Shown here: positions 1 to 64,000 of the stretch, in pieces | How positions within the stretch are numbered: the stretch's first letter is position 1 | How the letters are laid out: each line of letters starts with the position of its first letter | Origin: Dehalococcoidia bacterium | GTDB lineage: Bacteria > Chloroflexota > Dehalococcoidia > Plut-88900 | Direction: 5' to 3' | NCBI GenBank assembly: GCA_965197645.1 | Contig: OZ240219.1 | Span: 448,001 to 512,000, forward strand | DNA length: 64,000 bases | Made by a program: the position numbers and the translations under genes | The notes under the pieces: generated by a model | Told to the model about the DNA's origin: nothing | Database searches by the model: none | The model's input: only the letters and a program-made list of their open reading frames with translations

Positions 1-12
1 TAGTATGGCCAC
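1..12 (-). CDS. atpC: probable start of ATP synthase epsilon subunit (runs off window)
   Basis: GTG GCC ATA CTA (MAIL...) downstream of atpD with GGAG upstream; call rests mainly on operon position, only 4 codons visible. Confidence 0.35.
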
Positions 13-59
13 TGTAGTGTCAGCTCCAGACTTGCCAAGCTATGGAAAAGGCCTCTCGC

Positions 60-1472
<1,413 letters not shown>

Positions 1473-1576
1473 TCAGAAATTTAGCTGGGACCGATGGGAC
1501 AGATGCTCTATGCCTCTGATAGTTCTTGCCTATGAATCCCCAACTTCAGCCGCTGTATCTACAGATGAAATCAGGT

Positions 1577-2440
1577 CTACCCCTCCAGTGCCGCCACCCC
1601 GCCGGTGATATCGAGTAGGTCGGTTGTGATTGCCTCTTGCCGGGCCTTGTTGTACACCAGGGTAAGGTCCTGGATCATATCGTTGGCATTCTCGGTTGCG
1701 TTGCGCATCGCCACCATCCGGGCCGACTGCTCGCTGGCGATGGCCTCCAGCACGGCCTCATAGACCTGCATCTCTACGAACCGGGGCAGCAACTCGCCCA
1801 GCACCTGGAGACTGTCGGGCTCGTAGATGTAACCGGCCCCGACGGACCCCTCGGCTGTCACCGGCTCTATGGGAAGAATCCGGGTCATCATAGGCCGTTG
1901 GACGGCGGTGGTCACAAACTTGGGGTAGGAGAGGTATACGCTGTCGGCGGAGCCCTTGGTGTAGTCGTCTATCACAATACGGGCGATAGGCAGAATGTCC
2001 AACAAGGCCGGCCGATCGCCAAGATCGGTGAAGACCGCCTTCACGTTCCGCCCGAACCGGGTCATGAAGTCCCGGCCCTTACTCCCGACGGTAACCAGGG
2101 TGGACTCGGCGCCGTTCCCGTTCAGCATGAAGCTGCTGGCCGATCGGTTGACGTTGGCCACCAGCCCTCCGCACAGGCCCCTATCCGGGGTGATGTGTAT
2201 GATCTCCGTGTTACGGATCTCCCGCTTCTCCAGGAGGGGATGAGCGCCCTCTCCCTCCTGGGGTTGGGACGCCAGGTGGGAAAGCATTTCCACCATCTTC
2301 TCGGCATACGGCCTGGCGGCCAGGACCCGCTCTTGGGCACGTCTCATCTTAGACGCGGCCACCAACTCCATCGCCCGGGTTATCTTCGCCGTATTTTCGA
2401 CGCTGCGGATGCGCCGTCTTATCAGTCTTATATTGGCCAT
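1577..2440 (-). CDS. atpG: F1 ATP synthase gamma subunit
   Basis: KITRAMELVAASK, DRGLCGG, ARMVAMRNAT, YNKARQEAIT. Confidence 0.99.
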   Translation of the reverse strand: MANIRLIRRRIRSVENTAKITRAMELVAASKMRRAQERVLAARPYAEKMVEMLSHLASQPQEGEGAHPLLEKREIRNTEIIHITPDRGLCGGLVANVNRSASSFMLNGNGAESTLVTVGSKGRDFMTRFGRNVKAVFTDLGDRPALLDILPIARIVIDDYTKGSADSVYLSYPKFVTTAVQRPMMTRILPIEPVTAEGSVGAGYIYEPDSLQVLGELLPRFVEMQVYEAVLEAIASEQSARMVAMRNATENANDMIQDLTLVYNKARQEAITTDLLDITGGVAALEG

Positions 2441-2455
2441 CTACAGGTCTCTGTG

Positions 2456-3964
2456 CTAGTAGGTCCCAGCCTGCTTGAACTCTTCGATAGCTTTGTCCAG
2501 CGATTCGGCCACGTCATCGGGAATGTCCTTGGATTCGGCAACCTTTTTGGCTATGTCCGGGTGACTGGCCTGCATAAACTGGTGGAATCCGGTCTCGAAG
2601 CCGCTCACCTTCTCCACGGGTACGTCGTCCATGTAGCCGTTGATAGCAGCGTATATGATCATCACCTGCTGCTCGAGGGGCACCGGCACGTACTGGCCCT
2701 GCTTCAGGATCTCCGTTATCCTCTGGCCTCTCTCAAGCTGCCTTCGAGTGGCGGCGTCCAAGTCCGCCGTGCCGAACTGGGCAAAAGCGGCAAGCTCTCT
2801 GAACTGGGCCAGGTCCAGCCGCAGCCTTCCCGCCACCTTCTTCATAGCCCTGGTCTGGGCCGCACCGCCAACCCTGGACACCGAGAGACCCACGTTCATC
2901 GCCGGCCTCTGACCGGCGTTGAAAAGGTCGGTCTCCAGGTAGATCTGTCCATCGGTGATGGAGATGACGTTGGTCGGTACGTAGGCCGACACGTCGCCGG
3001 CCTGGGTCTCGATTATCGGCAGCGCCGTAAGCGACCCGCCACCCAATGACTCGTCCAGCTTGGCCGCTCGCTCCAGCAACCGGCTGTGAAGGTAGAACAC
3101 GTCGCCGGGGTAGGCTTCACGGCCCGGCGGCCTGCGCAGAAGCAGGGACACCTGCCTGTATGCCCAAGCGTGCTTCGATAGATCGTCGTAGATGATAAGG
3201 GCGTCCTTGCCCTCTTCCATGAACTGCTCGCCGATGGAGCAGCCGGCGTAGGGAGCTATGTACTGCATGGGCGCTGGGTCCGAGGCGTTGGCCGAGACCA
3301 CCAAGGTGTGCTCCATTGCCCCATACTGCTCCAGCAGGGCCGCCGTCTGGGCCACTTTGGAAGCCTTCTGCCCGATGGCGACGTAGATGCAGACCAGGTC
3401 TCCGCCTTTCTGATTGATAATGGTGTCTATGGCGATGGCCGATTTGCCCGTGGAGCGGTCTCCGATGATCAGCTCCCGCTGTCCCCTGCCGATGGGAATC
3501 ATGCTATCGATGGCCTTGATCCCCGTCTGCACCGGCGTGTCCACCGAGCTCCGGCTAACGACGTTGGGCGCTACAATCTCCACCGGCCGGGTCTTGCTTG
3601 CGTTGATGGGCCCTCGTCCGTCGATGGGCTCGCCCAGCGAGTTGATCACCCGGCCTATCAGACCTTCCCCTACCGGCACCTCTGCGATACGGCCCGTAGA
3701 GCGGACTTCGTCACCCTCCTTGAGCTCCGAGTCCTCTCCAAGGATGATGGCCCCCACAGTCTCTTCCTCAAGGTTCAGGGCCATGGCCGTGACGCCGTTG
3801 GGGAACGTAAGGAGCTCGTTGGACTTGACGCCCGATAGGCCGTGGATCCTGGCGATGCCGTCCCCAACCTCCACCACCGTCCCCACGTCCACCATCGCCA
3901 CTTCGGCGCCGAACTCCTCTATCTGCTGTTTGATTATGGAAGCTATGTCTTGAGAACCTACCAT
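2456..3964 (-). CDS. atpA: F1 ATP synthase alpha subunit
   Basis: [41 protein letters not shown]. Confidence 0.99.
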
Positions 3965-4025
3965 GGTCCCAGCCTTTCCATCATCACTGTAGTCTTCAGC
4001 TCAGTCGGGTTTACTCGGGTCAAAA

Positions 4026-4556
4026 TCAGCTAACGAGGGTCTTCTTCAGCTCTTCGAGCTTCGTTCTGGTGCTGCCGTCCAGAAGCCGGTCGCCTATCTT
4101 CACCACCAGCCCACCGATCAGGTCAGAGTCGGTATCGGTAGACAGGGAAATCTCCTTACCCGTCGCCTGCGCCAACTGTTCGGCGATGTGCCCCTTGGTT
4201 GTATCGTCCAGGGGCAGGGCTGCGGTGACCTCCACCGATTGAAGACCGCGGTGGGCGTTGACCAGGTTTCGGAATTTATCGGCGATCTGGGGCGCCAGGC
4301 CTGCTCTGAGCTTGGTAACCAGCAGACTGGCCAGGTTCAGCGCCAGCGGCGACGATCCGGAAAGCTGTTTCTGTACAAGCTCCAGCTTCACGTCCGGTCG
4401 CACTTTGGGACTCTCCAGGACCGATCTGAACAGGGCGTTCTGCATGGCGGAGGCCAGAGCGTCCAGATCGCTCTGCCACTGGTCCATGTCGTCCCGCTCC
4501 AGAGCGATCTCGAAGACCGCCTGGGCGTACCTTCTCGCCGAGCCCCTGCCTGCCAT
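4026..4556 (-). CDS. atpH: ATP synthase delta subunit
   Basis: ARRYAQAVF N-terminus, LIGGLVVKIGDRLLDGS C-terminus; operon position. Confidence 0.97.
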   Translation of the reverse strand: MAGRGSARRYAQAVFEIALERDDMDQWQSDLDALASAMQNALFRSVLESPKVRPDVKLELVQKQLSGSSPLALNLASLLVTKLRAGLAPQIADKFRNLVNAHRGLQSVEVTAALPLDDTTKGHIAEQLAQATGKEISLSTDTDSDLIGGLVVKIGDRLLDGSTRTKLEELKKTLVS

Positions 4557-4604
4557 ACCAGCTACTTCCCTGTTCCTTCTTTCGTGCTCCCGGCCACCGG
4601 TCCC

Positions 4605-5138
4605 CTAATCCTCGTTCTTTGCCGCTTCCCGGCCATTACCGTTCGTCTTGGCGCCGATGTTCTCCTCCAGCACGTCCTCGATCAGCCTGCGATGCTGCTC
4701 CTCGTCCAACGAGGCGTTTATCACCTTCTCGGCGGCGGAGATAGCCAGTCCGGCGAATTCCTGGCGTACCTTTTCGACGGCGTCGTCCCGTTCTCTCTGT
4801 ATCTCACCCCGGGCGCGAACGATCAGGGCCTCGCCTTCCTGCTGGGCCTGGTCCCTCGCCTCACCCTTGATCCGCTCCCCGATTTCTGCGGCCTCGCCGA
4901 TCAGCTTCTGGCCTTCCCTGCGGGCCTCGTCCAGGCTCTTCTTGACCTCTTCCTCGCTCTTCGCCGTCTCCTGCTGCATCTTCTCGGCGGCTTCAAGGCT
5001 CTCCTTGATCCGGCCCGAGCGCCGTTCCAGCATCCGCAGTATGGGTTTGTACAGGATGAGGCGAAGTATGATCAGCACCAACAGAACGTTTATCACCTGG
5101 ACGATGAGACCAGGCAGGTTTATTCCCAACTCACCCAC
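4605..5138 (-). CDS. atpF: ATP synthase F0 subunit b
   Basis: N-terminal TM (QVINVLLVLIIL...YKPI) followed by charged coiled coil, AISAAEKVI. Confidence 0.97.
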   Translation of the reverse strand: MGELGINLPGLIVQVINVLLVLIILRLILYKPILRMLERRSGRIKESLEAAEKMQQETAKSEEEVKKSLDEARREGQKLIGEAAEIGERIKGEARDQAQQEGEALIVRARGEIQRERDDAVEKVRQEFAGLAISAAEKVINASLDEEQHRRLIEDVLEENIGAKTNGNGREAAKNED

Positions 5139-5185
5139 TTGCCTCTCCTCTCAGCCAACATACGTCTTTCGTCATCTTTGTCCCA

Positions 5186-5479
<294 letters not shown>

Positions 5480-5494
5480 CTACGTGTTTGGTCC

Positions 5495-6715
5495 TTAGCC
5501 CTGTTCGTTCTCCGTTACGGGCTCAGGCGTCTCGTCTTCATGGGTCTCTTCACCGTGTCCATTGTGTGCCGCCATCGCTATCATCGCGAATATGAGCACC
5601 AGTATCGAGAATATAACGGCCTGGATGAAGCCGACAAATAGCTCCAGCCCGTAGAAGGGCACTACCAGCGCCAGCGGAATCAGGAAGCTCATGACGAAGA
5701 TGAGGATCTCCCCGGCGAACATGTTGCCAAAGAGACGGAAGGTGAAGCTGATCACCCTGGCGATCTCACTGACGCCTTCCAGCAGTCCCACAAAGATGTT
5801 CATCAGGCCCGTTCCGATGCCCTTTCGCAACGAGCCTATAGCAACGAACTTGCTGGCGTAGCCGAAGAAGCCCAGCGCTCGAATGCCCCAGAACTCCACC
5901 ATGACCATGCCGATAATCGCTATGGCCAGCGTCGTGTTCAACGCCGTGTTGGTGTTTCTGAAGAAGGGCACTATCAGCCCGACGTTCTTGCCTTCCTCCG
6001 GGGGATGTTCCAGGTACTCGGCCGCGGACATGGTCTGATCATGGAGGCTCAGGGGGAGGATGGAGAAGACGCTCACCTCGTCCAATAGCTGTAGCTCTTT
6101 CTCCTCCAGCTCCTCGAATATCGCCGCGCCTACGGGCAGCTCCTCCTGGTGGGCGATCCGGTCCTCGGGACTCAGGTGCACGTACTCCTCCAGCTGCTCC
6201 TCGGCCTCGTGCAGAGTGAGGTGGGGCTCGGCTTCCTCGGCCTTCTCCTCCACCACGTGCTCTATGACCACGTCCGCCGATTCGATGACTCCGACAGTGT
6301 TAAAGCCGGGGAGGAGGCTGATCCAGTTGTTGACAATGACAAAGAGGAAGATGGTGGCTACCAGCGGGAAGAATTTACGTGCGTTCTTGGGCCCGGCTAT
6401 CGCCTCTACCAGCCCGTAAAACCACCCGATGACCGCCTCGACGAAGTTCTGCCACCCGTTGGGAATCAGGCCCATCTTCCGCGTGGCAAAGAAGGCCATG
6501 AGGAGCAGGAGGGCCATGCCAACCCACGCAGAGATCATGGTGTTGGTGATGTTGAAGTCGCCCAGTGGGCCCAGGGGGAACAGATGGTGGGCTATCTTTT
6601 CGGGCTTGACGGATATCGGCGGGAAGGGAAATCTGAGGAGGGTCTGACCCAATACCAAAGAGCCCAGCGCCAAGATTACGATCGCCAGCACCTTTGGTCG
6701 GAGCAGTATGCCCAC
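5495..6715 (-). CDS. atpB: ATP synthase F0 subunit a with long acidic loop insertion
   Basis: NWISLLPG, SFTFRLFGNMFAGE, FIQAVIF; start moved to GTG at 6715 behind AAGGAG. Confidence 0.96.
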   Translation of the reverse strand: MGILLRPKVLAIVILALGSLVLGQTLLRFPFPPISVKPEKIAHHLFPLGPLGDFNITNTMISAWVGMALLLLMAFFATRKMGLIPNGWQNFVEAVIGWFYGLVEAIAGPKNARKFFPLVATIFLFVIVNNWISLLPGFNTVGVIESADVVIEHVVEEKAEEAEPHLTLHEAEEQLEEYVHLSPEDRIAHQEELPVGAAIFEELEEKELQLLDEVSVFSILPLSLHDQTMSAAEYLEHPPEEGKNVGLIVPFFRNTNTALNTTLAIAIIGMVMVEFWGIRALGFFGYASKFVAIGSLRKGIGTGLMNIFVGLLEGVSEIARVISFTFRLFGNMFAGEILIFVMSFLIPLALVVPFYGLELFVGFIQAVIFSILVLIFAMIAMAAHNGHGEETHEDETPEPVTENEQG

Positions 6716-6948
6716 TAGCTGTTCTCCTTGCCTCGTCGGTTTGTTTTGAGCAGCGGGGCTATCATCCGGTATATCCCGAAGCAAGCTACCGTCAGCCCCA
6801 AGGCCAGTCCCAACAAGGTAAAGAGGGGAGAGACTTCAATCCAGCCGTCCAGCAACAGTCCCAGGACCAGTCCGCCTATCAGCGCGGCGACTACAAACCA
6901 CCCCAGTCCCAAAAGCCGCAAGACCTCCGCCCACTGATTGTTTCTCAC
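6715..6948 (-). CDS. AtpZ/AtpI-family small membrane protein
   Basis: Two TM helices with GLLLDGW...SPLFTLLGLALG motif; first gene of atp operon. Confidence 0.85.
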   Translation of the reverse strand: MRNNQWAEVLRLLGLGWFVVAALIGGLVLGLLLDGWIEVSPLFTLLGLALGLTVACFGIYRMIAPLLKTNRRGKENS

Positions 6949-6969
6949 CTCTCCCGCTCCAGTTCGTGC

Positions 6970-6997
6970 ATTGTATCACATACTTTCGTCAAGTCAA
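6970..6997 (-). promoter_or_regulatory. sigma70-type promoter of atp operon
   Basis: TTGACT-16 bp-TACAAT with extended TG. Confidence 0.6.
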
Positions 6998-7002
6998 TCA
7001 AC

Positions 7003-7026
7003 AAAAAAGCGCTCCTCTTGGAGCGC
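7003..7026 (-). terminator. intrinsic terminator
   Basis: GCGCTCC-AAGA-GGAGCGC followed by TTTTTT downstream of the DUF151 gene. Confidence 0.8.
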
Positions 7027-7076
7027 CGTCTGTAACCGAGCGAGATGTACGAGGGAAAGATCGCCGGACCGTCCGC

Positions 7077-7667
7077 TTACTTCTCCTCCTCGTTCCCCTT
7101 GCCCTCCTCTTTTTCCGCCTCCTTAGAACCGCTTTTGCCGAAGTCTTCCAGGTCCAGGCCATCGACGAAGTCCTGGAACGCTGAAAGCCGCTTCAGCTCC
7201 TCCTCGCTCAGCGGTTTGGTCGGGTCCTGGTCCGTCTCTGAGGCGATGATCGGCTTACCGGTCTCCTTGTCCAGGATGACCCCCGCCTTGTCCAGCACTG
7301 CCTCTTCTACGAAGATGGGCACCTTGACCCGGACCGCCAGAGCGATGGCGTCGCTGGGCCTGGAGTCCACCTCGACGGTGCTGCCGTTTTTCTCCAGCAT
7401 GATCTTGGCGTAGAAGGTATCGTTGCTCAGATCGGACACGATGATGGAGCTGACGGCGCCCCCCAGGTCATTGATGACCGATTGCAGAAGATCGTGGGTG
7501 AGAGGCCGGGGAACGGAAACGTCCTGGAGCTTGACGGCTATCGCATCGGCTTCTGCGGGCCCAATCCAGATGGGGAGGTATCTATCCGATTCCTTCTCCT
7601 TGAGAATGACCACGCGCTGATAGTTCATCAGGCTTACGCGAATGCTCTCTATGCTCATCTCCTGCAT
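7077..7667 (-). CDS. bifunctional nuclease family (DUF151) protein
   Basis: LPIWIGPAEA, RPLTHDL, DSRPSDAIALA motifs. Confidence 0.95.
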   Translation of the reverse strand: MQEMSIESIRVSLMNYQRVVILKEKESDRYLPIWIGPAEADAIAVKLQDVSVPRPLTHDLLQSVINDLGGAVSSIIVSDLSNDTFYAKIMLEKNGSTVEVDSRPSDAIALAVRVKVPIFVEEAVLDKAGVILDKETGKPIIASETDQDPTKPLSEEELKRLSAFQDFVDGLDLEDFGKSGSKEAEKEEGKGNEEEK

Positions 7668-7703
7668 TGAGTGGCTCCTCCGGGCCTTAGACCCGCTCAG
7701 ACA

Positions 7704-7732
7704 ATTCTAAATCTCCCCCTCTGGGGTGTCAA
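7704..7732 (-). promoter_or_regulatory. sigma70-type promoter
   Basis: TTGACA-17 bp-TAGAAT upstream of DUF151 gene. Confidence 0.7.
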
Positions 7733-7786
7733 CGACCGCTGCCATTGACGGTAGTACCGTATGACTCTACTCATCACTTCCGAGGC

Positions 7787-8989
7787 CTATTCATCGCTCC
7801 CTGGGATGGGACTGGGCAACGCCTCGATCTCCTCGTCCGATAGGCTCAACAGGTCCGTCAGAACCTGGGCGGTATGCTCTCCCAGGGCCGGAGCGGCGGC
7901 CTCCGGCTTTGGATTGGAGCGGGACATCTTCAGCGGCGAATTGACCACCTTCAGCGGGCCCAACCGCGGGTGTTGGACCTGGGCGATCATGCCCCGTTCC
8001 AGGACATGAGGATCGTTGGCCACCTGCTCGATGTTGTTGATAGGCCCGCAGGGAATCGCCGCATCGGTCAGCTCCTTCAGCCACTCCTCGGACGTCTTTT
8101 GCTTCAGCGCATCGGTCAGGATGGGTATCAGCTCGTCGTAGTTGTTCGTTCGGGACCAGCTGGTCTGGAACCGCTGGTCGTCTATCAGGTCCACCCTTTC
8201 GATGATGGCGCAGAACAGGGGCCACTGGTCCTTGGCCCCGCCAACAAATGCGATGGTGATGTACCCGTCGCTGGTCTCGAATGCCTGGAATGGCGTGGTA
8301 ACCGGATGCCTGGTCCCCAGCGGGCCGGGCACCTCGCCGGTGGCAAAGTACCTGGCGAAAGCGTTCTCCAGCACGGCCAGCTGACAATCGAGCATGGAGA
8401 CATCGATGTACTGGCCCTCGCCGCTTTCCTCCCGCTCTCGCAGGGCGGACAGGATCCCGATCACGGTGAACAGGCCCGCCACGATATCTCCGAAGGATGA
8501 TCCCGGCCTGACGGGCGGCCCGCCAGGCTCACCCGTAATGCTCATCACACCGCCCATGCCCTGCACTATGATATCCAGGGCCGGACGATGGGTGTAAGGA
8601 CCCGTCTGTCCAAACCCCGAGACCGATGCGTAGATAATGCGAGGATTCCGCTCCCTCACCGCTTCGTACCCCAGGCCCAGCCGGTCTATCACTCCCGGCA
8701 CGAAGTTTTCCACCAGAACGTCGCACTGTTCTATCAGGTCCAGCAGTATTTCCCTCCCCCCGCTTGACTTCAGATCAAGTACCACGCTCTTCTTGCCCCG
8801 GTTGAGGCTGAGGAAGTAGGAGCTCTCTCCACCTATGAAGGGGCCGGTACCCCGGGCCATATCACCGCCCTCCGGCCTTTCCACTTTGATCACCTCCGCC
8901 CCAAGATCGGAGAGCACCATTGTGGCGTAAGGCCCTGCCAGGACCCGTGTCATATCCAACACCCTGATCCCTTCGAGTGGTCCAGCCAT
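7787..8989 (-). CDS. CaiB/BaiF family (class III) CoA-transferase
   Basis: PLEGIRVLD, LGAEVIKVE, NRGKKS, ENFVPG, catalytic GDIVAG. Confidence 0.95.
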   Translation of the reverse strand: MAGPLEGIRVLDMTRVLAGPYATMVLSDLGAEVIKVERPEGGDMARGTGPFIGGESSYFLSLNRGKKSVVLDLKSSGGREILLDLIEQCDVLVENFVPGVIDRLGLGYEAVRERNPRIIYASVSGFGQTGPYTHRPALDIIVQGMGGVMSITGEPGGPPVRPGSSFGDIVAGLFTVIGILSALREREESGEGQYIDVSMLDCQLAVLENAFARYFATGEVPGPLGTRHPVTTPFQAFETSDGYITIAFVGGAKDQWPLFCAIIERVDLIDDQRFQTSWSRTNNYDELIPILTDALKQKTSEEWLKELTDAAIPCGPINNIEQVANDPHVLERGMIAQVQHPRLGPLKVVNSPLKMSRSNPKPEAAAPALGEHTAQVLTDLLSLSDEEIEALPSPIPGSDE

Positions 8990-9040
8990 CAGCTTCTCCT
9001 AGTCTTTCCAAGAATATGCCGTCATAATAACCGATGCCCC

Positions 9041-10321
9041 TCACTCCGCCAGCAGCTTCAGGAGCTCCTTATGGCTGCCTAAGCCGGACACCATCTCGAT
9101 GAACTCCTTGATGGTGTTGCTGCGCCCCCGCACCGCGGCCACCTGACCGCCTATGGGGCTCACGACCGAGTGGTCGTCGGCGTAGGTCCCGTGAAAGGCG
9201 AACCAGGCCTGGTTGAGCCTCCGAAAGTAGTACCCGTTTTCCTGGAGGAACAGCCGGCGCTCCTCCAGGTATTGCTCCGCTTCATCTATCTTTCCCTGGG
9301 CCAACAGCCCGTCGGCACGAATCCGGGTCTTCCTCATCTCCATAACGTAGTCGAAGGGGTCACCCTCGGCGGCGTGCCCACCGCTATCGATGGGTTCGGG
9401 CATCAGTTCGGCGTAGTATGTCTCGTATACGATGGCGCCGACCTCGTCGCCTATGACGTTGGCGATGGTCTCGTTGATCGTGGTCATGTCCACCGTCTTC
9501 CAGTAGCTCCGGCCCAGCGGGAAGAACACCATGTAGTGATGGACCCACTCGTGGGCTACTATCCGCAGCGTACGTCTAATCGATTGGGACCGGGATATGA
9601 CGCTGGGAAAGGTTGCCACTCCCCCGGGACCGGCCACCAGGGCTGAGAGCTCCCCTCCCTGCTCAATCCCGTCCTCGATATCCTGGGCATCCTCCAGCCC
9701 GATCCCCGGTTCCAGCAATCGGGTGGCCACCAGCTCGATCCTCTCTCGCGGCGAAACGGCAAGCAGCCGCGGCGAATCTCCGAACCGGAAATCCACCGGT
9801 GGGAAAAGGTACCCGTCCGAGCCTCCGAAAGGCAGATTCCAGGATAGCCCCAACTCCGATAGCACCTTGCTGACCTGCCCCTCTATGGTCTTCTCCACGT
9901 CTGCCTGCAGATCACTCCGCCGGCTGTCCAGCTCGTCCCTCGCCAATACCGATCCACTCAAGTCCCCTAGACCGGTCGATGCTGCCCGCTCTATCTCTCG
10001 GTCTAGCACCGCAATCTCGGCGCTCAACCTGAAGTATTCCCGCACCTCGAGCAGCCGCTGCTCCTCGGTGCGGTCCCCTATCCCGAACAGCGACGTGAGC
10101 TCATGGGTCCACTTATCGAGAAAGTTCCTCAGCTCCCAGGAAACCAGGCGGTAGCCGCGGTCCCCTATCGCACTGCTCAAGACGTCCCGTTTTTCGGGCC
10201 CGCTGGCGAGGAAGACGGCCGGCAGCACGAATACCAGGGCCAGCAACAACCACCGCACTCCTGGAGTCCGGAGTGCCGCCCAGACGGCTCGGCGAGCCGG
10301 TTGCCACGCCCTAGCGTTCAC
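9041..10321 (-). CDS. membrane-anchored hypothetical protein with HEXXH motif (putative zinc peptidase)
   Basis: N-terminal TM; AHEWVHH followed by downstream NE (INETIA), gluzincin-like. Confidence 0.6.
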   Translation of the reverse strand: MNARAWQPARRAVWAALRTPGVRWLLLALVFVLPAVFLASGPEKRDVLSSAIGDRGYRLVSWELRNFLDKWTHELTSLFGIGDRTEEQRLLEVREYFRLSAEIAVLDREIERAASTGLGDLSGSVLARDELDSRRSDLQADVEKTIEGQVSKVLSELGLSWNLPFGGSDGYLFPPVDFRFGDSPRLLAVSPRERIELVATRLLEPGIGLEDAQDIEDGIEQGGELSALVAGPGGVATFPSVISRSQSIRRTLRIVAHEWVHHYMVFFPLGRSYWKTVDMTTINETIANVIGDEVGAIVYETYYAELMPEPIDSGGHAAEGDPFDYVMEMRKTRIRADGLLAQGKIDEAEQYLEERRLFLQENGYYFRRLNQAWFAFHGTYADDHSVVSPIGGQVAAVRGRSNTIKEFIEMVSGLGSHKELLKLLAE

Positions 10322-10461
10322 GAAGTAGCACCTCCCGTATCCATCTTAACGAACTTAACGAATTCGAAGTGGCGCGAAATTCCTCCAACGGCCAACCTTG
10401 CGGGGAGGAAACGGCTAGACTAAAATAATCGTGCCCTATACCCCCAGCGAAGGTGGCATTC

Positions 10462-12525
10462 ATGCGAGACTACAAGACCGAAGCTATCAGGAACGTCGTC
10501 CTTCTATCCCATAGCGGCGCCGGCAAGACCTCATTCTCCGAGGCAGCCCTCTTCAACTCCGGTGCTATCGGCCGCCTGGGCAGTGTGGACGCCGGCAACA
10601 CCACCTCAGACTACGAACCCGAGGAGATAAAGCGGGGGACGAGCATCCAGCACTCAGTCCTGCCCACCGAATGGAACAACACCAAGGTAAACATCATCGA
10701 CACCCCCGGTTACGCCGACTTCCTAGGTGAAGCCATAGCCGCCCTGAGGGTCGCCGATGCCGCCATCATAACCATCTGCGCCGCCTCGGGCGTAGAGGTC
10801 GGGACCGAGCTGATGTGGAAACACGTAGAAGCCGTGGAGCTCCCCGCCCTGATCATCCTGAACAAGATGGACCGGGATAACGCCAATTTCCGGAAGACGC
10901 TGGAAGAGGTGCAGGAGAAGCTGGGCCGAAAATGCACCGCCATCCAGATGCCTATGGGCGCCGAGGCGGATTTCAAGGGTGTGATAGACCTCATCTCGAT
11001 GAAGGCCTACGGCGCCGACGGCGCTGAAGAACCGGTCCCCGACGCCCTCTCCGGCGAAGCCCAGGACGCCCGCGACGAAATGATCGAGAACATCGCCGAG
11101 GTCAACGACGATCTGACTACCAAGTACCTGGAGGGCGAGGAGCTAACCGAAGACGAGCTTCAGGAGGGGCTGACCGAAGGCGCCAGAGCCGGCACCATCG
11201 TCCCAGTGATGGCGGCCTCGGCCCTCAAGAACCTGGGTGTGCACAGGGTGATGGACGCCATCTCGTCCTACCTTCCATCACCTCTCGATAGGCCTGCGCC
11301 CACCGGCCGGGACCTGGTCAACGATAGTGAGGTGAACCTGAGCGGAGATGGCAGCGCCCCCCTTTCAGCCCTCATCTTCAAGACCACCGCCGACCCTTAC
11401 GTCGGCAAGCTCTCTTACTTCCGAGTCTACTCCAACACACTGCACAGCGATTCCCAGGTCTGGAACTCCAACCGCTCTTCCGACGAGCGGATAGCCCAGC
11501 TCTTTACGCCTCGCGGGAAGACCCAGGAAAACGTGAGCCAGGTCGTAGCCGGCGACATCGGGGCCGTGGCCAAACTGGGAGAGGCTAATACCGGAGATAC
11601 GCTCTGCAACAAGGACCGACCCGTTGCCCTGGACAAGATCGATTTTCCGCCTTCCCTCTACAGCGTCGCCGTCACCGCCAGGACCAAGGCAGACGTGGAC
11701 AAGATGGGCTCCTCCCTGATCAAGCTGGTTGAGGAAGACCCCAGTCTCAAGCTGGAAAAGCAACCCGATACCGGAGAGATGGTTCTCACCGGCATGGGCG
11801 AAGCCCACGTAGACGTCACCGTACAGAAGCTCCAGAGGAAGTTCTCCGTGGCCGTCGACACCAAGACCCCGAAGGTGCCTTACAAGGAGACCATCGGCAA
11901 GGCCACGCAGGCGGAGTACAAGCACAAGAAGCAGACCGGCGGGCACGGGCAGTACGGCCACGTCATGATCAGGCTGGAACCCAAGGAGCGGGGTGGGGGA
12001 GTCGAATTCGCCCAGAAGGTGGTCGGCGGCAACGTACCGAAGAACTACATTCCCGCGGTGGAGAAGGGGATCATGGAGGCGGCCAAGGAGGGCGTCATAG
12101 CTCAGTTTCCCATGGTCGACGTCAAGGTGACCCTCTACGACGGCAGCTCTCACCCCGTAGACTCCTCCGATATGTCGTTCAAAATCGCCGGGTCCTTCGC
12201 CTTTAGAAAAGGAGCCGCCGAGGCGTCTCCAACCCTCCTGGAGCCAGTCATGAAGATGCAGATCACCGTTCCCGATAGCTACACCGGTGACGTCATCGGC
12301 GATCTGAACACCAAACGGGGCCGGGTGCAGGGCATGAACCCGGTCAACGGGATGACGGTGGTCGAGGCCGAAGCGCCCCTATCGGAGGTGGTGAAGTACG
12401 CCGTAGACCTGCGGTCCCTGACCCAGGGCCGAGGCACCTTTACTCAGGAGTTCATCCGCTACGACGAGGTGCCGGCCCACCTGGCCCAGAAGGTAGCCGA
12501 AGAGATGGCCGCGGCCGGCGGTTAG
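10462..12525 (+). CDS. elongation factor G-like protein (EF-G2 paralog)
   Basis: SHSGAGKT G1, DTPG, NKMD, KKQTGGHGQYGH, full five-domain EF-G layout; G1 diverges from canonical AHIDAGKTT. Confidence 0.93.
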   Translation: MRDYKTEAIRNVVLLSHSGAGKTSFSEAALFNSGAIGRLGSVDAGNTTSDYEPEEIKRGTSIQHSVLPTEWNNTKVNIIDTPGYADFLGEAIAALRVADAAIITICAASGVEVGTELMWKHVEAVELPALIILNKMDRDNANFRKTLEEVQEKLGRKCTAIQMPMGAEADFKGVIDLISMKAYGADGAEEPVPDALSGEAQDARDEMIENIAEVNDDLTTKYLEGEELTEDELQEGLTEGARAGTIVPVMAASALKNLGVHRVMDAISSYLPSPLDRPAPTGRDLVNDSEVNLSGDGSAPLSALIFKTTADPYVGKLSYFRVYSNTLHSDSQVWNSNRSSDERIAQLFTPRGKTQENVSQVVAGDIGAVAKLGEANTGDTLCNKDRPVALDKIDFPPSLYSVAVTARTKADVDKMGSSLIKLVEEDPSLKLEKQPDTGEMVLTGMGEAHVDVTVQKLQRKFSVAVDTKTPKVPYKETIGKATQAEYKHKKQTGGHGQYGHVMIRLEPKERGGGVEFAQKVVGGNVPKNYIPAVEKGIMEAAKEGVIAQFPMVDVKVTLYDGSSHPVDSSDMSFKIAGSFAFRKGAAEASPTLLEPVMKMQITVPDSYTGDVIGDLNTKRGRVQGMNPVNGMTVVEAEAPLSEVVKYAVDLRSLTQGRGTFTQEFIRYDEVPAHLAQKVAEEMAAAGG

Positions 12526-12611
12526 GATTCGAGCGCTTACCGGGTTTTCCCTCGGCGGGAACCGCCGTCGCTTCTTGCATCCCTGATCGAAGCTGTACAG
12601 AAGAACAAACT

Positions 12612-12648
12612 TAAAGGGTCTGAACCGGTGGCCGGTTCAGACCCTTTA
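12612..12648. terminator. bidirectional intrinsic terminator
   Basis: Perfect 17-bp stem TAAAGGGTCTGAACCGG-TGG-CCGGTTCAGACCCTTTA between convergent genes. Confidence 0.8.
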
Positions 12649-12674
12649 TCTATCGGATTCGGAAAAAAGAGCCG

Positions 12675-13112
12675 CTACCTGGGGGCCTCCCAGAGGGTGT
12701 AGTAGTTCTCCCCGGTTATCACGGCTGCCAGCTCGGCCTGGTCATGCTCCAGCAAGACCTCGAAGCAGTTCTCGCATTCGCGAATCGCCTGCTGCACGCC
12801 GGTAGAGGCCATCCGTTCGGATATTCGGTCCCATATACCCAGACGCTTCAGGCTGTTGACGTGTTTGGGCCAGGGAATGACTATAATGCTGTCCGGTTTG
12901 GGCAGCCTGGGCCTCATCCGTTTCAGCACCCGGAACCGCTCCTCTACCGAGTCTACCATGGGCACGACCTTGACCATTGGGCCGTCTTCAATATCGACTC
13001 TGGTGTCCAGGAGGAGCGTCTTCCTCAGCAGTGGGAAAAACAGCGAGATAACCTCGGAAGAGTCAATGTTTCGCACGATCTCGTCCATGTCAAATCGATA
13101 ATCGCCGTCCAT
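12675..13112 (-). CDS. hypothetical protein
   Basis: Clean ORF from MDGDYRF with protein-like composition; no family recognised. Confidence 0.75.
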   Translation of the reverse strand: MDGDYRFDMDEIVRNIDSSEVISLFFPLLRKTLLLDTRVDIEDGPMVKVVPMVDSVEERFRVLKRMRPRLPKPDSIIVIPWPKHVNSLKRLGIWDRISERMASTGVQQAIRECENCFEVLLEHDQAELAAVITGENYYTLWEAPR

Positions 13113-13214
13113 ATCGCCTAACCCCCTGCAGTCTAGGTATCGGTCCCTTCGGAAAGGAGCCGAGGTATAGCATCCCAAATTGAGGCCCCGATCAGGCCCC
13201 AATTTACGCCTAGA

Positions 13215-14216
13215 TTAAGACGAGAGCAACTCTTTTACCTTCTCGGCGAAGGCGGGCAGTACCTCTTTGAAATCGCCGACCGCACCGTACTGGGAATCCT
13301 TGAACACGTTGGCGTCCGCGTCCCGGTTGATGGCCACGATGACCTTGGAACCCAGGACGCCGGACATGTGCTGGCTGGCCCCGGACAATGCTACGGCTAC
13401 GTAAAGATCGGGACTAACGACCTTTCCGGTAATGCCTATCTGGACTGCCGGGGTGATGTACCCCGAGTCACAGGCCGCTCGGGTTGCGCCCACCATGCCG
13501 CCGAACAGTTTGGCCAGGTCCTCCAACTCGTTGAACGCATCGGCGCCGCCAAGCCCTCTGCCACCACCGATTATCACCGGGGCGTCCTCCAGCCTCATCC
13601 CCTCGGCCTGCGCCTCCACCCGGTCCACAACTTTGGCCCGAGCGGTGGAAGCGTCTACGCCGGGCGACCAGGACACGGTCTCTCCCGATCTCGAGTCGTC
13701 CCTCTCCAGCGGCGTCATCGTCTTGGCCCTGACCGTCGCCATCTGGGGCCGGGACGATTCCACAACCACCGTCGCCTGGGCGTTGCCGCCGTACACCGGC
13801 CGTGTTTGCACCATCAGCTTGGAGTCCGGATCGATGGACAGATCCGTGCAGTCGGTGCCAACGCCGGTGTCGAGCCGGAACGCCACTCTTGGCGCCAGCT
13901 CTCTGCCCTGGGCCGTATGTCCTACCAACAATATGTTCGGGGAAGCTTCATTGCAGAAATTGGCCGCTGCTGCTGTATAGGTATCAGCGTTGAACTCCTC
14001 CAGCGCCGGGTCCTCGCCCACGTAGACCTTGTCCGCTCCATGGGCGATCATCGCCTGAGCAGCATCGCCGGCCTGACCGGCCAGCACTACACCGATGACC
14101 TCTTCACCCAGTGCATCCGCCAGCTCTCGCGCCTTGCCCAGCATCTCCGTCGTCATGCCGCTGATGGAGCCGTCGGTGACTTCGGCAAGGACCGCTACCC
14201 CTGCGCTATCGGCCAT
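13215..14216 (-). CDS. etfA: electron transfer flavoprotein alpha subunit
   Basis: GGGRG, VGATRAACD, QIGITGK, SGASQH, AINRD. Confidence 0.96.
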   Translation of the reverse strand: MADSAGVAVLAEVTDGSISGMTTEMLGKARELADALGEEVIGVVLAGQAGDAAQAMIAHGADKVYVGEDPALEEFNADTYTAAAANFCNEASPNILLVGHTAQGRELAPRVAFRLDTGVGTDCTDLSIDPDSKLMVQTRPVYGGNAQATVVVESSRPQMATVRAKTMTPLERDDSRSGETVSWSPGVDASTARAKVVDRVEAQAEGMRLEDAPVIIGGGRGLGGADAFNELEDLAKLFGGMVGATRAACDSGYITPAVQIGITGKVVSPDLYVAVALSGASQHMSGVLGSKVIVAINRDADANVFKDSQYGAVGDFKEVLPAFAEKVKELLSS

Positions 14217-14248
14217 TTCTGTATCCTCCTGAGCATCGGTGCGGGTGA

Positions 14249-15049
14249 CTAGATTACTTTGGCTTCACGGAGCTTCAGCGCCAGGTTCGCTCCTATTTCG
14301 GCGCTCGACTCGCCTTCGATGAACTCGCACTGGGACACCTTTTCCGGCTGGTCCAGTTTGAGAAGCTTCACCTTGGCGCCGGAGGCACCTATCTTGGACG
14401 AATCCAGGCCCAGGTCCTGGGCACTCCAGACGGTGGGCTGCTTCCTGCCGGCGGCCATGATCCCTTTCAAGGTGGGATATCGGGGCTCGCCCAGCTCGTT
14501 GCTTACCGTGACGACGACGGGAGGACTGGCCTCTACGACTTCGTAGCCATCCGGTACCACCCGCTCTACGCGGACAGTCCCGTTCTCCATCTTGACGTCC
14601 CGGGCGAAGGTGATCACGGGCAGGCCCAGTATCTCGCCGACGCCCGAGCCCACCTGTCCGGCATCGAAGTCCGATGCCTGGCGACCGCAAATGACCACAT
14701 CGTACTCGCCGACTTTACTGATGGCCGCTGCCAGCGCGTGAGCTGTAGTATAGCTGTCTCCGTCCTCGAACGCATCGTCCTGCAGCAGGACCAGCTCGTC
14801 GGCGCCCATCGAAAGGGGCTTCTTGATAACGTCGGATACCAGGTCAGTGCCGAGGGCTATGGCAGTCACGGAACCATCGTTGGACTCTTTCAGCCTGAGA
14901 GCGGCCTCCACACCCTGCTCATCGTACCCATTGATGACGGGCGGTATGCCGGGACTGGGCACCAGCTTGTTCGATCCGGGATCGATCTTGAAGCTGGCGG
15001 CGGGCATTTGGGGATCTGGCACCTGTTTGACACAGACTATGATTTTCAC
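14249..15049 (-). CDS. etfB: electron transfer flavoprotein beta subunit
   Basis: KIIVCVKQVPD, SMGAD, CGRQASDFDAGQVG, EPRYP; GTG start at 15049. Confidence 0.96.
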   Translation of the reverse strand: MKIIVCVKQVPDPQMPAASFKIDPGSNKLVPSPGIPPVINGYDEQGVEAALRLKESNDGSVTAIALGTDLVSDVIKKPLSMGADELVLLQDDAFEDGDSYTTAHALAAAISKVGEYDVVICGRQASDFDAGQVGSGVGEILGLPVITFARDVKMENGTVRVERVVPDGYEVVEASPPVVVTVSNELGEPRYPTLKGIMAAGRKQPTVWSAQDLGLDSSKIGASGAKVKLLKLDQPEKVSQCEFIEGESSAEIGANLALKLREAKVI

Positions 15050-15136
15050 AGGAACAATCCTCCGCATCCGTTCAAGAGCATGGTTTGACCACCATCGTGT
15101 AAACCTGGGAGCTGAATGGAATGAATACTGGGAAAA

Positions 15137-15166
15137 ATTCTAGCACCCGCTAAATTCGGGTGTCAA
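15137..15166 (-). promoter_or_regulatory. sigma70-type promoter of etfBA
   Basis: TTGACA-18 bp-TAGAAT with extended TG. Confidence 0.6.
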
Positions 15167-15177
15167 GCAGAAATCGG

Positions 15178-17631
15178 CTACTTTGAAACAATATTCACAA
15201 GACGCCCGGGCACGTAGATAACTCTGTTCAGCGTCTTGCCGTCCAGCTGGGACTTTACCCGCTCGCTACCCAGCGCCAGCTCCTTGGCTTTCTCCTCCGT
15301 CACCTCGGCCGAGACCATAATCCGGTCTCTCACCTTCCCGTTGACCTGGATGACGAGGGTGATCTCCTCCTCCTTGGCCAGCTCCTCGTCCCAGTCGGGA
15401 AACGGCTGGTTGTGAATGCTGTAGGGGTGGCCCTTCTCTCCCCACAGCTCCTCGGCCAGATGAGGGGCCGTCGGGGCGAGAAGCGTCAGCAGAGACCCGA
15501 TGGCATTCCGCCATGTATCGGCCCCCACCGATTGCGCTTCCCACACCTTGCCCAGGTAGTTGGTCAGCTCCATCAAGCTGGCCAACATGGTGTTGAACCG
15601 GAACTGCTCCAGATCGTTGCTCACCTTCTTGATGGTGCGATGGACCACATGAAGCGTCTGCTTGACCGCCACATCATCGGTAGGGCTGCGGTCCATCTCC
15701 GCCGCGTCCAGCAACACCAGGTCCCACAACCGGTTGTACCAGCGTACTATGCCGTTGATTCCGGAGTCGCTCCACTCTCCTCCCTGGTCCCACGGCCCCA
15801 CGAACATCAGGTAGGCCCGGACCACGTCGGCGCCCAGCGTTTCCACGTACGGATCGGGGGTAATCACGTTCCCTCGTGACTTGCTCATCTTCTGCTTATC
15901 GGCCGCTATGACACCCTGATTGAACAGCCTGGTAAACGGCTCGTCGAAATCGACCAGCCCCATGTCCCGCAACGCCTTTATGAAGAACCGAGCGTAGAGC
16001 AGGTGCATGACGGCATGCTCGGCGCCTCCCGTGTACTGGTCCACGGGCATCCAGTGCTTCACCTTCTCGGCCTCAAAAGGACCCTGGTCGTAACCCGGCG
16101 AGGTGTACCGGATGAAGTACCAAGAGGAGCACATGAACGTGTCCATCGTGTCCGTCTCCCGGCGAGCGGGAGACTGGCACTTGGGGCAGGTGGTGTTGAC
16201 GAATCCTTCGTGGTACTTGAGAGGCGATTCCCCGGTGGGTCGGAACTCGGCGTCTTCGGGGAGCAGGACGGGCAGGTCCTCCTCGGGTACCGGCACCACG
16301 CCGCAGCCCTCGCAGTAGACCATGGGTATGGGCGCTCCCCAGTATCGCTGCCTAGATATCAGCCAGTCTCTCAGCCTGTACGAAATCGTCCGGTTGCCGA
16401 AGCCCGATTTTTCCGCTTCCTCGGCTATCGCACTCTTGCCCTCATCGCTGGTCCGGTCGTCGAACCTGCCCGAGTTGACCATGGTGCCCGGTTCAGTGTA
16501 AGCCTCTTCCAGCTCTTCGCCGCCGTACCCTTCCGGAGCGATCACCGTTTTGATGGTGAGATCGTACTTTTTGGCGAAGGCGAAGTCCCGGGTGTCGTGG
16601 GCGGGGACTCCCATCACCGCCCCGGTTCCATAGGTGAGCAGGGCATAGTCAGCGATGAAGACGGGCACACGATCGCCGTTGAGCCTGTTGACACAGTAGG
16701 CCCCGATAAAGACCCCGGTCTTCTCCTGGTCCTGGGACAGGCGCTCCACTTCCGTTGCCCTACGAGCATTCTCCACGTAGGCCTCTACGTTGGCCCTCCT
16801 GTCATCGGTGGTGAGCTTGTCCACCAGCGGGTGCTCCGGAGCAAGCACCATGAAGGTCACCCCGAAAATGGTGTCGGGGCGGGTGGTGAAAACGCGGATC
16901 TCCTTCTCCTCCAGCCCGTACTCTTCTATGCCGAAGCCTATCTCGACGCCTTCACTCCGGCCTATCCAGTTGGTCTGCATCGTCTTGATGCGTTCCGGCC
17001 ATTGGATGCCGCCGAACTCCAGCAGCTCGTCGGCGTACTTAGTGATGCGGAAGAACCACTGCTCCAGGTCCCGATGGGTAACCTCGGCGCCGCAACGCTC
17101 GCACGTGCCGTCGCCCAGCACCTGCTCGTTGGCCAGCACCGTCTTACAGCCCGGACACCAGTTGGCGGGGGCCTGGTCACGGTAGGCCAGATCATGATGG
17201 TGGAGCTGGAGGAACAGCCACTGGGTCCACTTGTAATACTCGGGGAGCGAGGTTATCGCTTCCTTGGACCAGTCGTAGATGGCGCCGATAGTCTTGAGCT
17301 GCTCGCGCATATTCTCGACGTTATCCATCGTCCACTTGTGGGGATGGATGCCGTGGCGTATCGCAGCGTTCTCGGCGGGGAGTCCAAATGCATCGAAGCC
17401 CATGGGATGGAGGACGTTGTACCCCTTCATGCGAAGGAACCGGGCGTGGGCGTCCGAGGGCGCCATCACGTACCAGTGGCCAATGTGCAGGTCCCCCGAG
17501 GTGTAGGGAAGCATGGTGAGGTCATACCACTTGGGCTTGGACGGGTCCTCGGTGACCTCGTACAGCTTGTCTTCGGCCCACCGCCGCTGCCACTTCCTCT
17601 CTATCTCCTGGGGGTTATATCTCAGCGCCAT
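15178..17631 (-). CDS. leuS: leucine--tRNA ligase
   Basis: HIGH and KMSKS motifs, FTTRPDT editing domain, DWLISRQRYWG. Confidence 0.99.
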   Translation of the reverse strand: MALRYNPQEIERKWQRRWAEDKLYEVTEDPSKPKWYDLTMLPYTSGDLHIGHWYVMAPSDAHARFLRMKGYNVLHPMGFDAFGLPAENAAIRHGIHPHKWTMDNVENMREQLKTIGAIYDWSKEAITSLPEYYKWTQWLFLQLHHHDLAYRDQAPANWCPGCKTVLANEQVLGDGTCERCGAEVTHRDLEQWFFRITKYADELLEFGGIQWPERIKTMQTNWIGRSEGVEIGFGIEEYGLEEKEIRVFTTRPDTIFGVTFMVLAPEHPLVDKLTTDDRRANVEAYVENARRATEVERLSQDQEKTGVFIGAYCVNRLNGDRVPVFIADYALLTYGTGAVMGVPAHDTRDFAFAKKYDLTIKTVIAPEGYGGEELEEAYTEPGTMVNSGRFDDRTSDEGKSAIAEEAEKSGFGNRTISYRLRDWLISRQRYWGAPIPMVYCEGCGVVPVPEEDLPVLLPEDAEFRPTGESPLKYHEGFVNTTCPKCQSPARRETDTMDTFMCSSWYFIRYTSPGYDQGPFEAEKVKHWMPVDQYTGGAEHAVMHLLYARFFIKALRDMGLVDFDEPFTRLFNQGVIAADKQKMSKSRGNVITPDPYVETLGADVVRAYLMFVGPWDQGGEWSDSGINGIVRWYNRLWDLVLLDAAEMDRSPTDDVAVKQTLHVVHRTIKKVSNDLEQFRFNTMLASLMELTNYLGKVWEAQSVGADTWRNAIGSLLTLLAPTAPHLAEELWGEKGHPYSIHNQPFPDWDEELAKEEEITLVIQVNGKVRDRIMVSAEVTEEKAKELALGSERVKSQLDGKTLNRVIYVPGRLVNIVSK

Positions 17632-17863
17632 CTGTGTTTCTTTGCGTTATTTATTTTTCTCTGTCCCCTAGGGGACACGCCTTGGCCTTTTAAGTTAGCA
17701 CCAGCCCGAATACCTTGCAAGCAGCCGGAGCGCGTTGGGATCATCAGGAAATTGGGCGCTCTCCGTCATTCGGTGCAATGGGCCCAGGCGCGTTCCTCGG
17801 CCGCCCCTCTGCTATAATTGACCTCGCTCACGACGAATCATTCTAGCCACCGAGGTACCGCCG

Positions 17864-19267
17864 ATGCCCCCCAAGACGATGTTCAAGAAGATCTGGGAGA
17901 CCCACGTGGTTCACCAGGAAGCCAATCAGGACCCCATCCTGTACGTGGACCTTCACCTCGTCCACGAAGTCACCTCTCCCCAAGCCTTCGAGGGTCTCCG
18001 GCTGGCCGGCCGCCAGGTCCGAAGACCCGAGCTAACCATCGCCACTGTTGATCATAACGTGCCGACCACCGATCGCTCCCTGCCCATTAAGGACGAGATC
18101 TCCGCCCGGCAGATCCATGCCATGAACAGTAACGCCAAGGACTTCGGCGTCACCCTGTACGACATCCACAGCGACGGCCAAGGCATCATTCACGTCATCG
18201 GCCCCGAGCACGGCTACACCCAGCCCGGCAAGCTGATCGTGTGCGGCGATAGCCACACCTCCACCCACGGCGCCTTCGGCGCCATCGCCCTCGGCATCGG
18301 TTCCACCCAGGTCGAGCATGTGCTGGCGACCCAGTGCATCGTGCAGTCCTCGTTGAACACTATGGAGATACGTGTCGAGGGAGAGCTCCCCAACGGCGTC
18401 ACGGCCAAAGACGTGATCCTCGGCATTATCGGCCGCATCGGGGTGGATGGGGCTCGAGGCCACGCCGTCGAGTACACCGGCTCCGCTATCCGTGACCTGT
18501 CGATGGAAGGCCGTATGACCGTGTGCAACATGTCCATCGAGGCCGGCGCCCGCATTGGGATGGTCGCCCCCGATGAAAAGACTTTCGAATATCTCGAAGG
18601 CCGCCGGTTCGCTCCCCAGGGAGACGCCTGGGACGAGGCCGTCCAACACTGGAGCGGTCTCCCCTCCGATGAAGGGGCCGTATACGACCGTGTGGTCGAG
18701 ATAGACGCTTCGGAGCTTCAGCCCTACGTCACCTGGGGCACCAACCCCGGCATGGTCGCCCCCGTCACCGATTCGATCCCCAACCCCGAAGCGCAGCCCT
18801 CCGCCGCAGACCGTGAAGCGACGGAACGGGCCCTGGAGTACATGGACCTGCAGCCCGGCACGCCCATCCGGGACATACCCCTGGACCGGGTGTTCATCGG
18901 CTCCTGCACCAACTCCCGCATCGACGACCTTCGAGCGGCCGCAGAGCTGATAAAGGGCCGGAAGGTAGACCCCAAGGTGCTCGCTCTCGTCGTACCAGGC
19001 TCGTGGATGATCAAGGCCCAGGCGGAACAGGAAGGCTTGGACCAGGTCTTCAAAGAGGCCGGCTTCCAGTGGCGAGAGGCCGGCTGCTCCATGTGCTTGG
19101 GCATGAACCCCGACATCCTCAGCCCTGGCGAGCGCTGCGCCTCCACCTCCAACCGTAACTTCGAGGGCCGCCAAGGCAAGGGGGGACGCACCCACTTGGT
19201 CAGCCCCCAGATGGCCGCCGCCGCCGCCATCGCCGGCCACTTCGTGGACGTCCGGGACTGGGAGTAA
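17864..19267 (+). CDS. leuC: 3-isopropylmalate dehydratase large subunit
   Basis: [45 protein letters not shown]. Confidence 0.99.
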
Positions 19268-19308
19268 GCACGGTTTACCACCAGCCCAACCGCCTCAAGG
19301 AGATGTAA

Positions 19309-19920
19309 ATGCAACCCTTCACCAAGCTCACCAGCGTAGTGGCCGCCCTAGATAGGCCCAACGTCGACACCGACCAGATATGCCCTGCCCAGTTCCTCAA
19401 ACGCATCGAGCGTACCGGGTTCGGCCAGTTCCTGTTCCACACCTGGCGTCAGCTGGCCGATGGCTCTTCCAATCCAGATTTCGAGCTGAACAACCCCGCC
19501 TATAAAGACGCAGGCATCCTCGTTGCCGGTCGTAACTTCGGCTCCGGGTCCTCGCGTGAGCACGCCGTGTGGGCCCTGTACGACGCCGGATTCCACGTAG
19601 TAATCTCGTCCGGCCTCGCCGAGATCTTCCACAAGAACTGCTTTGAAAACGGCCTCTGCCCGGTGATCCTGCCCGAAGACCAGGTAGCGCAGATCATGGG
19701 CAGAGCCAAGGAGTCGCCGGGCTTTAAGCTGACGGTGGACCTGGAGGCGTGTGAAGTATCTGACGACGAGGGTCTCCGCTTTCCCTTCGTCGTCCACACC
19801 GATCCCCAGACCCATGATTACCGCAGGCACTGCCTGCTCAACGGCATCGATGAGATAGGCCTGACCCTGCAGCAGGAGGACAAGATTCTAGCCTACGAAA
19901 AACAGCACGGCCTTGTTTGA
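19309..19920 (+). CDS. leuD: 3-isopropylmalate dehydratase small subunit
   Basis: NVDTDQI, NFGSGSSREHAVWAL, LLNGIDEIGLTL. Confidence 0.98.
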   Translation: MQPFTKLTSVVAALDRPNVDTDQICPAQFLKRIERTGFGQFLFHTWRQLADGSSNPDFELNNPAYKDAGILVAGRNFGSGSSREHAVWALYDAGFHVVISSGLAEIFHKNCFENGLCPVILPEDQVAQIMGRAKESPGFKLTVDLEACEVSDDEGLRFPFVVHTDPQTHDYRRHCLLNGIDEIGLTLQQEDKILAYEKQHGLV

Positions 19921-20056
19921 TTGTCCAATACTGTCGTTCCATCACACAAAACGAGAGGCATAGCTAGACCTCCGGGCCGCTTCGGAGACCGGAATCGCGA
20001 GGAACACCGAGCAGAGTACCCCGCAGGTCTTCGAGCAATAGATCCCACCCGATGTC

Positions 20057-21535
20057 ATGAACTGGCGAGAAGAATATAAACGCAAGCTCGGGTCGGCGGA
20101 GGACGCCGCTCGCCTGGTCAGGCCCGGCGATCACCTACACACCGGTCTGTTGCCCATGCCTCGGCTCATAGCCGACGCCATCTCCGCCCGCCGCGAGGAG
20201 CTGGGACAACTCCGGATTACCATGGTGGAGCCCGAATACGACCCGGGCTTTCTAGATTCGGGCTGGGAGGAGAAAGCCCCCGTCACCGTGGAAATCCACA
20301 TCGGCTCGGTGGCCGTAGGCGCCCTGGACGAAAGGCGCATCGATTACTCTCCCGTCCTGTTCAACACCTGGTTCAAGCCGTTCCACGAGCCGAACCGAGA
20401 CCTTGCCCCGCCCGACGTCTTGATCTGTACCGTCTCGCCTCCCGACGAAAACGGCTACTGCAGCTTCGGGGCGGACCTGTGGAACAAGAAGACCTTCGCC
20501 TCGTTGTCCAGGACCGTTCTGGTCGAGGTGGATGCCAACTTTATCCGCACCTATGGCGAGAACTACATACACGTCTCGGAGATCGGTGCCTTCGTCGAGA
20601 ATACCCCCACCATGATGACCGACGATGAGGTCGAAGAGATAGTAGGCGACGTCGAAGAACCCGACCGAAGGGAAGAACTACGCAAGATAGCTTTCGGCAT
20701 GGAGGCCGAGCGGCGTCGGGAATTCGTGCCCCAGCTTGCCACCCTGGAGCTGTCCCAGATGCGCAGCTGGGCCGCCTTCTACGCCGGCCTCTCGGACCCG
20801 GGGCCCGATGTGCGGCGAATGGCCGGCTACGTCTCTGAACTGGTCCCCGATGGCGCCACCATCCAGATAGGCGCCGGCACCCCCAGCACCCTCCTCCCCA
20901 CCCTTGGCGCCTTCGATGACAAACGAGACCTGGGCATCCACTCGGAGATGGCGGCCCCGGGGCTGATCGATCTCGTCGAAAGAGGGATCGTCACCGGGGC
21001 GCACACCAAGACCCATCCGGGCCGGGCCCGGCTGTCAGCCCTGACCGCAACCACAATTCGCGAGCAGAAGTGGGCCGACAACAACCCCATGGTCGAGCTT
21101 CTCGAGTCCCAGAACGTGGTCAAGATCCAGGACGTCGCCGCCATCGACAACATGGTCACCATCAACAACGCCCTGTCCATCGATCTCAGCGGGCAGATCA
21201 ACTCCGAGACCGTCTTTGGGGGCAGGCTGGTGGCCGGTACCGGCGGCCAGACGGAGCTGCACATGGGAGCCGTCCTTTCCAAGGGCGGAAGAGGTATAAT
21301 CCTGCTCCGTTCCACCGCCTTGGGAGGATCCATGTCCCGCATAGTGCCCCATCACGAGACGGGCGCTGTGGTCACCATTCCCCGTACCTACGCCGACACC
21401 GTGGTCACCGAGTACGGAGTGGCACAGCTTCTGGGCAAGTCGATACGGGAACGGGCCGAGGAGCTTATCGCCGTTGCCCACCCCGATTTCCGCTCGGACC
21501 TTCGGAAGAAGGCCCAAGAGCTGCTGTACCCCTAG
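20057..21535 (+). CDS. acetyl-CoA hydrolase/4-hydroxybutyrate CoA-transferase family protein
   Basis: VSPPDENGYCSFG, TIQIGAG, LGIHSEM, GTGGQ, VVTEYGVA, IAVAHPDFR. Confidence 0.92.
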   Translation: MNWREEYKRKLGSAEDAARLVRPGDHLHTGLLPMPRLIADAISARREELGQLRITMVEPEYDPGFLDSGWEEKAPVTVEIHIGSVAVGALDERRIDYSPVLFNTWFKPFHEPNRDLAPPDVLICTVSPPDENGYCSFGADLWNKKTFASLSRTVLVEVDANFIRTYGENYIHVSEIGAFVENTPTMMTDDEVEEIVGDVEEPDRREELRKIAFGMEAERRREFVPQLATLELSQMRSWAAFYAGLSDPGPDVRRMAGYVSELVPDGATIQIGAGTPSTLLPTLGAFDDKRDLGIHSEMAAPGLIDLVERGIVTGAHTKTHPGRARLSALTATTIREQKWADNNPMVELLESQNVVKIQDVAAIDNMVTINNALSIDLSGQINSETVFGGRLVAGTGGQTELHMGAVLSKGGRGIILLRSTALGGSMSRIVPHHETGAVVTIPRTYADTVVTEYGVAQLLGKSIRERAEELIAVAHPDFRSDLRKKAQELLYP

Positions 21536-21654
21536 CCCCCGCGTCGTTCCAACCCGTCCTTCGAAACACCCGGCGCAAACAGGCGGGCGCGACTCTCCTA
21601 AACCGGGCCGGCAAGAAGAATGTTAAAGATGGACTGGCAAGAGGGATGCCAAAA

Positions 21655-23136
21655 ATGGACTGGCAAGAGGAATACAGGCGAAAACTGGTCTCCGCCGATG
21701 AAGCCGCCCGGCTGGTGAAGTCCGGCGATAGGGTGGAGATCTCCATCTACCCCACCCCAACCCCTATCCCCGAAGCCATCGCCAGACGCCGGAACGAGCT
21801 TCGGGGTGTCGAGACGGTCATGCCCGAGCCGGCCCACCCTCTTCCCTGGTTCCAGCCCGGCTACGAAGACTCTTTTTCGACGACCCTGGAGGTTCACGTT
21901 GGCATGGGCGGCGGTCGGCCCCTCATGGACGATAAGCGAGCCGACTACTATCCCACGCTCTTTTCGCTGTGGCACAAACCCCAGAGGGAAAACCGGGCCG
22001 GCGCTCCTTCCATAGACGTGTTTATATGCGTCGTCTCCCCGCCGGACAGTAACGGATATTGCAGCTTCGGCGCTCATCTGTGGAACAAGCGCGTCCTGGC
22101 TGAACAGGCCAGAGTCGTCCTCGCCGAGGTGGACAGCACCGCTATACGGACCTACGGCGCCAACTACATCCACATGTCCGAGATCGACTGCTTCGTGGAG
22201 AACACTCCCGAAGTGATGTCGGATGAAGCCCTAGGCCGGCTGATCGAGAGTGTCGCTGACCCCGATGCCAGGGAGGAGCTTGCGGCCCTGGGTCAACGAG
22301 TCGAACCGGAGCGTAGATACGATTTTCTTCCTCCCCTCGCCGGACTGGACGCCGCCACCATCCGCTCCTGGGCCCAGGTATACGGATACCAGCCGGAACC
22401 GGAAGAGGTGGTAAAGACCATCGGCGGCTACGTCTCCGAGATCGTGCAGGACGGAGATACCCTGCAGATCGGGGGCGGCACGCCGACGACCCTCCTTCCC
22501 GGCATTGGCGTCTTCGACGATAAGCACGACTTGGGCATACACTCCGAAATGGCTGCTAGAGGCCTTATCTCGCTGGTAGAGAGGGGGGTGATCACCGGAA
22601 AACGGAAGAACTTCCACGCCGGGAAAGCTGTCCTATCGGCCCTTACTGCCTGCTCTGAAGAAGAGATCCGGTATGCTCACAACAACCCTCTCATCGAGCT
22701 TTACGATACCGACTATGTGGTCAATATCACCAACGTGGCCAAGAACGATGCTATGGTGAGCCTCAACAGCGCCCTCTCCATCGATCTCACGGGTCAGATC
22801 AACGCCGAGACGGTCTTCGGAGGCCGCTATATCGCCGGAACCGGGGGACAGCCGGAGCTTCACATGGGCGCCATATCGGCAAGGGGAGGCAAGGCCATCA
22901 CCTGCCTCCGTTCGACGGCCATGGCGGGCGTAGTTTCTCGCATCGTTCCCCAGCACGAAGCCGGGGCCAGCGTTACGGTTACCAGGGGGTTCGCCGATCA
23001 CGTCGTCACTGAATACGGTATCGCCCGGCTTTTCGGAAAGACATTCAGACAACGAGCTGAAGAGCTTATCGCCGTCGCCCACCCTGATTTCCGTTCAGAC
23101 CTTCGCAAAGAGGCCCGGAAACTCTTCTACCCATGA
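21655..23136 (+). CDS. acetyl-CoA hydrolase/4-hydroxybutyrate CoA-transferase family protein (tandem paralog)
   Basis: Same motifs as upstream gene; true start MDWQEEY aligns with MNWREEY of the paralog. Confidence 0.92.
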   Translation: MDWQEEYRRKLVSADEAARLVKSGDRVEISIYPTPTPIPEAIARRRNELRGVETVMPEPAHPLPWFQPGYEDSFSTTLEVHVGMGGGRPLMDDKRADYYPTLFSLWHKPQRENRAGAPSIDVFICVVSPPDSNGYCSFGAHLWNKRVLAEQARVVLAEVDSTAIRTYGANYIHMSEIDCFVENTPEVMSDEALGRLIESVADPDAREELAALGQRVEPERRYDFLPPLAGLDAATIRSWAQVYGYQPEPEEVVKTIGGYVSEIVQDGDTLQIGGGTPTTLLPGIGVFDDKHDLGIHSEMAARGLISLVERGVITGKRKNFHAGKAVLSALTACSEEEIRYAHNNPLIELYDTDYVVNITNVAKNDAMVSLNSALSIDLTGQINAETVFGGRYIAGTGGQPELHMGAISARGGKAITCLRSTAMAGVVSRIVPQHEAGASVTVTRGFADHVVTEYGIARLFGKTFRQRAEELIAVAHPDFRSDLRKEARKLFYP

Positions 23137-23137
23137 C

Positions 23138-23333
23138 TAACAGGGTGTTGAATAACCCTTTCCGACCATCCCCCTGGCCCCCTTCCTGGCCAGGAAGGGG
23201 GCAGAAGTTATTTCTGAGGGACACCCCTTCGGCGGGCTCAGGGCAGGCTCTCAGACTCCCGGCCCCCAGCAGGCAGTCTGAGAAGAACTTGCTTCGCCCC
23301 TCTGCACAACCCATTGCCCATCAGCCCGCTAAT
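23138..23333 (+). repeat. intergenic REP/MITE-like repeat family 1, copy 1
   Basis: GACCATCCCCCTGGCCCC...CCAGGAAGGGG...GAGGGACACC...CTCAGACTCC...CTTCGCCCCTCTGCAC shared with 30028-30204 and 39140-39316. Confidence 0.9.
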
Positions 23334-23362
23334 CGATTATTCCCACCCGGCGGTCTCGATTA

Positions 23363-24703
23363 ATGCGCGATCTCCTCGGCTCCCTGCCCATCCCCTTCCT
23401 GCACCTGCTCAAGGGTCGCCGGCTGCCTGACGACCTTCTCACCACCCAGCTGGAAAGAGCCTCCAACAACGACCTCTGTCCCATCTGCTACATGGACGCC
23501 GAGACTAGGTACACCTGGCTGTGGAGCCTGATGTGGGAGAGTGTCAACGATCCCGATTCCCGGGACGAGTTCATAGAGGCCGGCGGTCTTTGCCGTGCCG
23601 ACAACTGGGCCATGGTGGAGGTGGCCCTGGTGCAGATAAAGAGCAGCCTGGGCGTGGCTATACTCTTCGAGCACATGGCTCGACTTATCGAACGGGCGAT
23701 AACCGGGAGCGGCGCCTCCCCCGAACCGTGGATCGATGCCTCTCGCCTCCACTTCGATCTCGGCAGAGGCTGCCGGGCCTGCTCGACGGGTAACAGCGCT
23801 GCGCACCGAAGCATTGACCGTCTCGCCCTCGCCGCCCTGGTCCCGGACACACCGCTGTGGCTGGAACGGGCCTTCCCCATGTGCCACGACCACATGCGGT
23901 TGCTCATAAAGAGGACCTCGTCGGCCCGGGCACGAGAAACCTTCGCCGGCCTACAGATGGCCGGCCTGAGACACCTGAGCTCCACGGACCGGCCACCCCC
24001 CGACAAGCTGAAGAAACGCCCTCCCAGGCTGGACGCAGCCCTATTCTCTCGAGGCGACCGGTTTCCCGTCCCCCACGGCGCCCTGAACCTCCACCGGACG
24101 GCAGTGGAAAGATGCCCCATATGCGAATCGCTGGCCTCAGGTGAAAGGGCGCTCATCGAGGACGAACCGTGGTCCGAGGATAGCTTCCAGCCCGACCTGC
24201 CCTGCCTGGGCCATCACCTCCAGCTCGGCGCAGGGAACGATAGACTGGCCGATTCCCTCCGGTCCACGGCCCTCGAGGCACAATCACAACAACTCGGGCT
24301 ACCTCGCACCTCCATCCCTGTCACCCGATGTCCCATCTGCCAGCGAGCAGCCGACCTGGAAGGCGAAATCGTTCAAACTAGAGCAAACCGGTGGACCAAG
24401 GCGGTCAACGGGGATGATCTGATCTGTGTCCGGCACCTGGAATCGATGGCCGGCAGCGAGGTCCTGAAAGATAGAGGGGGGCTGCTGGAAGTACAGGGGG
24501 AACGGTTGGCCTATCTGATCAGAGAGCTCCAGGGATTCATCGCCCTGCACGATTACCGTTCGGCGCAACGCCCTCCGGAGGGCGCCGACTCCCCCTATCG
24601 CTGGGCGCTCCGCTTCTTCACCTCGGAACCGGCGGGCATGGCGCAGCTGTTGAGCGTAGGTGTCGCTGAGCACTTCCTGCCCTCCCGCCGCTCCCCCCAT
24701 TGA
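23363..24703 (+). CDS. DUF6062-like Cys/His-rich protein, four metal-binding repeats
   Basis: CPIC...VNDPDSR...GGLC...LGVAILF resembles DUF6062; further CRAC/CHDH, CPIC/CLGHH, CPIC/CVRH units. Confidence 0.7.
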   Translation: MRDLLGSLPIPFLHLLKGRRLPDDLLTTQLERASNNDLCPICYMDAETRYTWLWSLMWESVNDPDSRDEFIEAGGLCRADNWAMVEVALVQIKSSLGVAILFEHMARLIERAITGSGASPEPWIDASRLHFDLGRGCRACSTGNSAAHRSIDRLALAALVPDTPLWLERAFPMCHDHMRLLIKRTSSARARETFAGLQMAGLRHLSSTDRPPPDKLKKRPPRLDAALFSRGDRFPVPHGALNLHRTAVERCPICESLASGERALIEDEPWSEDSFQPDLPCLGHHLQLGAGNDRLADSLRSTALEAQSQQLGLPRTSIPVTRCPICQRAADLEGEIVQTRANRWTKAVNGDDLICVRHLESMAGSEVLKDRGGLLEVQGERLAYLIRELQGFIALHDYRSAQRPPEGADSPYRWALRFFTSEPAGMAQLLSVGVAEHFLPSRRSPH

Positions 24704-24741
24704 TAACTTTTCCCGGTGGAAGCCTGCCTCAGGGTTAACGC

Positions 24742-27456
24742 TCACCCATCGGAATGGAGCCCGCTTCTCTGATTCGTAATAGAGGGTTCCCGCGCCAGCT
24801 CTTGCCGTATGTTGGCAACCCATTCGGGGTCGAGGCCCAACGCTTTGATTACCGCATCATCGATCTGCTCGCGTACGGGGTCCCAGTCCATTTGGGGGAG
24901 GGGCAGCAGGGTCTCGTTTTCCAGCCAGCCAAACCAGCTGTTCAGCAGGTCGAGCTCGGCTGGTCCCAAAGCGGGGAAGTCAGGCACCGGTAGGGACCGA
25001 AGAGTGTCCAGGGAGAAGGAAGGGTAGGATGGCACACGATTGTCGCGTCCGCCCAACAGAGACAGCAGACCGGGCGTGGAGTTCAGATAGAAGCATAGAG
25101 CCTTGGCGATGTCCGGGTCGTGAACCCGGCAGGGCGTCCAACGCGAGCCGACGGCCCGCTCCGGCAACATCACCGCACCGACTCGCGCAAGGTTCAGCCG
25201 TAGCCGGTGCGGCAAAAGCAGGTCGCTGCGCTGCTCCCAATAGCGGTCAGCCAGGTGACGTTTGGACTCTTTGGGCTCTATGTAAACGTCGGTCTCCGCC
25301 CGCATCGACTGGATAACGTCGGTCTTGTGATACCAGAGCGCGCGGCGGCCCGACGAGGTAGGCATATCCGAGGGCGTGTAGGAATCTCGTACTCGTCTTC
25401 CTTCCGGACCGACGTCGGCCAAGCCGCTCAGTGGTACGGTTGTAACCGAGCCCGGGCTGTCCTCGCTGAGTGTCCTGTAAGCGTCTACGAGAAACGGCGA
25501 CAGGAAGTTGACGGCGAACCAGTCGCCTCGTTCGATACGGCCGGAGTCCACCTGCTGGACTGTAAAGTCATGGGAAACAGAGGTGCCAGTTTCGCCTGCC
25601 CGCTCTATCCTTGCTACGGTGTCCAGCGCTTCCAGGGGCGTCGCCGGGTTGCGAGCTAGATTGACCACCTGCGTGGGAGGCTTCAGCCCCGCGTCCTTCC
25701 ACTCTCGACATACCAGCAACACATCACCGATTTTGGTGTTTTCGGAGAAGAAGATACGGGCAGGGTCGTGGGAGCTGACGATGGTGTCAACGTGATAGCG
25801 AGTTCCCAAAAACTTACGAATCTCTAGGCCTGATCTGTCAGTCATTCCCATGAGAGGCAAAATTGCTGCAATCGTCCCCGTACCGGTTTTACTAAGATGA
25901 TCGGCCAAAACCACGAATGCCCCGCTATTCCCGGCCATGTAGGTGGGCCTGTCTGCAAACAATTCCTTCTCTCGCCTTTTAATTGCCTGCTCGTCAGCGC
26001 GGCTGAACTGGTCGTGGCGCAGGCTGTCCCGGGTGAAGGGCGGGTTCATGATTACCAGGTCCATCGGTGGGGGAGGTCCAGTCATCCCTTCCTCGCTCTC
26101 CACCTGCTGAGTGGTCGATGGCCATGCGGAGAGCCGGGCCTGACCGGAGAGGAAGTCCAAAGAGCCGAGATAGGGCTCACCATCGACGACTCCCAGCAGC
26201 GCCCGGTGAATGTTCATCCGGCTGAACATGGTGGTGGGAGAGAGCATCCCCAGTGTACTGGCAGCCATGTGGGTCGCGGTCAAGTTGACGTCGTAGCCCC
26301 ATAGAACGTCTTCGACAAGCACAAGGCCAAGGGCTTCTTCGTCCTCGGGGTCGCCGGGTCCAGCGGCATTGCGCAGATCGCGGATGCGTTCGGCTGCGGC
26401 CATCAGGAGCGTGCCGGTTCCGCATGCTGGGTCACAGATACGGAGAGCAGCAGCCGCATTTGGGTCGGACCAGTCGGCATCCTGCTCACGTAGGGCCAGG
26501 GAGGCCAACAGCACGGCCGCGGCGGTAGAGGTGTAGTAGGAGCCGTCATAGCGGGCGGTATCCAGCACCTTGTGAAAGATGCGCCCCAGCAGGTCATGGC
26601 GTAGACCAGCCACTTTCTCCGCGATTCGCGCCACCACCTCGGCCAAGCTGCTCACAGCCCGGCCGGTATCGATGTCTGCCGGCAGTGCAGCCAACGCCGT
26701 CCGGCCAGCCTCGAAGACAGGGCGGTAGTCCACTGCTAATATGCCGCGCCAAGCCTCCCGGAAGGCGTTAATCGTCTCTTGCTGTTCGGCGCATATGTTG
26801 GCGCTGGCGGGCGGCCAGTCCCCATTGTACTGGCCAGGGCACTCGGTAGGCAGGTAGCTCTGGACGCGCTGGTGGAACAGCATTGCGGTAGCCACAACCA
26901 GCATTCCCCGCTTGGCGGCCACGAAATAGCGATCGCTTTGCTGTCCTTTCATGGTCTTAGTAGCGGGGAGGTCCAGGGCTCGCGCCAGCGCCCGCCGGAC
27001 GGGCGTTTTCATCCCCTGCACCACGACGTCCAGTCCTTCCGAAAGCATCTGCGCCGCCACGTCCGCACCGCTCAGGGAGCGCGGCGTCTGCTGAATTGCA
27101 TGCGCGAGTTGTGTGACGCCGCCGGTGGACCATTCCCCGGACGGCTCCCCAGCTTTGACTCGGACGGTCCAGGTCAGCGTCGCCTTGGCTAGATTATCCT
27201 CGGTAACGCCTTCGGGATAGCAGACAGCAAACACCACCGTTGCCCGCTTCTGACGCAGACGCATATCGGCGTCCTTGATTGCTTGTGCCTTGCGGTGGAA
27301 CCCGGTTTCCGCCTCGAGAACAACTCGTAAGCCCTCCACCTCCGCCACAACATCCATCCGTTTGCGTCCACTCCGTTGTTCGAAGTCCGCAGCTACTCCT
27401 CGCTTGGTAAGGAGGTGGGCCAAAGCTCGGTTCTGGAACTCCTCTTGCTTCCCCAT
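24742..27456 (-). CDS. type IIG-like restriction-modification enzyme (nuclease + N6-adenine MTase + putative TRD)
   Basis: ICDPACGTG (motif I), IMNPPF (motif IV), GSYYT; N-terminal D...E-x-E nuclease-like segment. Confidence 0.85.
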   Translation of the reverse strand: MGKQEEFQNRALAHLLTKRGVAADFEQRSGRKRMDVVAEVEGLRVVLEAETGFHRKAQAIKDADMRLRQKRATVVFAVCYPEGVTEDNLAKATLTWTVRVKAGEPSGEWSTGGVTQLAHAIQQTPRSLSGADVAAQMLSEGLDVVVQGMKTPVRRALARALDLPATKTMKGQQSDRYFVAAKRGMLVVATAMLFHQRVQSYLPTECPGQYNGDWPPASANICAEQQETINAFREAWRGILAVDYRPVFEAGRTALAALPADIDTGRAVSSLAEVVARIAEKVAGLRHDLLGRIFHKVLDTARYDGSYYTSTAAAVLLASLALREQDADWSDPNAAAALRICDPACGTGTLLMAAAERIRDLRNAAGPGDPEDEEALGLVLVEDVLWGYDVNLTATHMAASTLGMLSPTTMFSRMNIHRALLGVVDGEPYLGSLDFLSGQARLSAWPSTTQQVESEEGMTGPPPPMDLVIMNPPFTRDSLRHDQFSRADEQAIKRREKELFADRPTYMAGNSGAFVVLADHLSKTGTGTIAAILPLMGMTDRSGLEIRKFLGTRYHVDTIVSSHDPARIFFSENTKIGDVLLVCREWKDAGLKPPTQVVNLARNPATPLEALDTVARIERAGETGTSVSHDFTVQQVDSGRIERGDWFAVNFLSPFLVDAYRTLSEDSPGSVTTVPLSGLADVGPEGRRVRDSYTPSDMPTSSGRRALWYHKTDVIQSMRAETDVYIEPKESKRHLADRYWEQRSDLLLPHRLRLNLARVGAVMLPERAVGSRWTPCRVHDPDIAKALCFYLNSTPGLLSLLGGRDNRVPSYPSFSLDTLRSLPVPDFPALGPAELDLLNSWFGWLENETLLPLPQMDWDPVREQIDDAVIKALGLDPEWVANIRQELAREPSITNQRSGLHSDG

Positions 27457-27644
27457 CAATCCTCGCCTTCGAACTGGGGTTCTGCTGCTGTACTGACTAG
27501 CTGGCAGACTAGCTTACATTATCTTTGACGCCAAATGTATGTAAATGCCGTCAGCCGAGCTTTTCCGTTTGTCGTGCGCCAGTTCGTCGGAATCTTCAAC
27601 CCAATCACCTCATCAAGCGTTACAATAGACTGAGGAGACCGGAA

Positions 27645-28280
27645 ATGAAGTTCTTGACCCAGATGTCCCTGCTGCAAAAGCGAATAATCTTCTCCATCGG
27701 GTTGGCGGGTATCGCCGCGTTCGTGTTCACCTTCAATAATCCCCTGGCAGGCGGGCCGGCCAGCACCATGGTCTCCGAGGCCGGCGAGACGATGTCGGTC
27801 ACGCTGGGCATAGTCGACAACGTCAACCTCGATAGCACCGACGAAGGCGTGGGGGTGGACGTGGGGCAGGCGGCCCCCAACTTCAACCTCGAGGACGAGT
27901 CCGGCGAACTTGTCCAGCTCTCCCAGTACCTGGGCGAAAAGGCCGTGGTCGTGAACTTCTGGGCGAGCTGGTGTGCCTTCTGTCTAGAGGAGATGCCCGA
28001 TCTTCAGAGGATCGCCGAAGAGTTCGAGGACGATCTGGTTATCATTGGCATCAACAACATGGAGACGCCACAACAGGGCGACTCCTACGCCGTCGAGCGC
28101 GGCGTGACCTACCCCACCGTTTACTTCCCCAGGGACGCCGCAGTGGTGCAGGCCTACGAGGTGCTGGCCATGCCCACCACCTACTACCTCTCCAAAGACG
28201 GCGTCGTAGTGGTCAGGAAGATCGGCTTCGATACCTTTGAGGGGATAAGGGAGAAGGCCCTTACCGCCATAGAAGGCTAG
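27645..28280 (+). CDS. TlpA/ResA-like membrane-anchored thiol-disulfide redoxin
   Basis: N-terminal TM, APNFNL, VNFWASWCAFC, MPTTYY; GAGGAG RBS. Confidence 0.9.
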   Translation: MKFLTQMSLLQKRIIFSIGLAGIAAFVFTFNNPLAGGPASTMVSEAGETMSVTLGIVDNVNLDSTDEGVGVDVGQAAPNFNLEDESGELVQLSQYLGEKAVVVNFWASWCAFCLEEMPDLQRIAEEFEDDLVIIGINNMETPQQGDSYAVERGVTYPTVYFPRDAAVVQAYEVLAMPTTYYLSKDGVVVVRKIGFDTFEGIREKALTAIEG

Positions 28281-28302
28281 TCCACGCTTTCAGTGCCCCG
28301 CG

Positions 28303-28385
28303 GAGCCTGTTTCAGAACCCTGCGTAGAGGGAGTCCGGAGGGAAACTTCCCTCTGGCAGGGGGTATGGGGGATGTGCCCCCCAAC
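28303..28385 (+). repeat. repeat family 2 (MITE-like), truncated copy
   Basis: GAGCCTGTTTCAGAACCC...GAGTCCGGAGGGAAACTTCCCTC...GGGGGATGTGCCCCC shared with 34537-34736 and 42250-42392. Confidence 0.85.
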
Positions 28386-28462
28386 CCCTTACCTGCCCAC
28401 GTCCACTAAGCTATACTGGGCGCACATCCACGCACGAAGCAAGTTTCATTGGAGGTGAACTG

Positions 28463-29188
28463 ATGGCTGGACACTGGGAGGACCTGAACGTAAACAAGAG
28501 CACTATGGGGGCTTACATCACCCAACCGGATGGTGATGGCCCCCGTCCGGGCGTAGTGGTCATCATGGAGGCCTTTGGAGTCAACGGCCACATAGAATCG
28601 GTGGCGGACAGGCTCGCCGGCGAAGGCTACACAGCGATAGCGCCGGACCTCTTCTACCGGCAGAGCCCTCGCCAGGTCTGCGGTTACGACGAGCTCGACA
28701 AGGCCATCGGCTGGATAGGAAACCTGAAGGACGACGAGGTTATAGCCGATGTCGGCGCCGCTATCGACCATCTCAAATCGCTGTCCAGCAGTCAGGGCGA
28801 TAAGGTGGGCATCGTCGGGTTCTGCGTAGGCGGCCGCATCTCCTACCTGATGGCCGGCAGCAACGACTCGATAGGGGCGGCGTCGGTCTACTACGGCGGG
28901 GGCATCATGGCCGAGTTCGGCGGCCCTCCCACACCCTTCGATCGCACCTCCAACATCAAGGCGCCGGTCCTGGGCTCCTTCGGGGAGAAGGACACCCACC
29001 CCTCCCCCGATGAGGTGCGCCAGATAGAAGCCGAGCTGAACAAGCACGGCGTCGCCAACGATATCCAGATCTATGCCAATGCCGACCACGGCTTCCACTG
29101 CGATGAGCGGGACAGCTACGAGCCCAACGCGGCGAAGGACGCCTGGGCCAGGACCCTGGACTGGTTCTCAACCCACCTGTCCGCTTAG
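28463..29188 (+). CDS. dienelactone hydrolase family protein
   Basis: EAFGVN, APDLF, GFCVGG nucleophile elbow, HGF. Confidence 0.95.
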   Translation: MAGHWEDLNVNKSTMGAYITQPDGDGPRPGVVVIMEAFGVNGHIESVADRLAGEGYTAIAPDLFYRQSPRQVCGYDELDKAIGWIGNLKDDEVIADVGAAIDHLKSLSSSQGDKVGIVGFCVGGRISYLMAGSNDSIGAASVYYGGGIMAEFGGPPTPFDRTSNIKAPVLGSFGEKDTHPSPDEVRQIEAELNKHGVANDIQIYANADHGFHCDERDSYEPNAAKDAWARTLDWFSTHLSA

Positions 29189-29214
29189 CCGGGCACCATC
29201 AACGGAGGGCACAA

Positions 29215-30030
29215 ATGCTGGAAGCCTTTAGCTTAAAGGGCAAGACCGGCCTGGTAACCGGTGGGGGGAGGGGTATCGGCAAAGCGATAGCCCTGACCTT
29301 CGCCGAGGCCGGCGCCGACGTGGCCGTCGCTGCTCGAACGAAAAGAGAAATAGACGAGGTCGCGGCCGAGCTTCAGGCGTTGGGCAGGCGGGCCATCGCC
29401 ATCCAGGCCGATATCTCCGACTCGCAACAGGTCGACGAGATGGTAGCCCGGGCAACCGACTACCTGGGTCGCATCGATATCCTGGTGAACAACGCCGGCA
29501 CCGGACGAGGGGGTACCATCGCTCCGATTCCCGACCCCGTTGCCGAATGGCCAGACGCCGACCATAAGGGCGGCACCACCGACGAAGACTGGGACGTGAC
29601 CATGAGGGTCAACCTGGACAGCGCCTTCTACTGCAGCAGAGCCGTCGGCGCCCAGATGATCGAACGTCGCTACGGCAAAGTGATAAATATATCCTCCACC
29701 AACGCCATCATCGCCTACCCTGGAGTAGGGGCCTACAGCGCCAGCAAGATCGGTATGAACATGTTGACCAAGATTCTGGCCGGCGAGTGGGCTCGTTACA
29801 ACATATGCGTAAATTGCATCGGTCCGGGCTGGTTCATGACCGAGATGAGCCGGGAAGGCTTCGAAGACCCGGAGATCTCCAAGGTCAGGATGAGCCAGAT
29901 CCCCATGGGTAGGCTAACCGACGTCAAGGACCTGGGCTACATGGCCGTCTATTTGGCCAGCCCGGCCGCGGACTGGCTGACGGGCCAGATCATCTACCTG
30001 GATGGCGGAGAGTCCGCTAAGGTGATCTAG
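29215..30030 (+). CDS. short-chain dehydrogenase/reductase
   Basis: TGGGRGIG, NNAG, YSASK, DGG. Confidence 0.95.
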   Translation: MLEAFSLKGKTGLVTGGGRGIGKAIALTFAEAGADVAVAARTKREIDEVAAELQALGRRAIAIQADISDSQQVDEMVARATDYLGRIDILVNNAGTGRGGTIAPIPDPVAEWPDADHKGGTTDEDWDVTMRVNLDSAFYCSRAVGAQMIERRYGKVINISSTNAIIAYPGVGAYSASKIGMNMLTKILAGEWARYNICVNCIGPGWFMTEMSREGFEDPEISKVRMSQIPMGRLTDVKDLGYMAVYLASPAADWLTGQIIYLDGGESAKVI

Positions 30031-30204
30031 CAGGGTGTCGGAGCACCCTTTCGCGACCATCCCCCTGGCCCCCTTCCTGGCCAGGAAGGGGGCCGAAAAA
30101 GAGATAGTTTCTGAGGGACACCCTCAGACTCCCGGCCCCCAGCAGGTAGTCTCAGAAGAACTTGCTTCGCCCCTCTGCACACCCCGTGCATCATCGGCCG
30201 GTTA
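30028..30204 (+). repeat. repeat family 1, copy 2
   Basis: Fills the entire gap between convergent SDR and threonine synthase stop codons. Confidence 0.9.
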
Positions 30205-31368
30205 GAGGACGTCGAGGTACTTCAACCCCGACCCGGTGTTGATGAGCAAGACAGTATCGGTGGGTGACACGGAGCCCGCCTTCAGCAGCTTCTTGAGCCC
30301 CGCCAGAGTCGCCGCACCCTCCGGGCAGGCGAAGATCCCTTCCGTCGAGGCGATCTCCCCGACACATCCGGCCATCTCCTGGTCAGACACTGTGAGCGCC
30401 GTTCCCCCGCTGCTCCTGACCGTATCCAGTATCAAGTAGTCGGCCACGGGCGAAGGGACCCTGAGTCCAGCAGCCATGGTGGAGGGATCGGGCCACGGTT
30501 CCGCCGACTCCGTTCCCTCCTCGAACGCCTTGACGATAGGTGCGCACCCCTCCGCTTGTACGGCCACCATGCGAGGTCTTTCGCTCCCTATCCAACCTAT
30601 GGCTTCCATCTCCTCGAACCCCTTCCATATTCCGAGCAGGCCGGTGCCGCCACCCGTTGGATAGACGATGACGTCCGGCAGCTTCCAGCCCATCTGCTCC
30701 GCTATCTCCAGTCCGAGGGTCTTCTTCCCCTCCAACCGGTACGGCTCACAGAGGGTGGACACATCGAACAGCCCCCGCTTCTCGGCCCGTAGACGCATCT
30801 CCCTTCCGGCATCGGCGATGGACCCTGGAACGAAGGCCAGCTTCGCTCCGTAAGCCCTGCACTCCTCAACGTTTGCCCTGGGGGTGGTATCCGGCAGCAC
30901 CACGTATGCCTCGATCCCTCCTCGAGCGCAGTAGGCCGCCATCGATCCGGCCGCGTTTCCCGCCGAGGGCATACCCAGCCGGTCCGATCCCAGCTCCCAA
31001 GCCCTGGAGACCGCAGCGGAGAGACCTCTATCCTTGAAGGAACCGGTGGGATTCAGTCCTTCGTCCTTGATGTACAGATCGGCGCACCCGATCCGCGTTC
31101 CCAGGCGCTGGGCCTTGGCTATGGGGGTGAACCCCTCTCCCAGGCTGATGACCCGGCCGGGGTCTCGCACCGGCAGCAGCTCGTGGTAGCGCCACATAGT
31201 GGAAGGACGCCCCGAAAGCTGCTCCTTGGTGAGGTCTTGAGCTATCTGCGTCAGGTCGTACCGGGCGTACAGCACCTTGTCGCAGTCGGGACACAGGTTT
31301 TGCGGTACATCCGCGGAGTGGGACTTACCGCAGCCGGTACACTCAAGGCGAGAGAGGTAGCTATACAC
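30202..31368 (-). CDS. thrC: threonine synthase (PLP-dependent, N-terminal Zn ribbon)
   Basis: SLGEGFTP, NPTGSFKDRG, SAGNA, EGKKT, PTGGG, NTGSGLK. Confidence 0.85.
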   Translation of the reverse strand: MYSYLSRLECTGCGKSHSADVPQNLCPDCDKVLYARYDLTQIAQDLTKEQLSGRPSTMWRYHELLPVRDPGRVISLGEGFTPIAKAQRLGTRIGCADLYIKDEGLNPTGSFKDRGLSAAVSRAWELGSDRLGMPSAGNAAGSMAAYCARGGIEAYVVLPDTTPRANVEECRAYGAKLAFVPGSIADAGREMRLRAEKRGLFDVSTLCEPYRLEGKKTLGLEIAEQMGWKLPDVIVYPTGGGTGLLGIWKGFEEMEAIGWIGSERPRMVAVQAEGCAPIVKAFEEGTESAEPWPDPSTMAAGLRVPSPVADYLILDTVRSSGGTALTVSDQEMAGCVGEIASTEGIFACPEGAATLAGLKKLLKAGSVSPTDTVLLINTGSGLKYLDVL

Positions 31369-31376
31369 GTTCGATG

Positions 31377-32039
31377 CTAGGACGACTGCTTGGCTTTCCG
31401 GTAGTGCTTACGGGCCTTGGCTCGATTGCCACAGCCCTTCATGTCGCACCAACGCCGGCTTCGGTTTTTCGTGAGGTCCATGAACAAGGAGTTGCAGTCT
31501 TCCGCGGCGCACTTGCGCACCCGTTCCAGCCGCTCCGAGATCAGCAGGTAGCTGGCGGACTCGATCATCGGCCATAGGACCCTATCCAGGGTCTCGTCGT
31601 CGTTGGTCCAGTCCCACTCAAACCCGGCTCCCGTGAAAACGATTCCTGTCTTCCCCATCAGAAACACCAACTCGTCGTTGAACATATCCAAGGCCGATTC
31701 ATCGGGCTCTTGGTTCTCGGCAATGGATGAGAATATGCGGTAAATCGCCTCCCGGAGCAATACGGCCCGGTTCAGGACTGCCTTGGCATGAAGAGGATAC
31801 TCCTCGGCCCTTTTGGATAGCGCCTGGGCCTCGGTATCTGTGATAAAACCCTCCGTTTCGGCCCATGTCACAATGCAAAAGTAGCTCTTAAGGTAGTCCT
31901 TTGGCTTGGTCCTCCCGGATCGATGGTCGAGGGTTCCGGTGAACTCCAGGCAACAAGGGCCGTCCGAGTTACCGAAGGTTATGGCGATCTCGTCTCTGTG
32001 GTCCTGAGAGCCATTTTCATCAATTTCTAAATTAACCAT
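31377..32039 (-). CDS. ABATE / CGNR zinc-finger domain protein (DUF1470)
   Basis: CLEFTGT N-terminal motif; C-terminal CAAEDC...FMDLTKNRSRRWCDMKGCGNRAKARKH. Confidence 0.93.
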   Translation of the reverse strand: MVNLEIDENGSQDHRDEIAITFGNSDGPCCLEFTGTLDHRSGRTKPKDYLKSYFCIVTWAETEGFITDTEAQALSKRAEEYPLHAKAVLNRAVLLREAIYRIFSSIAENQEPDESALDMFNDELVFLMGKTGIVFTGAGFEWDWTNDDETLDRVLWPMIESASYLLISERLERVRKCAAEDCNSLFMDLTKNRSRRWCDMKGCGNRAKARKHYRKAKQSS

Positions 32040-32060
32040 CAATAACCCCTTGACAGGTTA
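32033..32060. promoter_or_regulatory. 28-bp inverted-repeat box 1 (TAACC-N18-GGTTA)
   Basis: TAACCATCAATAACCCCTTGACAGGTTA; overlaps CGNR start codon and the -35 element. Confidence 0.7.
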
Positions 32061-32078
32061 GTTTGTCCGTCCTATACT
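32050..32078 (+). promoter_or_regulatory. near-consensus sigma70 promoter
   Basis: TTGACA-17 bp-TATACT. Confidence 0.8.
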
Positions 32079-32079
32079 A

Positions 32080-32107
32080 TAACTATCAAAAGCATTATAG
32101 CAGGTTA
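32080..32107. promoter_or_regulatory. 28-bp inverted-repeat box 2
   Basis: TAACTATCAAAAGCATTATAGCAGGTTA over predicted +1, just before GGAGG RBS. Confidence 0.7.
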
Positions 32108-32124
32108 ATGAAGGGAGGGTCAAT

Positions 32125-32385
32125 ATGAGTGTACTAGCTGTCGAGAGGGCGCAGGGGGACCTACTCACCCCGCCAGCCGGAGCCAGGGAAGCTAGGACGG
32201 CTGGGCAGAACGTTCTTAGAGGCATCCGGCCAGCAGCTTCGATGGCCGGGGGAGCACGTAGGATGCTGGCCCAAGGGTCCCGGATCATAGAACTGGCCGT
32301 CTTGGGCCTGGTCTCCAGCATCCCGGGCGGACTGGAAGCGGTGTCCACCACTTCGAGTAGGACCGGAAATAAAGTGATTGGCTAG
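32125..32385 (+). CDS. orphan small protein (86 aa)
   Basis: AAGGGAGG RBS and strong promoter; no family recognised. Confidence 0.6.
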   Translation: MSVLAVERAQGDLLTPPAGAREARTAGQNVLRGIRPAASMAGGARRMLAQGSRIIELAVLGLVSSIPGGLEAVSTTSSRTGNKVIG

Positions 32386-32428
32386 CTAACCATTCACCCG
32401 GCGTCCAAAAAAATTTTGGCTCATAGGC

Positions 32429-32456
32429 TAACCTACAAAGCGTTATTAGAAGGTTA
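32429..32456. promoter_or_regulatory. 28-bp inverted-repeat box 3
   Basis: TAACCTACAAAGCGTTATTAGAAGGTTA just before AAGGAGG RBS. Confidence 0.7.
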
Positions 32457-32476
32457 ATGAAGTAAGGAGGAATCAG

Positions 32477-32806
32477 ATGAAGGTAACAGCAACACAGCAG
32501 GCGCAGACCCAGCAGGCAGAGACCCCTCTGCACATCATGCCGATACTGGAGGCACGTCAGAAGGAGATTGCGCTGGCTGACTCCACCGGCGCCGTCCGGA
32601 AGGCCATCGAGACGGGCGTAACGGGACTGAGGATCGCTAGCCGGTTTGCCCTCTCCGTGGCGGGCGCAATTGGCCGGGCCGTCTTCTTCTCGGACGTCAA
32701 CTCGCCTGTCCTGGGATACCAGGCCTCCAGCCGCCGGGTCTTCTCGGAAGCTGACGAAAAGCCCTGGCAGTCCGACTGGCAGCTCTACTCCCACGCTAGG
32801 AGATAG
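32477..32806 (+). CDS. orphan small protein (109 aa)
   Basis: TAAGGAGG RBS; GC3-rich codons; no family recognised. Confidence 0.75.
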   Translation: MKVTATQQAQTQQAETPLHIMPILEARQKEIALADSTGAVRKAIETGVTGLRIASRFALSVAGAIGRAVFFSDVNSPVLGYQASSRRVFSEADEKPWQSDWQLYSHARR

Positions 32807-32936
32807 TCCGACGAGCTAGGAAACAGCCGGGGACGATAGAGGCCTGCTCCCATCGCTGGCACGGTGGGAGCAGGCCTCGTGATATAATCGCCCACCTAAG
32901 AACGTAGCCTTGAAAGGACCGAGAGGTGGACCAGCC

Positions 32937-33974
32937 ATGACGGAGCCGATTCGAATAGGCATAGTGGGGGCAGGCAAGAACACTCGCGATTTCCACATTC
33001 CCGGCTTCCAAGCCGCCGAGGACGTGGAGGTCGTGAGTGTGTGCAACAGGAGCCGGGAGTCCAGCCAGCGAGTAGCGGACCAGTTCGGCATCCCTCGCAT
33101 ACACGACAGCTGGCTCGACCTGGTTGAAGACCCCGATATCAACGCAGTATGCATCGGGACCTGGCCCTATCTCCACTGCCGAACCACCCTTGCCGCCCTG
33201 CAGGCGAACAAGCACGTGCTCTGCGAGGCCCGCATGGCTATGAATATCGATGAAGCCCGTCTCATGCTGGAGGCCTCTCGAGGGAAACCCCACCTGGTCA
33301 CACAGATCGTACCTTCGCCCTTCACCTTCGGGGTGGACGCCACGATAAAAGACCTGATCAACGAGGGCTTTGTCGGCGACCTCCTCGCCATCGACGTCAC
33401 CTTCAGCCCCCACAATTTCGTGAACAAAGAGGCTCCGCTGACGTGGCGCCAGGACAGGGACCTGAGCGGCAACAACATTCTGTACATGGGCATCTGGTAC
33501 GAGGCCCTCATACGATGGGTGGGTCATGCCACCGACGTGACGGCGATGACTTCGGTCAACGTACCTCTGCGTTCCAACGAAGAGGGAGAGCCCATCGCCG
33601 TAAGCGTGCCCGATCACGTGGACATTCTGTGCCGGATGGCATGCGGCGCCCAGGCCCGGCTCAGATTCAGCGACGTGACCGGCATCGGCCCCAAGGACTC
33701 GGTCTGGATCCACGGATCGGAGGGCACGCTGCATCTGGACCTGGATACATTGAAGCTGTATGGAGGCCGCAGGGGCGAAGACTCGCTCAAAGAGATCACC
33801 GTGCCCCCGGAGAAGCAGGGGTCTTGGAGGGTGGAGGATGAGTTCATCAACGCCATTCGCGGTCTGGAGAAGGTCCGTCTGACCAACTTCGAGGATGGTT
33901 ACAAGTACATGGAGCTCACCGAGGCCGTCGCCCTCAGCGCCTCGACGGGTCGGACCGTACACCTGCCCCTTTGA
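32937..33974 (+). CDS. Gfo/Idh/MocA family oxidoreductase
   Basis: IRIGIVGAG, KHVLCEARM, IHGSEG. Confidence 0.92.
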   Translation: MTEPIRIGIVGAGKNTRDFHIPGFQAAEDVEVVSVCNRSRESSQRVADQFGIPRIHDSWLDLVEDPDINAVCIGTWPYLHCRTTLAALQANKHVLCEARMAMNIDEARLMLEASRGKPHLVTQIVPSPFTFGVDATIKDLINEGFVGDLLAIDVTFSPHNFVNKEAPLTWRQDRDLSGNNILYMGIWYEALIRWVGHATDVTAMTSVNVPLRSNEEGEPIAVSVPDHVDILCRMACGAQARLRFSDVTGIGPKDSVWIHGSEGTLHLDLDTLKLYGGRRGEDSLKEITVPPEKQGSWRVEDEFINAIRGLEKVRLTNFEDGYKYMELTEAVALSASTGRTVHLPL

Positions 33975-34182
33975 CGTCAGCCCTCTCAGTCGAGCCCACC
34001 GACAGCTATAGGCGCCGACTGTTCGACACTCAACAGGCTCCGTCGACTTAGCCGGATCATCCCCACACTGGAAGCGATAACATTGGAGTCCAACAAGGCC
34101 GCCGGCTTCGCCTGTAATCACCGTTCACCAGCAGACGGATGGCGGCGGCATCCCCAGACCAACGAACACGGGAGGTAGACCC

Positions 34183-34494
34183 TTGAAGGCACTGATGGTA
34201 ACCATAGACATCAAACCGGAGCACAAAGAGGAGTTCATGAGAGAGATGTTGCTGGACGCCCAGGGCTCCTCTCAGAACGAACCCGGGTGCCTCCGGTTCG
34301 ACATCCTCCAGGACGACGAGCATACGAACAGGATACATCTGTACGAAGTGTACAGGGACCAGTCCGCCATCGATGCGCACCTAGAGGCGCCCCACTTTCA
34401 GCGATGGATAAACGCCGTGGGGGACTGGTTCGACGGCGATAGGTCCCGCCGGGTTTGCACTACGGTCTTCCCCACCGACGACGCCTGGACATAG
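34183..34494 (+). CDS. antibiotic biosynthesis monooxygenase / LsrG-like protein
   Basis: NEPGCLRFD, LYEVY, AHLEAPHF; GGAGG RBS before TTG. Confidence 0.9.
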   Translation: MKALMVTIDIKPEHKEEFMREMLLDAQGSSQNEPGCLRFDILQDDEHTNRIHLYEVYRDQSAIDAHLEAPHFQRWINAVGDWFDGDRSRRVCTTVFPTDDAWT

Positions 34495-34536
34495 CACCCG
34501 TTGAAACTCGCGCCCGGGAGCCGAAATAGACCGTCA

Positions 34537-34736
34537 GATGCTGTCTCAGAACCCCACTTCCAGGGAGTCCAGAGGGTTTTCTTCCCTCAAAGGCCGGTTG
34601 GAGTTCAGTGACACAGTCCACCGAGAACGCTGGAGCGTCCGCTTCCAAATTCCGGGGGGTTGGGGGATGTGCCCCCACTTACAGTACCGTTCCAGGGTGG
34701 GCGGGACAAAGACATCCAGCCCTTTGTGACACACTC
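34537..34736 (+). repeat. repeat family 2 (MITE-like) with internal insertion
   Basis: CTGTCTCAGAACCC...GGAGTCCAGAGGG...GGGGGATGTGCCCCCA...TGTGACACACTC; extra sequence in the middle. Confidence 0.8.
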
Positions 34737-34763
34737 GCTGGAGGAAGCTAGGTGGTCCCGAGC

Positions 34764-35948
34764 CTAATCGGCAGCGGTGAACATGGCAAAGGAGCTTGTG
34801 AACCCGTGGAGAAAGGTGGTGCCGCCCACGGGCCCGATCTCTCCGTTGCAAAAGAAACCGGTCAGCGCCACGTTGGAGACCTTCTCCTGGAACAGGTCTG
34901 AATCGTGGTTGGGCCGGCCGAAGAGGTGCTCGCCCCGGCCGAGGCACTGAAACAGGAGGGCCCCGGCAATCGGACTGGAGCCGTTCTCTGAAACGTACCG
35001 CTCCATCATCGCTTCCAGGTCGTCCGCCGCCGTTCGACCGTCTCGAACGTGAAACTGGACGACCTGACCCTCCCTCAACATCTCACCCACCACCAGCGCC
35101 CCCGTTTCCTGGTGCAGCCCCATCACGTTTCTGATCAGGAAGTCACCTCGCTGGAACTCCTCCTGCAGCGGGTCCATCACCACGCCGACGTGCAGCGCGG
35201 AGTTGATCAGCCGCCGGTCCTCCTCATTGGCTTCGGAAAAGATCGCCTGGAGGGCCTCCAGCGGCTTCTTGCCGTCCAGCTCGAAGAGGACGTTGCTTTC
35301 GCACCGGTCCACGACCATCGGCAGACCTATCGGGCGACATCCCTGGGCCACGATGGTCTCCACCTTGACGTTGCCGTGCAGGGAGATGCCCACCACGCCG
35401 GACCTGAACACCTCCTGCCCCATGAACAGTGCGTTGCCGCCGGGTCGCCGTCCACCACTGGCCAAACCGCCTATCTTGACGCTGCCGCTAAATGCGTAGT
35501 CCAGGCCCAGCAACAGATTGTCAGCGTGGATGGTGAAGGGGTCCGGCAGGATGACGAAGTGGGGTTTGTCGGAGGCGGTGACACCCACCAGGTCCTCCCA
35601 TGAGGCAGGCGGATCGTCCAGGGTCGGTAGGTCTTCGTCGGAGATGTGGAAAGGGGTCAACTGGACGTCGGGCAGAACACCCGCGGTCAGAGCGAAAGCG
35701 GGACTGTTCTCGACCTCTTTGCCGGCCCCTATTACCCCACCTCCCGAGCATCCGACTATTTCCCTCGCCCCGAGGTGCTTGCTGATTAGGCCCGGTACAT
35801 CGTCGTAGGCCTCGAAGTGCTGGTTGGACACAAAGGCCAGAGCCACGTCGACCGATTTCGTTCCCAGCTCGGACCTCACCTGCTTGGCGCACTCTTTGAC
35901 GGCCTTGTCCAACGATGAGCTTTCAGATATGGCTGATGCCCATTTCAT
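34764..35948 (-). CDS. FIST N/C domain protein
   Basis: GCSGGGVIG, DPF, GGLASG, QGCRPIG, CLGRG, GFFCNGEIGP. Confidence 0.93.
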   Translation of the reverse strand: MKWASAISESSSLDKAVKECAKQVRSELGTKSVDVALAFVSNQHFEAYDDVPGLISKHLGAREIVGCSGGGVIGAGKEVENSPAFALTAGVLPDVQLTPFHISDEDLPTLDDPPASWEDLVGVTASDKPHFVILPDPFTIHADNLLLGLDYAFSGSVKIGGLASGGRRPGGNALFMGQEVFRSGVVGISLHGNVKVETIVAQGCRPIGLPMVVDRCESNVLFELDGKKPLEALQAIFSEANEEDRRLINSALHVGVVMDPLQEEFQRGDFLIRNVMGLHQETGALVVGEMLREGQVVQFHVRDGRTAADDLEAMMERYVSENGSSPIAGALLFQCLGRGEHLFGRPNHDSDLFQEKVSNVALTGFFCNGEIGPVGGTTFLHGFTSSFAMFTAAD

Positions 35949-36039
35949 TTGTCCACCCCTTCCGGAGCCTTTCGGCCCAATAACGGTAGTGCCGGGGATC
36001 CATTTCTCGTCACTATTATACAGCCTGGTTGCCCCGTCT

Positions 36040-37221
36040 CTAACGCTTCTCTCCGACCAAAAGGTGTCCCGGACCGTCACTTCTCACGAGGCTCACCCCA
36101 CTCGAGTGTTTCTTGTGCGCAGTTCTGACCCCGTAGTCACTTTTGCCCTGTACCCACATGTAAGGGAATCGTTTTGAGAGACCGAACAAGGCCTCGTGAA
36201 CGGCACGATACGGAGATTCGAGGAACCGATGCCGTAGCTCGTCAGAGAACTTATCTTCCTTCTCGGCTCCGCGATTCACGTTGTCGCTACGGAGCAGAAT
36301 CTCAAAGGCGCTGGCAAGCGATTCGGCAAAGCGAGGTTCATTCCGGAATTCCGAAAGGTCGATGCTTGGGACGCTAACCCCCAACCGGTCGAGCTCTTCC
36401 AAGAAACTGTCGGCCGCGTCCTTGCCGAAGAAATCGGCGAACTCCCGACTCTTCTCTCGCTTCGCCTTTAGGTCGTTGAGGGAAGATATGCGCCGGCGCA
36501 CGTAGTCCTGATGTTGCTTCCACAGAGGGTTGTCGTCCCAGTCAATTTCGGCTATATCAAGCCAGCTCACGTGATTCGAACGCGGGAAGCTCTTGGCGAA
36601 CTTCTCGAATTCCTTGACTGAGTTTAGCGAGTCCGCCTCCTCACTTGCTCGTTCTCTATTGAATGGAGTGAGAAACGAAATCTCCACGGAGTCGGAGTGT
36701 TTGTCCTTGAGCCCCTTACGATACTTCTCCAGCTGGCCGGGATCGACCGAACCATCGCTGGTCTTGACTTCAATCCCCAGGATCCGGCGAGCCGGATGCT
36801 CTGTTCGTATCAAGATGTCTATCCGGCCAGCAATGGCATCCTCAGCGACTTCGGCCTCAGGAAAGACCGTTGCCTGCTCAGGGGTCTCCCAATCTTGCGG
36901 TGCAGCCAGCTCCCATACGGCATTGAACAACGAGCGGTCTCCCTTCAGGCTGTACTGCAGGGCCTCAGCCAGAAATCGGGAATGGTACGGTTCGATTCTG
37001 CGACTGACTCGTCCTATGGTCTCGAATATGTTCATGGAAGCTCCTCCCCCAGGCTCCGCGGAAGTCGAGACGTTAAGCAGAGCCTGGGTTACCAGCTCCC
37101 GCAGGAACTCGATCTGGGCTGCCGTAAAGGGCAGCAACCTGTTGGACGGGGCCAGGCCCAGAGCCTTGTCCATCGCCTCGTTTACCCCAGCCTCGACATC
37201 TTCGGCCGTGATCTCGTTCAT
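36040..37221 (-). CDS. PD-(D/E)XK nuclease family protein
   Basis: NIFE...HSRFLA, GRIDILI...GIEVK, QLEKY, VSW; possible internal start at MNIFET. Confidence 0.8.
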   Translation of the reverse strand: MNEITAEDVEAGVNEAMDKALGLAPSNRLLPFTAAQIEFLRELVTQALLNVSTSAEPGGGASMNIFETIGRVSRRIEPYHSRFLAEALQYSLKGDRSLFNAVWELAAPQDWETPEQATVFPEAEVAEDAIAGRIDILIRTEHPARRILGIEVKTSDGSVDPGQLEKYRKGLKDKHSDSVEISFLTPFNRERASEEADSLNSVKEFEKFAKSFPRSNHVSWLDIAEIDWDDNPLWKQHQDYVRRRISSLNDLKAKREKSREFADFFGKDAADSFLEELDRLGVSVPSIDLSEFRNEPRFAESLASAFEILLRSDNVNRGAEKEDKFSDELRHRFLESPYRAVHEALFGLSKRFPYMWVQGKSDYGVRTAHKKHSSGVSLVRSDGPGHLLVGEKR

Positions 37222-37769
37222 ATGGCCTCACCTCCTGGCTGGGGTGACGTCGTCGCATCCTCCAGCGATATCTCTCGCAGACCTTCCAGGTAGGCGGGAA
37301 TCGCACCGACGTATCCCTCCTCGTCCGATTCCACGTACTTCCCCGGCGGAACGTCTCCCACAATGGCACCCGGCACTCCCATGACCATCTTTCCAGCCGG
37401 CACCCGGGCGCCGGGAGAGACCACTGCTCCGGCGGCCACGATGACCCGGTCCCCCAGCTCGGCCCGATCCAACACCACGGCGTTCATGGCCACCAACACG
37501 TCCTCTCCAAGAGTCGCTCCGTGCACTATCGCGCCGTGCCCCATATGGGTCCTGGCGCCCAGCACCGTTTCACCGTGTACCACGCAGTTGTCCTGGACGT
37601 CCGACCGAGGCCCGATTCTGATCTTGTGAAAGTCGGAGCGGATGGTAGTGTTGGGACCGATCCAGCATTTCCCGCCGATGACCACGTCTCCGATGATCAC
37701 CGCTGTGGGATGTATGTAGCAGTCCGGGCCTATTTCGGGCCTTTTCCCATCGAGTTCGTAGATGGGCAT
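37218..37769 (-). CDS. gamma-carbonic anhydrase family (hexapeptide repeat) protein
   Basis: HPTAVIIGDV, VQDNCVVH, GHGAIVHG; GGAGG RBS before MPIYEL. Confidence 0.92.
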   Translation of the reverse strand: MPIYELDGKRPEIGPDCYIHPTAVIIGDVVIGGKCWIGPNTTIRSDFHKIRIGPRSDVQDNCVVHGETVLGARTHMGHGAIVHGATLGEDVLVAMNAVVLDRAELGDRVIVAAGAVVSPGARVPAGKMVMGVPGAIVGDVPPGKYVESDEEGYVGAIPAYLEGLREISLEDATTSPQPGGEAI

Positions 37770-37783
37770 AAACTCCTCCTGAT

Positions 37784-38056
37784 TTACGTATTGCCGACTC
37801 GTAATCTCACGGACAGCACCTTGATAAGACCGATGATCGCCACCACGGTCCACGTCCCTTCCAGGATCACGAAGGGAAAGAACTCTATCAGCAGCGAGGC
37901 GGAGCAGGCCATGGCCGCTCCCACCAGGTTGAGAAGCAGGTATTTGTACGTCTGCCGAGCGATGAGGCCAAAGAGGTTCAGGAAGAAGGCGATGAGCAGC
38001 AGGGATACTCCCACCGTTCCTATCAGTTCCGATACGGATATGAAGCCCAAGTCCAT
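37784..38056 (-). CDS. small membrane protein (CBU_0592-like)
   Basis: Three TM helices, IGTVGVSLLLIAF, LNLVGA, FVILEGTW. Confidence 0.8.
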   Translation of the reverse strand: MDLGFISVSELIGTVGVSLLLIAFFLNLFGLIARQTYKYLLLNLVGAAMACSASLLIEFFPFVILEGTWTVVAIIGLIKVLSVRLRVGNT

Positions 38057-38236
38057 GAGTTTCTACTTTCTTCTTTTCGGGATGGCGCCGCCGGCTGTAG
38101 GGGTCGCCGGTCGGTTTGGGCAATTATGAGACAACCCCATACCGTCTCGCAAACGCCGCCCCGGATGCTACAATGTCGCCGATTTTCCCGGGAGAGATGG
38201 CCTCGACCGGACACACGTTAAAGGAGACAACGCGAT

Positions 38237-39142
38237 ATGGAAATGAGGACTCTAGGCAGGACCGGACTGGAGGTCAGCCGCCTTGGCGCCGGCTGCTCGT
38301 GGATAGGCACCAAGCTCTCCCCGGAGGAGGTGAAGCAGGCAGGCGATGTTCTGAACGCGGCATTGGATGCGGGTGTCAACTTCTTCGACACTGCTGCCTG
38401 CTATGGGATCAGCGAAGAGATGATCGGCAGGACGGTTCCCCACAGGCGAGCCGAATTCTTTCTGGCCACCAAGTGCGGCCACGCTGGTCGAGGGTACACC
38501 GACGCCGATTGGACGGCTGACCTGGTCACCTACAGCATCGATCGGAGCCTCAGGGATATGAAGACCGACTACCTGGATATCGTCCAGCTCCACTCCTGTG
38601 AAGTGGACGTGCTGGAAAGAGGAGAGGTCACCCGGGCTCTGCTGGACGCGCAGAAGGCGGGCAAGACCCGGTTCGTCGGCTACAGCGGCGACAACGAGTC
38701 GGCCGCGTGGGCTATAAACAGCGGCATCTTCGATACCCTACAGACCAGCTACAGCATCTCCGACCAAGGGGCTCGCACCCGGCTGTTCCGGGCGGCCAAG
38801 GAGCAGAAGATGGGAATCATCGCCAAGCGACCCATCGCCAACGGGGCCTGGGGAGCAGCTTCCAGCCCCTCGGCATACGCCGACGAATACTTTAGACGTT
38901 ACCGGCTTATGGCCGAGGCAGGCCCCATACCCGGAGCTCCCGAAGACCGCTTTCTGCTGGCCCTGGGGTTCGTGTTCGAGCAGCCGGAGGTGGACACCAT
39001 CATAGTAGGCACCCAGAACCCGTCCCACATGCAGTCCAACATCGAGAAAGTGGCGAACGAACTCCCTATATCGCCCGAGGCTGTAAAGGAGCTGCAACGA
39101 AGATTCGATCAGCTGGACGACGGCTGGACTCAAGAGGTGTAA
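38237..39142 (+). CDS. aldo/keto reductase
   Basis: LGRTGLEVSRLG, FDTAACYG, LATKCG, DYLDIVQLH. Confidence 0.95.
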   Translation: MEMRTLGRTGLEVSRLGAGCSWIGTKLSPEEVKQAGDVLNAALDAGVNFFDTAACYGISEEMIGRTVPHRRAEFFLATKCGHAGRGYTDADWTADLVTYSIDRSLRDMKTDYLDIVQLHSCEVDVLERGEVTRALLDAQKAGKTRFVGYSGDNESAAWAINSGIFDTLQTSYSISDQGARTRLFRAAKEQKMGIIAKRPIANGAWGAASSPSAYADEYFRRYRLMAEAGPIPGAPEDRFLLALGFVFEQPEVDTIIVGTQNPSHMQSNIEKVANELPISPEAVKELQRRFDQLDDGWTQEV

Positions 39143-39316
39143 TGGGGTTCTGAAAACCCTTCCGAGACCATCCCCCTGGCCCCCTTCCCGGCCAGGAAGG
39201 GGGGATAGAAACAGTATATGAGGGACACCCCTTCGGCGGGCTCAGGGCAGGCTCTCAGACTCCGGGCAAAGGGGCTTCGCCCCTCTGCACACCCCTTGGT
39301 CTATCGACACGCTAAT
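39140..39316 (+). repeat. repeat family 1, copy 3
   Basis: Same core hairpins as 23138 and 30028 copies, between convergent genes. Confidence 0.9.
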
Positions 39317-39350
39317 GGCGGTTAGGGAGGGGCACTCGATTCAAATCAGA

Positions 39351-40127
39351 CTAGGTTTCCAGCGGCAGGCCGCGGTCGGTCCAATCCTTGAAGGATCCGT
39401 CGTACAGGCTGACTTCGTAACCCAGCTCCTTCAGCACCATGTATCCGACGGCCGCCCGAGGACCAGTACGGCAGTAGGCGATGACCTGAGCGCCCGATGA
39501 CAGCCCGGCCCCGACGGCGACCCGGACCAATTCGGATTTGTCAGCATGGAAGCTGTTGTCCTTCCCCACCAGGTTGGACCACACCAAGTTGACGGCCCCC
39601 GGTATGTGCCCCCCCACTTCCTCGGGGCTCCGCGTCTCGCCTGCGTATTCTTCGGGGGTGCGGAAGTCCACCACTACCTTCGCCCCCGAGTCCTTCGCAG
39701 CTTGCCAGTCCGACCTCACCGCCTCGTTGGCTGACGGAGTGAAATTGGCTGACGTAGCGGAGACCGGTTTGTAGTACACGCCCCGGTCCTCCTTGACCCA
39801 CTGATCGTAGAAGACCTCCATGAGGTGAACGTCGGTCCGGCCGAGGTACTCCAGAATCCACGTGAGCATAGAGCTGTACTGGCCATCCAAGGAATCGTAC
39901 AGAACGGGAGTTACGTCATCTCCCAGGCCCGTAGCTCCTATCCAACCGGCCAGGTCGTCCACAGACCTGAGCCTCGTCTGAGCGTCGAAGGCTTTGTACA
40001 TTGGCAGATTTACAGCGCCCTTCAGGTGGCCCATCATGTATCTCATCGGCCGCCGAGGATCCAACAGCTTCACCCCCGGATCATCCAGATGCCGTTGCAC
40101 CCAGTCGGTGCTTACCCATGTAACCAA
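39351..40127 (-). CDS. two-domain rhodanese / sulfurtransferase
   Basis: GHLKGAVNL, GGHIPGAVNL, active-site YCRTGPRA, LYDGSFKDW. Confidence 0.93.
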   Translation of the reverse strand: MVTWVSTDWVQRHLDDPGVKLLDPRRPMRYMMGHLKGAVNLPMYKAFDAQTRLRSVDDLAGWIGATGLGDDVTPVLYDSLDGQYSSMLTWILEYLGRTDVHLMEVFYDQWVKEDRGVYYKPVSATSANFTPSANEAVRSDWQAAKDSGAKVVVDFRTPEEYAGETRSPEEVGGHIPGAVNLVWSNLVGKDNSFHADKSELVRVAVGAGLSSGAQVIAYCRTGPRAAVGYMVLKELGYEVSLYDGSFKDWTDRGLPLET

Positions 40128-40173
40128 TTTCTCACTCCATGCTAGATTAGGTCTGACGATGCACCAGACGCCA

Positions 40174-40207
40174 AAGAATCCAGGGCTTACTGCAGCCCCG
40201 GATTCTT
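40174..40207 (-). terminator. stem-loop between OsmC and rhodanese genes
   Basis: 14-bp stem AAGAATCCGGGGCT/AGCCCTGGATTCTT with short U tract; weak terminator or stabiliser. Confidence 0.45.
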
Positions 40208-40237
40208 AAGTGTTGCCGAGTAAAGAGGTTTGACCCG

Positions 40238-40762
40238 TTAGACCATCTCGAACTCGGGGATGATCGCCGTTTGACGGGAAACGGTCTGCGCTACGGGAGA
40301 GCCGTCCACCGCCGCCTGCCATATCTCCTTCAAGGTCTTCTCATCGGCGTCGGCGCTGACGTACACCTTGGCGTTTATCGAGCCGTAGCCCGGGTTGCCG
40401 TCGTCGCTCAGCCCCGCCCACTTCCAGATGTTGTCGAAGTGACCTTCCAGGGCTATCTCGAGATCGTTGATCTTGACGCCTCGCCTGGTGGCGTTGAGGA
40501 CGAAACCGACGGTCATGCAGCCGCCGACCGCCGACAGGACGTGCTCGTGAGCGCTGGCAGCGCTATCGTCGGCGTCCAAGCCCTCGGGCTCGTCCAGGTC
40601 GATGGTGTGGGTCCTGGTGTAGGCCTTGGCCTTGAACCCGGACTGCCATCTCACGCGGGAGCGCCAGGGCCCGCTGATCGCTTTCTTGTTATCCGGGTCC
40701 TCCAGCGAGGCGAGTATCTCCTCGATTTTATCTCGATTCAGGCCGTTCAACTCTTCAGCCAT
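40238..40762 (-). CDS. OsmC-like family protein
   Basis: DEPEGL, LSAVGGCMTVG, SPVAQTV. Confidence 0.88.
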   Translation of the reverse strand: MAEELNGLNRDKIEEILASLEDPDNKKAISGPWRSRVRWQSGFKAKAYTRTHTIDLDEPEGLDADDSAASAHEHVLSAVGGCMTVGFVLNATRRGVKINDLEIALEGHFDNIWKWAGLSDDGNPGYGSINAKVYVSADADEKTLKEIWQAAVDGSPVAQTVSRQTAIIPEFEMV

Positions 40763-40785
40763 TACAACCTCCCTTAAGTGGAAAC

Positions 40786-41949
40786 TTAAGCGTATTCCTT
40801 CCTGAGGATTTCCGCTGCCTCCGACATTGATTTCAGCTTCTTGTAAGCGATGACCGGTGTGTTCACGGACCTTTCGGCAAAGGTCCCAAACCCGCAGTCC
40901 GGGTTGAGATATACCTGTTCGGGGTCGAAGTACTGGAGGGCTTCTTTGACACGCCCCACTATCGTCTCGGGCTCCTCTATCTCATCGGTCCTGGGATTGA
41001 CCACGCCGAGTCCGATCTCCTTCTCCCGTTGGTACTCCTTGAACACCTCCATCTCGCCGGCCCTGGGTGTGGCGTACTCCAGCACCAACTGGTCTATGTT
41101 CATCTCCATCAAGTAGGGAAGCATTGGCCCGTAGTTGCCCTGCAACAACACGTCTTCCTTCCGGCTCCAGTTGCCCCTGCACACGTGCACGCCGAACTTC
41201 ACGTCTTCAAACCCTTCGACGGTCCGGTTCATCAGCGACACGGCCTGCTCCAGCTCCTGGGTCGGGTCTCGCTGGGTGGCAAGGGCGGCGCACATGAAGG
41301 TCTCGGCGCTCTCATCTCCGTACACCACCTGGGAAAGAGTCGGCTCGTCCAGCTGGATGAAGTTGACCCCCTTGTCCTTGAGGGCGCTAATCTCGTCCCG
41401 CAGGATGTTGACGATGTCGTCGGCCAGGACGTTCTGGTCGGGATAGGCGGCATCGGAAAGGCCCTCGAAATAGCTTGATTTGGTGAGCAGGTACGGGCCG
41501 GGAAGGGGCACCTTGATCTGTCTATCGGTGTGCTCCGCCAGGTAGTCCACCTCGTCCAGCGAGAGGCCGTCCTTGGCCCCCAGCCTCTCGACGGCAATGG
41601 GGCTCTTGATAGCGAAGGCGGGCACGTCCAGCGCCCTCAACACCTCTTCGAAGCTGGCCCGGTCTTTCATGTAGTCCAGCAGTTCCGAGACTTTCTTCAA
41701 TGTCATGCCCGATAGCTTGTCCACGACGAAGGAGTAGAAGTTGTCTCTTCTCTGCTCCCCGTCGGTGATGATGTCAACCCCGGCGTCTTCCTGGTACTTG
41801 ATGGTAGCCAGCACCGCCTCGTCGGCGATCTCCCGGAACTCCTCATCGGAGATTTCACCCGCCTGCTTCTTTCGAAGGGCCTGGATAAGCCAGGGCGTCC
41901 TGGACCAGCTACCGACAACGGTGACGGGAAACAGCTTTGTCTCGGTCAT
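40786..41949 (-). CDS. cobalamin-independent methionine synthase II-family (core MetE-like) protein
   Basis: TVVGSW, DIITDGEQRR, IQLDEP, Zn ligands HVCRGN / EYA / NPDCGF; single barrel only. Confidence 0.9.
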   Translation of the reverse strand: MTETKLFPVTVVGSWSRTPWLIQALRKKQAGEISDEEFREIADEAVLATIKYQEDAGVDIITDGEQRRDNFYSFVVDKLSGMTLKKVSELLDYMKDRASFEEVLRALDVPAFAIKSPIAVERLGAKDGLSLDEVDYLAEHTDRQIKVPLPGPYLLTKSSYFEGLSDAAYPDQNVLADDIVNILRDEISALKDKGVNFIQLDEPTLSQVVYGDESAETFMCAALATQRDPTQELEQAVSLMNRTVEGFEDVKFGVHVCRGNWSRKEDVLLQGNYGPMLPYLMEMNIDQLVLEYATPRAGEMEVFKEYQREKEIGLGVVNPRTDEIEEPETIVGRVKEALQYFDPEQVYLNPDCGFGTFAERSVNTPVIAYKKLKSMSEAAEILRKEYA

Positions 41950-42249
41950 ACTCGGTTCTTTCCTCCCCTACCTGTGGGCAATGTTAGCCGACTTGTCAAA
42001 CGCGAGCGCCAACGCCTCTCCTCCGAGGGCAATCGCCGTAACATTATAACGCAAACCAGTAATTACGGATAATCCTTTTTTTTGAACCCTATAACAAGCT
42101 TCTATCCTGAGACTGCCTGAGGCCCCCGGTGAAGGGAATTCGTCCCTTTCCACGCTCCGTGGTTCTCCAGCCCATGAATGATAGGTGTGGGTTCGGGCTA
42201 CCAACCAGCTGCCGACAGACTCCTCTTCGTAGACAGAATGAAAGCAACT

Positions 42250-42392
42250 GAGCTTGTCTCATAAAGTACGGACGTCTTAGTCCCAACCACCCGCCCTCGG
42301 AAGGTTTTGTAGCTGGGGGAACATCCCCCAGGCCCCCGCCGGAGGGAAGTTTCCCTCTGGACTCTCTCAAAGCAGGGTTCTGAGACAGGCTC
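42250..42392 (-). mobile_element. MITE-like element (repeat family 2, intact copy)
   Basis: 12-bp TIRs GAGCTTGTCTCA / TGAGACAGGCTC (11/12 match) flanked by direct repeat AACT on both sides. Confidence 0.8.
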
Positions 42393-42492
42393 AACTCGAA
42401 AGAAGTAGGTAATCAGGGGAAGTATCGCTATCAGATGGAGGTATCCGTCCGGGCATGCCCAGTGTGGATAGGCCAGGGTTGTTGCAAAGGCG

Positions 42493-43443
42493 TTAGGTCT
42501 TGGGGACCCGTTCCAGTTTCTGGAAGGTCCTCATATGCTGGGGCGGGTCTCGGTGCTTGCCCACCATATTCCAGGACACCTCTGCCACGTAGACATCGCC
42601 ATGGGAGTCGGTAGCGATGCCGTGGGGCGCTACAAACTCTCCTTCGCCCTCGCCCAGCGTTGGCTCCCCGACACGAGTCACCAGGTCTCCGCCCAGAGTG
42701 TAGACGCTCACCCGGTGCCCCACGTCGGGAGCATCCACGAAGTAGGCCTCACCCATGAGCTCGGCTATGTAGAGGTTGCCGTCCGGGGCCAGCGAGATGC
42801 CGGCCGGCTTCCAGATATCGTGCCATATGTGCTGAAGCTTCCCGTCGGTGTCGAAGACCTGGATGCGATGGTTCTCTCGGTCGGCCACGTACACGTTGTC
42901 GTCCTTGTCAACCTCGATGTTGTGGGGAATGACGAACTGGCCCGGATCGATACCCGATGATCCCCACGACATGATGTGCTCTCCCTCCGGCGAGTACTTG
43001 TGCACCCGGGAGTTTCCGTAGCCGTCCGAAACGAACAGGTCTCCCGTTCTGGAGGATACGGCCAGATGGGTAGGCTGGTTGAACTCGTCGCCGCTCCACC
43101 TTGGCGCCGGGTTGTTGGCCGAACCCAAAGTGAGAAGCAGCCTGCCATCCGGGGTGAACTTTCGGACCGTGTGGTCTCCCATATCGGCGCAGTAGATCGA
43201 GTCATCGGGGCCGGTGCTGATGCCGTGCGGGAACCCGAAGACGCCTTCACCCCAGGAATCGACCACGTTGCCGTCCCTATCGAAAACGATGACGGGATGG
43301 TCCCCTCTGGTGAACACGTAGACCCTGTCTTTGGAGTCCACCGCCACCCCGGCGCACTCCAGGAAGGACCACCCTTCCGGCAGCTTCTCCCAACCTTCGA
43401 CAGCTTTGAAGGAGACCTGGTCTGCGCTCAGTAGTGTAGTCAT
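42493..43443 (-). CDS. NHL-repeat beta-propeller (peptidyl-alpha-hydroxyglycine lyase-like) protein
   Basis: GVAVDSKDRVYV, PHG, SDGYGNSRV, VADRENHRIQVF. Confidence 0.9.
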   Translation of the reverse strand: MTTLLSADQVSFKAVEGWEKLPEGWSFLECAGVAVDSKDRVYVFTRGDHPVIVFDRDGNVVDSWGEGVFGFPHGISTGPDDSIYCADMGDHTVRKFTPDGRLLLTLGSANNPAPRWSGDEFNQPTHLAVSSRTGDLFVSDGYGNSRVHKYSPEGEHIMSWGSSGIDPGQFVIPHNIEVDKDDNVYVADRENHRIQVFDTDGKLQHIWHDIWKPAGISLAPDGNLYIAELMGEAYFVDAPDVGHRVSVYTLGGDLVTRVGEPTLGEGEGEFVAPHGIATDSHGDVYVAEVSWNMVGKHRDPPQHMRTFQKLERVPKT

Positions 43444-43572
43444 GTCTCTCTCCCCTCGCCGATACTGCGGAACGGAACGAAATGGACTGCAGGCGCTTAC
43501 TATACTTGAGAACCGGGCGACGGCGCCACAATCTCCCCTCGAAATCGCTAAGGTCTACCTAAGGTCTAGCTA

Positions 43573-43601
43573 TTGACACACTATCCGTCCCAATCTACAA
43601 T
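43573..43601 (+). promoter_or_regulatory. sigma70 promoter of ferritin-like gene pair
   Basis: TTGACA-17 bp-TACAAT. Confidence 0.75.
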
Positions 43602-43656
43602 TGCCCTACATCTAAGAATATGCTTAGGTGCTTATCCAGCAGGAAGAGGTGGCCAT

Positions 43657-44748
43657 ATGACGATGTCTACAGAGTCCACTAAACCGACTCCCAAATACGG
43701 TGAGGACTACGAGCCTGGTCTGGACTGGATGGACAAGCGGGGCGAGTGGGGCATGAAGGCCCAGCCGAGCAAGCGGGGCCTTACCATGGAGGACATCCAG
43801 ATTGGGTCCTACGGCGAGCCGCCGGAAGAGAGTATCAATCGCTCCGGTCGTCCCAGAGGCTCCGTGGCTCGAGAGGGCGGATACCGAAGCGGCAACTACT
43901 CCATCACCTCCAAGCAGGACATCTGGCTGAAGAACGCGGCCGGCCTGTACGAAGAGGCGCTTCAGAGGCAGTGGAGCTCCGCCACCGATATCCCATGGGA
44001 GACCATCAAGCCCCTGCCCGACGACGTCGAAAGGGCGGCGAGCCAGTTCAACACCTTCCTCAGCGACATCGAGTTCGTGGCGGCGGACGTACCGGGCAAA
44101 TGGGTGGCCAACTCCAGCCCCGACTTCCTGGAGCCCCGCATGTACCTCATGACCCAGATGGTCGACGAAGCGAGGCATCTCGACGTCTTCCGCAAGCGGG
44201 CCCTGGCCAACGGCGGCGGTCTGATGATGCGGACCCAGGACACCATGGTTGGAGGCGTCGTCAGCATCGACCACGCCCGGGACTTCTCGGAGATGTCGGC
44301 ACGCCTGCACGTCATCGGAGAAGGACCCGTGCTGACGATCTTCCGCATCGGGGAGCTGATCGCCTACAACGAGGCGGAGAAGCGGATGTACCGCTTGGCC
44401 GCCCAGGACGAGTCCCGTCACGTGGCCTTCGGCGTGATGCACATGCGCTACGTGGGTGAGACCCAGCCGGAGCGGCGGGAAGAGATCCACTGCTACCTGG
44501 ACGAGGGGGAGGAATTCCTGTTCGTCGGCAGCTCCACCGCAGCCGGGGCGGGCGATACCAGCACCGAGTCGATGTCCATACTGCTGGGCGGCGGTAAGGA
44601 CAAGTATGACGAGGGCTTGAACCTCCTCATGGCGATCAACCGCCGTCAGATGAAAGAGTACATCCAGCGGGTCCACTCCGCCGGGTTCTCGGAGCGCTTC
44701 TACAACGGGCGCGCCCACCCTGAAATAGCAAAGCTAGCCCAGGAATAG
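43657..44748 (+). CDS. ferritin-like diiron-carboxylate protein (complete ligand set)
   Basis: DIEF, DEARH, IGEG, DESRH; LYEEALQRQW. Confidence 0.82.
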   Translation: MTMSTESTKPTPKYGEDYEPGLDWMDKRGEWGMKAQPSKRGLTMEDIQIGSYGEPPEESINRSGRPRGSVAREGGYRSGNYSITSKQDIWLKNAAGLYEEALQRQWSSATDIPWETIKPLPDDVERAASQFNTFLSDIEFVAADVPGKWVANSSPDFLEPRMYLMTQMVDEARHLDVFRKRALANGGGLMMRTQDTMVGGVVSIDHARDFSEMSARLHVIGEGPVLTIFRIGELIAYNEAEKRMYRLAAQDESRHVAFGVMHMRYVGETQPERREEIHCYLDEGEEFLFVGSSTAAGAGDTSTESMSILLGGGKDKYDEGLNLLMAINRRQMKEYIQRVHSAGFSERFYNGRAHPEIAKLAQE

Positions 44749-44860
44749 GCCCGTCCGACACTTTCGGAAGTACTACGCCGAGCCGGCTGTGAGCCGGCTC
44801 GGCGCATACAATTAAAGAGCGCGTATCGCCTCTGTTCATCAGCCACATTGGAGATGCAGC

Positions 44861-45973
44861 ATGTCACCATCGACCCCCGATAAGTCCGGACCCAAGACAG
44901 GCACTGTAACCCGGCACCAGCGAGTGCTGAAAGAGCTTCGGGAACCAACCGAAGGGGAGCCGCTTCCGCCTCCTACCCTGGACTGGATGAACAAGAGCCT
45001 CCAGTGGGGCGTTCGGGTGAAGCCCGGCAAGAAGGGGCTCACCATGGGCTTGCTGAATGTCGGCATTTACGGAGAGATCCCTGACTTTTGGGAGGACAGG
45101 ACCCGGATGCTGCGCGGCTCCTACTCCACGGGCACATCTCCCCAGCTTCCCATCATGCTCCGCTACAAACACGAGCTATGGGCGGACAACGCCGCCGACC
45201 TGTATGAAGAGGCGATTCAACGGCGCTGGGTCCCCGCCACCGATGTTCCCTGGGCTACCCAGGAACCCCTGCCTGAAGACGTCGAGATAGCCATGTGCCA
45301 GCTCGCCACCGAGCTGTGCCAGCAGGCCAACGTGGAATCGGAGATAGTCGGTACCTGGCTCCAGCACATGTCCTACGGCTACCACGAAGTGAAGATATTC
45401 CTCGCTACAGAAGTGCTGGACGCTGCCCGGCACTTCGATGCATTTCGAAAGCGGGCCCTGTCCAACGGCGGCGGCCTGGGGCTGGAAAGCCGCGGCGAGC
45501 TCAACAGGGTCATCCTACAGAGCTTCGGGGACTGGTCCGAATGCAGCCTGTTTCTCCACGTAATGCGGGGGAGCTTCGCACTGACACTCTACCGGTTCGG
45601 CGAGGCCTTCGCCCACAACCCCGCCGAGAAAGAGATGTTCAGCCGCTGCCTGCAGGACAAGGGCCGTCACATGGCCTACGCCCTCGCCCATCTGCGCTAC
45701 GCCCTCAGCAAGAAACCGGACATGAACAGGGTCTTCAATAACATCCTGGGCATCGCCGAGTCCCAGATGGCCAGGGACCTGGAAGACCCCGTCCTCGTCG
45801 AGACGTTGGCCGTAATCATGGGCGGCGGCGTGGAGGGAGTCCGCACCGGCATGAGGAAGGCTACCCACGTGCTGGGCGATTTCGTCCGGCAGTACCTGAG
45901 CAACACCAAGTATATAGGCGTCGACCGGTCCCAGAATCTCCACTCGGACCTGGCGGCCTACCTGGAGTCTTAG
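44861..45973 (+). CDS. ferritin-like protein, degenerate diiron site (paralog of upstream gene)
   Basis: LYEEAIQRRW, FRKRALSNGGGL shared with upstream gene; DAARH and DKGRH replace the ExxH motifs. Confidence 0.8.
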   Translation: MSPSTPDKSGPKTGTVTRHQRVLKELREPTEGEPLPPPTLDWMNKSLQWGVRVKPGKKGLTMGLLNVGIYGEIPDFWEDRTRMLRGSYSTGTSPQLPIMLRYKHELWADNAADLYEEAIQRRWVPATDVPWATQEPLPEDVEIAMCQLATELCQQANVESEIVGTWLQHMSYGYHEVKIFLATEVLDAARHFDAFRKRALSNGGGLGLESRGELNRVILQSFGDWSECSLFLHVMRGSFALTLYRFGEAFAHNPAEKEMFSRCLQDKGRHMAYALAHLRYALSKKPDMNRVFNNILGIAESQMARDLEDPVLVETLAVIMGGGVEGVRTGMRKATHVLGDFVRQYLSNTKYIGVDRSQNLHSDLAAYLES

Positions 45974-46142
45974 GCCCGAATCCTTCCCTGTCGTAGCTAC
46001 CTGGATCGACCGCGCCACACACCTGGCAGCGCGTAATCTCCCTTTGACCTAGGATCTGTTCACGCTCCCGACCTCCAATGTCATCCCTGTAGATGTTAGG
46101 TAATTCGCTGACAGATTGGAGCAGGTAGCCCTAGGATGCAAA

Positions 46143-46284
46143 GGCCGTAGAAAGGGACGACGCAGCGTCCCTCACACCTGTCGTTCCGAACGGGATGAGG
46201 AACCTAAGACCACTGCCCTCCAAGACAACGTCGATTCATGGCGAGACGTCTTTAGATTCTTCGCTGGCGCTCGGAATGACAGCT
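46143..46284 (+). repeat. repeat family 3 (REP doublet-like), copy 1
   Basis: TGTCGTTCCGAACG...GAGGAACCTAAGA...TAGATTCTTCGCT...CTCGGAATGACA; inverted copy at 55330-55474. Confidence 0.88.
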
Positions 46285-46478
46285 AAGTTGCATCGGTGGC
46301 ATGGTCTTAATGTGAACAGGCCCAAGTCACCGACCATGCGGCGGCGGGCGCTGATGCGACTTCCGGCACTCCGAGGGCTCCCAGCTGGCCCTAACCTCCC
46401 GCACTCTTCGTTTTCACCTTGACAACAGGCACGCCTGAACCCAACATATCGGCCTGTCGGTAACATGGAAAAGACCGG

Positions 46479-47717
46479 ATGACAGCAAGAGACAGGCCTG
46501 CCTATGGCTGGGTAGTCCTGATCACCTTCACCTTCAATTACGGGGCGATCGTCATCGTCTTCATGGCCCTTGGCCTGCTCCTGCCCGACATCTCCGAGGA
46601 GCTGTCCCTGTCACCATCGCAACAGGGTTGGCTGGCTTCCTCTCTTCTGTTCGGCAACCTAATCTTCGAGATCCCCATCAGCTGGTTCCTTTCCCGTTTC
46701 AAGCCGTGGAGAGTAGCCAGCCTCGCCTTTCTCGGCGCCACGGCAATGGTCGCCGTCCAGGGCTGGTCGCCCACGTTCGCCGTGCTGCTGATAGCCCGGG
46801 TGGTTATGGGCCTCTTCTATCTGTCAACCCAGCCTCCCCGGACGTTGGTGATACTTCAGTGGCTGCCCCGCAAGATCGCCCTGGCCAACGGGGTCATGTT
46901 CGGGTTCCTGGCCATCCTCGAAGGGGCTGGGTTCATGATAGTTCCCCTGATCCTGGTGCTCCTCGGTGATTGGAGGATGACCCTCTACGTATGGGCCGGG
47001 GTATGCCTTACCGTCACCATAGGTTGGATGATTATCGGAGGCGACAAAGACACCTCCGAATATGAAACCAAGTTGGAGGCCCAGGAGAAGACCCCCATAG
47101 CCAGCATCTTTCGATACAAGGAACCGTGGCTGATGGGTCTGGGCATCGCCGGCACCATAAGCGGCAGAATGGCCTTCGATACCTTCTGGCCCACTTTTAC
47201 CGGAACCCAGTTCGGCACCGACGTCACCATCGCCGGTGTGGTCATAGGGTTGATTTCGATGGGCGGCGCCCCGGTTATGCTCATCACCACGCTGGTACCT
47301 GCCTTTTCCCGGCACAAGTCGGTGATCCTGATGACCGGAGGGGTGGCCCTTGCGGGTTCGTACGTCGGCACCCTCTTCACTGGCTCGACACTACTGCTGC
47401 TTCTGCTGGGATTGGTCAATGGCTTCGGTTTCGGTTTCTTCCCCCTGATGATTGCTTCTCTTTACAACCTTCCGGGAATAAAACCCAGAGAGGTAGCCGT
47501 TGCGGTGGCCCTGGTGTACACGCTAATGTGGGGAGGCGCCGCCCTGGGGCCTCTCATCGCTGGGTTCGTCCAGGAGGCCACCGACGATCTCAGGCTGGCC
47601 CTGTTCATAACTTCGTTGGCCCCTCTGCTGCTCACAGTATCCGCCTTTACGCTGGCGGCCGGCAAGAAGAGGGAGCTGCCAAGTCCTGGTCCCCTTCCCG
47701 CCACAAGTTCTCACTAG
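46479..47717 (+). CDS. MFS transporter
   Basis: About 12 hydrophobic segments in two halves, MFS length and layout. Confidence 0.88.
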   Translation: MTARDRPAYGWVVLITFTFNYGAIVIVFMALGLLLPDISEELSLSPSQQGWLASSLLFGNLIFEIPISWFLSRFKPWRVASLAFLGATAMVAVQGWSPTFAVLLIARVVMGLFYLSTQPPRTLVILQWLPRKIALANGVMFGFLAILEGAGFMIVPLILVLLGDWRMTLYVWAGVCLTVTIGWMIIGGDKDTSEYETKLEAQEKTPIASIFRYKEPWLMGLGIAGTISGRMAFDTFWPTFTGTQFGTDVTIAGVVIGLISMGGAPVMLITTLVPAFSRHKSVILMTGGVALAGSYVGTLFTGSTLLLLLLGLVNGFGFGFFPLMIASLYNLPGIKPREVAVAVALVYTLMWGGAALGPLIAGFVQEATDDLRLALFITSLAPLLLTVSAFTLAAGKKRELPSPGPLPATSSH

Positions 47718-47858
47718 CCGACCCGCAGCCCCAGTTCAGGGTGTCTCCCCTGGTGCTGTAGAATCAGCCCCACCCACAAGACGGGAAAACCTTCATCACA
47801 CCCGGCAATCGAATGGAAGACCAGCGTTCAAAGTCAAATAGCTTTCAGGAGGTGAAAT

Positions 47859-48608
47859 ATGGCCAGACAATTCGATGGAAAAGCGGCCCTGGTTACCGGC
47901 GGCAGCGGGGGAATCGGCCGGGACGCCAGCCTGGCCTTTGCCAGGCAGGGAGCCAACGTAGTCGTTGCCGACGTGCTTGTTGAGAACGGCCAGGAAACCG
48001 TCGACATGATTCGCGATGGGGGCGGGCAGGCTACCTTCGTCCACGCAGACGTATCCGTGGCCAGCGAGGTAGAAGCTCTGGTCGATACGGTCGTCCAGAC
48101 CTACGGCAGCATTGATCTCGCCTTCAATAACGCCGGCATCGAAGGTTACCTGGTCCACCTGGACGAGTACACCGAGGAGATGTGGGACCGGGTGATGAAC
48201 ATCAACCTCAAGGGCGTGTGGCTGTGCATGAAGTACGAGGTCCAACGGATGATGGCCCAGGGCGGTGGGGCCATCGTCAACACATCATCCATAGCCGGCG
48301 TGAGGGGCGGAGAGAACTGGTCCGTCTACACCGCCAGCAAACACGGCGTGGCGGGCCTGACCAAGTCGGCGGCCATCGAGTACGGGCCCAAGGGTATTCG
48401 TGTCAACGCCGTCTGCCCCAGCATCATACGCACCCCGATGTACGAAAGGGCGCTGTCCGGCGAAGAAGACCATTACATCAAAGCCCACCCCTTGAAACGG
48501 CTCGGTACTCCGGAAGACGTCGCCAACGTGGTGGTCTGGCTCTGCTCCGACTCCGCGTCCTTCGTCACCGGACAGGCGTTGCTGGTGGACGGAGGTCTGC
48601 TTTCATAG
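47859..48608 (+). CDS. short-chain dehydrogenase/reductase
   Basis: TGGSGGIG, AFNNAGIEG, YTASKHGV, IRVNAVCP. Confidence 0.95.
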   Translation: MARQFDGKAALVTGGSGGIGRDASLAFARQGANVVVADVLVENGQETVDMIRDGGGQATFVHADVSVASEVEALVDTVVQTYGSIDLAFNNAGIEGYLVHLDEYTEEMWDRVMNINLKGVWLCMKYEVQRMMAQGGGAIVNTSSIAGVRGGENWSVYTASKHGVAGLTKSAAIEYGPKGIRVNAVCPSIIRTPMYERALSGEEDHYIKAHPLKRLGTPEDVANVVVWLCSDSASFVTGQALLVDGGLLS

Positions 48609-48643
48609 TAGGCTGAGGCTTCAACCCTACACAGGAGCTGACC

Positions 48644-49279
48644 ATGCGCGACATCGTCCGAGAAGATATCGAAGAGTACGCTTTCGAGCACACCAGCCGG
48701 CTCCCACCCGTCCTGGAAGAGCTGAAAGACTACACCTACGAGAATGTTGAGTATGCCGGCATGATCTCGGACAACCTGGTGGGCAGCCTCTTGCAGTCCC
48801 TCATATTCGCCTCGGGGGCGAAGAACGTACTGGAGCTGGGGATGTTTACGGGCTTCAGCGCCCTCATGATGGCCCACGCCCTGCCCGAAGACGGAACGGT
48901 GACCACCTGCGATATCGATCCCAAGGCCGAGGAGAGGGCCCGTCCCTTCTTCGACAAAACGCCCCACGGCAAGAAGATCAACGTGCGAATCGGCCCCGCG
49001 TTGAAAACCCTCGATAAGCTGACGGGCCCCTTCGACCTCGTCTTCATCGATGCGGACAAGGGCAACTACAGCAACTACTACGAGCGTTGCCTGGGCCTGC
49101 TTTCGCCCAAGGGGGTCATAGTAGTGGACAACGTGCTGTGGTCAGGCCAGGTGCTGTCTCCCAAGACCGGAGACGACCGGGCCATCGACTCCTTCAACAA
49201 GCACGTGACGGACGACCCGAGGGTGGACAACGTCCTGCTCACCATCAGGGACGGGTTGATGCTCATTCGGAAGAAGTAG
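48644..49279 (+). CDS. O-methyltransferase (caffeoyl-CoA OMT-like)
   Basis: LELGMFTGFS, FDLVFIDADK, VDNVLWSG, IRDGL. Confidence 0.93.
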   Translation: MRDIVREDIEEYAFEHTSRLPPVLEELKDYTYENVEYAGMISDNLVGSLLQSLIFASGAKNVLELGMFTGFSALMMAHALPEDGTVTTCDIDPKAEERARPFFDKTPHGKKINVRIGPALKTLDKLTGPFDLVFIDADKGNYSNYYERCLGLLSPKGVIVVDNVLWSGQVLSPKTGDDRAIDSFNKHVTDDPRVDNVLLTIRDGLMLIRKK

Positions 49280-50492
49280 GCTCCGATGACGAGTAGACTC
49301 TCCCCCGCCACTGCCCACCCCGCCCTCGCCAGGTGCGCACCGCAGAGTCGACCGTCATCATCGTATAGAGGGCCGCCGTCAGCGGAAGCAGCAGGGAGTA
49401 CGCTATCGATGTCTCGTACCACCTGAGCATGGGCAGGTAGCTGCCGGCCATGAGCAGGCAGGCCGCACCTCCCGCCGCGGTCAACCATATGCTCAGCCCC
49501 GGCCCCGGTCCCAGTGACAGCGCCGTTACCCCGCCTGCCAACGCCAAAGGCGGCGCCAGGTAGACCAACACCATCCCCAGGACCGCGAAAGCAAGTGCCG
49601 CCGGCGAGAACCTCAGCTGGGCGTAGGCGCTTCTCGCCACCATGTTCCAGACGGAGGACAGGCCTTCGTACCTCCGGATGCTCTTCACGTCCCGGCTGAG
49701 CCCGAGCCATATCTTTGCTCCAGCCTCATCTTTAATCAGCTTGGCCAGGGTGCAGTCGTCGATAAGAGCGTTGCGGATGTTCTCGAGACCACCTGCTCGC
49801 TCCAGAGACTCCCTCCTCACCAACATGCATCCGCCGGCCGCAGCAGCCGTAGAACGGTCGGGGTCGTTGGCCCAGCGAAAGGGGTACAGCTTGCCGAAGA
49901 AGAAAACGAAACCGGGAATCAGCAGGCGTTCCCACACCGTGTCCACGCGAAGCCGCACCATTAACGAGGTCATGTCCAGGCGCTGCCGTTGGGCCTTGAG
50001 TACCAACCGTCGGAGAGCCTGCCTCGGATAGCTGATATCAGCGTCGGTGAAGAGGATGTAGTCGGTCGGTGGCGCTTCGGACGTGGATACGCCCTGGTGC
50101 ATGGCCCACACCTTTCCGGCCCATCCCTCGGGTAGTGGCGTGCCCTGTAGTACCTGAAGCCGGTCCGCGCAGCCCGTACTCTTTGCGATTCGGGCCGCCA
50201 TCTCACCCGTTCCGTCCTGGCTGACATCGTCCACCAGCACGATGCGGTACTCTCCGGGATAGTCCTGCTGGAGAAGCGTGGGCAACGTTTCGGGCAGCGT
50301 CTCCGCCTCGTTGCGGGCCGGGACTACAATGCGAACCGTCGGCCACTCGATATGCTCGTACTTGTCCTCCTGGCCATCCTCAAATCGCTGGTCGGCCAAC
50401 CAGAACCAACCCCGCATGAACATCAACCAGAGCCAGCTCATGAGGGACACGCTAGCGACGCTACCCGCAACCCATAGTAGAATGTACACCAC
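49263..50492 (-). CDS. family 2 glycosyltransferase, HpnB-like
   Basis: VPARNEA, VDDVSQDGT, GWAGKVWA, FTDADI, AAAAGGCML, LIDDC, MVARSAYAQL. Confidence 0.88.
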   Translation of the reverse strand: MVYILLWVAGSVASVSLMSWLWLMFMRGWFWLADQRFEDGQEDKYEHIEWPTVRIVVPARNEAETLPETLPTLLQQDYPGEYRIVLVDDVSQDGTGEMAARIAKSTGCADRLQVLQGTPLPEGWAGKVWAMHQGVSTSEAPPTDYILFTDADISYPRQALRRLVLKAQRQRLDMTSLMVRLRVDTVWERLLIPGFVFFFGKLYPFRWANDPDRSTAAAAGGCMLVRRESLERAGGLENIRNALIDDCTLAKLIKDEAGAKIWLGLSRDVKSIRRYEGLSSVWNMVARSAYAQLRFSPAALAFAVLGMVLVYLAPPLALAGGVTALSLGPGPGLSIWLTAAGGAACLLMAGSYLPMLRWYETSIAYSLLLPLTAALYTMMTVDSAVRTWRGRGGQWRGRVYSSSEPTSSE

Positions 50493-50536
50493 GGCATCCG
50501 AATTCTATCATCGGCCCGCCGTACAGGAGGTTGTCC

Positions 50537-52948
50537 ATGGCTCCTCTCATCTGCGAAGGCCTTCGAGTCCTAGACCTATCCATAAGCATGTCCGGTGCAC
50601 TGCCGACGATGATCATGTCCGACGCCGGCGCGGAAGTCATCAAGATCGAGCCGCCCGAAGGCGACCCAACGCGCAAGCATTACGCTCATCCCATGTGGCA
50701 CCGGGGCAAGAAGAGCGTTGTGCTGGACCTCAAGACCCGGGAAGGCCAGGGCCATCTTCACGATCTCGCCCGCCACAGCGACGTGCTGCTCACCACCTTC
50801 CGACCCGGCGTAGCCGAGCGGCTGGGAGCGGGATATGAGACCATCAAAGAGGTCAATCCGTCCCTGGTATACACCGCCATCTCCGGCTTCGGTCCTGTCG
50901 ATGAGTACAAGGAGATCAAGGCATACGACGGGATCGTGGCCGCTCTATCCGGCCGGGTCCACACTTTCGATCCCCAGACGGACAAGGATGGTCCCATCTT
51001 CTCAGCCCTTCCCGTGGCCAGCTTCGGAGCGGGCATGTACGCCCTACAGGGCACCATGGCCGCGCTGTACGTGAGGGAGAGGACCGGCCGGGGTCAGAAA
51101 GTGGAGACCAGCCTGCTGCAGGCCCTGGGCGCTTACGACTGGATGTCGCTGACCTGGCAACTGCGGCAACGGGGTGAAGACCCATTCAAGGGCCTTCCCA
51201 TGGAAGAGCCCAGCCCCCAGTACTTCGTCGCGCCGACCAAAGACGGCAAGTGGATCCAGATGGCCAACGCCATGGATCACCTTTTCATCAACTGGCTGGT
51301 GGGCATCGGCCTGGGAGGACTACTGGACGACCCCAGGTTCATCGAGCTTCCCCAGGTCGTCACTGGAGAGGCCAACGAAGAGCTCTACCGTCTGATGTTT
51401 TCCAGGATGGCCGAGAAGACACTGGACGAATGGATGCACCTGTTCATGACGGAGGTCGACACCGCATCCGAGCCCTTCCTTCATACTCAACAGGGTCTGA
51501 GTCATCCCCAGGTCCTGCATAACGGCAGCACTGTGAGGCTGTACGACGACCGGGTCGGCGAGACCTTGCAGCTCGGTCCCGTGGCCAAATTCACCGAGAC
51601 TCCCCTCCAACCCCACGGCCCCGCACCGAGCCTGGGCCAGCACACCGCCGAGGTGATCGCCCAATCGAGAAACGGGCACGGATCGAGCTCGCGCTCCGGC
51701 AACGGCCGGATGCCGGGAGCCCCGCTGGAGGGAGTCACCCTGGTGGAGTTCGCCAGCTGGTTTGCCGTTCCCTTCGCACCGGCCATTCTGGCCGACCTGG
51801 GCGCGAGGGTCATCAAGGTAGAACCTACCGGCGGAGACCCCTGGCGCGGTTTTGGGCCGATGGGCTACCGCACACTCCAGGGCAAAGAGGCCGTCGCCAT
51901 AGACCTGCGCACCGAGAAGGGTCAAGAGATCGGCGCCGAGCTGATGGCCGAAGCGGACCTGATAGTGCACAATCTCCGGCCGGGAGTGCCCCAGAAGCTG
52001 GGCATAGACTACGAAAGCGCGAAACAGGTCAACCCGTCGGTCATCTACCTGTATGGTGGCGGATACGGCTCTACCGGGCCCTATTCCCATCGGCCCGCTA
52101 TGCACCCCGTCCCAGGCGCCGTGTGCGGAGGTGCCATGTACCAGGCCGGACGGGGCATGCCCCCTCCTCCTGACGCCGACCTGAGCTACGAGGAAGTACG
52201 AAAGGTCGCTCGGTGGCTTGGTGCTGCAAATGAGGGCAACCCGGACGTCAGCTCCTCCATGGTCAACGCCTCGACTCTCCTCATGGCCCTCTACGCCCGG
52301 GAGAAGACCGGCCTCGGCCAGTACATCGAGACTTCGATGCTCTGCTCCAACCTCTACGCCAACTCCGACGACGCTCTGCAGTACGAGGGTAAGCCGGAGC
52401 GTCTTCTGCCCGACCCCGATCTGAACGGCCTGCATGCCCTGTACCGCTTCTACAAGGCCAAAGACGAATGGGTCTTCCTGGCTTGCACCACCGACGTCGA
52501 GTGGGAACACCTGTGCACAGCCATCGACCGCGGTGCCCTGGCAACCGATCCCCGTTTTCTCACCGAATCGAACCGCTTGGACCATGAACTCGAGCTCGCC
52601 GACCTGCTAGAGCCCATCTTCGCCCAGCGTACTGCGGGAGAGTGGCAAGAGTACCTGACCCGGCGGAACGTAGCCTGTGTGGAGGTGTTCCCCGCCGATA
52701 TCTGCGAGTTCGCCAACACCAGCCCCCTGATGTGGAAGTACGGGCTGTCCGTAGAGCGGGAACATCCCTCCTTCGGCAAGTTCATGAGGTATGGCCGGGT
52801 AGTGGATTTCTCGAAGACGTCGGCAACCACCTTCGGACCCTTCACGTTCATCGGGGAGCACACCGGGCCAGTGCTGAAGGAGCTGGGCTACACCGATGAT
52901 CATGTACGAGAGTTGGAAGAGCAGAAGATCGTAGTCTGCCACCGCTAA
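50537..52948 (+). CDS. fused two-domain CaiB/BaiF CoA-transferase
   Basis: Two successive class III CoA-transferase units (EGLRVLD...GAEVIKIE; PLEGVTLVE...GARVIKVE). Confidence 0.92.
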   Translation: MAPLICEGLRVLDLSISMSGALPTMIMSDAGAEVIKIEPPEGDPTRKHYAHPMWHRGKKSVVLDLKTREGQGHLHDLARHSDVLLTTFRPGVAERLGAGYETIKEVNPSLVYTAISGFGPVDEYKEIKAYDGIVAALSGRVHTFDPQTDKDGPIFSALPVASFGAGMYALQGTMAALYVRERTGRGQKVETSLLQALGAYDWMSLTWQLRQRGEDPFKGLPMEEPSPQYFVAPTKDGKWIQMANAMDHLFINWLVGIGLGGLLDDPRFIELPQVVTGEANEELYRLMFSRMAEKTLDEWMHLFMTEVDTASEPFLHTQQGLSHPQVLHNGSTVRLYDDRVGETLQLGPVAKFTETPLQPHGPAPSLGQHTAEVIAQSRNGHGSSSRSGNGRMPGAPLEGVTLVEFASWFAVPFAPAILADLGARVIKVEPTGGDPWRGFGPMGYRTLQGKEAVAIDLRTEKGQEIGAELMAEADLIVHNLRPGVPQKLGIDYESAKQVNPSVIYLYGGGYGSTGPYSHRPAMHPVPGAVCGGAMYQAGRGMPPPPDADLSYEEVRKVARWLGAANEGNPDVSSSMVNASTLLMALYAREKTGLGQYIETSMLCSNLYANSDDALQYEGKPERLLPDPDLNGLHALYRFYKAKDEWVFLACTTDVEWEHLCTAIDRGALATDPRFLTESNRLDHELELADLLEPIFAQRTAGEWQEYLTRRNVACVEVFPADICEFANTSPLMWKYGLSVEREHPSFGKFMRYGRVVDFSKTSATTFGPFTFIGEHTGPVLKELGYTDDHVRELEEQKIVVCHR

Positions 52949-53116
52949 AGCCAAGACCTCGATGACCGATTGACGAGAGCGAGCGCACCCCAGGTGGACA
53001 GGTAAGAGAATCGGTGGCGTCCTTACCTTGGATTCTGTAGACTGGGCCTCGCAGAACGTACGAGGTGGATGGACTTATCGGAATCTGTAGAGGACCACTA
53101 TCAAGGAGGAGCAGTT

Positions 53117-53407
53117 ATGATAACCCTGATCGCAGACCACTGGGTCAAGCCGGATTTCATGGATGGCGCCATGAAGGCCTTCCAGGACAACACCGATAAG
53201 GGCACCCACGTCCATAGGCTGGTCCTCAGGTCTCAGGACGATCCATCCAAGATAACCACCGTGACCACCTGGGAGACCCAGGAGGAGTACCAGAAGTTCA
53301 TGGACCGCCTGAAGGAGATATACGCCAAGCAGGACCCCGACGCTCCGAAGGCCATGAACGGCGAGCGGCTGGAGGGCTTCGAAGTCCTCATTAGCAAATC
53401 TTCTTGA
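53117..53407 (+). CDS. ABM-like (dimeric alpha+beta barrel) protein
   Basis: AAGGAGG RBS; VLRSQDDPSKITTVTTWET pattern. Confidence 0.7.
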   Translation: MITLIADHWVKPDFMDGAMKAFQDNTDKGTHVHRLVLRSQDDPSKITTVTTWETQEEYQKFMDRLKEIYAKQDPDAPKAMNGERLEGFEVLISKSS

Positions 53408-53506
53408 GCTCCTTGGCCGAACTCTTACCGGGCCGCTAGCCGCTCCCGGGCCCGCGCCCCGATACGAATGGCTGAGGTCCTCCATTGCGCCGCAGAGGAG
53501 ACCCTT

Positions 53507-54511
53507 TTGAAGTTCAGCTTCCCGCTGCCCACCTGCATGGAGGGGTTGAACCAGCCTCCCGGGTTCGGAAGCGCAGAGGACCTGGTGAGGATCGCTGAGA
53601 CGGCGGAAGCCCTGGGCTTCTACGCTGTATGGGCCAACGATCATGTGGCGCCCTGGCCCAGGCTCCGAGCGGCTGCCAAGCAGCCTCTCAACTGGTACGA
53701 CTCCCTGATCTCCTCCAGCTACTGTGCCGCGGTTACCAGCACCATAAGGCTGGGACTTGGGGTCCTGGTCGTGCCCTTCCGGGACCCGGTCATCCTGGCC
53801 AAGCAGGTAGCAACACTGGACCAGTTCAGCGGCGGCAGGATCGTGATGGGGGTGGGCGTCGGCACACCAAGGGACGAGTTCGCTACGCTGAGGCCTAGAG
53901 ATGTCCGATCCAATCGGGGCGAGATGGTGGATGAGCTACTGGAGGCCATCGACCTGCTGTGGAACCGGCCGGCCGCCGCCTTCAACGGCAAGTACTATCA
54001 GTTCGAAGAGCTTGAGGCCTACCCCAAACCGGTACAGAGTCCGTTGCCCATCTACGTCTCCGGCGGGGCGCCCGCAACCCTGAAGCGAGTAGCCAGGTAC
54101 GGCTCAGGCCTGCTGATGTCTTCCGGGCCTATCGATAGCATGAGGAGCAGGGTCGACGACCTGGAGAGGGAGCTGGCACAGGCAGGCCGGGACATATCGG
54201 AGGTCGACGTAGCAGTGTCCTTCGCCGTGAGCCTCGCTTCTACCTCCGAAAAAGCCCAAGAACGGTTCTTCGATTCCCACGTCGGCCATCGTTTCATGAG
54301 CTGGACTACCGACGAGGAGACGGTCGAGGGTATGATCAGTAGGAACCTCGTCGGCACACCGGAGGAGGCGGCACAGCACATCAGGCAGCGGGCCGAGGCG
54401 GGCATGACCCATTGCGCACCCCAGCACATCGCCGCCGAAAGCGTTGACGAGATGATCGAGCAGATGCACATCTACGCAGAGGAGGTTGTGCCGTTGTGCG
54501 CCGGCCTCTAG
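53507..54511 (+). CDS. LLM-class flavin/F420-dependent oxidoreductase
   Basis: AEALGFYAVWANDH, LAKQVATLDQFSGGR, PKPVQ, VGTPEE; TTG start behind GAGGAG. Confidence 0.93.
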   Translation: MKFSFPLPTCMEGLNQPPGFGSAEDLVRIAETAEALGFYAVWANDHVAPWPRLRAAAKQPLNWYDSLISSSYCAAVTSTIRLGLGVLVVPFRDPVILAKQVATLDQFSGGRIVMGVGVGTPRDEFATLRPRDVRSNRGEMVDELLEAIDLLWNRPAAAFNGKYYQFEELEAYPKPVQSPLPIYVSGGAPATLKRVARYGSGLLMSSGPIDSMRSRVDDLERELAQAGRDISEVDVAVSFAVSLASTSEKAQERFFDSHVGHRFMSWTTDEETVEGMISRNLVGTPEEAAQHIRQRAEAGMTHCAPQHIAAESVDEMIEQMHIYAEEVVPLCAGL

Positions 54512-54534
54512 CAGACCGATAGGAGGAGTAGAGA

Positions 54535-55197
54535 ATGATCGAACACAAGGGACGTCAGATACCTGAGACTTTCGAGGAGATAGTGGACCCCAAGCACACC
54601 GCCTTCATCGTCCATGAGCTGTTGAACGATTTCTGTGCCGAAGGCGGCGCCTTCGACCAGATGGGCATGAGGATCGATGCGTCGGAGATCGTAGCCCCGG
54701 TGGCCAAGATGCTGGACGCCGCGCGGGCCAACAACGTCAGAGTGATCTACGTCAGGTACACTATGAACGCCGACCAGAGCTCTTTGACCGACCTGGACGT
54801 GTGGAGGTCCCGAGACGCGGACCCGAACGTCGAGCGGGTCCCCGCGGTGGTAGACGGGACGTGGGGATGGCAGAATCTGCCAGGGGTCGAGCCTCTGCCC
54901 GAGGAGCTGATCGTCCGAAAATACAAGGTGGACGCCTTCTTCGAGTCGCCGTTGGATGCCCTGCTCCGTTGGAACGGCATCAAGACCTTCGTCATAGTGG
55001 GCATCGGCGCCGAGGTGGGCGTGGTGCCGACGGTGATACATGGAGGATGCCTGGGCTACTTCTCGGTAGCCGTGGAAGACTGTCTGCGGGGTACGGTTGC
55101 CGCCAGGCTGGATGGTGCGATGACGGCCATCGCCGACTGGTCGATAGTCAAGAACCACCAGGAGGTCATCGACGCCTGGAACGCCAGCGGCGGATGA
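54535..55197 (+). CDS. isochorismatase-family hydrolase
   Basis: TAFIVHELLNDF, GTWG, KYKVDAF, GIKTFVIVG, VEDC. Confidence 0.88.
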   Translation: MIEHKGRQIPETFEEIVDPKHTAFIVHELLNDFCAEGGAFDQMGMRIDASEIVAPVAKMLDAARANNVRVIYVRYTMNADQSSLTDLDVWRSRDADPNVERVPAVVDGTWGWQNLPGVEPLPEELIVRKYKVDAFFESPLDALLRWNGIKTFVIVGIGAEVGVVPTVIHGGCLGYFSVAVEDCLRGTVAARLDGAMTAIADWSIVKNHQEVIDAWNASGG

Positions 55198-55329
55198 TAT
55201 TGGCCCCAGACTCACGGTAGCCTGCCCGCAGCGCCGCTCCACCGGGCCCCGAATCGAGGCTGGATCGAGTGGACTAACATTCTTGTATTGAGAATGCTCA
55301 GACCGCATAGCCTCGGGCCACCTGCTCCA

Positions 55330-55474
55330 AGCTGTCATTCCGAGCACCAGCGAGGAATCTAAAAACGTCTCGCCATGAATCGACGGCGTCCTAGAGGGCA
55401 GCGGTCTTAGGTTCCTCACTCCGTTCGGAACGACAGGTGTGGGGTGCGCTGCGTTGCCGCCCCTTGCTACGGCC
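55330..55474 (-). repeat. repeat family 3, copy 2
   Basis: Reverse-complement match to 46143-46284. Confidence 0.88.
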
Positions 55475-55544
55475 TGCACGACCCCGTCGGGCTAACCCTC
55501 ATCTCAATGATTTCTGACCACTGGAGCTCGGGTGCCCCAGCCAT

Positions 55545-57080
55545 CTAGGGGTGAATCGTGATGGGTTGGGCAACTATCCACAGGCTGACGACTGTGTACC
55601 CCACCATGAGCACCAGCATCGGGTACTGGCTCCTCAGTGTCCGCGCCCTCGTTCTCATCGTCCGTACGGCTATCAGGTGGGACAGGTAGACGGCAACTAT
55701 GTGCCCGACCACGATGGCGCCCACTCCCACGAACCATACCGCTCGGGCGTTGATAATCGAGATGTTGGGACGATGGTCGACCGTACCGAACAGGTCCCAA
55801 TCCCATCCAAAAGGATTGGAGAGCAGCGGGACGATCAGCTGTCCGGATAACACGATGAAGGAGAAGAAGTGGGCCAGATTGTAGGCGATGGCTATAGGTA
55901 TAAGCGAGTAGACGAAAGTCCGAGCTACCCGCCCGGTCGTCCACTCACCCCCCACCAATCTCGATATTACGTGCGAGATGAGCAGGAATGCGGCCACAAA
56001 CAGGCATGGGAAGGCCAGCAGACCCAACGTCATCCCCAGGCTGTTCTCGTAGAAGGTCTGGGTCGGCAGCACCCGGTCCAGGATATCGACCCACAAAGGG
56101 GTCTCCTGAAACCCATCGAAGGTGACCAGCGATAGCGCCAAGACCACCAGTACCACTTCCGAGGTGTGGACCCGCTCCGAAACGGCCAGCCCAACAGCCG
56201 GCGGCCTGAGGTTCAGCTCCCTGTTCCTTCCCGCTTTCTCATAGCATTCGTAACAGTCTATGCACTCCCCGTCCTCGGCACCGCAGGCCCTGGAGCAGTG
56301 CCGGCACAGCTCTCCGTTGGCCACCCTCACTTCGCTGGGGGAGAACTTGCTGATGAACCTGTAGAGTACTGAGAAGGCTTCACCGTAGTGAAGCCAGGCG
56401 TGCCGTCCATAGACGAACATTCCTACCCAGGTAATGGCCGTGTAGACGATCACCATGGCCCCCACGTGCCTGGGGGTGATGGCCTCAACGTATACGTTCT
56501 CGATCCAGGAAAAAGCGAAGAGCAGGACTATCGCCGACGTGACCCCGATCTCGGCAGGGTAGGACTTTCCCAGTCCGAACCGTCTTCCGGACGTGAGGAC
56601 GGCGTACAGCTTCTCGGCCCATCGAAAGGCGACAGCCCAGGGGTTCAGGAATGCCCAGAAGTTACCCACGAAAGCGACCACGAACCCAAAACCCACCCAC
56701 CAGATCACCCAGATGAAGACCACCGAGAAGTTCAGCAGCGGCGCTCGGCTCCCCCAGAACGCGGTAGCGACCACCAGGCCCAGAAGCGCCACGGACGCGG
56801 CTTGCAGCAGATTGACCAGTACGGGATGGCCAATCCACGGCCTGATGAGTCTGTTCGCCAGCAGGTTGTATCTTGGATAGTCTCCCCGGTCCGAGCTCGT
56901 CCTCAGAAACCAGCCGACGACGACAAAGGACAGGAGTACGGTGGCCCCGGCCCCGTACAGATAGAGCCACAGGGGCACGGGTAGATCGTACCGCTCGCCA
57001 AAGCCGTGGGCAGCCGCCGCTCCGGTGGCCAGAGGCAGGGAGAGGACGGCCGACAGGACAACGAGGAAGAATCGTCTCAT
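55545..57080 (-). CDS. polytopic membrane protein with Cys cluster (fenitrothion-hydrolase-neighbour-like family)
   Basis: Signal ending AHG, DLPVPLWLY, LNPW, SLIPIAIAYNLAH, LSNPFGW, SQYPMLVLMVGYT. Confidence 0.75.
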   Translation of the reverse strand: MRRFFLVVLSAVLSLPLATGAAAAHGFGERYDLPVPLWLYLYGAGATVLLSFVVVGWFLRTSSDRGDYPRYNLLANRLIRPWIGHPVLVNLLQAASVALLGLVVATAFWGSRAPLLNFSVVFIWVIWWVGFGFVVAFVGNFWAFLNPWAVAFRWAEKLYAVLTSGRRFGLGKSYPAEIGVTSAIVLLFAFSWIENVYVEAITPRHVGAMVIVYTAITWVGMFVYGRHAWLHYGEAFSVLYRFISKFSPSEVRVANGELCRHCSRACGAEDGECIDCYECYEKAGRNRELNLRPPAVGLAVSERVHTSEVVLVVLALSLVTFDGFQETPLWVDILDRVLPTQTFYENSLGMTLGLLAFPCLFVAAFLLISHVISRLVGGEWTTGRVARTFVYSLIPIAIAYNLAHFFSFIVLSGQLIVPLLSNPFGWDWDLFGTVDHRPNISIINARAVWFVGVGAIVVGHIVAVYLSHLIAVRTMRTRARTLRSQYPMLVLMVGYTVVSLWIVAQPITIHP

Positions 57081-57102
57081 ACTGCAGACTTGGGACCCTG
57101 AC

Positions 57103-57549
57103 CTACCTGGGGCTTACCTCCAGGGACCCTATTCTGATCTCTTCCTGTTCTTCCTGCTCCTCTTCCTCGCGGTAATCGTCCTCGGAGGCCGCGGCTTGCC
57201 CATGCTCCTCTCCACCACTCTCCAAGGGATGAATGGTTATTGGAAATCCCCCTTCAGCGCTAGCCGCGAAGGTTAGCTCGACGGTAGCTTCGGGATCGGT
57301 CATCACCGTATGGTCCAAGACGTGTACGTGGAACTCGGCAGTAACGTCGGAGGTGATCCTCAGTACCACCTGGTCGTCCCTCTTGACCCTGAGCACCGGG
57401 TCCTCCGCGGTGAGGGCTCCCTGGCTGATCTCCAGGTCGAACACCCGGGTCTCCGGCTCGGAGTCGCTCGAGCAGGCCGCCGCAGTTAGGATTACCAGAA
57501 TACCAATAACCACTACCAAGGATAATCGCCGTAAGTTGCTCCATGACAT
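57103..57549 (-). CDS. lipoprotein with cupredoxin-like domain
   Basis: Lipobox TAAAC, VVLRITSD...EFHVH...FAASAEGGFPI. Confidence 0.7.
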   Translation of the reverse strand: MSWSNLRRLSLVVVIGILVILTAAACSSDSEPETRVFDLEISQGALTAEDPVLRVKRDDQVVLRITSDVTAEFHVHVLDHTVMTDPEATVELTFAASAEGGFPITIHPLESGGEEHGQAAASEDDYREEEEQEEQEEIRIGSLEVSPR

Positions 57550-57590
57550 AAACTTCTCCTGGCCATACGGTTTCCTCTACGTTAACGATG

Positions 57591-58202
57591 CTAAGCATCT
57601 GTAGGTTGCCTTGATCTTCGCCACCTCAGCCAAACCCATAAGACTATCAGAAACGCGGGAAACGCCAGCGTGACTATCAGTATGGTAAAGATCGCGCTGT
57701 CTCGGGCGGTAACGCTCAGTGCCAGGCTGGTCTCCGCCCGTCCCAACGCTCCTTCGACAGAGGCCTCGATCCCCCAATCCCCCACCACCTCCACCGGCAA
57801 GGTGACATCATAGTTGTCCGGGTTGGACTGGGACTGGGAGACGGGGTAGGAGATGGTCTCAAGTCCGGAATCCGGCGGCGGGGTCACCTTGATAGCTATG
57901 GCCGCATCCCTGATCGAGGCCGTCCGCTCCCCGTCCATCAGCACAAAGGTCAGGTGCACACTGCCAACCCTGGGCCTGCCCGGCTCAGCAATTACGACAA
58001 GATAGTAGGGACCGGTCTGCTCGGACAGTACGGTCCGACTGCCGCTTCCACCATTAGCGTGCACCGGAATCGGGCCCGACCCGGCCTGGAGCAGCAGGCC
58101 CGTAACCGCTACCAGCATTCCAATGACCAGAGCCTTGCCGGGCCGGAGTATGCCGTGAGAGCCGCCGAGCGACCTACGCACCTTCGCCCAAGCAGTCCTC
58201 AC
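57591..58202 (-). CDS. exported YtkA/FixH-like Ig-fold protein with C-terminal TM anchor
   Basis: Signal ending VHANG, GPY...PRVG, GDW motif, C-terminal hydrophobic helix; start uncertain. Confidence 0.6.
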   Translation of the reverse strand: MRTAWAKVRRSLGGSHGILRPGKALVIGMLVAVTGLLLQAGSGPIPVHANGGSGSRTVLSEQTGPYYLVVIAEPGRPRVGSVHLTFVLMDGERTASIRDAAIAIKVTPPPDSGLETISYPVSQSQSNPDNYDVTLPVEVVGDWGIEASVEGALGRAETSLALSVTARDSAIFTILIVTLAFPAFLIVLWVWLRWRRSRQPTDA

Positions 58203-58272
58203 GCTCAGTACCCTGGCTCCGAGTTCCCGCCGGGCCTGGTCCCCGGGCGCGATTGCCTGGTCCCCATGACAC

Positions 58273-58434
58273 CTACGGGCCGAGGCCGGAGGTGAAGGTG
58301 ACCTCTTCCAGGGAACCGCCGCAATCGGGGCATTTTCGGGTCTGGTACAACTTTACCGTGGCATCTATGTCCATGTACTCCTTGTCCCGGGGCACCTTGC
58401 TCCAGAGCACATCGCACTTATTGCACAGCAACAT
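58273..58434 (-). CDS. 53-aa CxxC/CPxCG zinc-ribbon protein (below ORF-track cutoff)
   Basis: MLLCNKCDVLWSKVPRDKEYMDIDATVKLYQTRKCPDCGGSLEEVTFTSGLGP with AGGGAG RBS. Confidence 0.75.
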   Translation of the reverse strand: MLLCNKCDVLWSKVPRDKEYMDIDATVKLYQTRKCPDCGGSLEEVTFTSGLGP

Positions 58435-58645
58435 CGCCTAGCTCCCTGGCATCCTGACTACCGGTTTTCGCATCGAGGTGGATCGACCCTGGAATTATAG
58501 CCCAGCCGGCGGCCCTCGGGTCTGGGCGACTTTGTTCACGGGCTGGGCAGCATGGGGTAGAATACAGCGGGTGCCGATATTGACTCCCCACTGCATCCAT
58601 GGGTTATAGTATAGATATAGACTGCATATATCGCACCGATAGACT

Positions 58646-59515
58646 ATGGCCACAGCAACAAAGCCCAAACCCTCCGAGCGGCGTCCCCCTTGGCTGAAGG
58701 TCCGGTTCAAGGCGGGCCCGAACTTCGTAGAACTCAAGTCGCTCATGCGGAAGCGGTCTCTTCACACCGTGTGTGAGGAGGCCCACTGTCCCAACATATT
58801 CGAATGCTGGGAGAACCGCACCGCTACATTCATGATCCTGGGCGACGTCTGCACCCGGGCCTGCCGCTTTTGCGCCGTCACCAGCGGCAAACCCACCTGG
58901 AACGATACCCTGGAACCGGACCGGGTGGCCAAAGCCACATCCGAGATGAACCTGGCCCACGTGGTGGTAACCTCGGTGGCCAGGGACGACCTGGAAGACG
59001 GTGGCGCCGGCATCTTTGCCCGGACCATCGACCGGATACGAGAGCGCAACCCCGACACGAGAATCGAGGTGCTCATCCCCGACTTCCAGGGCTCCGAACC
59101 GTCGTTGGACTCCGTTCTAAACGCCGGGCCGGATATTCTCAACCACAACATCGAGACCGTCGAGCGGCTGCAGCGGACGGTCCGCTCCCGTGCCGAGTAC
59201 CACAGGTCGCTGAAGGTGCTGGATTACTCCAAACGGCGGTCTCCGAACGTCCTGACCAAGTCTGGAATGATGATGGGCGTAGGCGAAGAGTGGGACGAGG
59301 TCCTGCAGGCCATGGCCGACCTGCGGGCCGTAGCCTGCGACATTCTGACCATCGGTCAGTACCTGCGCCCTTCCCAGAAGCACCTTCCCATTGTCCGTTA
59401 CTACACCCCCGAAGAGTTCCAGGAGCTCAAGCAGGAGGGTTTGAGGTTGGGTTTCAAGCACGTGGAATCCGGCCCCCTGGTGAGAAGCTCCTACCACGCG
59501 CACACCCAGGTCTAG
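58646..59515 (+). CDS. lipA: lipoyl synthase
   Basis: CEEAHCPNIFEC, CTRACRFC, HNIETV, VRSSYHA. Confidence 0.98.
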   Translation: MATATKPKPSERRPPWLKVRFKAGPNFVELKSLMRKRSLHTVCEEAHCPNIFECWENRTATFMILGDVCTRACRFCAVTSGKPTWNDTLEPDRVAKATSEMNLAHVVVTSVARDDLEDGGAGIFARTIDRIRERNPDTRIEVLIPDFQGSEPSLDSVLNAGPDILNHNIETVERLQRTVRSRAEYHRSLKVLDYSKRRSPNVLTKSGMMMGVGEEWDEVLQAMADLRAVACDILTIGQYLRPSQKHLPIVRYYTPEEFQELKQEGLRLGFKHVESGPLVRSSYHAHTQV

Positions 59516-59535
59516 ACAAGGAATCCGTCCCATAC

Positions 59536-60918
59536 ATGGAGAAGTACGATCTAGTAGTTGTTGGAGGCGGTCCAGGAGGTTACGTGGCCGCCATCCGCGC
59601 AGCGCAGCTCGGCCTGCGGGCCGCAGTCGTCGAAGAAGAGGAGGTCGGAGGCCTGTGCCTCAACTGGGGTTGCATACCCAGCAAGGCGCTCCTCCGCAAC
59701 GCAGAGGTCCTCCAGCTGGTACGGCGGGCCGGCGAGTTCGGGATCTCCTATGACAACCTCACCTTCGACTATTCCAAAGCCGTAGACAGGAGCCGCCAGG
59801 TGGTCCGCCGCATCGTCGGCGGGTTGAAGTCGCTGCTCAAGAAGAACAACGTCGAGGTCTACTCCGGCCGGGGCATAGTGACTTCCTCGGGCACGGTGGA
59901 GGTCGCGGGCTCGGGAGACACACTCCAGGCCGATAACATCGTCATCGCTACCGGAGGGGTAAACAAGGAACTGCCCTCCCTTCCCGTCGATGGCCGGAAG
60001 ATCATCTCGACGAGGGAGGCCCTGCAGCTCACCGATCTGCCCTCCCGAGTAGCCATCGTCGGCGGCGGCGCTGCCGGCGTCGAGTTCGCCTACCTGTGGG
60101 CTGCCTACGGCGTCCAGATAACGGTTATCGAGCTGCTGCCTCACCTGGTGCCCAACGAAGAGGAGGAGATCAGCCAGGTCCTGGAGAAGGCTTTCGACAA
60201 GCAGGGTATACGGGTCATGGCCGGCTCCCGAGTAGAGGATGCCGACTGGAGCAACGGCATCGGCACCCTCACCGTCTCCAACCAGGAAGGACAGGAGGAC
60301 GTCGAGTGTGACGCCGTGCTGGTGGCGGTGGGCATGAACGCCAACGTCGAAGGCCTGGGCACCGAATCCCTGGGTGTCGAGCTCAGCAACGGATTCATCA
60401 CGATCAACGAGACGATGCAGACCAACGTACCCGGCATCTACGCCGTGGGCGACGTCACCGGCCATTCTCTACTGGCCCACACCGCCTTCGCACAGGGCAC
60501 CATCGCCGCCGAGACTATAGCCGGACGGCCCACCGGGCAACTCTCCTACGAGAAGATCCCCCGCGCTACCTATTGCCAGCCCCAGGTCGCCAGCGTCGGA
60601 CTTACGGAGGCCCAGGCGCGAGAGGCCGGATACGACGTGAAGGTGGGGCGGTTCCCCTTCATGGCCAGCGGCAAGGCCGTCGCCATGGGCGAAAGGGAGG
60701 GGATGGTCAAGGTGGTGGCGGACTCCGAGTACGGCGAGCTTCTGGGCACCCACATGATAGGTCCCGACGTAACTGAGCTTCTGGGCGAGGTGGCCGTAGC
60801 CCAATCGCTGGATGCGACCATAGAGGACCTGGGCGGCGCCGTGCACCCCCACCCCACCCTATCGGAAGCGCTGAAGGAGGCGGCCCTGGCTGCCGGAGGG
60901 GAAGCGGTACATATCTAG
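59536..60918 (+). CDS. lpdA: dihydrolipoyl dehydrogenase
   Basis: GGGPGGY, GGLCLNWGCIPSK, HPHPTLSE. Confidence 0.97.
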   Translation: MEKYDLVVVGGGPGGYVAAIRAAQLGLRAAVVEEEEVGGLCLNWGCIPSKALLRNAEVLQLVRRAGEFGISYDNLTFDYSKAVDRSRQVVRRIVGGLKSLLKKNNVEVYSGRGIVTSSGTVEVAGSGDTLQADNIVIATGGVNKELPSLPVDGRKIISTREALQLTDLPSRVAIVGGGAAGVEFAYLWAAYGVQITVIELLPHLVPNEEEEISQVLEKAFDKQGIRVMAGSRVEDADWSNGIGTLTVSNQEGQEDVECDAVLVAVGMNANVEGLGTESLGVELSNGFITINETMQTNVPGIYAVGDVTGHSLLAHTAFAQGTIAAETIAGRPTGQLSYEKIPRATYCQPQVASVGLTEAQAREAGYDVKVGRFPFMASGKAVAMGEREGMVKVVADSEYGELLGTHMIGPDVTELLGEVAVAQSLDATIEDLGGAVHPHPTLSEALKEAALAAGGEAVHI

Positions 60919-61008
60919 CACTAACTCATTTTTTCTAGCCTTTCGAGGAACCCGGGACGGAGACCATACCCCGGCGACCCGACGGCCGTCACGAAACAGG
61001 ACAACCAA

Positions 61009-61998
61009 ATGAAAGCAGTCACAGAACCAGCCATCGATAAAGAGAAATTTCTGGACCTTCTTCGCACCATGCTCCTCATACGCAGGTTCGAAGAGAAGTC
61101 CGCCGAGATGTACATGCGAGGCAAAATCGGCGGGTTTCTGCACCTGTACATCGGTGAGGAGGCCATAGCAACCGGCGTCATGGCTACTCTGCAGCCCCAG
61201 GACTACATCGTCAGCCACTACCGGGAGCACGGGCACGCCTTGGCTCGCGGCGTAGAGCCGGACCGGATAATGGCCGAGCTCTTCGGCAGGTCCACCGGTA
61301 CCAGCAAGGGCAAGGGCGGCTCCATGCACCTGTTCGACGCCTCTCGGGGCTTCCTCGGCGGCTACGCCATAGTGGGCGGCATGATGCCGGTCGCCACGGG
61401 CTTGGGCCTCGCCTCCCAGATGCGGAAAGAGGACCGGGTGGTCATGTGCTTCTTCGGCGAAGGGGCCGTCAACGAGGGGGAGTTCCACGAGTCCCTCAAC
61501 CTGGCGGCCCTTTGGGACCTGCCCGTCGTCTTCTTCTGCGAGAACAACGGCTACGGCATGGGCACACCCGTAGACAAGACCTTCTCGGGGAGCGACATAT
61601 CCCGGCTGGCCGAGCGCTACGATATGTTCTGCAGCGACAAGGTGGACGGTATGGACGTCTTCGACGTGATCCGCACCACCCAGACCGCTGTTGATAGGGC
61701 CCGCAACGGCGAAGGGCCCTCCTTCATCGAGGCCATCACCTACCGGTTCCGGGGTCACTCCATGGCCGACCCCCTGGAGTATCGAAACAAGTCGGAGGAA
61801 GCTTATTGGCGGGAGAAGGACCCCATAATTACATTTCGCGCCTGGCTGGAGTCTCAGGGCCTCGTCACCGGGGATGAGCTGGAAGCCATGGAGTGGGAAG
61901 TGGACGAGGTGGTGGAGGAATCGGTGCGCTTCGCCGACGAAAGCCCCGTACTGCCCGAAGAGGCGGTCTTCGAAGATATCTACGCAACAGAGGCCTAG
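61009..61998 (+). CDS. pdhA: pyruvate dehydrogenase E1 alpha
   Basis: GFLHLYIGEEA, GKGGSMH, GEGA...ENN, TYRFRGHSMAD. Confidence 0.95.
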   Translation: MKAVTEPAIDKEKFLDLLRTMLLIRRFEEKSAEMYMRGKIGGFLHLYIGEEAIATGVMATLQPQDYIVSHYREHGHALARGVEPDRIMAELFGRSTGTSKGKGGSMHLFDASRGFLGGYAIVGGMMPVATGLGLASQMRKEDRVVMCFFGEGAVNEGEFHESLNLAALWDLPVVFFCENNGYGMGTPVDKTFSGSDISRLAERYDMFCSDKVDGMDVFDVIRTTQTAVDRARNGEGPSFIEAITYRFRGHSMADPLEYRNKSEEAYWREKDPIITFRAWLESQGLVTGDELEAMEWEVDEVVEESVRFADESPVLPEEAVFEDIYATEA

Positions 61999-62000
61999 CC

Positions 62001-62972
62001 ATGACGGAAATCACCTACAGAGCGGCAATCAGCCAGTCTCTACAAGAGGCCCTTCGGCAGGACGATAGAGTATTCATGCTGGGCGAGGACATCGGCGGCT
62101 ACGGTGGGGCCTACGCGGTCACCAAGGGCCTCCTGGAGGAGTTCGGGCCCGAACGGATCAAGGACACGCCCATCTCCGAATCAGCGATAGTGGGAGCTGG
62201 GATAGGGGCGGCGATGGGCGGCATGCGGCCCATAGTCGAGATTATGAGCATCAACTTCGCCCTTCTGGCCATGGACCAGATCGTCAACGCCGCCGCCAAG
62301 CTGCGGTACATGTCGGGCGGACAGCTGACGGTGCCCCTGGTCATCAGGACCGTGAGCGGCGGAGGCAACCAGCTGGCCGCTTCTCACTCCCAGAGCCTGG
62401 AGGGATGGTTCGCCCACGTTCCGGGCTTGAGGGTAGTGGCCCCTTCGGATCCCTACGACGCTCGCGGCCTGTTCCAGTCGGCACTTGCCGACCCGAACCC
62501 GGTGATATATGTCGAGCACTCCCTGCTCTACACCCTGAAGGGAGAGGTGCCCGAGGAGGACTACACCGTCCCCATCGGACTGGCCGACGTCAAGCGAAAG
62601 GGCAGCGACGTAACTATAGTCGGCTACTCCCGTATGTTCCAGGTGGCCTTGAACGCCGCCGAGACCCTGGCCGGCGAGGGAATAGACGCCGAGGTGATAG
62701 ACCTGCGCAGCCTTCGGCCCCTCGACACCGGCACAGTAATCGAATCGATAAAGAAGACCAACCGGGCGGTGGTGGTGGAAGAGGGGTGGAGGTCGATGGG
62801 GATCGGCGCTGAGGTCGTTGCCAGCGTACAGGAAGAGGCCCTGGAGTATCTGGACGGGCCTATCCAGCGAGTATCCGGCGCGGACGCTCCAACACCCTAC
62901 TCCCGGCCCCTGGAGCTGGCCACCATCCCCAACGAGACCAAGATCATCGACGCCGTCCACCGGCTCTTCTAG
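62001..62972 (+). CDS. pdhB: pyruvate dehydrogenase E1 beta
   Basis: GEDIG, DTPISE, HSQS, EVIDLRSLRPLD. Confidence 0.95.
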   Translation: MTEITYRAAISQSLQEALRQDDRVFMLGEDIGGYGGAYAVTKGLLEEFGPERIKDTPISESAIVGAGIGAAMGGMRPIVEIMSINFALLAMDQIVNAAAKLRYMSGGQLTVPLVIRTVSGGGNQLAASHSQSLEGWFAHVPGLRVVAPSDPYDARGLFQSALADPNPVIYVEHSLLYTLKGEVPEEDYTVPIGLADVKRKGSDVTIVGYSRMFQVALNAAETLAGEGIDAEVIDLRSLRPLDTGTVIESIKKTNRAVVVEEGWRSMGIGAEVVASVQEEALEYLDGPIQRVSGADAPTPYSRPLELATIPNETKIIDAVHRLF

Positions 62973-63095
62973 GGTCACGGGTGATGCCGTCGGCGTTTCA
63001 CTGCCGAGCGTTCCGATGTATTCTCTCGACAATCTACTAACGTCATCCTCTCCACCGGCAAGGGAGAGACGGAGCAACGAGGTGAGGGTTAACGC

Positions 63096-64000
63096 ATGCC
63101 TACTGAAGTGATAATGCCCCAGATGGGCTTCGACATGGTCGAGGGCACCGTGATACGTTGGCTCAAAGCCGAAGGCGACGAGGTAGCCCGGGGTGAGCCC
63201 ATCGTCGAGATCGAGACCGACAAGGCCACCGTCGAGGTTGAGGCCTTCGCATCGGGTGTCCTGCGCAAGATAGCGGCGGAAGAGGGCAGCACCGTTCCCG
63301 TCGGCCAGATTATCGGGATCATCGCCTCGGTGGGCGAAGATATACCCGAGGTCGAGACCCCCGTCACCGTACCCTCAACCATCGACAAACCGACCGTGGT
63401 CAAAGCCCCGTCCGAACCAGCGGGTGACAAAGAGGCCCCGGCCGTGGACGCTCCAGCCGAGGCTGAGGCTAAAGAGGACAGAGTGCTGGCATCCCCCATC
63501 GCACGGCGCCTCGCAGAGGAGAAGGGGATAGACTTGGCCCTGGTATCGGGCACCGGTCCCCGGGGAAGAATCACCAAAGAGGACATCCTCGCCTTCGAAA
63601 GTGCTCCTGAGGCCGCTCCAACGGCGCCTCCCCCAACCGCGCCGGCGCCGTCCGGCGAGGTCCAGAACATAGAGCTTTCCAGGATGCGCAAGACCATCGC
63701 CCGGCGCATGACCCAGAGCAAGCAGGAGATGCCTCATTTCTACGTCACCTCCAGCATCGATATGGGCCGTGCAGTGGCCATGCGCCAGGAGCTCATCGAG
63801 CTGTGGGAGGGGGACGTGCGGGTCACCGTCAACGATCTCATCGTCAAAGCCACCGCCCTGGCTCTTCAAAGGCACCCCAACCACAATGCCTACTACGATG
63901 ATGGGGTGATCAAGCAGAACTCGGTGATCAACGTGGGTATCGCCGTGGCCCTGGACGATGGTCTGATCGCCCCTGCTATCCTCGATTGTGGAAACAAGAG
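63096..64000 (+). CDS. pdhC: dihydrolipoamide acetyltransferase E2 (partial, runs off window)
   Basis: MPTEVIMPQMG, lipoyl motif ETDKAT, ASPIARRLA binding domain, RKTIARRM. Confidence 0.93.
   Translation, partial: MPTEVIMPQMGFDMVEGTVIRWLKAEGDEVARGEPIVEIETDKATVEVEAFASGVLRKIAAEEGSTVPVGQIIGIIASVGEDIPEVETPVTVPSTIDKPTVVKAPSEPAGDKEAPAVDAPAEAEAKEDRVLASPIARRLAEEKGIDLALVSGTGPRGRITKEDILAFESAPEAAPTAPPPTAPAPSGEVQNIELSRMRKTIARRMTQSKQEMPHFYVTSSIDMGRAVAMRQELIELWEGDVRVTVNDLIVKATALALQRHPNHNAYYDDGVIKQNSVINVGIAVALDDGLIAPAILDCGNK

Follow-up and report, generated by a model that had tools for sequence, protein, structure and literature searches.

The CGNR/ABATE gene and its neighbors

The window analyzed here is a 64,000-nucleotide stretch of the genome of a Dehalococcoidia bacterium, which is a single contig of 3,211,320 bases with a G+C content of 60.8%. 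At positions 31377–32039 its minus strand carries a gene for a protein of 220 amino acids (counted from the ATG at 32039, one codon after a TTG) that had been predicted from the letters alone to be a CGNR zinc-finger/ABATE protein. Profile searches bear out this assignment: residues 173–215 match PF11706 (zf-CGNR) with 63.4 bits against a gathering cut-off of 24 (E = 1.7e-17), and the N-terminal residues 27–166 match PF07336 (ABATE) with 42.5 bits, above its cut-off of 24.4 (E = 1.2e-10). No second zf-CGNR match is present in the genome. Residues C177, C182, C198, C203, G204 and N205 are invariant in 82 aligned sequences, and R206 is invariant in an alignment of six.

An AF2 model of the monomer has a pLDDT of 87.1 and is confident except at residues 1–23. 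When this model was compared with the PDB by Foldseek, the first match was 3H0N (E = 1.4e-5, probability 1.00, TM 0.50/0.58, 16% identity in the alignment), with no other PDB fold match at E ≤ 0.001; a sequence search against the PDB likewise returned 3H0N as the sole relative (E = 4.9e-10), and none of the PDB matches is a DNA complex of this fold. A homodimer model reached an ipSAE of 0.52, compared with 0.00 for the best of three controls, a mark attained by 20 of 30 proteins with a solved pair structure and by 1 of 23 with a solved single-chain structure; since a similar dimer (3H0N) has already been solved, the score may simply reflect that structure. The runs agree in 100% of contacts with pLDDT ≥ 79, and the modeled interface is symmetric, formed by residues 111–145 and 163–171, leaving the zinc fingers (173–215) free. 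Together with the published dimer of Jann_2411 (PMC2954205), the model suggests that the regulator may be a homodimer.

Eight bases past the stop codon of the regulator gene begins a threonine-synthase paralogue (30202–31368, minus strand; NCBIfam NF006050, 565 bits against a cut-off of 303), and two further thrC matches above cut-off are present in the genome. L006/L030 show this gene order too, with 10 bases between the two genes. To the original prediction we add that the regulator transcript probably also carries the threonine-synthase paralogue.

Divergent from the regulator are two small plus-strand genes of no known family, neither with a Pfam or NCBIfam match. ORF1 (32125–32385) encodes 86 amino acids and has one 86-residue homologue at 69% identity; 8 of the 12 changes listed for it in related-strain contigs fall at codon position 3. 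ORF2 (32477–32806) encodes 109 amino acids, with homologues at 94, 83 and 71% identity that are all 109 residues long, a best ESM Atlas score of 0.77, which is under the useful range, and a single 16-residue match in a metagenome scan. A terminator scan found no intrinsic terminator in the ORF1–ORF2 spacer or past ORF2. ORF2 may be co-transcribed with ORF1.

Three 28-bp boxes are confined to one locus

The AT-rich region around the regulator start was predicted to hold three boxes of the form TAACY-N18-GGTTA, and all three were recovered where they had been placed: box 1, the proximal candidate operator, at 32033–32060 (TAACCATCAATAACCCCTTGACAGGTTA); box 2, the distal candidate operator, at 32080–32107 (TAACTATCAAAAGCATTATAGCAGGTTA); and box 3, of the distal type, in the ORF1–ORF2 spacer at 32429–32456 (TAACCTACAAAGCGTTATTAGAAGGTTA). 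A pattern search of the window gave these three places (5 strand matches), compared with a mean of 0.04 matches in 100 dinucleotide shuffles, none of which reached 5. Extending the scan to all 3,211,320 bases produced only the same 3 sites, all at this locus, and the looser pattern TAAC-N20-GTTA added 2 extra sites that are GC-rich and unrelated. A position weight matrix (PWM) built solely from sites of other genomes scored boxes 1, 2 and 3 at 32.7, 32.5 and 32.8 bits, with the next site in the genome at 16.7 bits and the best site of a reversed-genome control at 16.4. The motif is thus rare by chance in this genome and, as the foreign matrix finds nothing near the box scores elsewhere, the regulon appears to be local.

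All three boxes have identical polarity when read in the direction of the regulator gene. The internal CAA that they were said to share is present at box positions 8–10, and its counterpart in the cross-genome consensus is a moderately conserved TTG. Boxes 2 and 3 also share the tail GGTTAATGAAG (at 32103 and 32452, respectively), of which the genome holds only 1 further copy, and both end 5–8 bases 5′ of a Shine-Dalgarno (SD) sequence. Box 3, which reads TAACC..CTAATA...TTTG.AGGTTA in the manner of the distal type, stands 20 bases from the ATG of ORF2. A lone TAACC half-site (32387–32391) is located 42 bases ahead of box 3 with no GGTTA at the 28-bp distance, and is possibly a decayed partner of that box. 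The differences listed for related-strain contigs include none in 31993–32128 and 3 changes in box 3, all in the spacer and 0 in the arms, which is at most suggestive of strain conservation of the promoter region and of the box 3 arms.

The boxes are interlocked with two predicted divergent promoters

A consensus promoter scan of 31900–33000 returned two promoter-like sites, each with 11/12 consensus matches. The first, TTGACA-17-TATACT on the plus strand at 32050–32078, would drive the small-ORF transcript from a start near 32085. The second, TTGACC-18-TATAAT with a TG extension, runs on the minus strand from 32123 to 32094 and would serve the regulator gene; it amends the original prediction, which had a single promoter. 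The -35 element of this minus-strand promoter partly coincides with the SD–ATG stretch of ORF1, and its -10 element (32094–32099) is inside box 2. As had been proposed, box 1 covers both the ATG of the CGNR gene (32039–32037, minus strand) and the -35 TTGACA of the plus-strand promoter (32050–32055); it also includes the SD of the regulator gene (32046–32051), with the ATG forming part of ATGGTTA on the minus strand. Box 2 starts 2 bases past the plus-strand -10 and therefore overlies the predicted start site, again in line with the prediction. Core-promoter overlap is thus present for both the regulator (box 2 on 32094–99) and its presumptive target (box 1 on 32050–55). The 47-bp phasing of the boxes follows from a -35 set in the proximal box, a 17-bp spacer, and a -10 abutting the distal box. 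Only ∼2 bases separate the predicted start sites of the divergent promoters, so that protein bound at the two boxes would mask the core of each promoter. The scan of 31900–33000 predicted no sigma-70-like site ahead of box 3. RNA run X1 gave one 151-base contig over 31899–32049, which is uninformative on transcription or start sites.

Repression rather than activation is the regulatory sign that this arrangement suggests, and the proposal of an autoregulating repressor fits the position of the boxes over core elements of both divergent promoters. The overlap of the promoters could also accommodate a CGNR protein that binds the boxes to activate, or to switch between, the divergent promoters instead of plainly repressing both, as with start sites this close a bound protein could favor one direction. 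The near-consensus match of both promoters is an argument that is weak either way. Against activation, promoters of this quality need no activator, and the location of the boxes on -35, -10 and start sites is the classical position of a repressor. We regard activation or switching as unlikely.

The position of box 1 inside the predicted leader of the regulator, over its SD and ATG, and the ends of boxes 2 and 3 just ahead of an SD could instead mean that the boxes act as RNA, either as a leader hairpin (UAACC...GGUUA) or as an mRNA site read by the zinc finger, controlling translation of the regulator and the small ORFs. Some zinc fingers do bind RNA. Against this, a search of 31000–33500 against Rfam came back empty even with E values up to 1, and the three leaders fold about as well as their shuffles (z = -0.37, +0.33 and -0.01), with minimum-energy structures that leave the arms unpaired. 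No compensatory arm change occurs among the 116 sites sampled in the survey described below, which were collected with a pattern that fixes four of the five bases in each arm. A transcript that starts near 32085 would lack the left arm of box 2. Finally, the boxes are palindromic and are worked into promoter hexamers on both strands. We hold an RNA-level role to be very unlikely.

The boxes recur beside related genes in the same class

A homologue of the regulator is encoded in 9 of 61 genomes from the same class. Five closer loci (35–47% identity) occur in four of these genomes (G001, G002, G021 and G007, the last with two copies), and all five have boxes beside the gene, 2–4 at each. Their layout is that of the window: the proximal box reads CTTGACAGGTTA on the divergent strand and is followed, after a spacer of ∼17 bases, by a -10 element, and the distal box stops just 5′ of the SD of a small divergent ORF. 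In these four genomes and that of the window, 17 of the 21 TAACY-N18-RGTTA sites found genome-wide are at CGNR loci (3/3 in the genome of the window, G000; 4/5 in G001; 2/4 in G002; 6/7 in G007; 2/2 in G021). Those of the 61 genomes that lack the gene show scattered single sites at about the level of a reversed-pattern control.

The boxes recur across phyla

We then consider a survey in which species-representative genomes were scanned with the protein alignment, yielding, among the matches listed, 80 loci whose proteins are 32–47% identical to that of the window. Usable upstream DNA was available for 79; two of the loci are those of G001 (L030) and G007 (L072) described above, and several are close kin and hence non-independent. 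By their record titles, in which the labels of metagenome-assembled genomes may be wrong, the loci fall under more than ten phylum labels. These comprise Chloroflexota classes, Acidobacteriota, Gemmatimonadota, Dormibacterota, Bipolaricaulota/Acetothermia, Fidelibacterota, Glassbacteria, Methylomirabilota, Desulfobacterota orders, Spirochaetota, Bacillota (including the cultured Tenuibacillus multivorans), Actinomycetes and Proteobacteria, together with one record labeled as an archaeon.

Counting as a hit any TAAC-N20-GTTA within -250 to +30 of the estimated start, 68 of the 79 loci carry the motif against a Markov-1 expectation of 0.18 loci, so that, in favor of the original prediction, the motif is enriched next to CGNR genes in other genomes. 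There are 116 sites in 21,899 bp of upstream DNA, compared with 7 in 359,820 bp of flanks, and Markov-1 simulations of the same upstream regions gave a mean of 0.19 sites with a maximum of 2. A k-mer count that presupposes no pattern ranks GGTTA/TAACC as the top upstream 5-mer (223 observed versus 10.4 expected, at 72/77 loci), and TGTCAA/TTGACA is found upstream at 57 loci. The distance from TAAC to GTTA is tightly fixed: a span of 28 bp occurs 116 times, and other spans occur at most 7 times, except for 75/76 bp, the distance across a whole box pair. The boxes are indeed usually paired, at a spacing of 47 bp in 22 and of 48 bp in 8 of 44 pairs; the T. multivorans locus (L088), for instance, has its boxes at -110 and -62. 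Read in the direction of the regulator gene, the proximal consensus is TAACCTGTCAAg.g..tTTTg.tGGTTA and the distal consensus TAACC..ctAaA.t..tTttg.TGGTTA.a.tat.

A strict site near the start is absent at 11 of the 79 loci. By our reading of the matches listed, five of these have variants with 1–2 mismatches or a 29-bp span, and L092 has weak 2-mismatch matches only. At L058 a pair is located 1.15 kb upstream, and the vicinity of the other 4 is empty.

The genes around the boxes differ from locus to locus. Divergent genes include EamA transporters (11 of the 45 divergent ORFs scanned), an AzlC protein (1 locus), an ABM-like protein (3 loci), several unrelated small proteins, and DinB_2, CBS and other proteins. 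The downstream genes are also heterogeneous, with a PALP/thrC gene next to the regulator only in the window and at L030. Neither ORF1 nor ORF2 matches a divergent protein of another locus by BLASTP at E ≤ 0.01, and a common small-protein target is thus not supported. The candidate operator accompanies the regulator gene from genome to genome, as judged both from the 68 surveyed loci and from the 17 genome-wide sites within the class, and since only regulator and boxes are constant, the comparison favors the regulator as the protein that binds them. The recurrence of the boxes beside related genes in so many phyla makes it very probable that this regulator family binds DNA at them.

The box consensus consists in part of promoter hexamers (TTGACA, TATAAT), and one might therefore ask whether the boxes are a conserved promoter architecture, or the site of another widespread factor, that merely travels with CGNR genes. 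The TAACC/GGTTA arms at their exact 28-bp span are not sigma-70 elements. Another factor is improbable because no other gene of the neighborhood is conserved, CGNR paralogues of one genome carry different arms (see below), and the sites in gene-bearing genomes are almost confined to CGNR loci. Of the explanations weighed here we give this one the least credence, and consider it extremely unlikely. An origin of the boxes by chance, as a repeat or as a mobile-element remnant is rejected in view of the exact 28-bp span, the interlock with the promoters and the linkage across phyla.

Other CGNR clades have boxes of similar size with different arms

More distant CGNR genes have boxes of the same size with different arms, placed over their own start codon and containing GGTCAAG or GCTAAAT. 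The box of L010, for example, is TCACC-N18-GGTGA and that of L011 and L012 is TAACC-N17-GGTTA, and one actinomycete genome with 9 family matches shows the arms TTACT/AGTAA, TGACC/GGTCA, TAGGT/ACCTA and GTAAC/GTTAC. We examined a diverse set of 30 loci, from which the loci of two genomes flagged as unpublished had been left out, for inverted repeats with 5-bp arms containing at least 2 A/T. Upstream counts at spans of 26–31 bp were 13, 13, 17, 9, 16 and 12, compared with 5, 2, 2, 5, 5 and 3 in the control. By this criterion, whose 5-bp-arm signal is noisy, a 27/28-bp repeat is present at 18 of the 30 loci and absent at 12, L013 among them. Arms are common to best-matching protein pairs (L106/L108, L107/L110, L111/L117, L011/L012 and L097/L118), and CGNR paralogues within one genome differ in their arms. 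The sharing of arms by orthologues is, on a preliminary view, compatible with co-variation of regulator and operator.

These observations raise the prospect that all CGNR/ABATE proteins (DUF1470) belong to a single large class, that of one-component regulators with one operator plan, in which a dimer would contact two 5-bp arms 17–18 bp apart (a 27–28-bp span), the boxes would be built into the -35, -10 and start codon of the regulator's own gene, and the arms (often nACC...GGTn) would be clade-specific, insulating paralogues from each other. We put this forward tentatively, as a generalization that could go either way and toward which we lean slightly to the doubtful side. If it is true, the recurrent partners, namely EamA and AzlC exporters and the thrC paralogue, would point to the sensing of an amino-acid-like metabolite.

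A model for autoregulation by the CGNR protein

Taken as a whole, the data are best explained, and in our judgment probably correctly, by boxes that are operators of the adjacent CGNR/ABATE protein acting as an autoregulating dimeric repressor of a local regulon. The regulon is best read as the regulator itself, probably with the threonine-synthase paralogue, and two lineage-specific small proteins.

Each 28-bp box would be recognized through its 5-bp arms, TAACC and GGTTA with 18 bp between them, by a homodimer whose two zinc fingers would take one arm each. Spaced by 47 bp, boxes 1 and 2 bracket and overlap the two predicted back-to-back promoters; because they overlap both, their occupancy would block both. 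Specifically, bound protein would obstruct the ORF1(-ORF2) promoter at its -35 and start site and the regulator's own promoter at its -10, and at box 1 it would additionally act as a roadblock within the leader of the regulator. The outcome would be negative autoregulation together with repression of the small ORFs. Box 3 would be an extra operator in the ORF1–ORF2 spacer, serving as a roadblock or as a looping partner. The ABATE domain would free the DNA upon binding a ligand. Binding of the boxes by the CGNR protein of the window is deduced from comparative sequence analysis, and ligand control is presumed.

Significance and comparison with known systems

Since the structure paper of 2009 the family has had only the status of "putative stress-induced regulators". 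In searches of PMC open-access papers and bioRxiv, the statement that CGNR/ABATE proteins have no established binding site held up: besides unrelated matches, these turned up only the Jann_2411 structure paper and papers citing or listing the domain, and no report of binding, expression or start sites for any CGNR protein. CGNR/ABATE proteins are widespread, with at least 578 genome stretches encoding relatives. A cross-phylum candidate operator for an uncharacterized regulator family is an interpretation that we regard as well supported by the genome comparisons, and an operator conserved across phyla turns the open question of the family into simple bench tests. It also gives a route for predicting the targets of each paralogue from sequence, and a compact zinc-finger repressor/operator pair with unusually wide half-site spacing would be of use for study or engineering. 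For the genome of the window, the model would account for a conspicuous AT-rich intergenic region and connect a single regulator with two orphan small proteins and with a thrC paralogue.

The nearest known protein is Jann_2411 of Jannaschia sp. CCS1 (PDB 3H0N), a dimer for which ligand-controlled DNA binding has been proposed; the available text of the paper names neither a binding site nor a target gene nor a ligand (PMC2954205). The two proteins have the ABATE and zf-CGNR (DUF1470) domains in common, and Jann_2411 is the sole PDB relative by both sequence and fold. They differ in that, for the protein of the window, a candidate operator and targets are now defined, by comparison only.

Among bacterial zinc-finger regulators more generally, Ros/MucR proteins are transcription factors with a Cys2His2-type fold, and their targets are rich in AT and not markedly palindromic. 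The protein of the window has no Ros/MucR family match. NrdR, a repressor composed of a zinc ribbon and an ATP-cone, acts at paired boxes in the promoters of a global nucleotide-reductase regulon. It resembles the CGNR protein in combining a zinc-containing DNA-binding module with a small-molecule sensor, and in its paired boxes of fixed phasing on core promoter elements, but the domains are unrelated, the box sequence is different, and the CGNR regulon appears local and self-centered.

In arrangement, the parallel is to TetR/tetO, where two palindromic operators lie between divergent overlapping promoters and the regulator represses itself and its neighbor. The locus of the window has the same paired palindromic boxes between predicted divergent, overlapping promoters, and a membrane exporter is a frequent divergent partner in the survey (EamA, in 11/45 ORFs). 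Unlike TetR, whose reading head is a helix-turn-helix, the CGNR protein would read DNA with a treble-clef zinc finger; its candidate half-sites are 5 bp long and set 18 bp apart instead of adjacent to each other, and its candidate operators, with a spacing of 47 bp, form part of the -35 and -10 elements themselves.

Small proteins encoded opposite CGNR genes

In the survey of CGNR loci in other genomes, the gene on the other side of the candidate operator boxes, facing away from the CGNR gene, encodes a small protein at several loci. At about 11 loci (L016, L021, L033, L034, L035, L042, L043, L061, L073, L078 and L089) these divergent proteins are 58-85 aa long and, judged by eye, similar in look, with an acidic/Arg-rich helix of the pattern ...E.L.EAE..R... 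followed by ...L...G..L. BLAST joined only small subsets of them (L033/L042/L089 and L034/L035), and a Pfam scan of the set gave no match for any member. A hydrophobic peptide of 37-56 aa with the pattern ME.L...(L/V)...(R/K)WG.(N/D)S... is encoded at four other loci (L015, L024, L052 and L093), where the distal box lies directly 5′ of it, and these peptides form a single BLAST cluster.

Sequence features around the boxes and ORF2

In the window, GGTTAATGAAG, into which boxes 2 and 3 both run, places an ATG immediately 3′ of each box. The ATG after box 2 opens a mini-ORF of 6 codons (32108-32128), closed by ATATGA, which overlaps the ATG of ORF1, and that after box 3 opens one of 2 codons (32457-32465); both mini-ORFs may be fortuitous. 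Between ORF1 and box 3 lies an AT-only palindrome, CCAAAAAAATTTTGG (32406-32420), and the differences listed for related strains include three that adjoin it, at 32403, at 32404 and as a 1-base deletion at 32407. A short palindrome occurs at the CGNR locus L011, where TAACCTGT-GT-ACAGGTTA adjoins a 27-bp box about 45 bases 5′ of the CGNR start; its arms are identical to those of the box and stand just 8 bases apart, and it is shorter than the box by about one helical turn.

The C-terminal third of ORF2 (32664-32773) is replaced by a diverged, equally long stretch in the contig of one related strain, and this stretch coincides with the variable C-terminal region of two ORF2 homologues, P0002 and P0003. 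Located 3′ of ORF2 is a strong GC-rich hairpin, GGCCTGCTCCCA...TGGGAGCAGGCC (32841-32876), which the terminator scan did not call as a terminator because it has no T-run. It is followed by TGATATAAT, possibly the extended -10 of the GFO/IDH/MocA oxidoreductase gene at 32937-33974.

Gene content of CGNR loci

The next gene after the regulator encodes a threonine-synthase paralogue with a Cys-rich stretch at its N-terminus (30202-31368, minus strand); two thrC matches elsewhere in the genome score higher. Together with the EamA and AzlC exporters, the most frequent annotated divergent partners at other CGNR loci, this paralogue hints, speculatively, at an amino-acid theme.

One genome of the same class (G007) carries the complete unit in two copies about 2 Mb apart (L008 and L014), each comprising three boxes, a small divergent ORF, the CGNR gene and a convergent serpin-like gene. 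In another (G002), the CGNR gene of L009 is followed on the plus strand by a gene (2182-2580) whose product, judged by eye from the sequence, resembles small heat-shock proteins of the Hsp20 type, a likeness that brings to mind the "stress-induced" label of the CGNR family.

Follow-up and report, generated by a model that had tools for sequence, protein, structure and literature searches.

The window, a stretch of 64,000 nucleotides from the 3.2-Mb genome of an uncultured sponge-associated Dehalococcoidia bacterium, carries two adjacent sister genes, here called A and B (Table 1). The ATG of A at 43657 is preceded by a ribosome-binding site (GGAAGAGG). A longer reading frame with a TTG start at 43573 is unlikely to be used, because that TTG belongs to the -35 hexamer of the promoter-like site. 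Two promoter-like sites were observed in the A-B region by a consensus scan, against 0.7 expected. The two genes are separated by a spacer of 112 nt, and the ATG of B has a GGAG six bases ahead of it. Between 43300 and 46600, a terminator scan gave no terminator-like site and an Rfam search no match at E up to 1. Four sponge RNA libraries, all from a single study, contain contigs that match portions of A and B with at least 95% identity; the spacer 5' of A and most of what follows B have no coverage. RNA-library contigs can contain DNA carry-over. None of those found here bridges the A-B spacer or extends over the full region, and they prove nothing about operon structure.

Table 1. Features of the A-B locus, in window positions
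Feature	Position	Strand	Remarks
Promoter-like site TTGACA-17-TACAAT	43573..43601	+	5' of A; 11/12 consensus matches; consensus match only
Gene A, R2-like ferritin-fold protein, full two-metal ligand set	43657..44748	+	363 aa
Perfect 11-bp inverted repeat, 5-nt loop, without following T-run	44777..44803	+	read in the A-B spacer
Gene B, paralogue of A with replaced metal ligands, predicted non-catalytic partner subunit	44861..45973	+	370 aa
MFS transporter	46479..47717	+	3' of B, loosely associated only; PF07690

An earlier note on this DNA had described two co-oriented paralogous reading frames, and both are present as intact frames on the + strand, sharing 116 of 325 residues (36% identity, BLASTP E 2e-67) and the three motifs listed there, WGxxxxPxKxGLTM, LYEEAxQRxW and FRKRALxNGGGL. 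It had further read a complete E/ExxH/E/ExxH ligand set in A (DIEF, DEARH, IGEG, DESRH) and substitutions at the equivalent positions of B (QQAN, DAARH, MRGS, DKGRH). Both readings agree with the columns of an alignment of 64 full-length sequences, consisting of A, B and 62 representatives of at least 320 aa among 150 listed. The ligand columns of A are E139, E171, H174, E222, E252 and H255, and the same columns in B contain A, A, H, G, K and H, that is, A/AxxH/G/KxxH. The pattern EEHEEH occurs in 25 of the 64 sequences and varied substitutions in the other 39. All six ligands are invariant across 35 A-type sequences, and none of them is among the invariant positions of 25 B-type sequences; homologues of B therefore do not retain the ligands, a point on which the heterodimer proposed in that note could have failed. 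The possibility that B is a decaying pseudogene was ruled out, because its frame is intact, its identity across 80 B-centred loci spanning phyla is 54-66%, and it has invariant residues of its own (D266, K267, R269 and H270 among 7 close B-types).

These 80 loci, retrieved with a profile made from the 7 close B sequences, include both Chloroflexota and Gammaproteobacteria, and A lies upstream of B on the same strand in 79 of them. The sole exception, L069, has its B 122 bases from a contig end, so that homologues of B were not found to occur alone. In trees, A (83 rows) and B (81 rows) formed separate clades on opposite sides of a branch with 100% support, and window A and window B each clustered with the same three loci, L048, L062 and L063 (99% support). 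Of 11 further genomes from the same family, 10 each carry exactly one A and one adjacent B. The present genome is richer, with four A-types with intact ligands and two B-types, arranged as two A-B pairs and two solo A genes. The solo copies are 87% and 79% identical to window A (clade support 97%) and, judged by their sequences, are recent in-genome duplicates of it. Since these two copies have no adjacent partner, A may also act as a homodimer or share B. The family is large (1730 matches with A as the query; with B, 572 clusters at 50% identity) and is found in SAR202-type Dehalococcoidia and marine Pseudomonadales, which are abundant uncultured marine lineages. Pfam has no model for it, the only names given to its members are "hypothetical" and "ferritin-like domain-containing protein", and among the papers listed by literature searches none concerned it.

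The formation of an A-B heterocomplex, which the earlier note had proposed to check, was supported by prediction, with a score of 0.94 for the A-B heterodimer compared with 0.00 for the best of 3 controls. In calibration, 116 of 157 solved complexes passed the mark, as did 2 of 215 mismatched pairs; both counts apply only approximately here because analysis-specific alignments were used. Separate runs shared at least 83% of the contacts, with a partner pLDDT of at least 88, and an N-terminal arm of A of about 85 residues wraps the partner in the predicted models. The predictor also passes proteins closely akin to a true partner, and R2-type dimers have been solved; the A-B result may therefore reflect this likeness, and A-B is inseparable from A-A in such a prediction. 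A reading in which A and B are not paired at all, A being a homodimeric enzyme similar to R2lox or VlmB and B having a separate non-catalytic role in ligand binding or regulation, would draw on this ambiguity, on the two solo A copies with their intact ligands, and on the nearest folds, since the structures of R2lox and RNR R2 are homodimers. We consider it unlikely, however, in view of the position of A directly upstream of B in nearly all of the loci, the one-to-one occurrence of adjacent A and B in nearly all other genomes of the family, the concordance of the A and B trees for the window sub-lineage, the large predicted interface (351-370 confident contacts) and the apparently recent origin of the solo copies.

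The pair has further companions in its relatives. The gene order there is A-B, then C and D, both of the SCP2 fold, then E, a four-cysteine zinc-ribbon protein; C follows B in 74 of the 80 loci, and D and E were found in 70 and 69, respectively. The AF2 model of C (pLDDT 92.1) had the SCP2 protein 2cx7 as its best Foldseek match (E 7e-5, TMt 0.73, rmsd 2.8), and UbiJ-SCP2 (6h6n, 6h6o) was also among the matches. The SCP2 membership of C and D is one of fold only, because neither had a Pfam match at E up to 0.01, and the best SCP2 sequence-profile match of C was at E 0.35. E matched Zn_ribbon_8 at E 5e-13, and its four cysteines are retained in 69-70 of 70 sequences. Apart from A, B, C, D and E (and overlapping frames), each gene cluster was seen in at most 16 of the 80 loci. 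The earlier suggestion of a distinct uncharacterised two-subunit family is therefore to be modified: the family is indeed uncharacterised, but the enzyme is probably not limited to two subunits, as the relatives carry conserved C, D and E. In the present genome there is a single C-D pair with E directly after it, located 2.1 Mb from window A-B and directly after an MFS gene and an EHN epoxide hydrolase, all in the same orientation. Nor are C, D and E next to A-B in the closest relatives (L048, L062, L063 and L076), and in the sister genus hundreds of kb separate C from D. Because of this separation, action in trans is assumed.

Among the 31 ORFs scanned in the window (27.5-63 kb), no reductase, ferredoxin, coupling-protein or paaB/D/E families were found, as had been noted before for the immediate vicinity of the pair, and no natural-product cluster was seen around A-B. 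The genes flanking the pair in the window (NHL, SDR, O-methyltransferase, GT2, CoA-transferase) are not conserved partners across the 80 loci. In L048, L062 and L063, the opposite strand carries homologues of the window MFS (52% identity) at 4-5 kb upstream of A; the window MFS is of a different type from the MFS beside the epoxide hydrolase. In L062 and L076 a divergent gene for a molybdenum enzyme of the xanthine-dehydrogenase type was seen upstream of A; it is absent from the window. The epoxide hydrolase (EHN, PF06441) has one copy in the 3.2-Mb genome. In 12 of the 80 loci, the cassette has an orthologue of this hydrolase (60% identity) no more than 10 kb away, and 11 of these 12 belong to one clade of 18 rows. 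At the level of whole genomes, a strong EHN match was found in 14 of 41 genomes of the class, corresponding to 14 of the 20 with the A family and 0 of the 21 without it. This co-occurrence may simply be a mark of large, oxidase-rich genomes. The link to the hydrolase is thin, because the linked loci are mostly from one clade and because in family-level relatives both A-B and C are distant from the hydrolase; epoxidation as the reaction of A/B is a weak lead.

The AF2 model of A (pLDDT 88.1) was compared with known structures using VIA-align. The best match was 6d9f, a homologue of VlmB (Z 23.2, rmsd 2.8 over 256 residues, 20% identity), followed by R2lox 4hr0 at Z 21.4 (Foldseek E 6e-5) and RNR R2 chains at Z 19-21. 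The multicomponent monooxygenase beta subunits 2inn_C, 1mhy_B and 1t0q_B gave Z 18.3-18.7, PaaC (3pvr_B) gave Z 16.0 and AurF (2jcd) Z 13.3, and PaaC, BoxB and AurF all scored below the group formed by the VlmB homologue, R2lox and RNR R2. The sequence profile of A matched 6d9f/8wvr at E 1e-11, at positions 139-291 only, and 4hr0 at E 9e-8. The nearest relatives of A/B, namely the VlmB homologue, R2lox and RNR R2, are distant ones. The likeness to PaaA/PaaC or to the alpha/beta subunits of multicomponent monooxygenases, which had been proposed from the sequence alone, holds for the pairing of an active with an inactive subunit, but by fold the closer proteins are VlmB, R2lox and RNR R2. Pfam gave no match for A or B at E up to 1, the R2, PaaA_PaaC and hydroxylase families included, and accessory genes of multicomponent monooxygenases were absent both from the window ORFs scanned and from the recurrent neighbours in the 80 loci. 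One Atlas neighbour cluster carries PF11583 (AurF) on 50% of its members. The only NCBIfam matches were to the R2lox models NF006198-NF006202, where A scored best with NF006200 (35.6 bits against a cut-off of 194) and B reached 17 bits, so that both are below the family cut-off; the six ligands are those of A and not of B. R2lox has Tyr-Val ether cross-link residues beside its metal site. The column of residue 162 of 6f6l pairs with Leu217 of A, in an HMM alignment only, which does not provide the cross-link tyrosine. In the A family, positions 140-141 are variable and A142 is nearly invariant.

Two other functions can be weighed against these matches. The first is storage or detoxification of iron or peroxide, as by ferritin, Dps or rubrerythrin. 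Ferritin, Dps and bacterioferritin chains do match A at Z 10-11, but only over the four-helix core of about 140 residues and far more weakly than the R2-like proteins at Z 21-23; nor do a partner without ligands, SCP2-type companions and an 85-residue arm suit a cage-forming protein, and we regard this function as scarcely credible. The second is that A-B is a radical-generating R2-type subunit that serves a partner enzyme and has no action on small molecules. Phe178, at what we take to be the position of the radical tyrosine of RNR R2, is invariant in the 35 A-type sequences, the 31 window ORFs scanned include no R1 family, and neither protein has a Pfam R2 match, all of which speaks against this function. 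The conserved partners, being SCP2-fold proteins, point instead to a lipid-like small molecule. Even with the RNR R2 chains among the best structural matches and with a heterodimeric R2 described for yeast (PMC4245953), this second function is very improbable.

We think it probable, on balance, that A/B is an uncharacterised heterodimeric two-metal oxidase which acts on a greasy substrate and forms the core of a five-gene unit. A and B would be the subunits, both with an R2-like ferritin fold, of an obligate heterodimer. A would hold a carboxylate-bridged two-metal site (Fe/Fe or Mn/Fe) and activate O2, and B, derived from a single old duplication, would have lost its site and become the structural half of the dimer. 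C and D probably carry or present the hydrophobic substrate, and E may either donate electrons in the manner of a rubredoxin or play a structural role. The unit is split in this genome, A-B lying in the window and the sole C-D-E set after the MFS gene and the only EHN epoxide hydrolase. The chemistry would be the oxidation of a greasy molecule via hydroxylation, desaturation or epoxidation. A bolder version, which we put forward as doubtful, is that A/B, C/D and E together represent a novel type of soluble two-metal oxygenase that epoxidises or hydroxylates lipid-, terpenoid- or sterol-like substrates, in which the SCP2 proteins hand over the substrate, E supplies the electrons, the hydrolase opens the epoxide and the MFS transporter is the importer. 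If this version were true, it would open recalcitrant greasy organic matter to marine and sponge-associated SAR202-type bacteria. Some of the most versatile enzymes known to activate O2 are R2-like ferritin-fold proteins, and the unstudied gene cassette built around A-B is widespread. If A/B does oxidise greasy or recalcitrant compounds, it bears on the degradation of refractory dissolved organic matter by these bacteria, and it could also supply a compact new oxygenase scaffold.

To our knowledge, no characterised diiron system has the architecture of an A-B pair with two SCP2 carriers and a four-cysteine protein, and the known systems resemble it in part. The azoxy synthase VlmB (8wvr) and its Kitasatospora homologue (6d9f) gave the best profile and structural matches of A and share the E/ExxH/E/ExxH site with it. 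A review classes VlmB as a non-heme diiron enzyme for which O2 is the oxygen source (PMC13755311). In contrast to VlmB, A has a ligand-less paralogue as partner, the long N-terminal arm, and SCP2 and zinc-ribbon partners. R2lox (Geobacillus kaustophilus 4hr0, Mycobacterium tuberculosis 3ee4) has the same six ligands as A and a similar fold, but A is far below the NCBIfam cut-off, has Leu217 in the column of the cross-link tyrosine, and has an inactive subunit as its predicted dimer partner. The fatty-acid-like ligand bound by R2lox would be in keeping with SCP2 partners. Catalytic diiron subunits joined to a site-less relative are also found in PaaA-PaaC and in the alpha/beta subunits of multicomponent monooxygenases, the same logic as in A-B. 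These systems differ in their Pfam families and in their PaaB/D/E, reductase, ferredoxin or coupling-protein genes, for which A-B has no counterpart, and the monooxygenase alpha chains among the matches listed are about 490-510 aa long, compared with the 363 aa of A.

The R2 of yeast is presented as an Rnr2-Rnr4 heterodimer (PMC4245953). The predicted A-B complex is similar to it in joining an active R2-fold subunit to a paralogue, but has no R1 partner, no radical tyrosine and no Pfam R2 match, and would be the product of an independent bacterial duplication. Rnr4 is reported to lack iron ligands and to help in cofactor assembly. A parallel for the carrier proteins is offered by lipid-presenting partners of quinone hydroxylases, namely the SCP2 domain of UbiJ and Coq9 with Coq7, C having the same SCP2 fold as UbiJ. 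The differences are that C is related by fold only, that there are two paralogous SCP2 proteins, and that the oxygenase is R2-like. In the ubiquinone pathway, an SCP2 or lipid-binding protein hands the greasy substrate to the oxygenase.

The earlier note described two co-oriented paralogues, the first (gene A) with a complete ferritin-like ligand set and the second (gene B) without it, and both points held on alignment. Identity between A and B is 36% (E 2e-67), and all the shared motifs that had been quoted are there. The ligand columns are E,E,H,E,E,H for A (E139, E171, H174, E222, E252, H255) and A,A,H,G,K,H for B. In an alignment of 64 full-length sequences, consisting of A, B and 62 representatives of at least 320 aa among 150 listed, the complete EEHEEH set occurs in 25, and varied replacements occur in 39. 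The six ligands are invariant in A-types (n = 35), together with E159, R173, F178, D251, R254 and G343. The invariant set of B-types (n = 25) is a different one and contains no ligand carboxylate, so the possibility that homologues of B keep their ligands was not borne out; close B-types conserve D-K-x-R-H where A-types have D-E-x-R-H.

The window (GC about 60%) is part of a single 3.21-Mb contig of the source genome, G000. A longer, TTG-started ORF for A is unlikely because a promoter-like site and, 5' of the ATG, a purine-rich ribosome-binding site precede the start listed in the table. The hairpin in the A-B spacer has no T-run 3' of it and could be a candidate RNA-stability or processing element setting the A:B ratio. 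The gap between B and the MFS gene holds a second promoter-like site and gave no Rfam match. Elsewhere in the window, one ORF contains a tandem pair of CoA-transferase family III domains (E 1e-153, in two stretches), which marks it as a fused double enzyme. Two long minus-strand ORFs gave no hit in Pfam (E up to 1e-5); GC3 was coding-like in the longer, and the shorter failed the GC3 filter.

Positions of features in the window, on contig C1 of the source genome, and within related loci
Feature	Sequence	Position	Strand	Remarks
Gene A	window	43657-44748	+	ORF, 363 aa
Gene B	window	44861-45973	+	ORF, 370 aa; co-oriented with A
Promoter-like site TTGACA-17-TACAAT	window	43573-43601		upstream of A; consensus match
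Perfect 11-bp inverted repeat (hairpin)	window	44777-44803		5-nt loop; in 112-nt A-B spacer; from sequence
B-MFS gap	window	45974-46478		505 nt without any ORF of at least 80 aa
Promoter-like site	window	46108-46137		inside B-MFS gap
Tandem CoA-transferase ORF	window	50531-52948		805 aa
ORF	window	36040-37221	-	393 aa
ORF	window	55545-57080	-	511 aa
Second A-B pair	G000	C1:2586282-2588501
Solo A copy	G000	C1:2941431-2942501		79% identical to window A
Solo A copy	G000	C1:2946014-2947084		87% identical to window A
C-D pair	G000	C1:2618976-2619876		only one in G000; E directly after
Locus of solo A copies (L013)	G000	C1:2934000-2953000
DNA methylase	L013	4957-5871
Phage-type integrase	L013	15973-17304
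Molybdenum enzyme	L062	5817-8642		divergent, upstream of A
Molybdenum enzyme	L076	5930-8176		divergent, upstream of A

Neither A nor B matched Pfam at E up to 1, and R2lox matches in NCBIfam were sub-threshold only (35.6 bits vs a cut-off of 194). An AlphaFold model of A from a 35-sequence alignment was confident (pLDDT 88.1, pTM 0.86), and Foldseek ranked R2lox, RNR R2, VlmB and sMMO hydroxylase at the top (E 6e-5 to 1e-3). An exhaustive structural search gave the VlmB homologue 6d9f as the best match (Z 23.2), followed by R2lox 4hr0 (21.4), RNR R2 chains (19-21), aldehyde-deformylating oxygenases (19-20), beta subunits of multicomponent monooxygenases (18.3-18.7), PaaC 3pvr_B (16.0), BoxB (15.3), CmlI (13.6) and AurF (13.3). 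Profile matches were to 6d9f/8wvr (E 1e-11) and GkR2lox (E about 1e-7). By this structural order and these profile matches, A belongs, at a distance, to the R2-like branch of the ferritin superfamily and is not a protein of PaaA or monooxygenase type. Of the likeness to PaaA/C and multicomponent monooxygenases proposed earlier, the logic of an active/inactive pair stands, and the fold of A is nearer to VlmB and R2lox than to PaaC. A differs from R2lox in having Leu217 in the column of the cross-link tyrosine, and from RNR R2 in the invariant F178 of A-types, which we take to occupy the column of the radical tyrosine. Among solved relatives VlmB is the nearest; it has been described as a diiron enzyme of non-heme type whose oxygen comes from O2 (PMC13755311).

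A search with A yielded 1730 proteins, named, if at all, 'hypothetical' or 'ferritin-like domain-containing protein', and their sources are MAGs of Dehalococcoidia and Pseudomonadales; a search with B gave 572 clusters at 50% identity. Loci were taken for the best 80 of 488 relatives found with a B alignment, mostly labelled Dehalococcoidia, Chloroflexota or SAR202. Among these best 80, A lies upstream of B on the same strand in 79, and in the remaining one B is 122 bases from the contig end; occurrence of B alone, which would have spoken against a pair, was thus not seen. In a FastTree phylogeny of 164 sequences, A and B fall on opposite sides of one branch with 100% support, which indicates a single old duplication. 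Window A and window B each cluster with L048, L062 and L063 (99% support). Gammaproteobacterial loci number 11 of the 80, including one labelled only 'Proteobacteria' and one Klebsiella-labelled bin grouping with them. Their B sequences (L073, L077, L078, L082, L084, L086, L088-L092) form one clade (99%) nested among Chloroflexota B, and this nesting suggests that the whole five-gene unit described below was transferred between phyla. The Klebsiella pneumoniae-labelled MAG contig (L077) bears a cassette that clusters with the copies from marine Gammaproteobacteria; the bin label is probably wrong. Within the class, the A family occurs in 20 of 41 genomes, and 10 of 11 same-family genomes other than G000 have exactly one A and one adjacent B. 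One study provided four RNA libraries, with the label sponge metagenome, in which 37-47% of sampled words of the stretch were present. Their contigs match A and B in part, at an identity of at least 95%, consistent with transcription of both genes; such libraries can contain DNA.

ORF clustering over the 80 loci revealed two small paralogous genes immediately 3' of B, C (about 145 aa, 74/80 by tblastn) and D (about 138 aa, 70/80), followed by E (about 95 aa, 69/80). Beyond A-E, no gene recurred in more than 16 of the loci. C and D had no Pfam match (E up to 0.01), and the model of C, which is confident (pLDDT 92.1), has a predicted SCP2 fold (2cx7, E 7e-5, TMt 0.73), with UbiJ-SCP2 among the matches. 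E matches Zn_ribbon_8 (E 5e-13), with four cysteines conserved in 69-70 of 70 sequences and a conserved LDPKYDKMVD-like motif.

G000 is a split variant of the cassette. The window pair has no C, D or E nearby, and the three are also absent at L048, L062, L063 and L076, the nearest loci in the B tree with enough downstream sequence to judge. At L062 and L076 the gene upstream of A encodes a molybdenum enzyme of xanthine-dehydrogenase or aldehyde-oxidase type, absent from the window. Four A-types occur in G000, each with its ligands intact, against two B-types. Both solo A copies are recent duplicates of window A (clade support 97%). They lie among genes for a luciferase-like monooxygenase, amidohydrolase_2, an SDR, a Rieske protein and a glyoxalase, an oxidative patch that may be a genomic island; a phage-type integrase and a DNA methylase are also present at this locus. 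The C-D-E set of G000 is preceded on the same strand by an MFS transporter and an epoxide hydrolase. In complete or near-complete genomes of the sister genus (G003-G011), the hydrolase, the A-B pair, C and D each have their own place, hundreds of kb from one another, and the cassette is fully fragmented in this family and compact elsewhere.

G000 has no EHN-family gene other than this epoxide hydrolase. In 12 of the 80 loci an orthologue (60% identity) is no more than 10 kb away from the cassette, in 10 of them as a hydrolase-MFS pair divergent from A. Strong EHN matches were found in 14 of 41 class genomes, all 14 with the A family, and in none of the 21 class genomes without A. Against a link, 11 of the 12 loci fall in one clade of 18, and the sister genus has the hydrolase, A-B, C and D at scattered places. 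The co-occurrence may also be confounded by genome content, and epoxidation by the A/B system is a lead, not a finding.

The proposed heterocomplex was favoured by the complex predictor, which scored A-B at 0.94 and the best of three controls at 0.00. Of 157 solved complexes, 116 attain that level, as do 2 of 215 mismatched pairs, a calibration only roughly valid here, own alignments having been used. Three runs share at least 83% of contacts, with partner pLDDT of at least 88, and the predicted interface is large, taking in the N-terminal arms (residues 10-80 in A) as well as the helices bearing E139 and E171/H174. Because R2-type dimers have already been solved, resemblance to known structures may account for the pass, and the test cannot separate A-B from A-A, because close cousins of a true partner pass too. 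A-B is best read as a genuine and conserved R2-like two-metal protein of heterodimer type that has not been studied before; literature searches aimed at the family found no paper on it.

Yeast Rnr4 is without ligands, and the Rnr2-Rnr4 pair, like PaaA-PaaC and the alpha/beta subunits of multicomponent monooxygenases, is an active/inactive pair within the ferritin superfamily. Rnr2-Rnr4 is described as a heterodimer (PMC4245953). A-B would share this working arrangement with all three systems. It is a member of none of these families. Its SCP2-fold partners would, by analogy, resemble a further arrangement, in which UbiJ or Coq9 presents greasy substrates to quinone hydroxylases.
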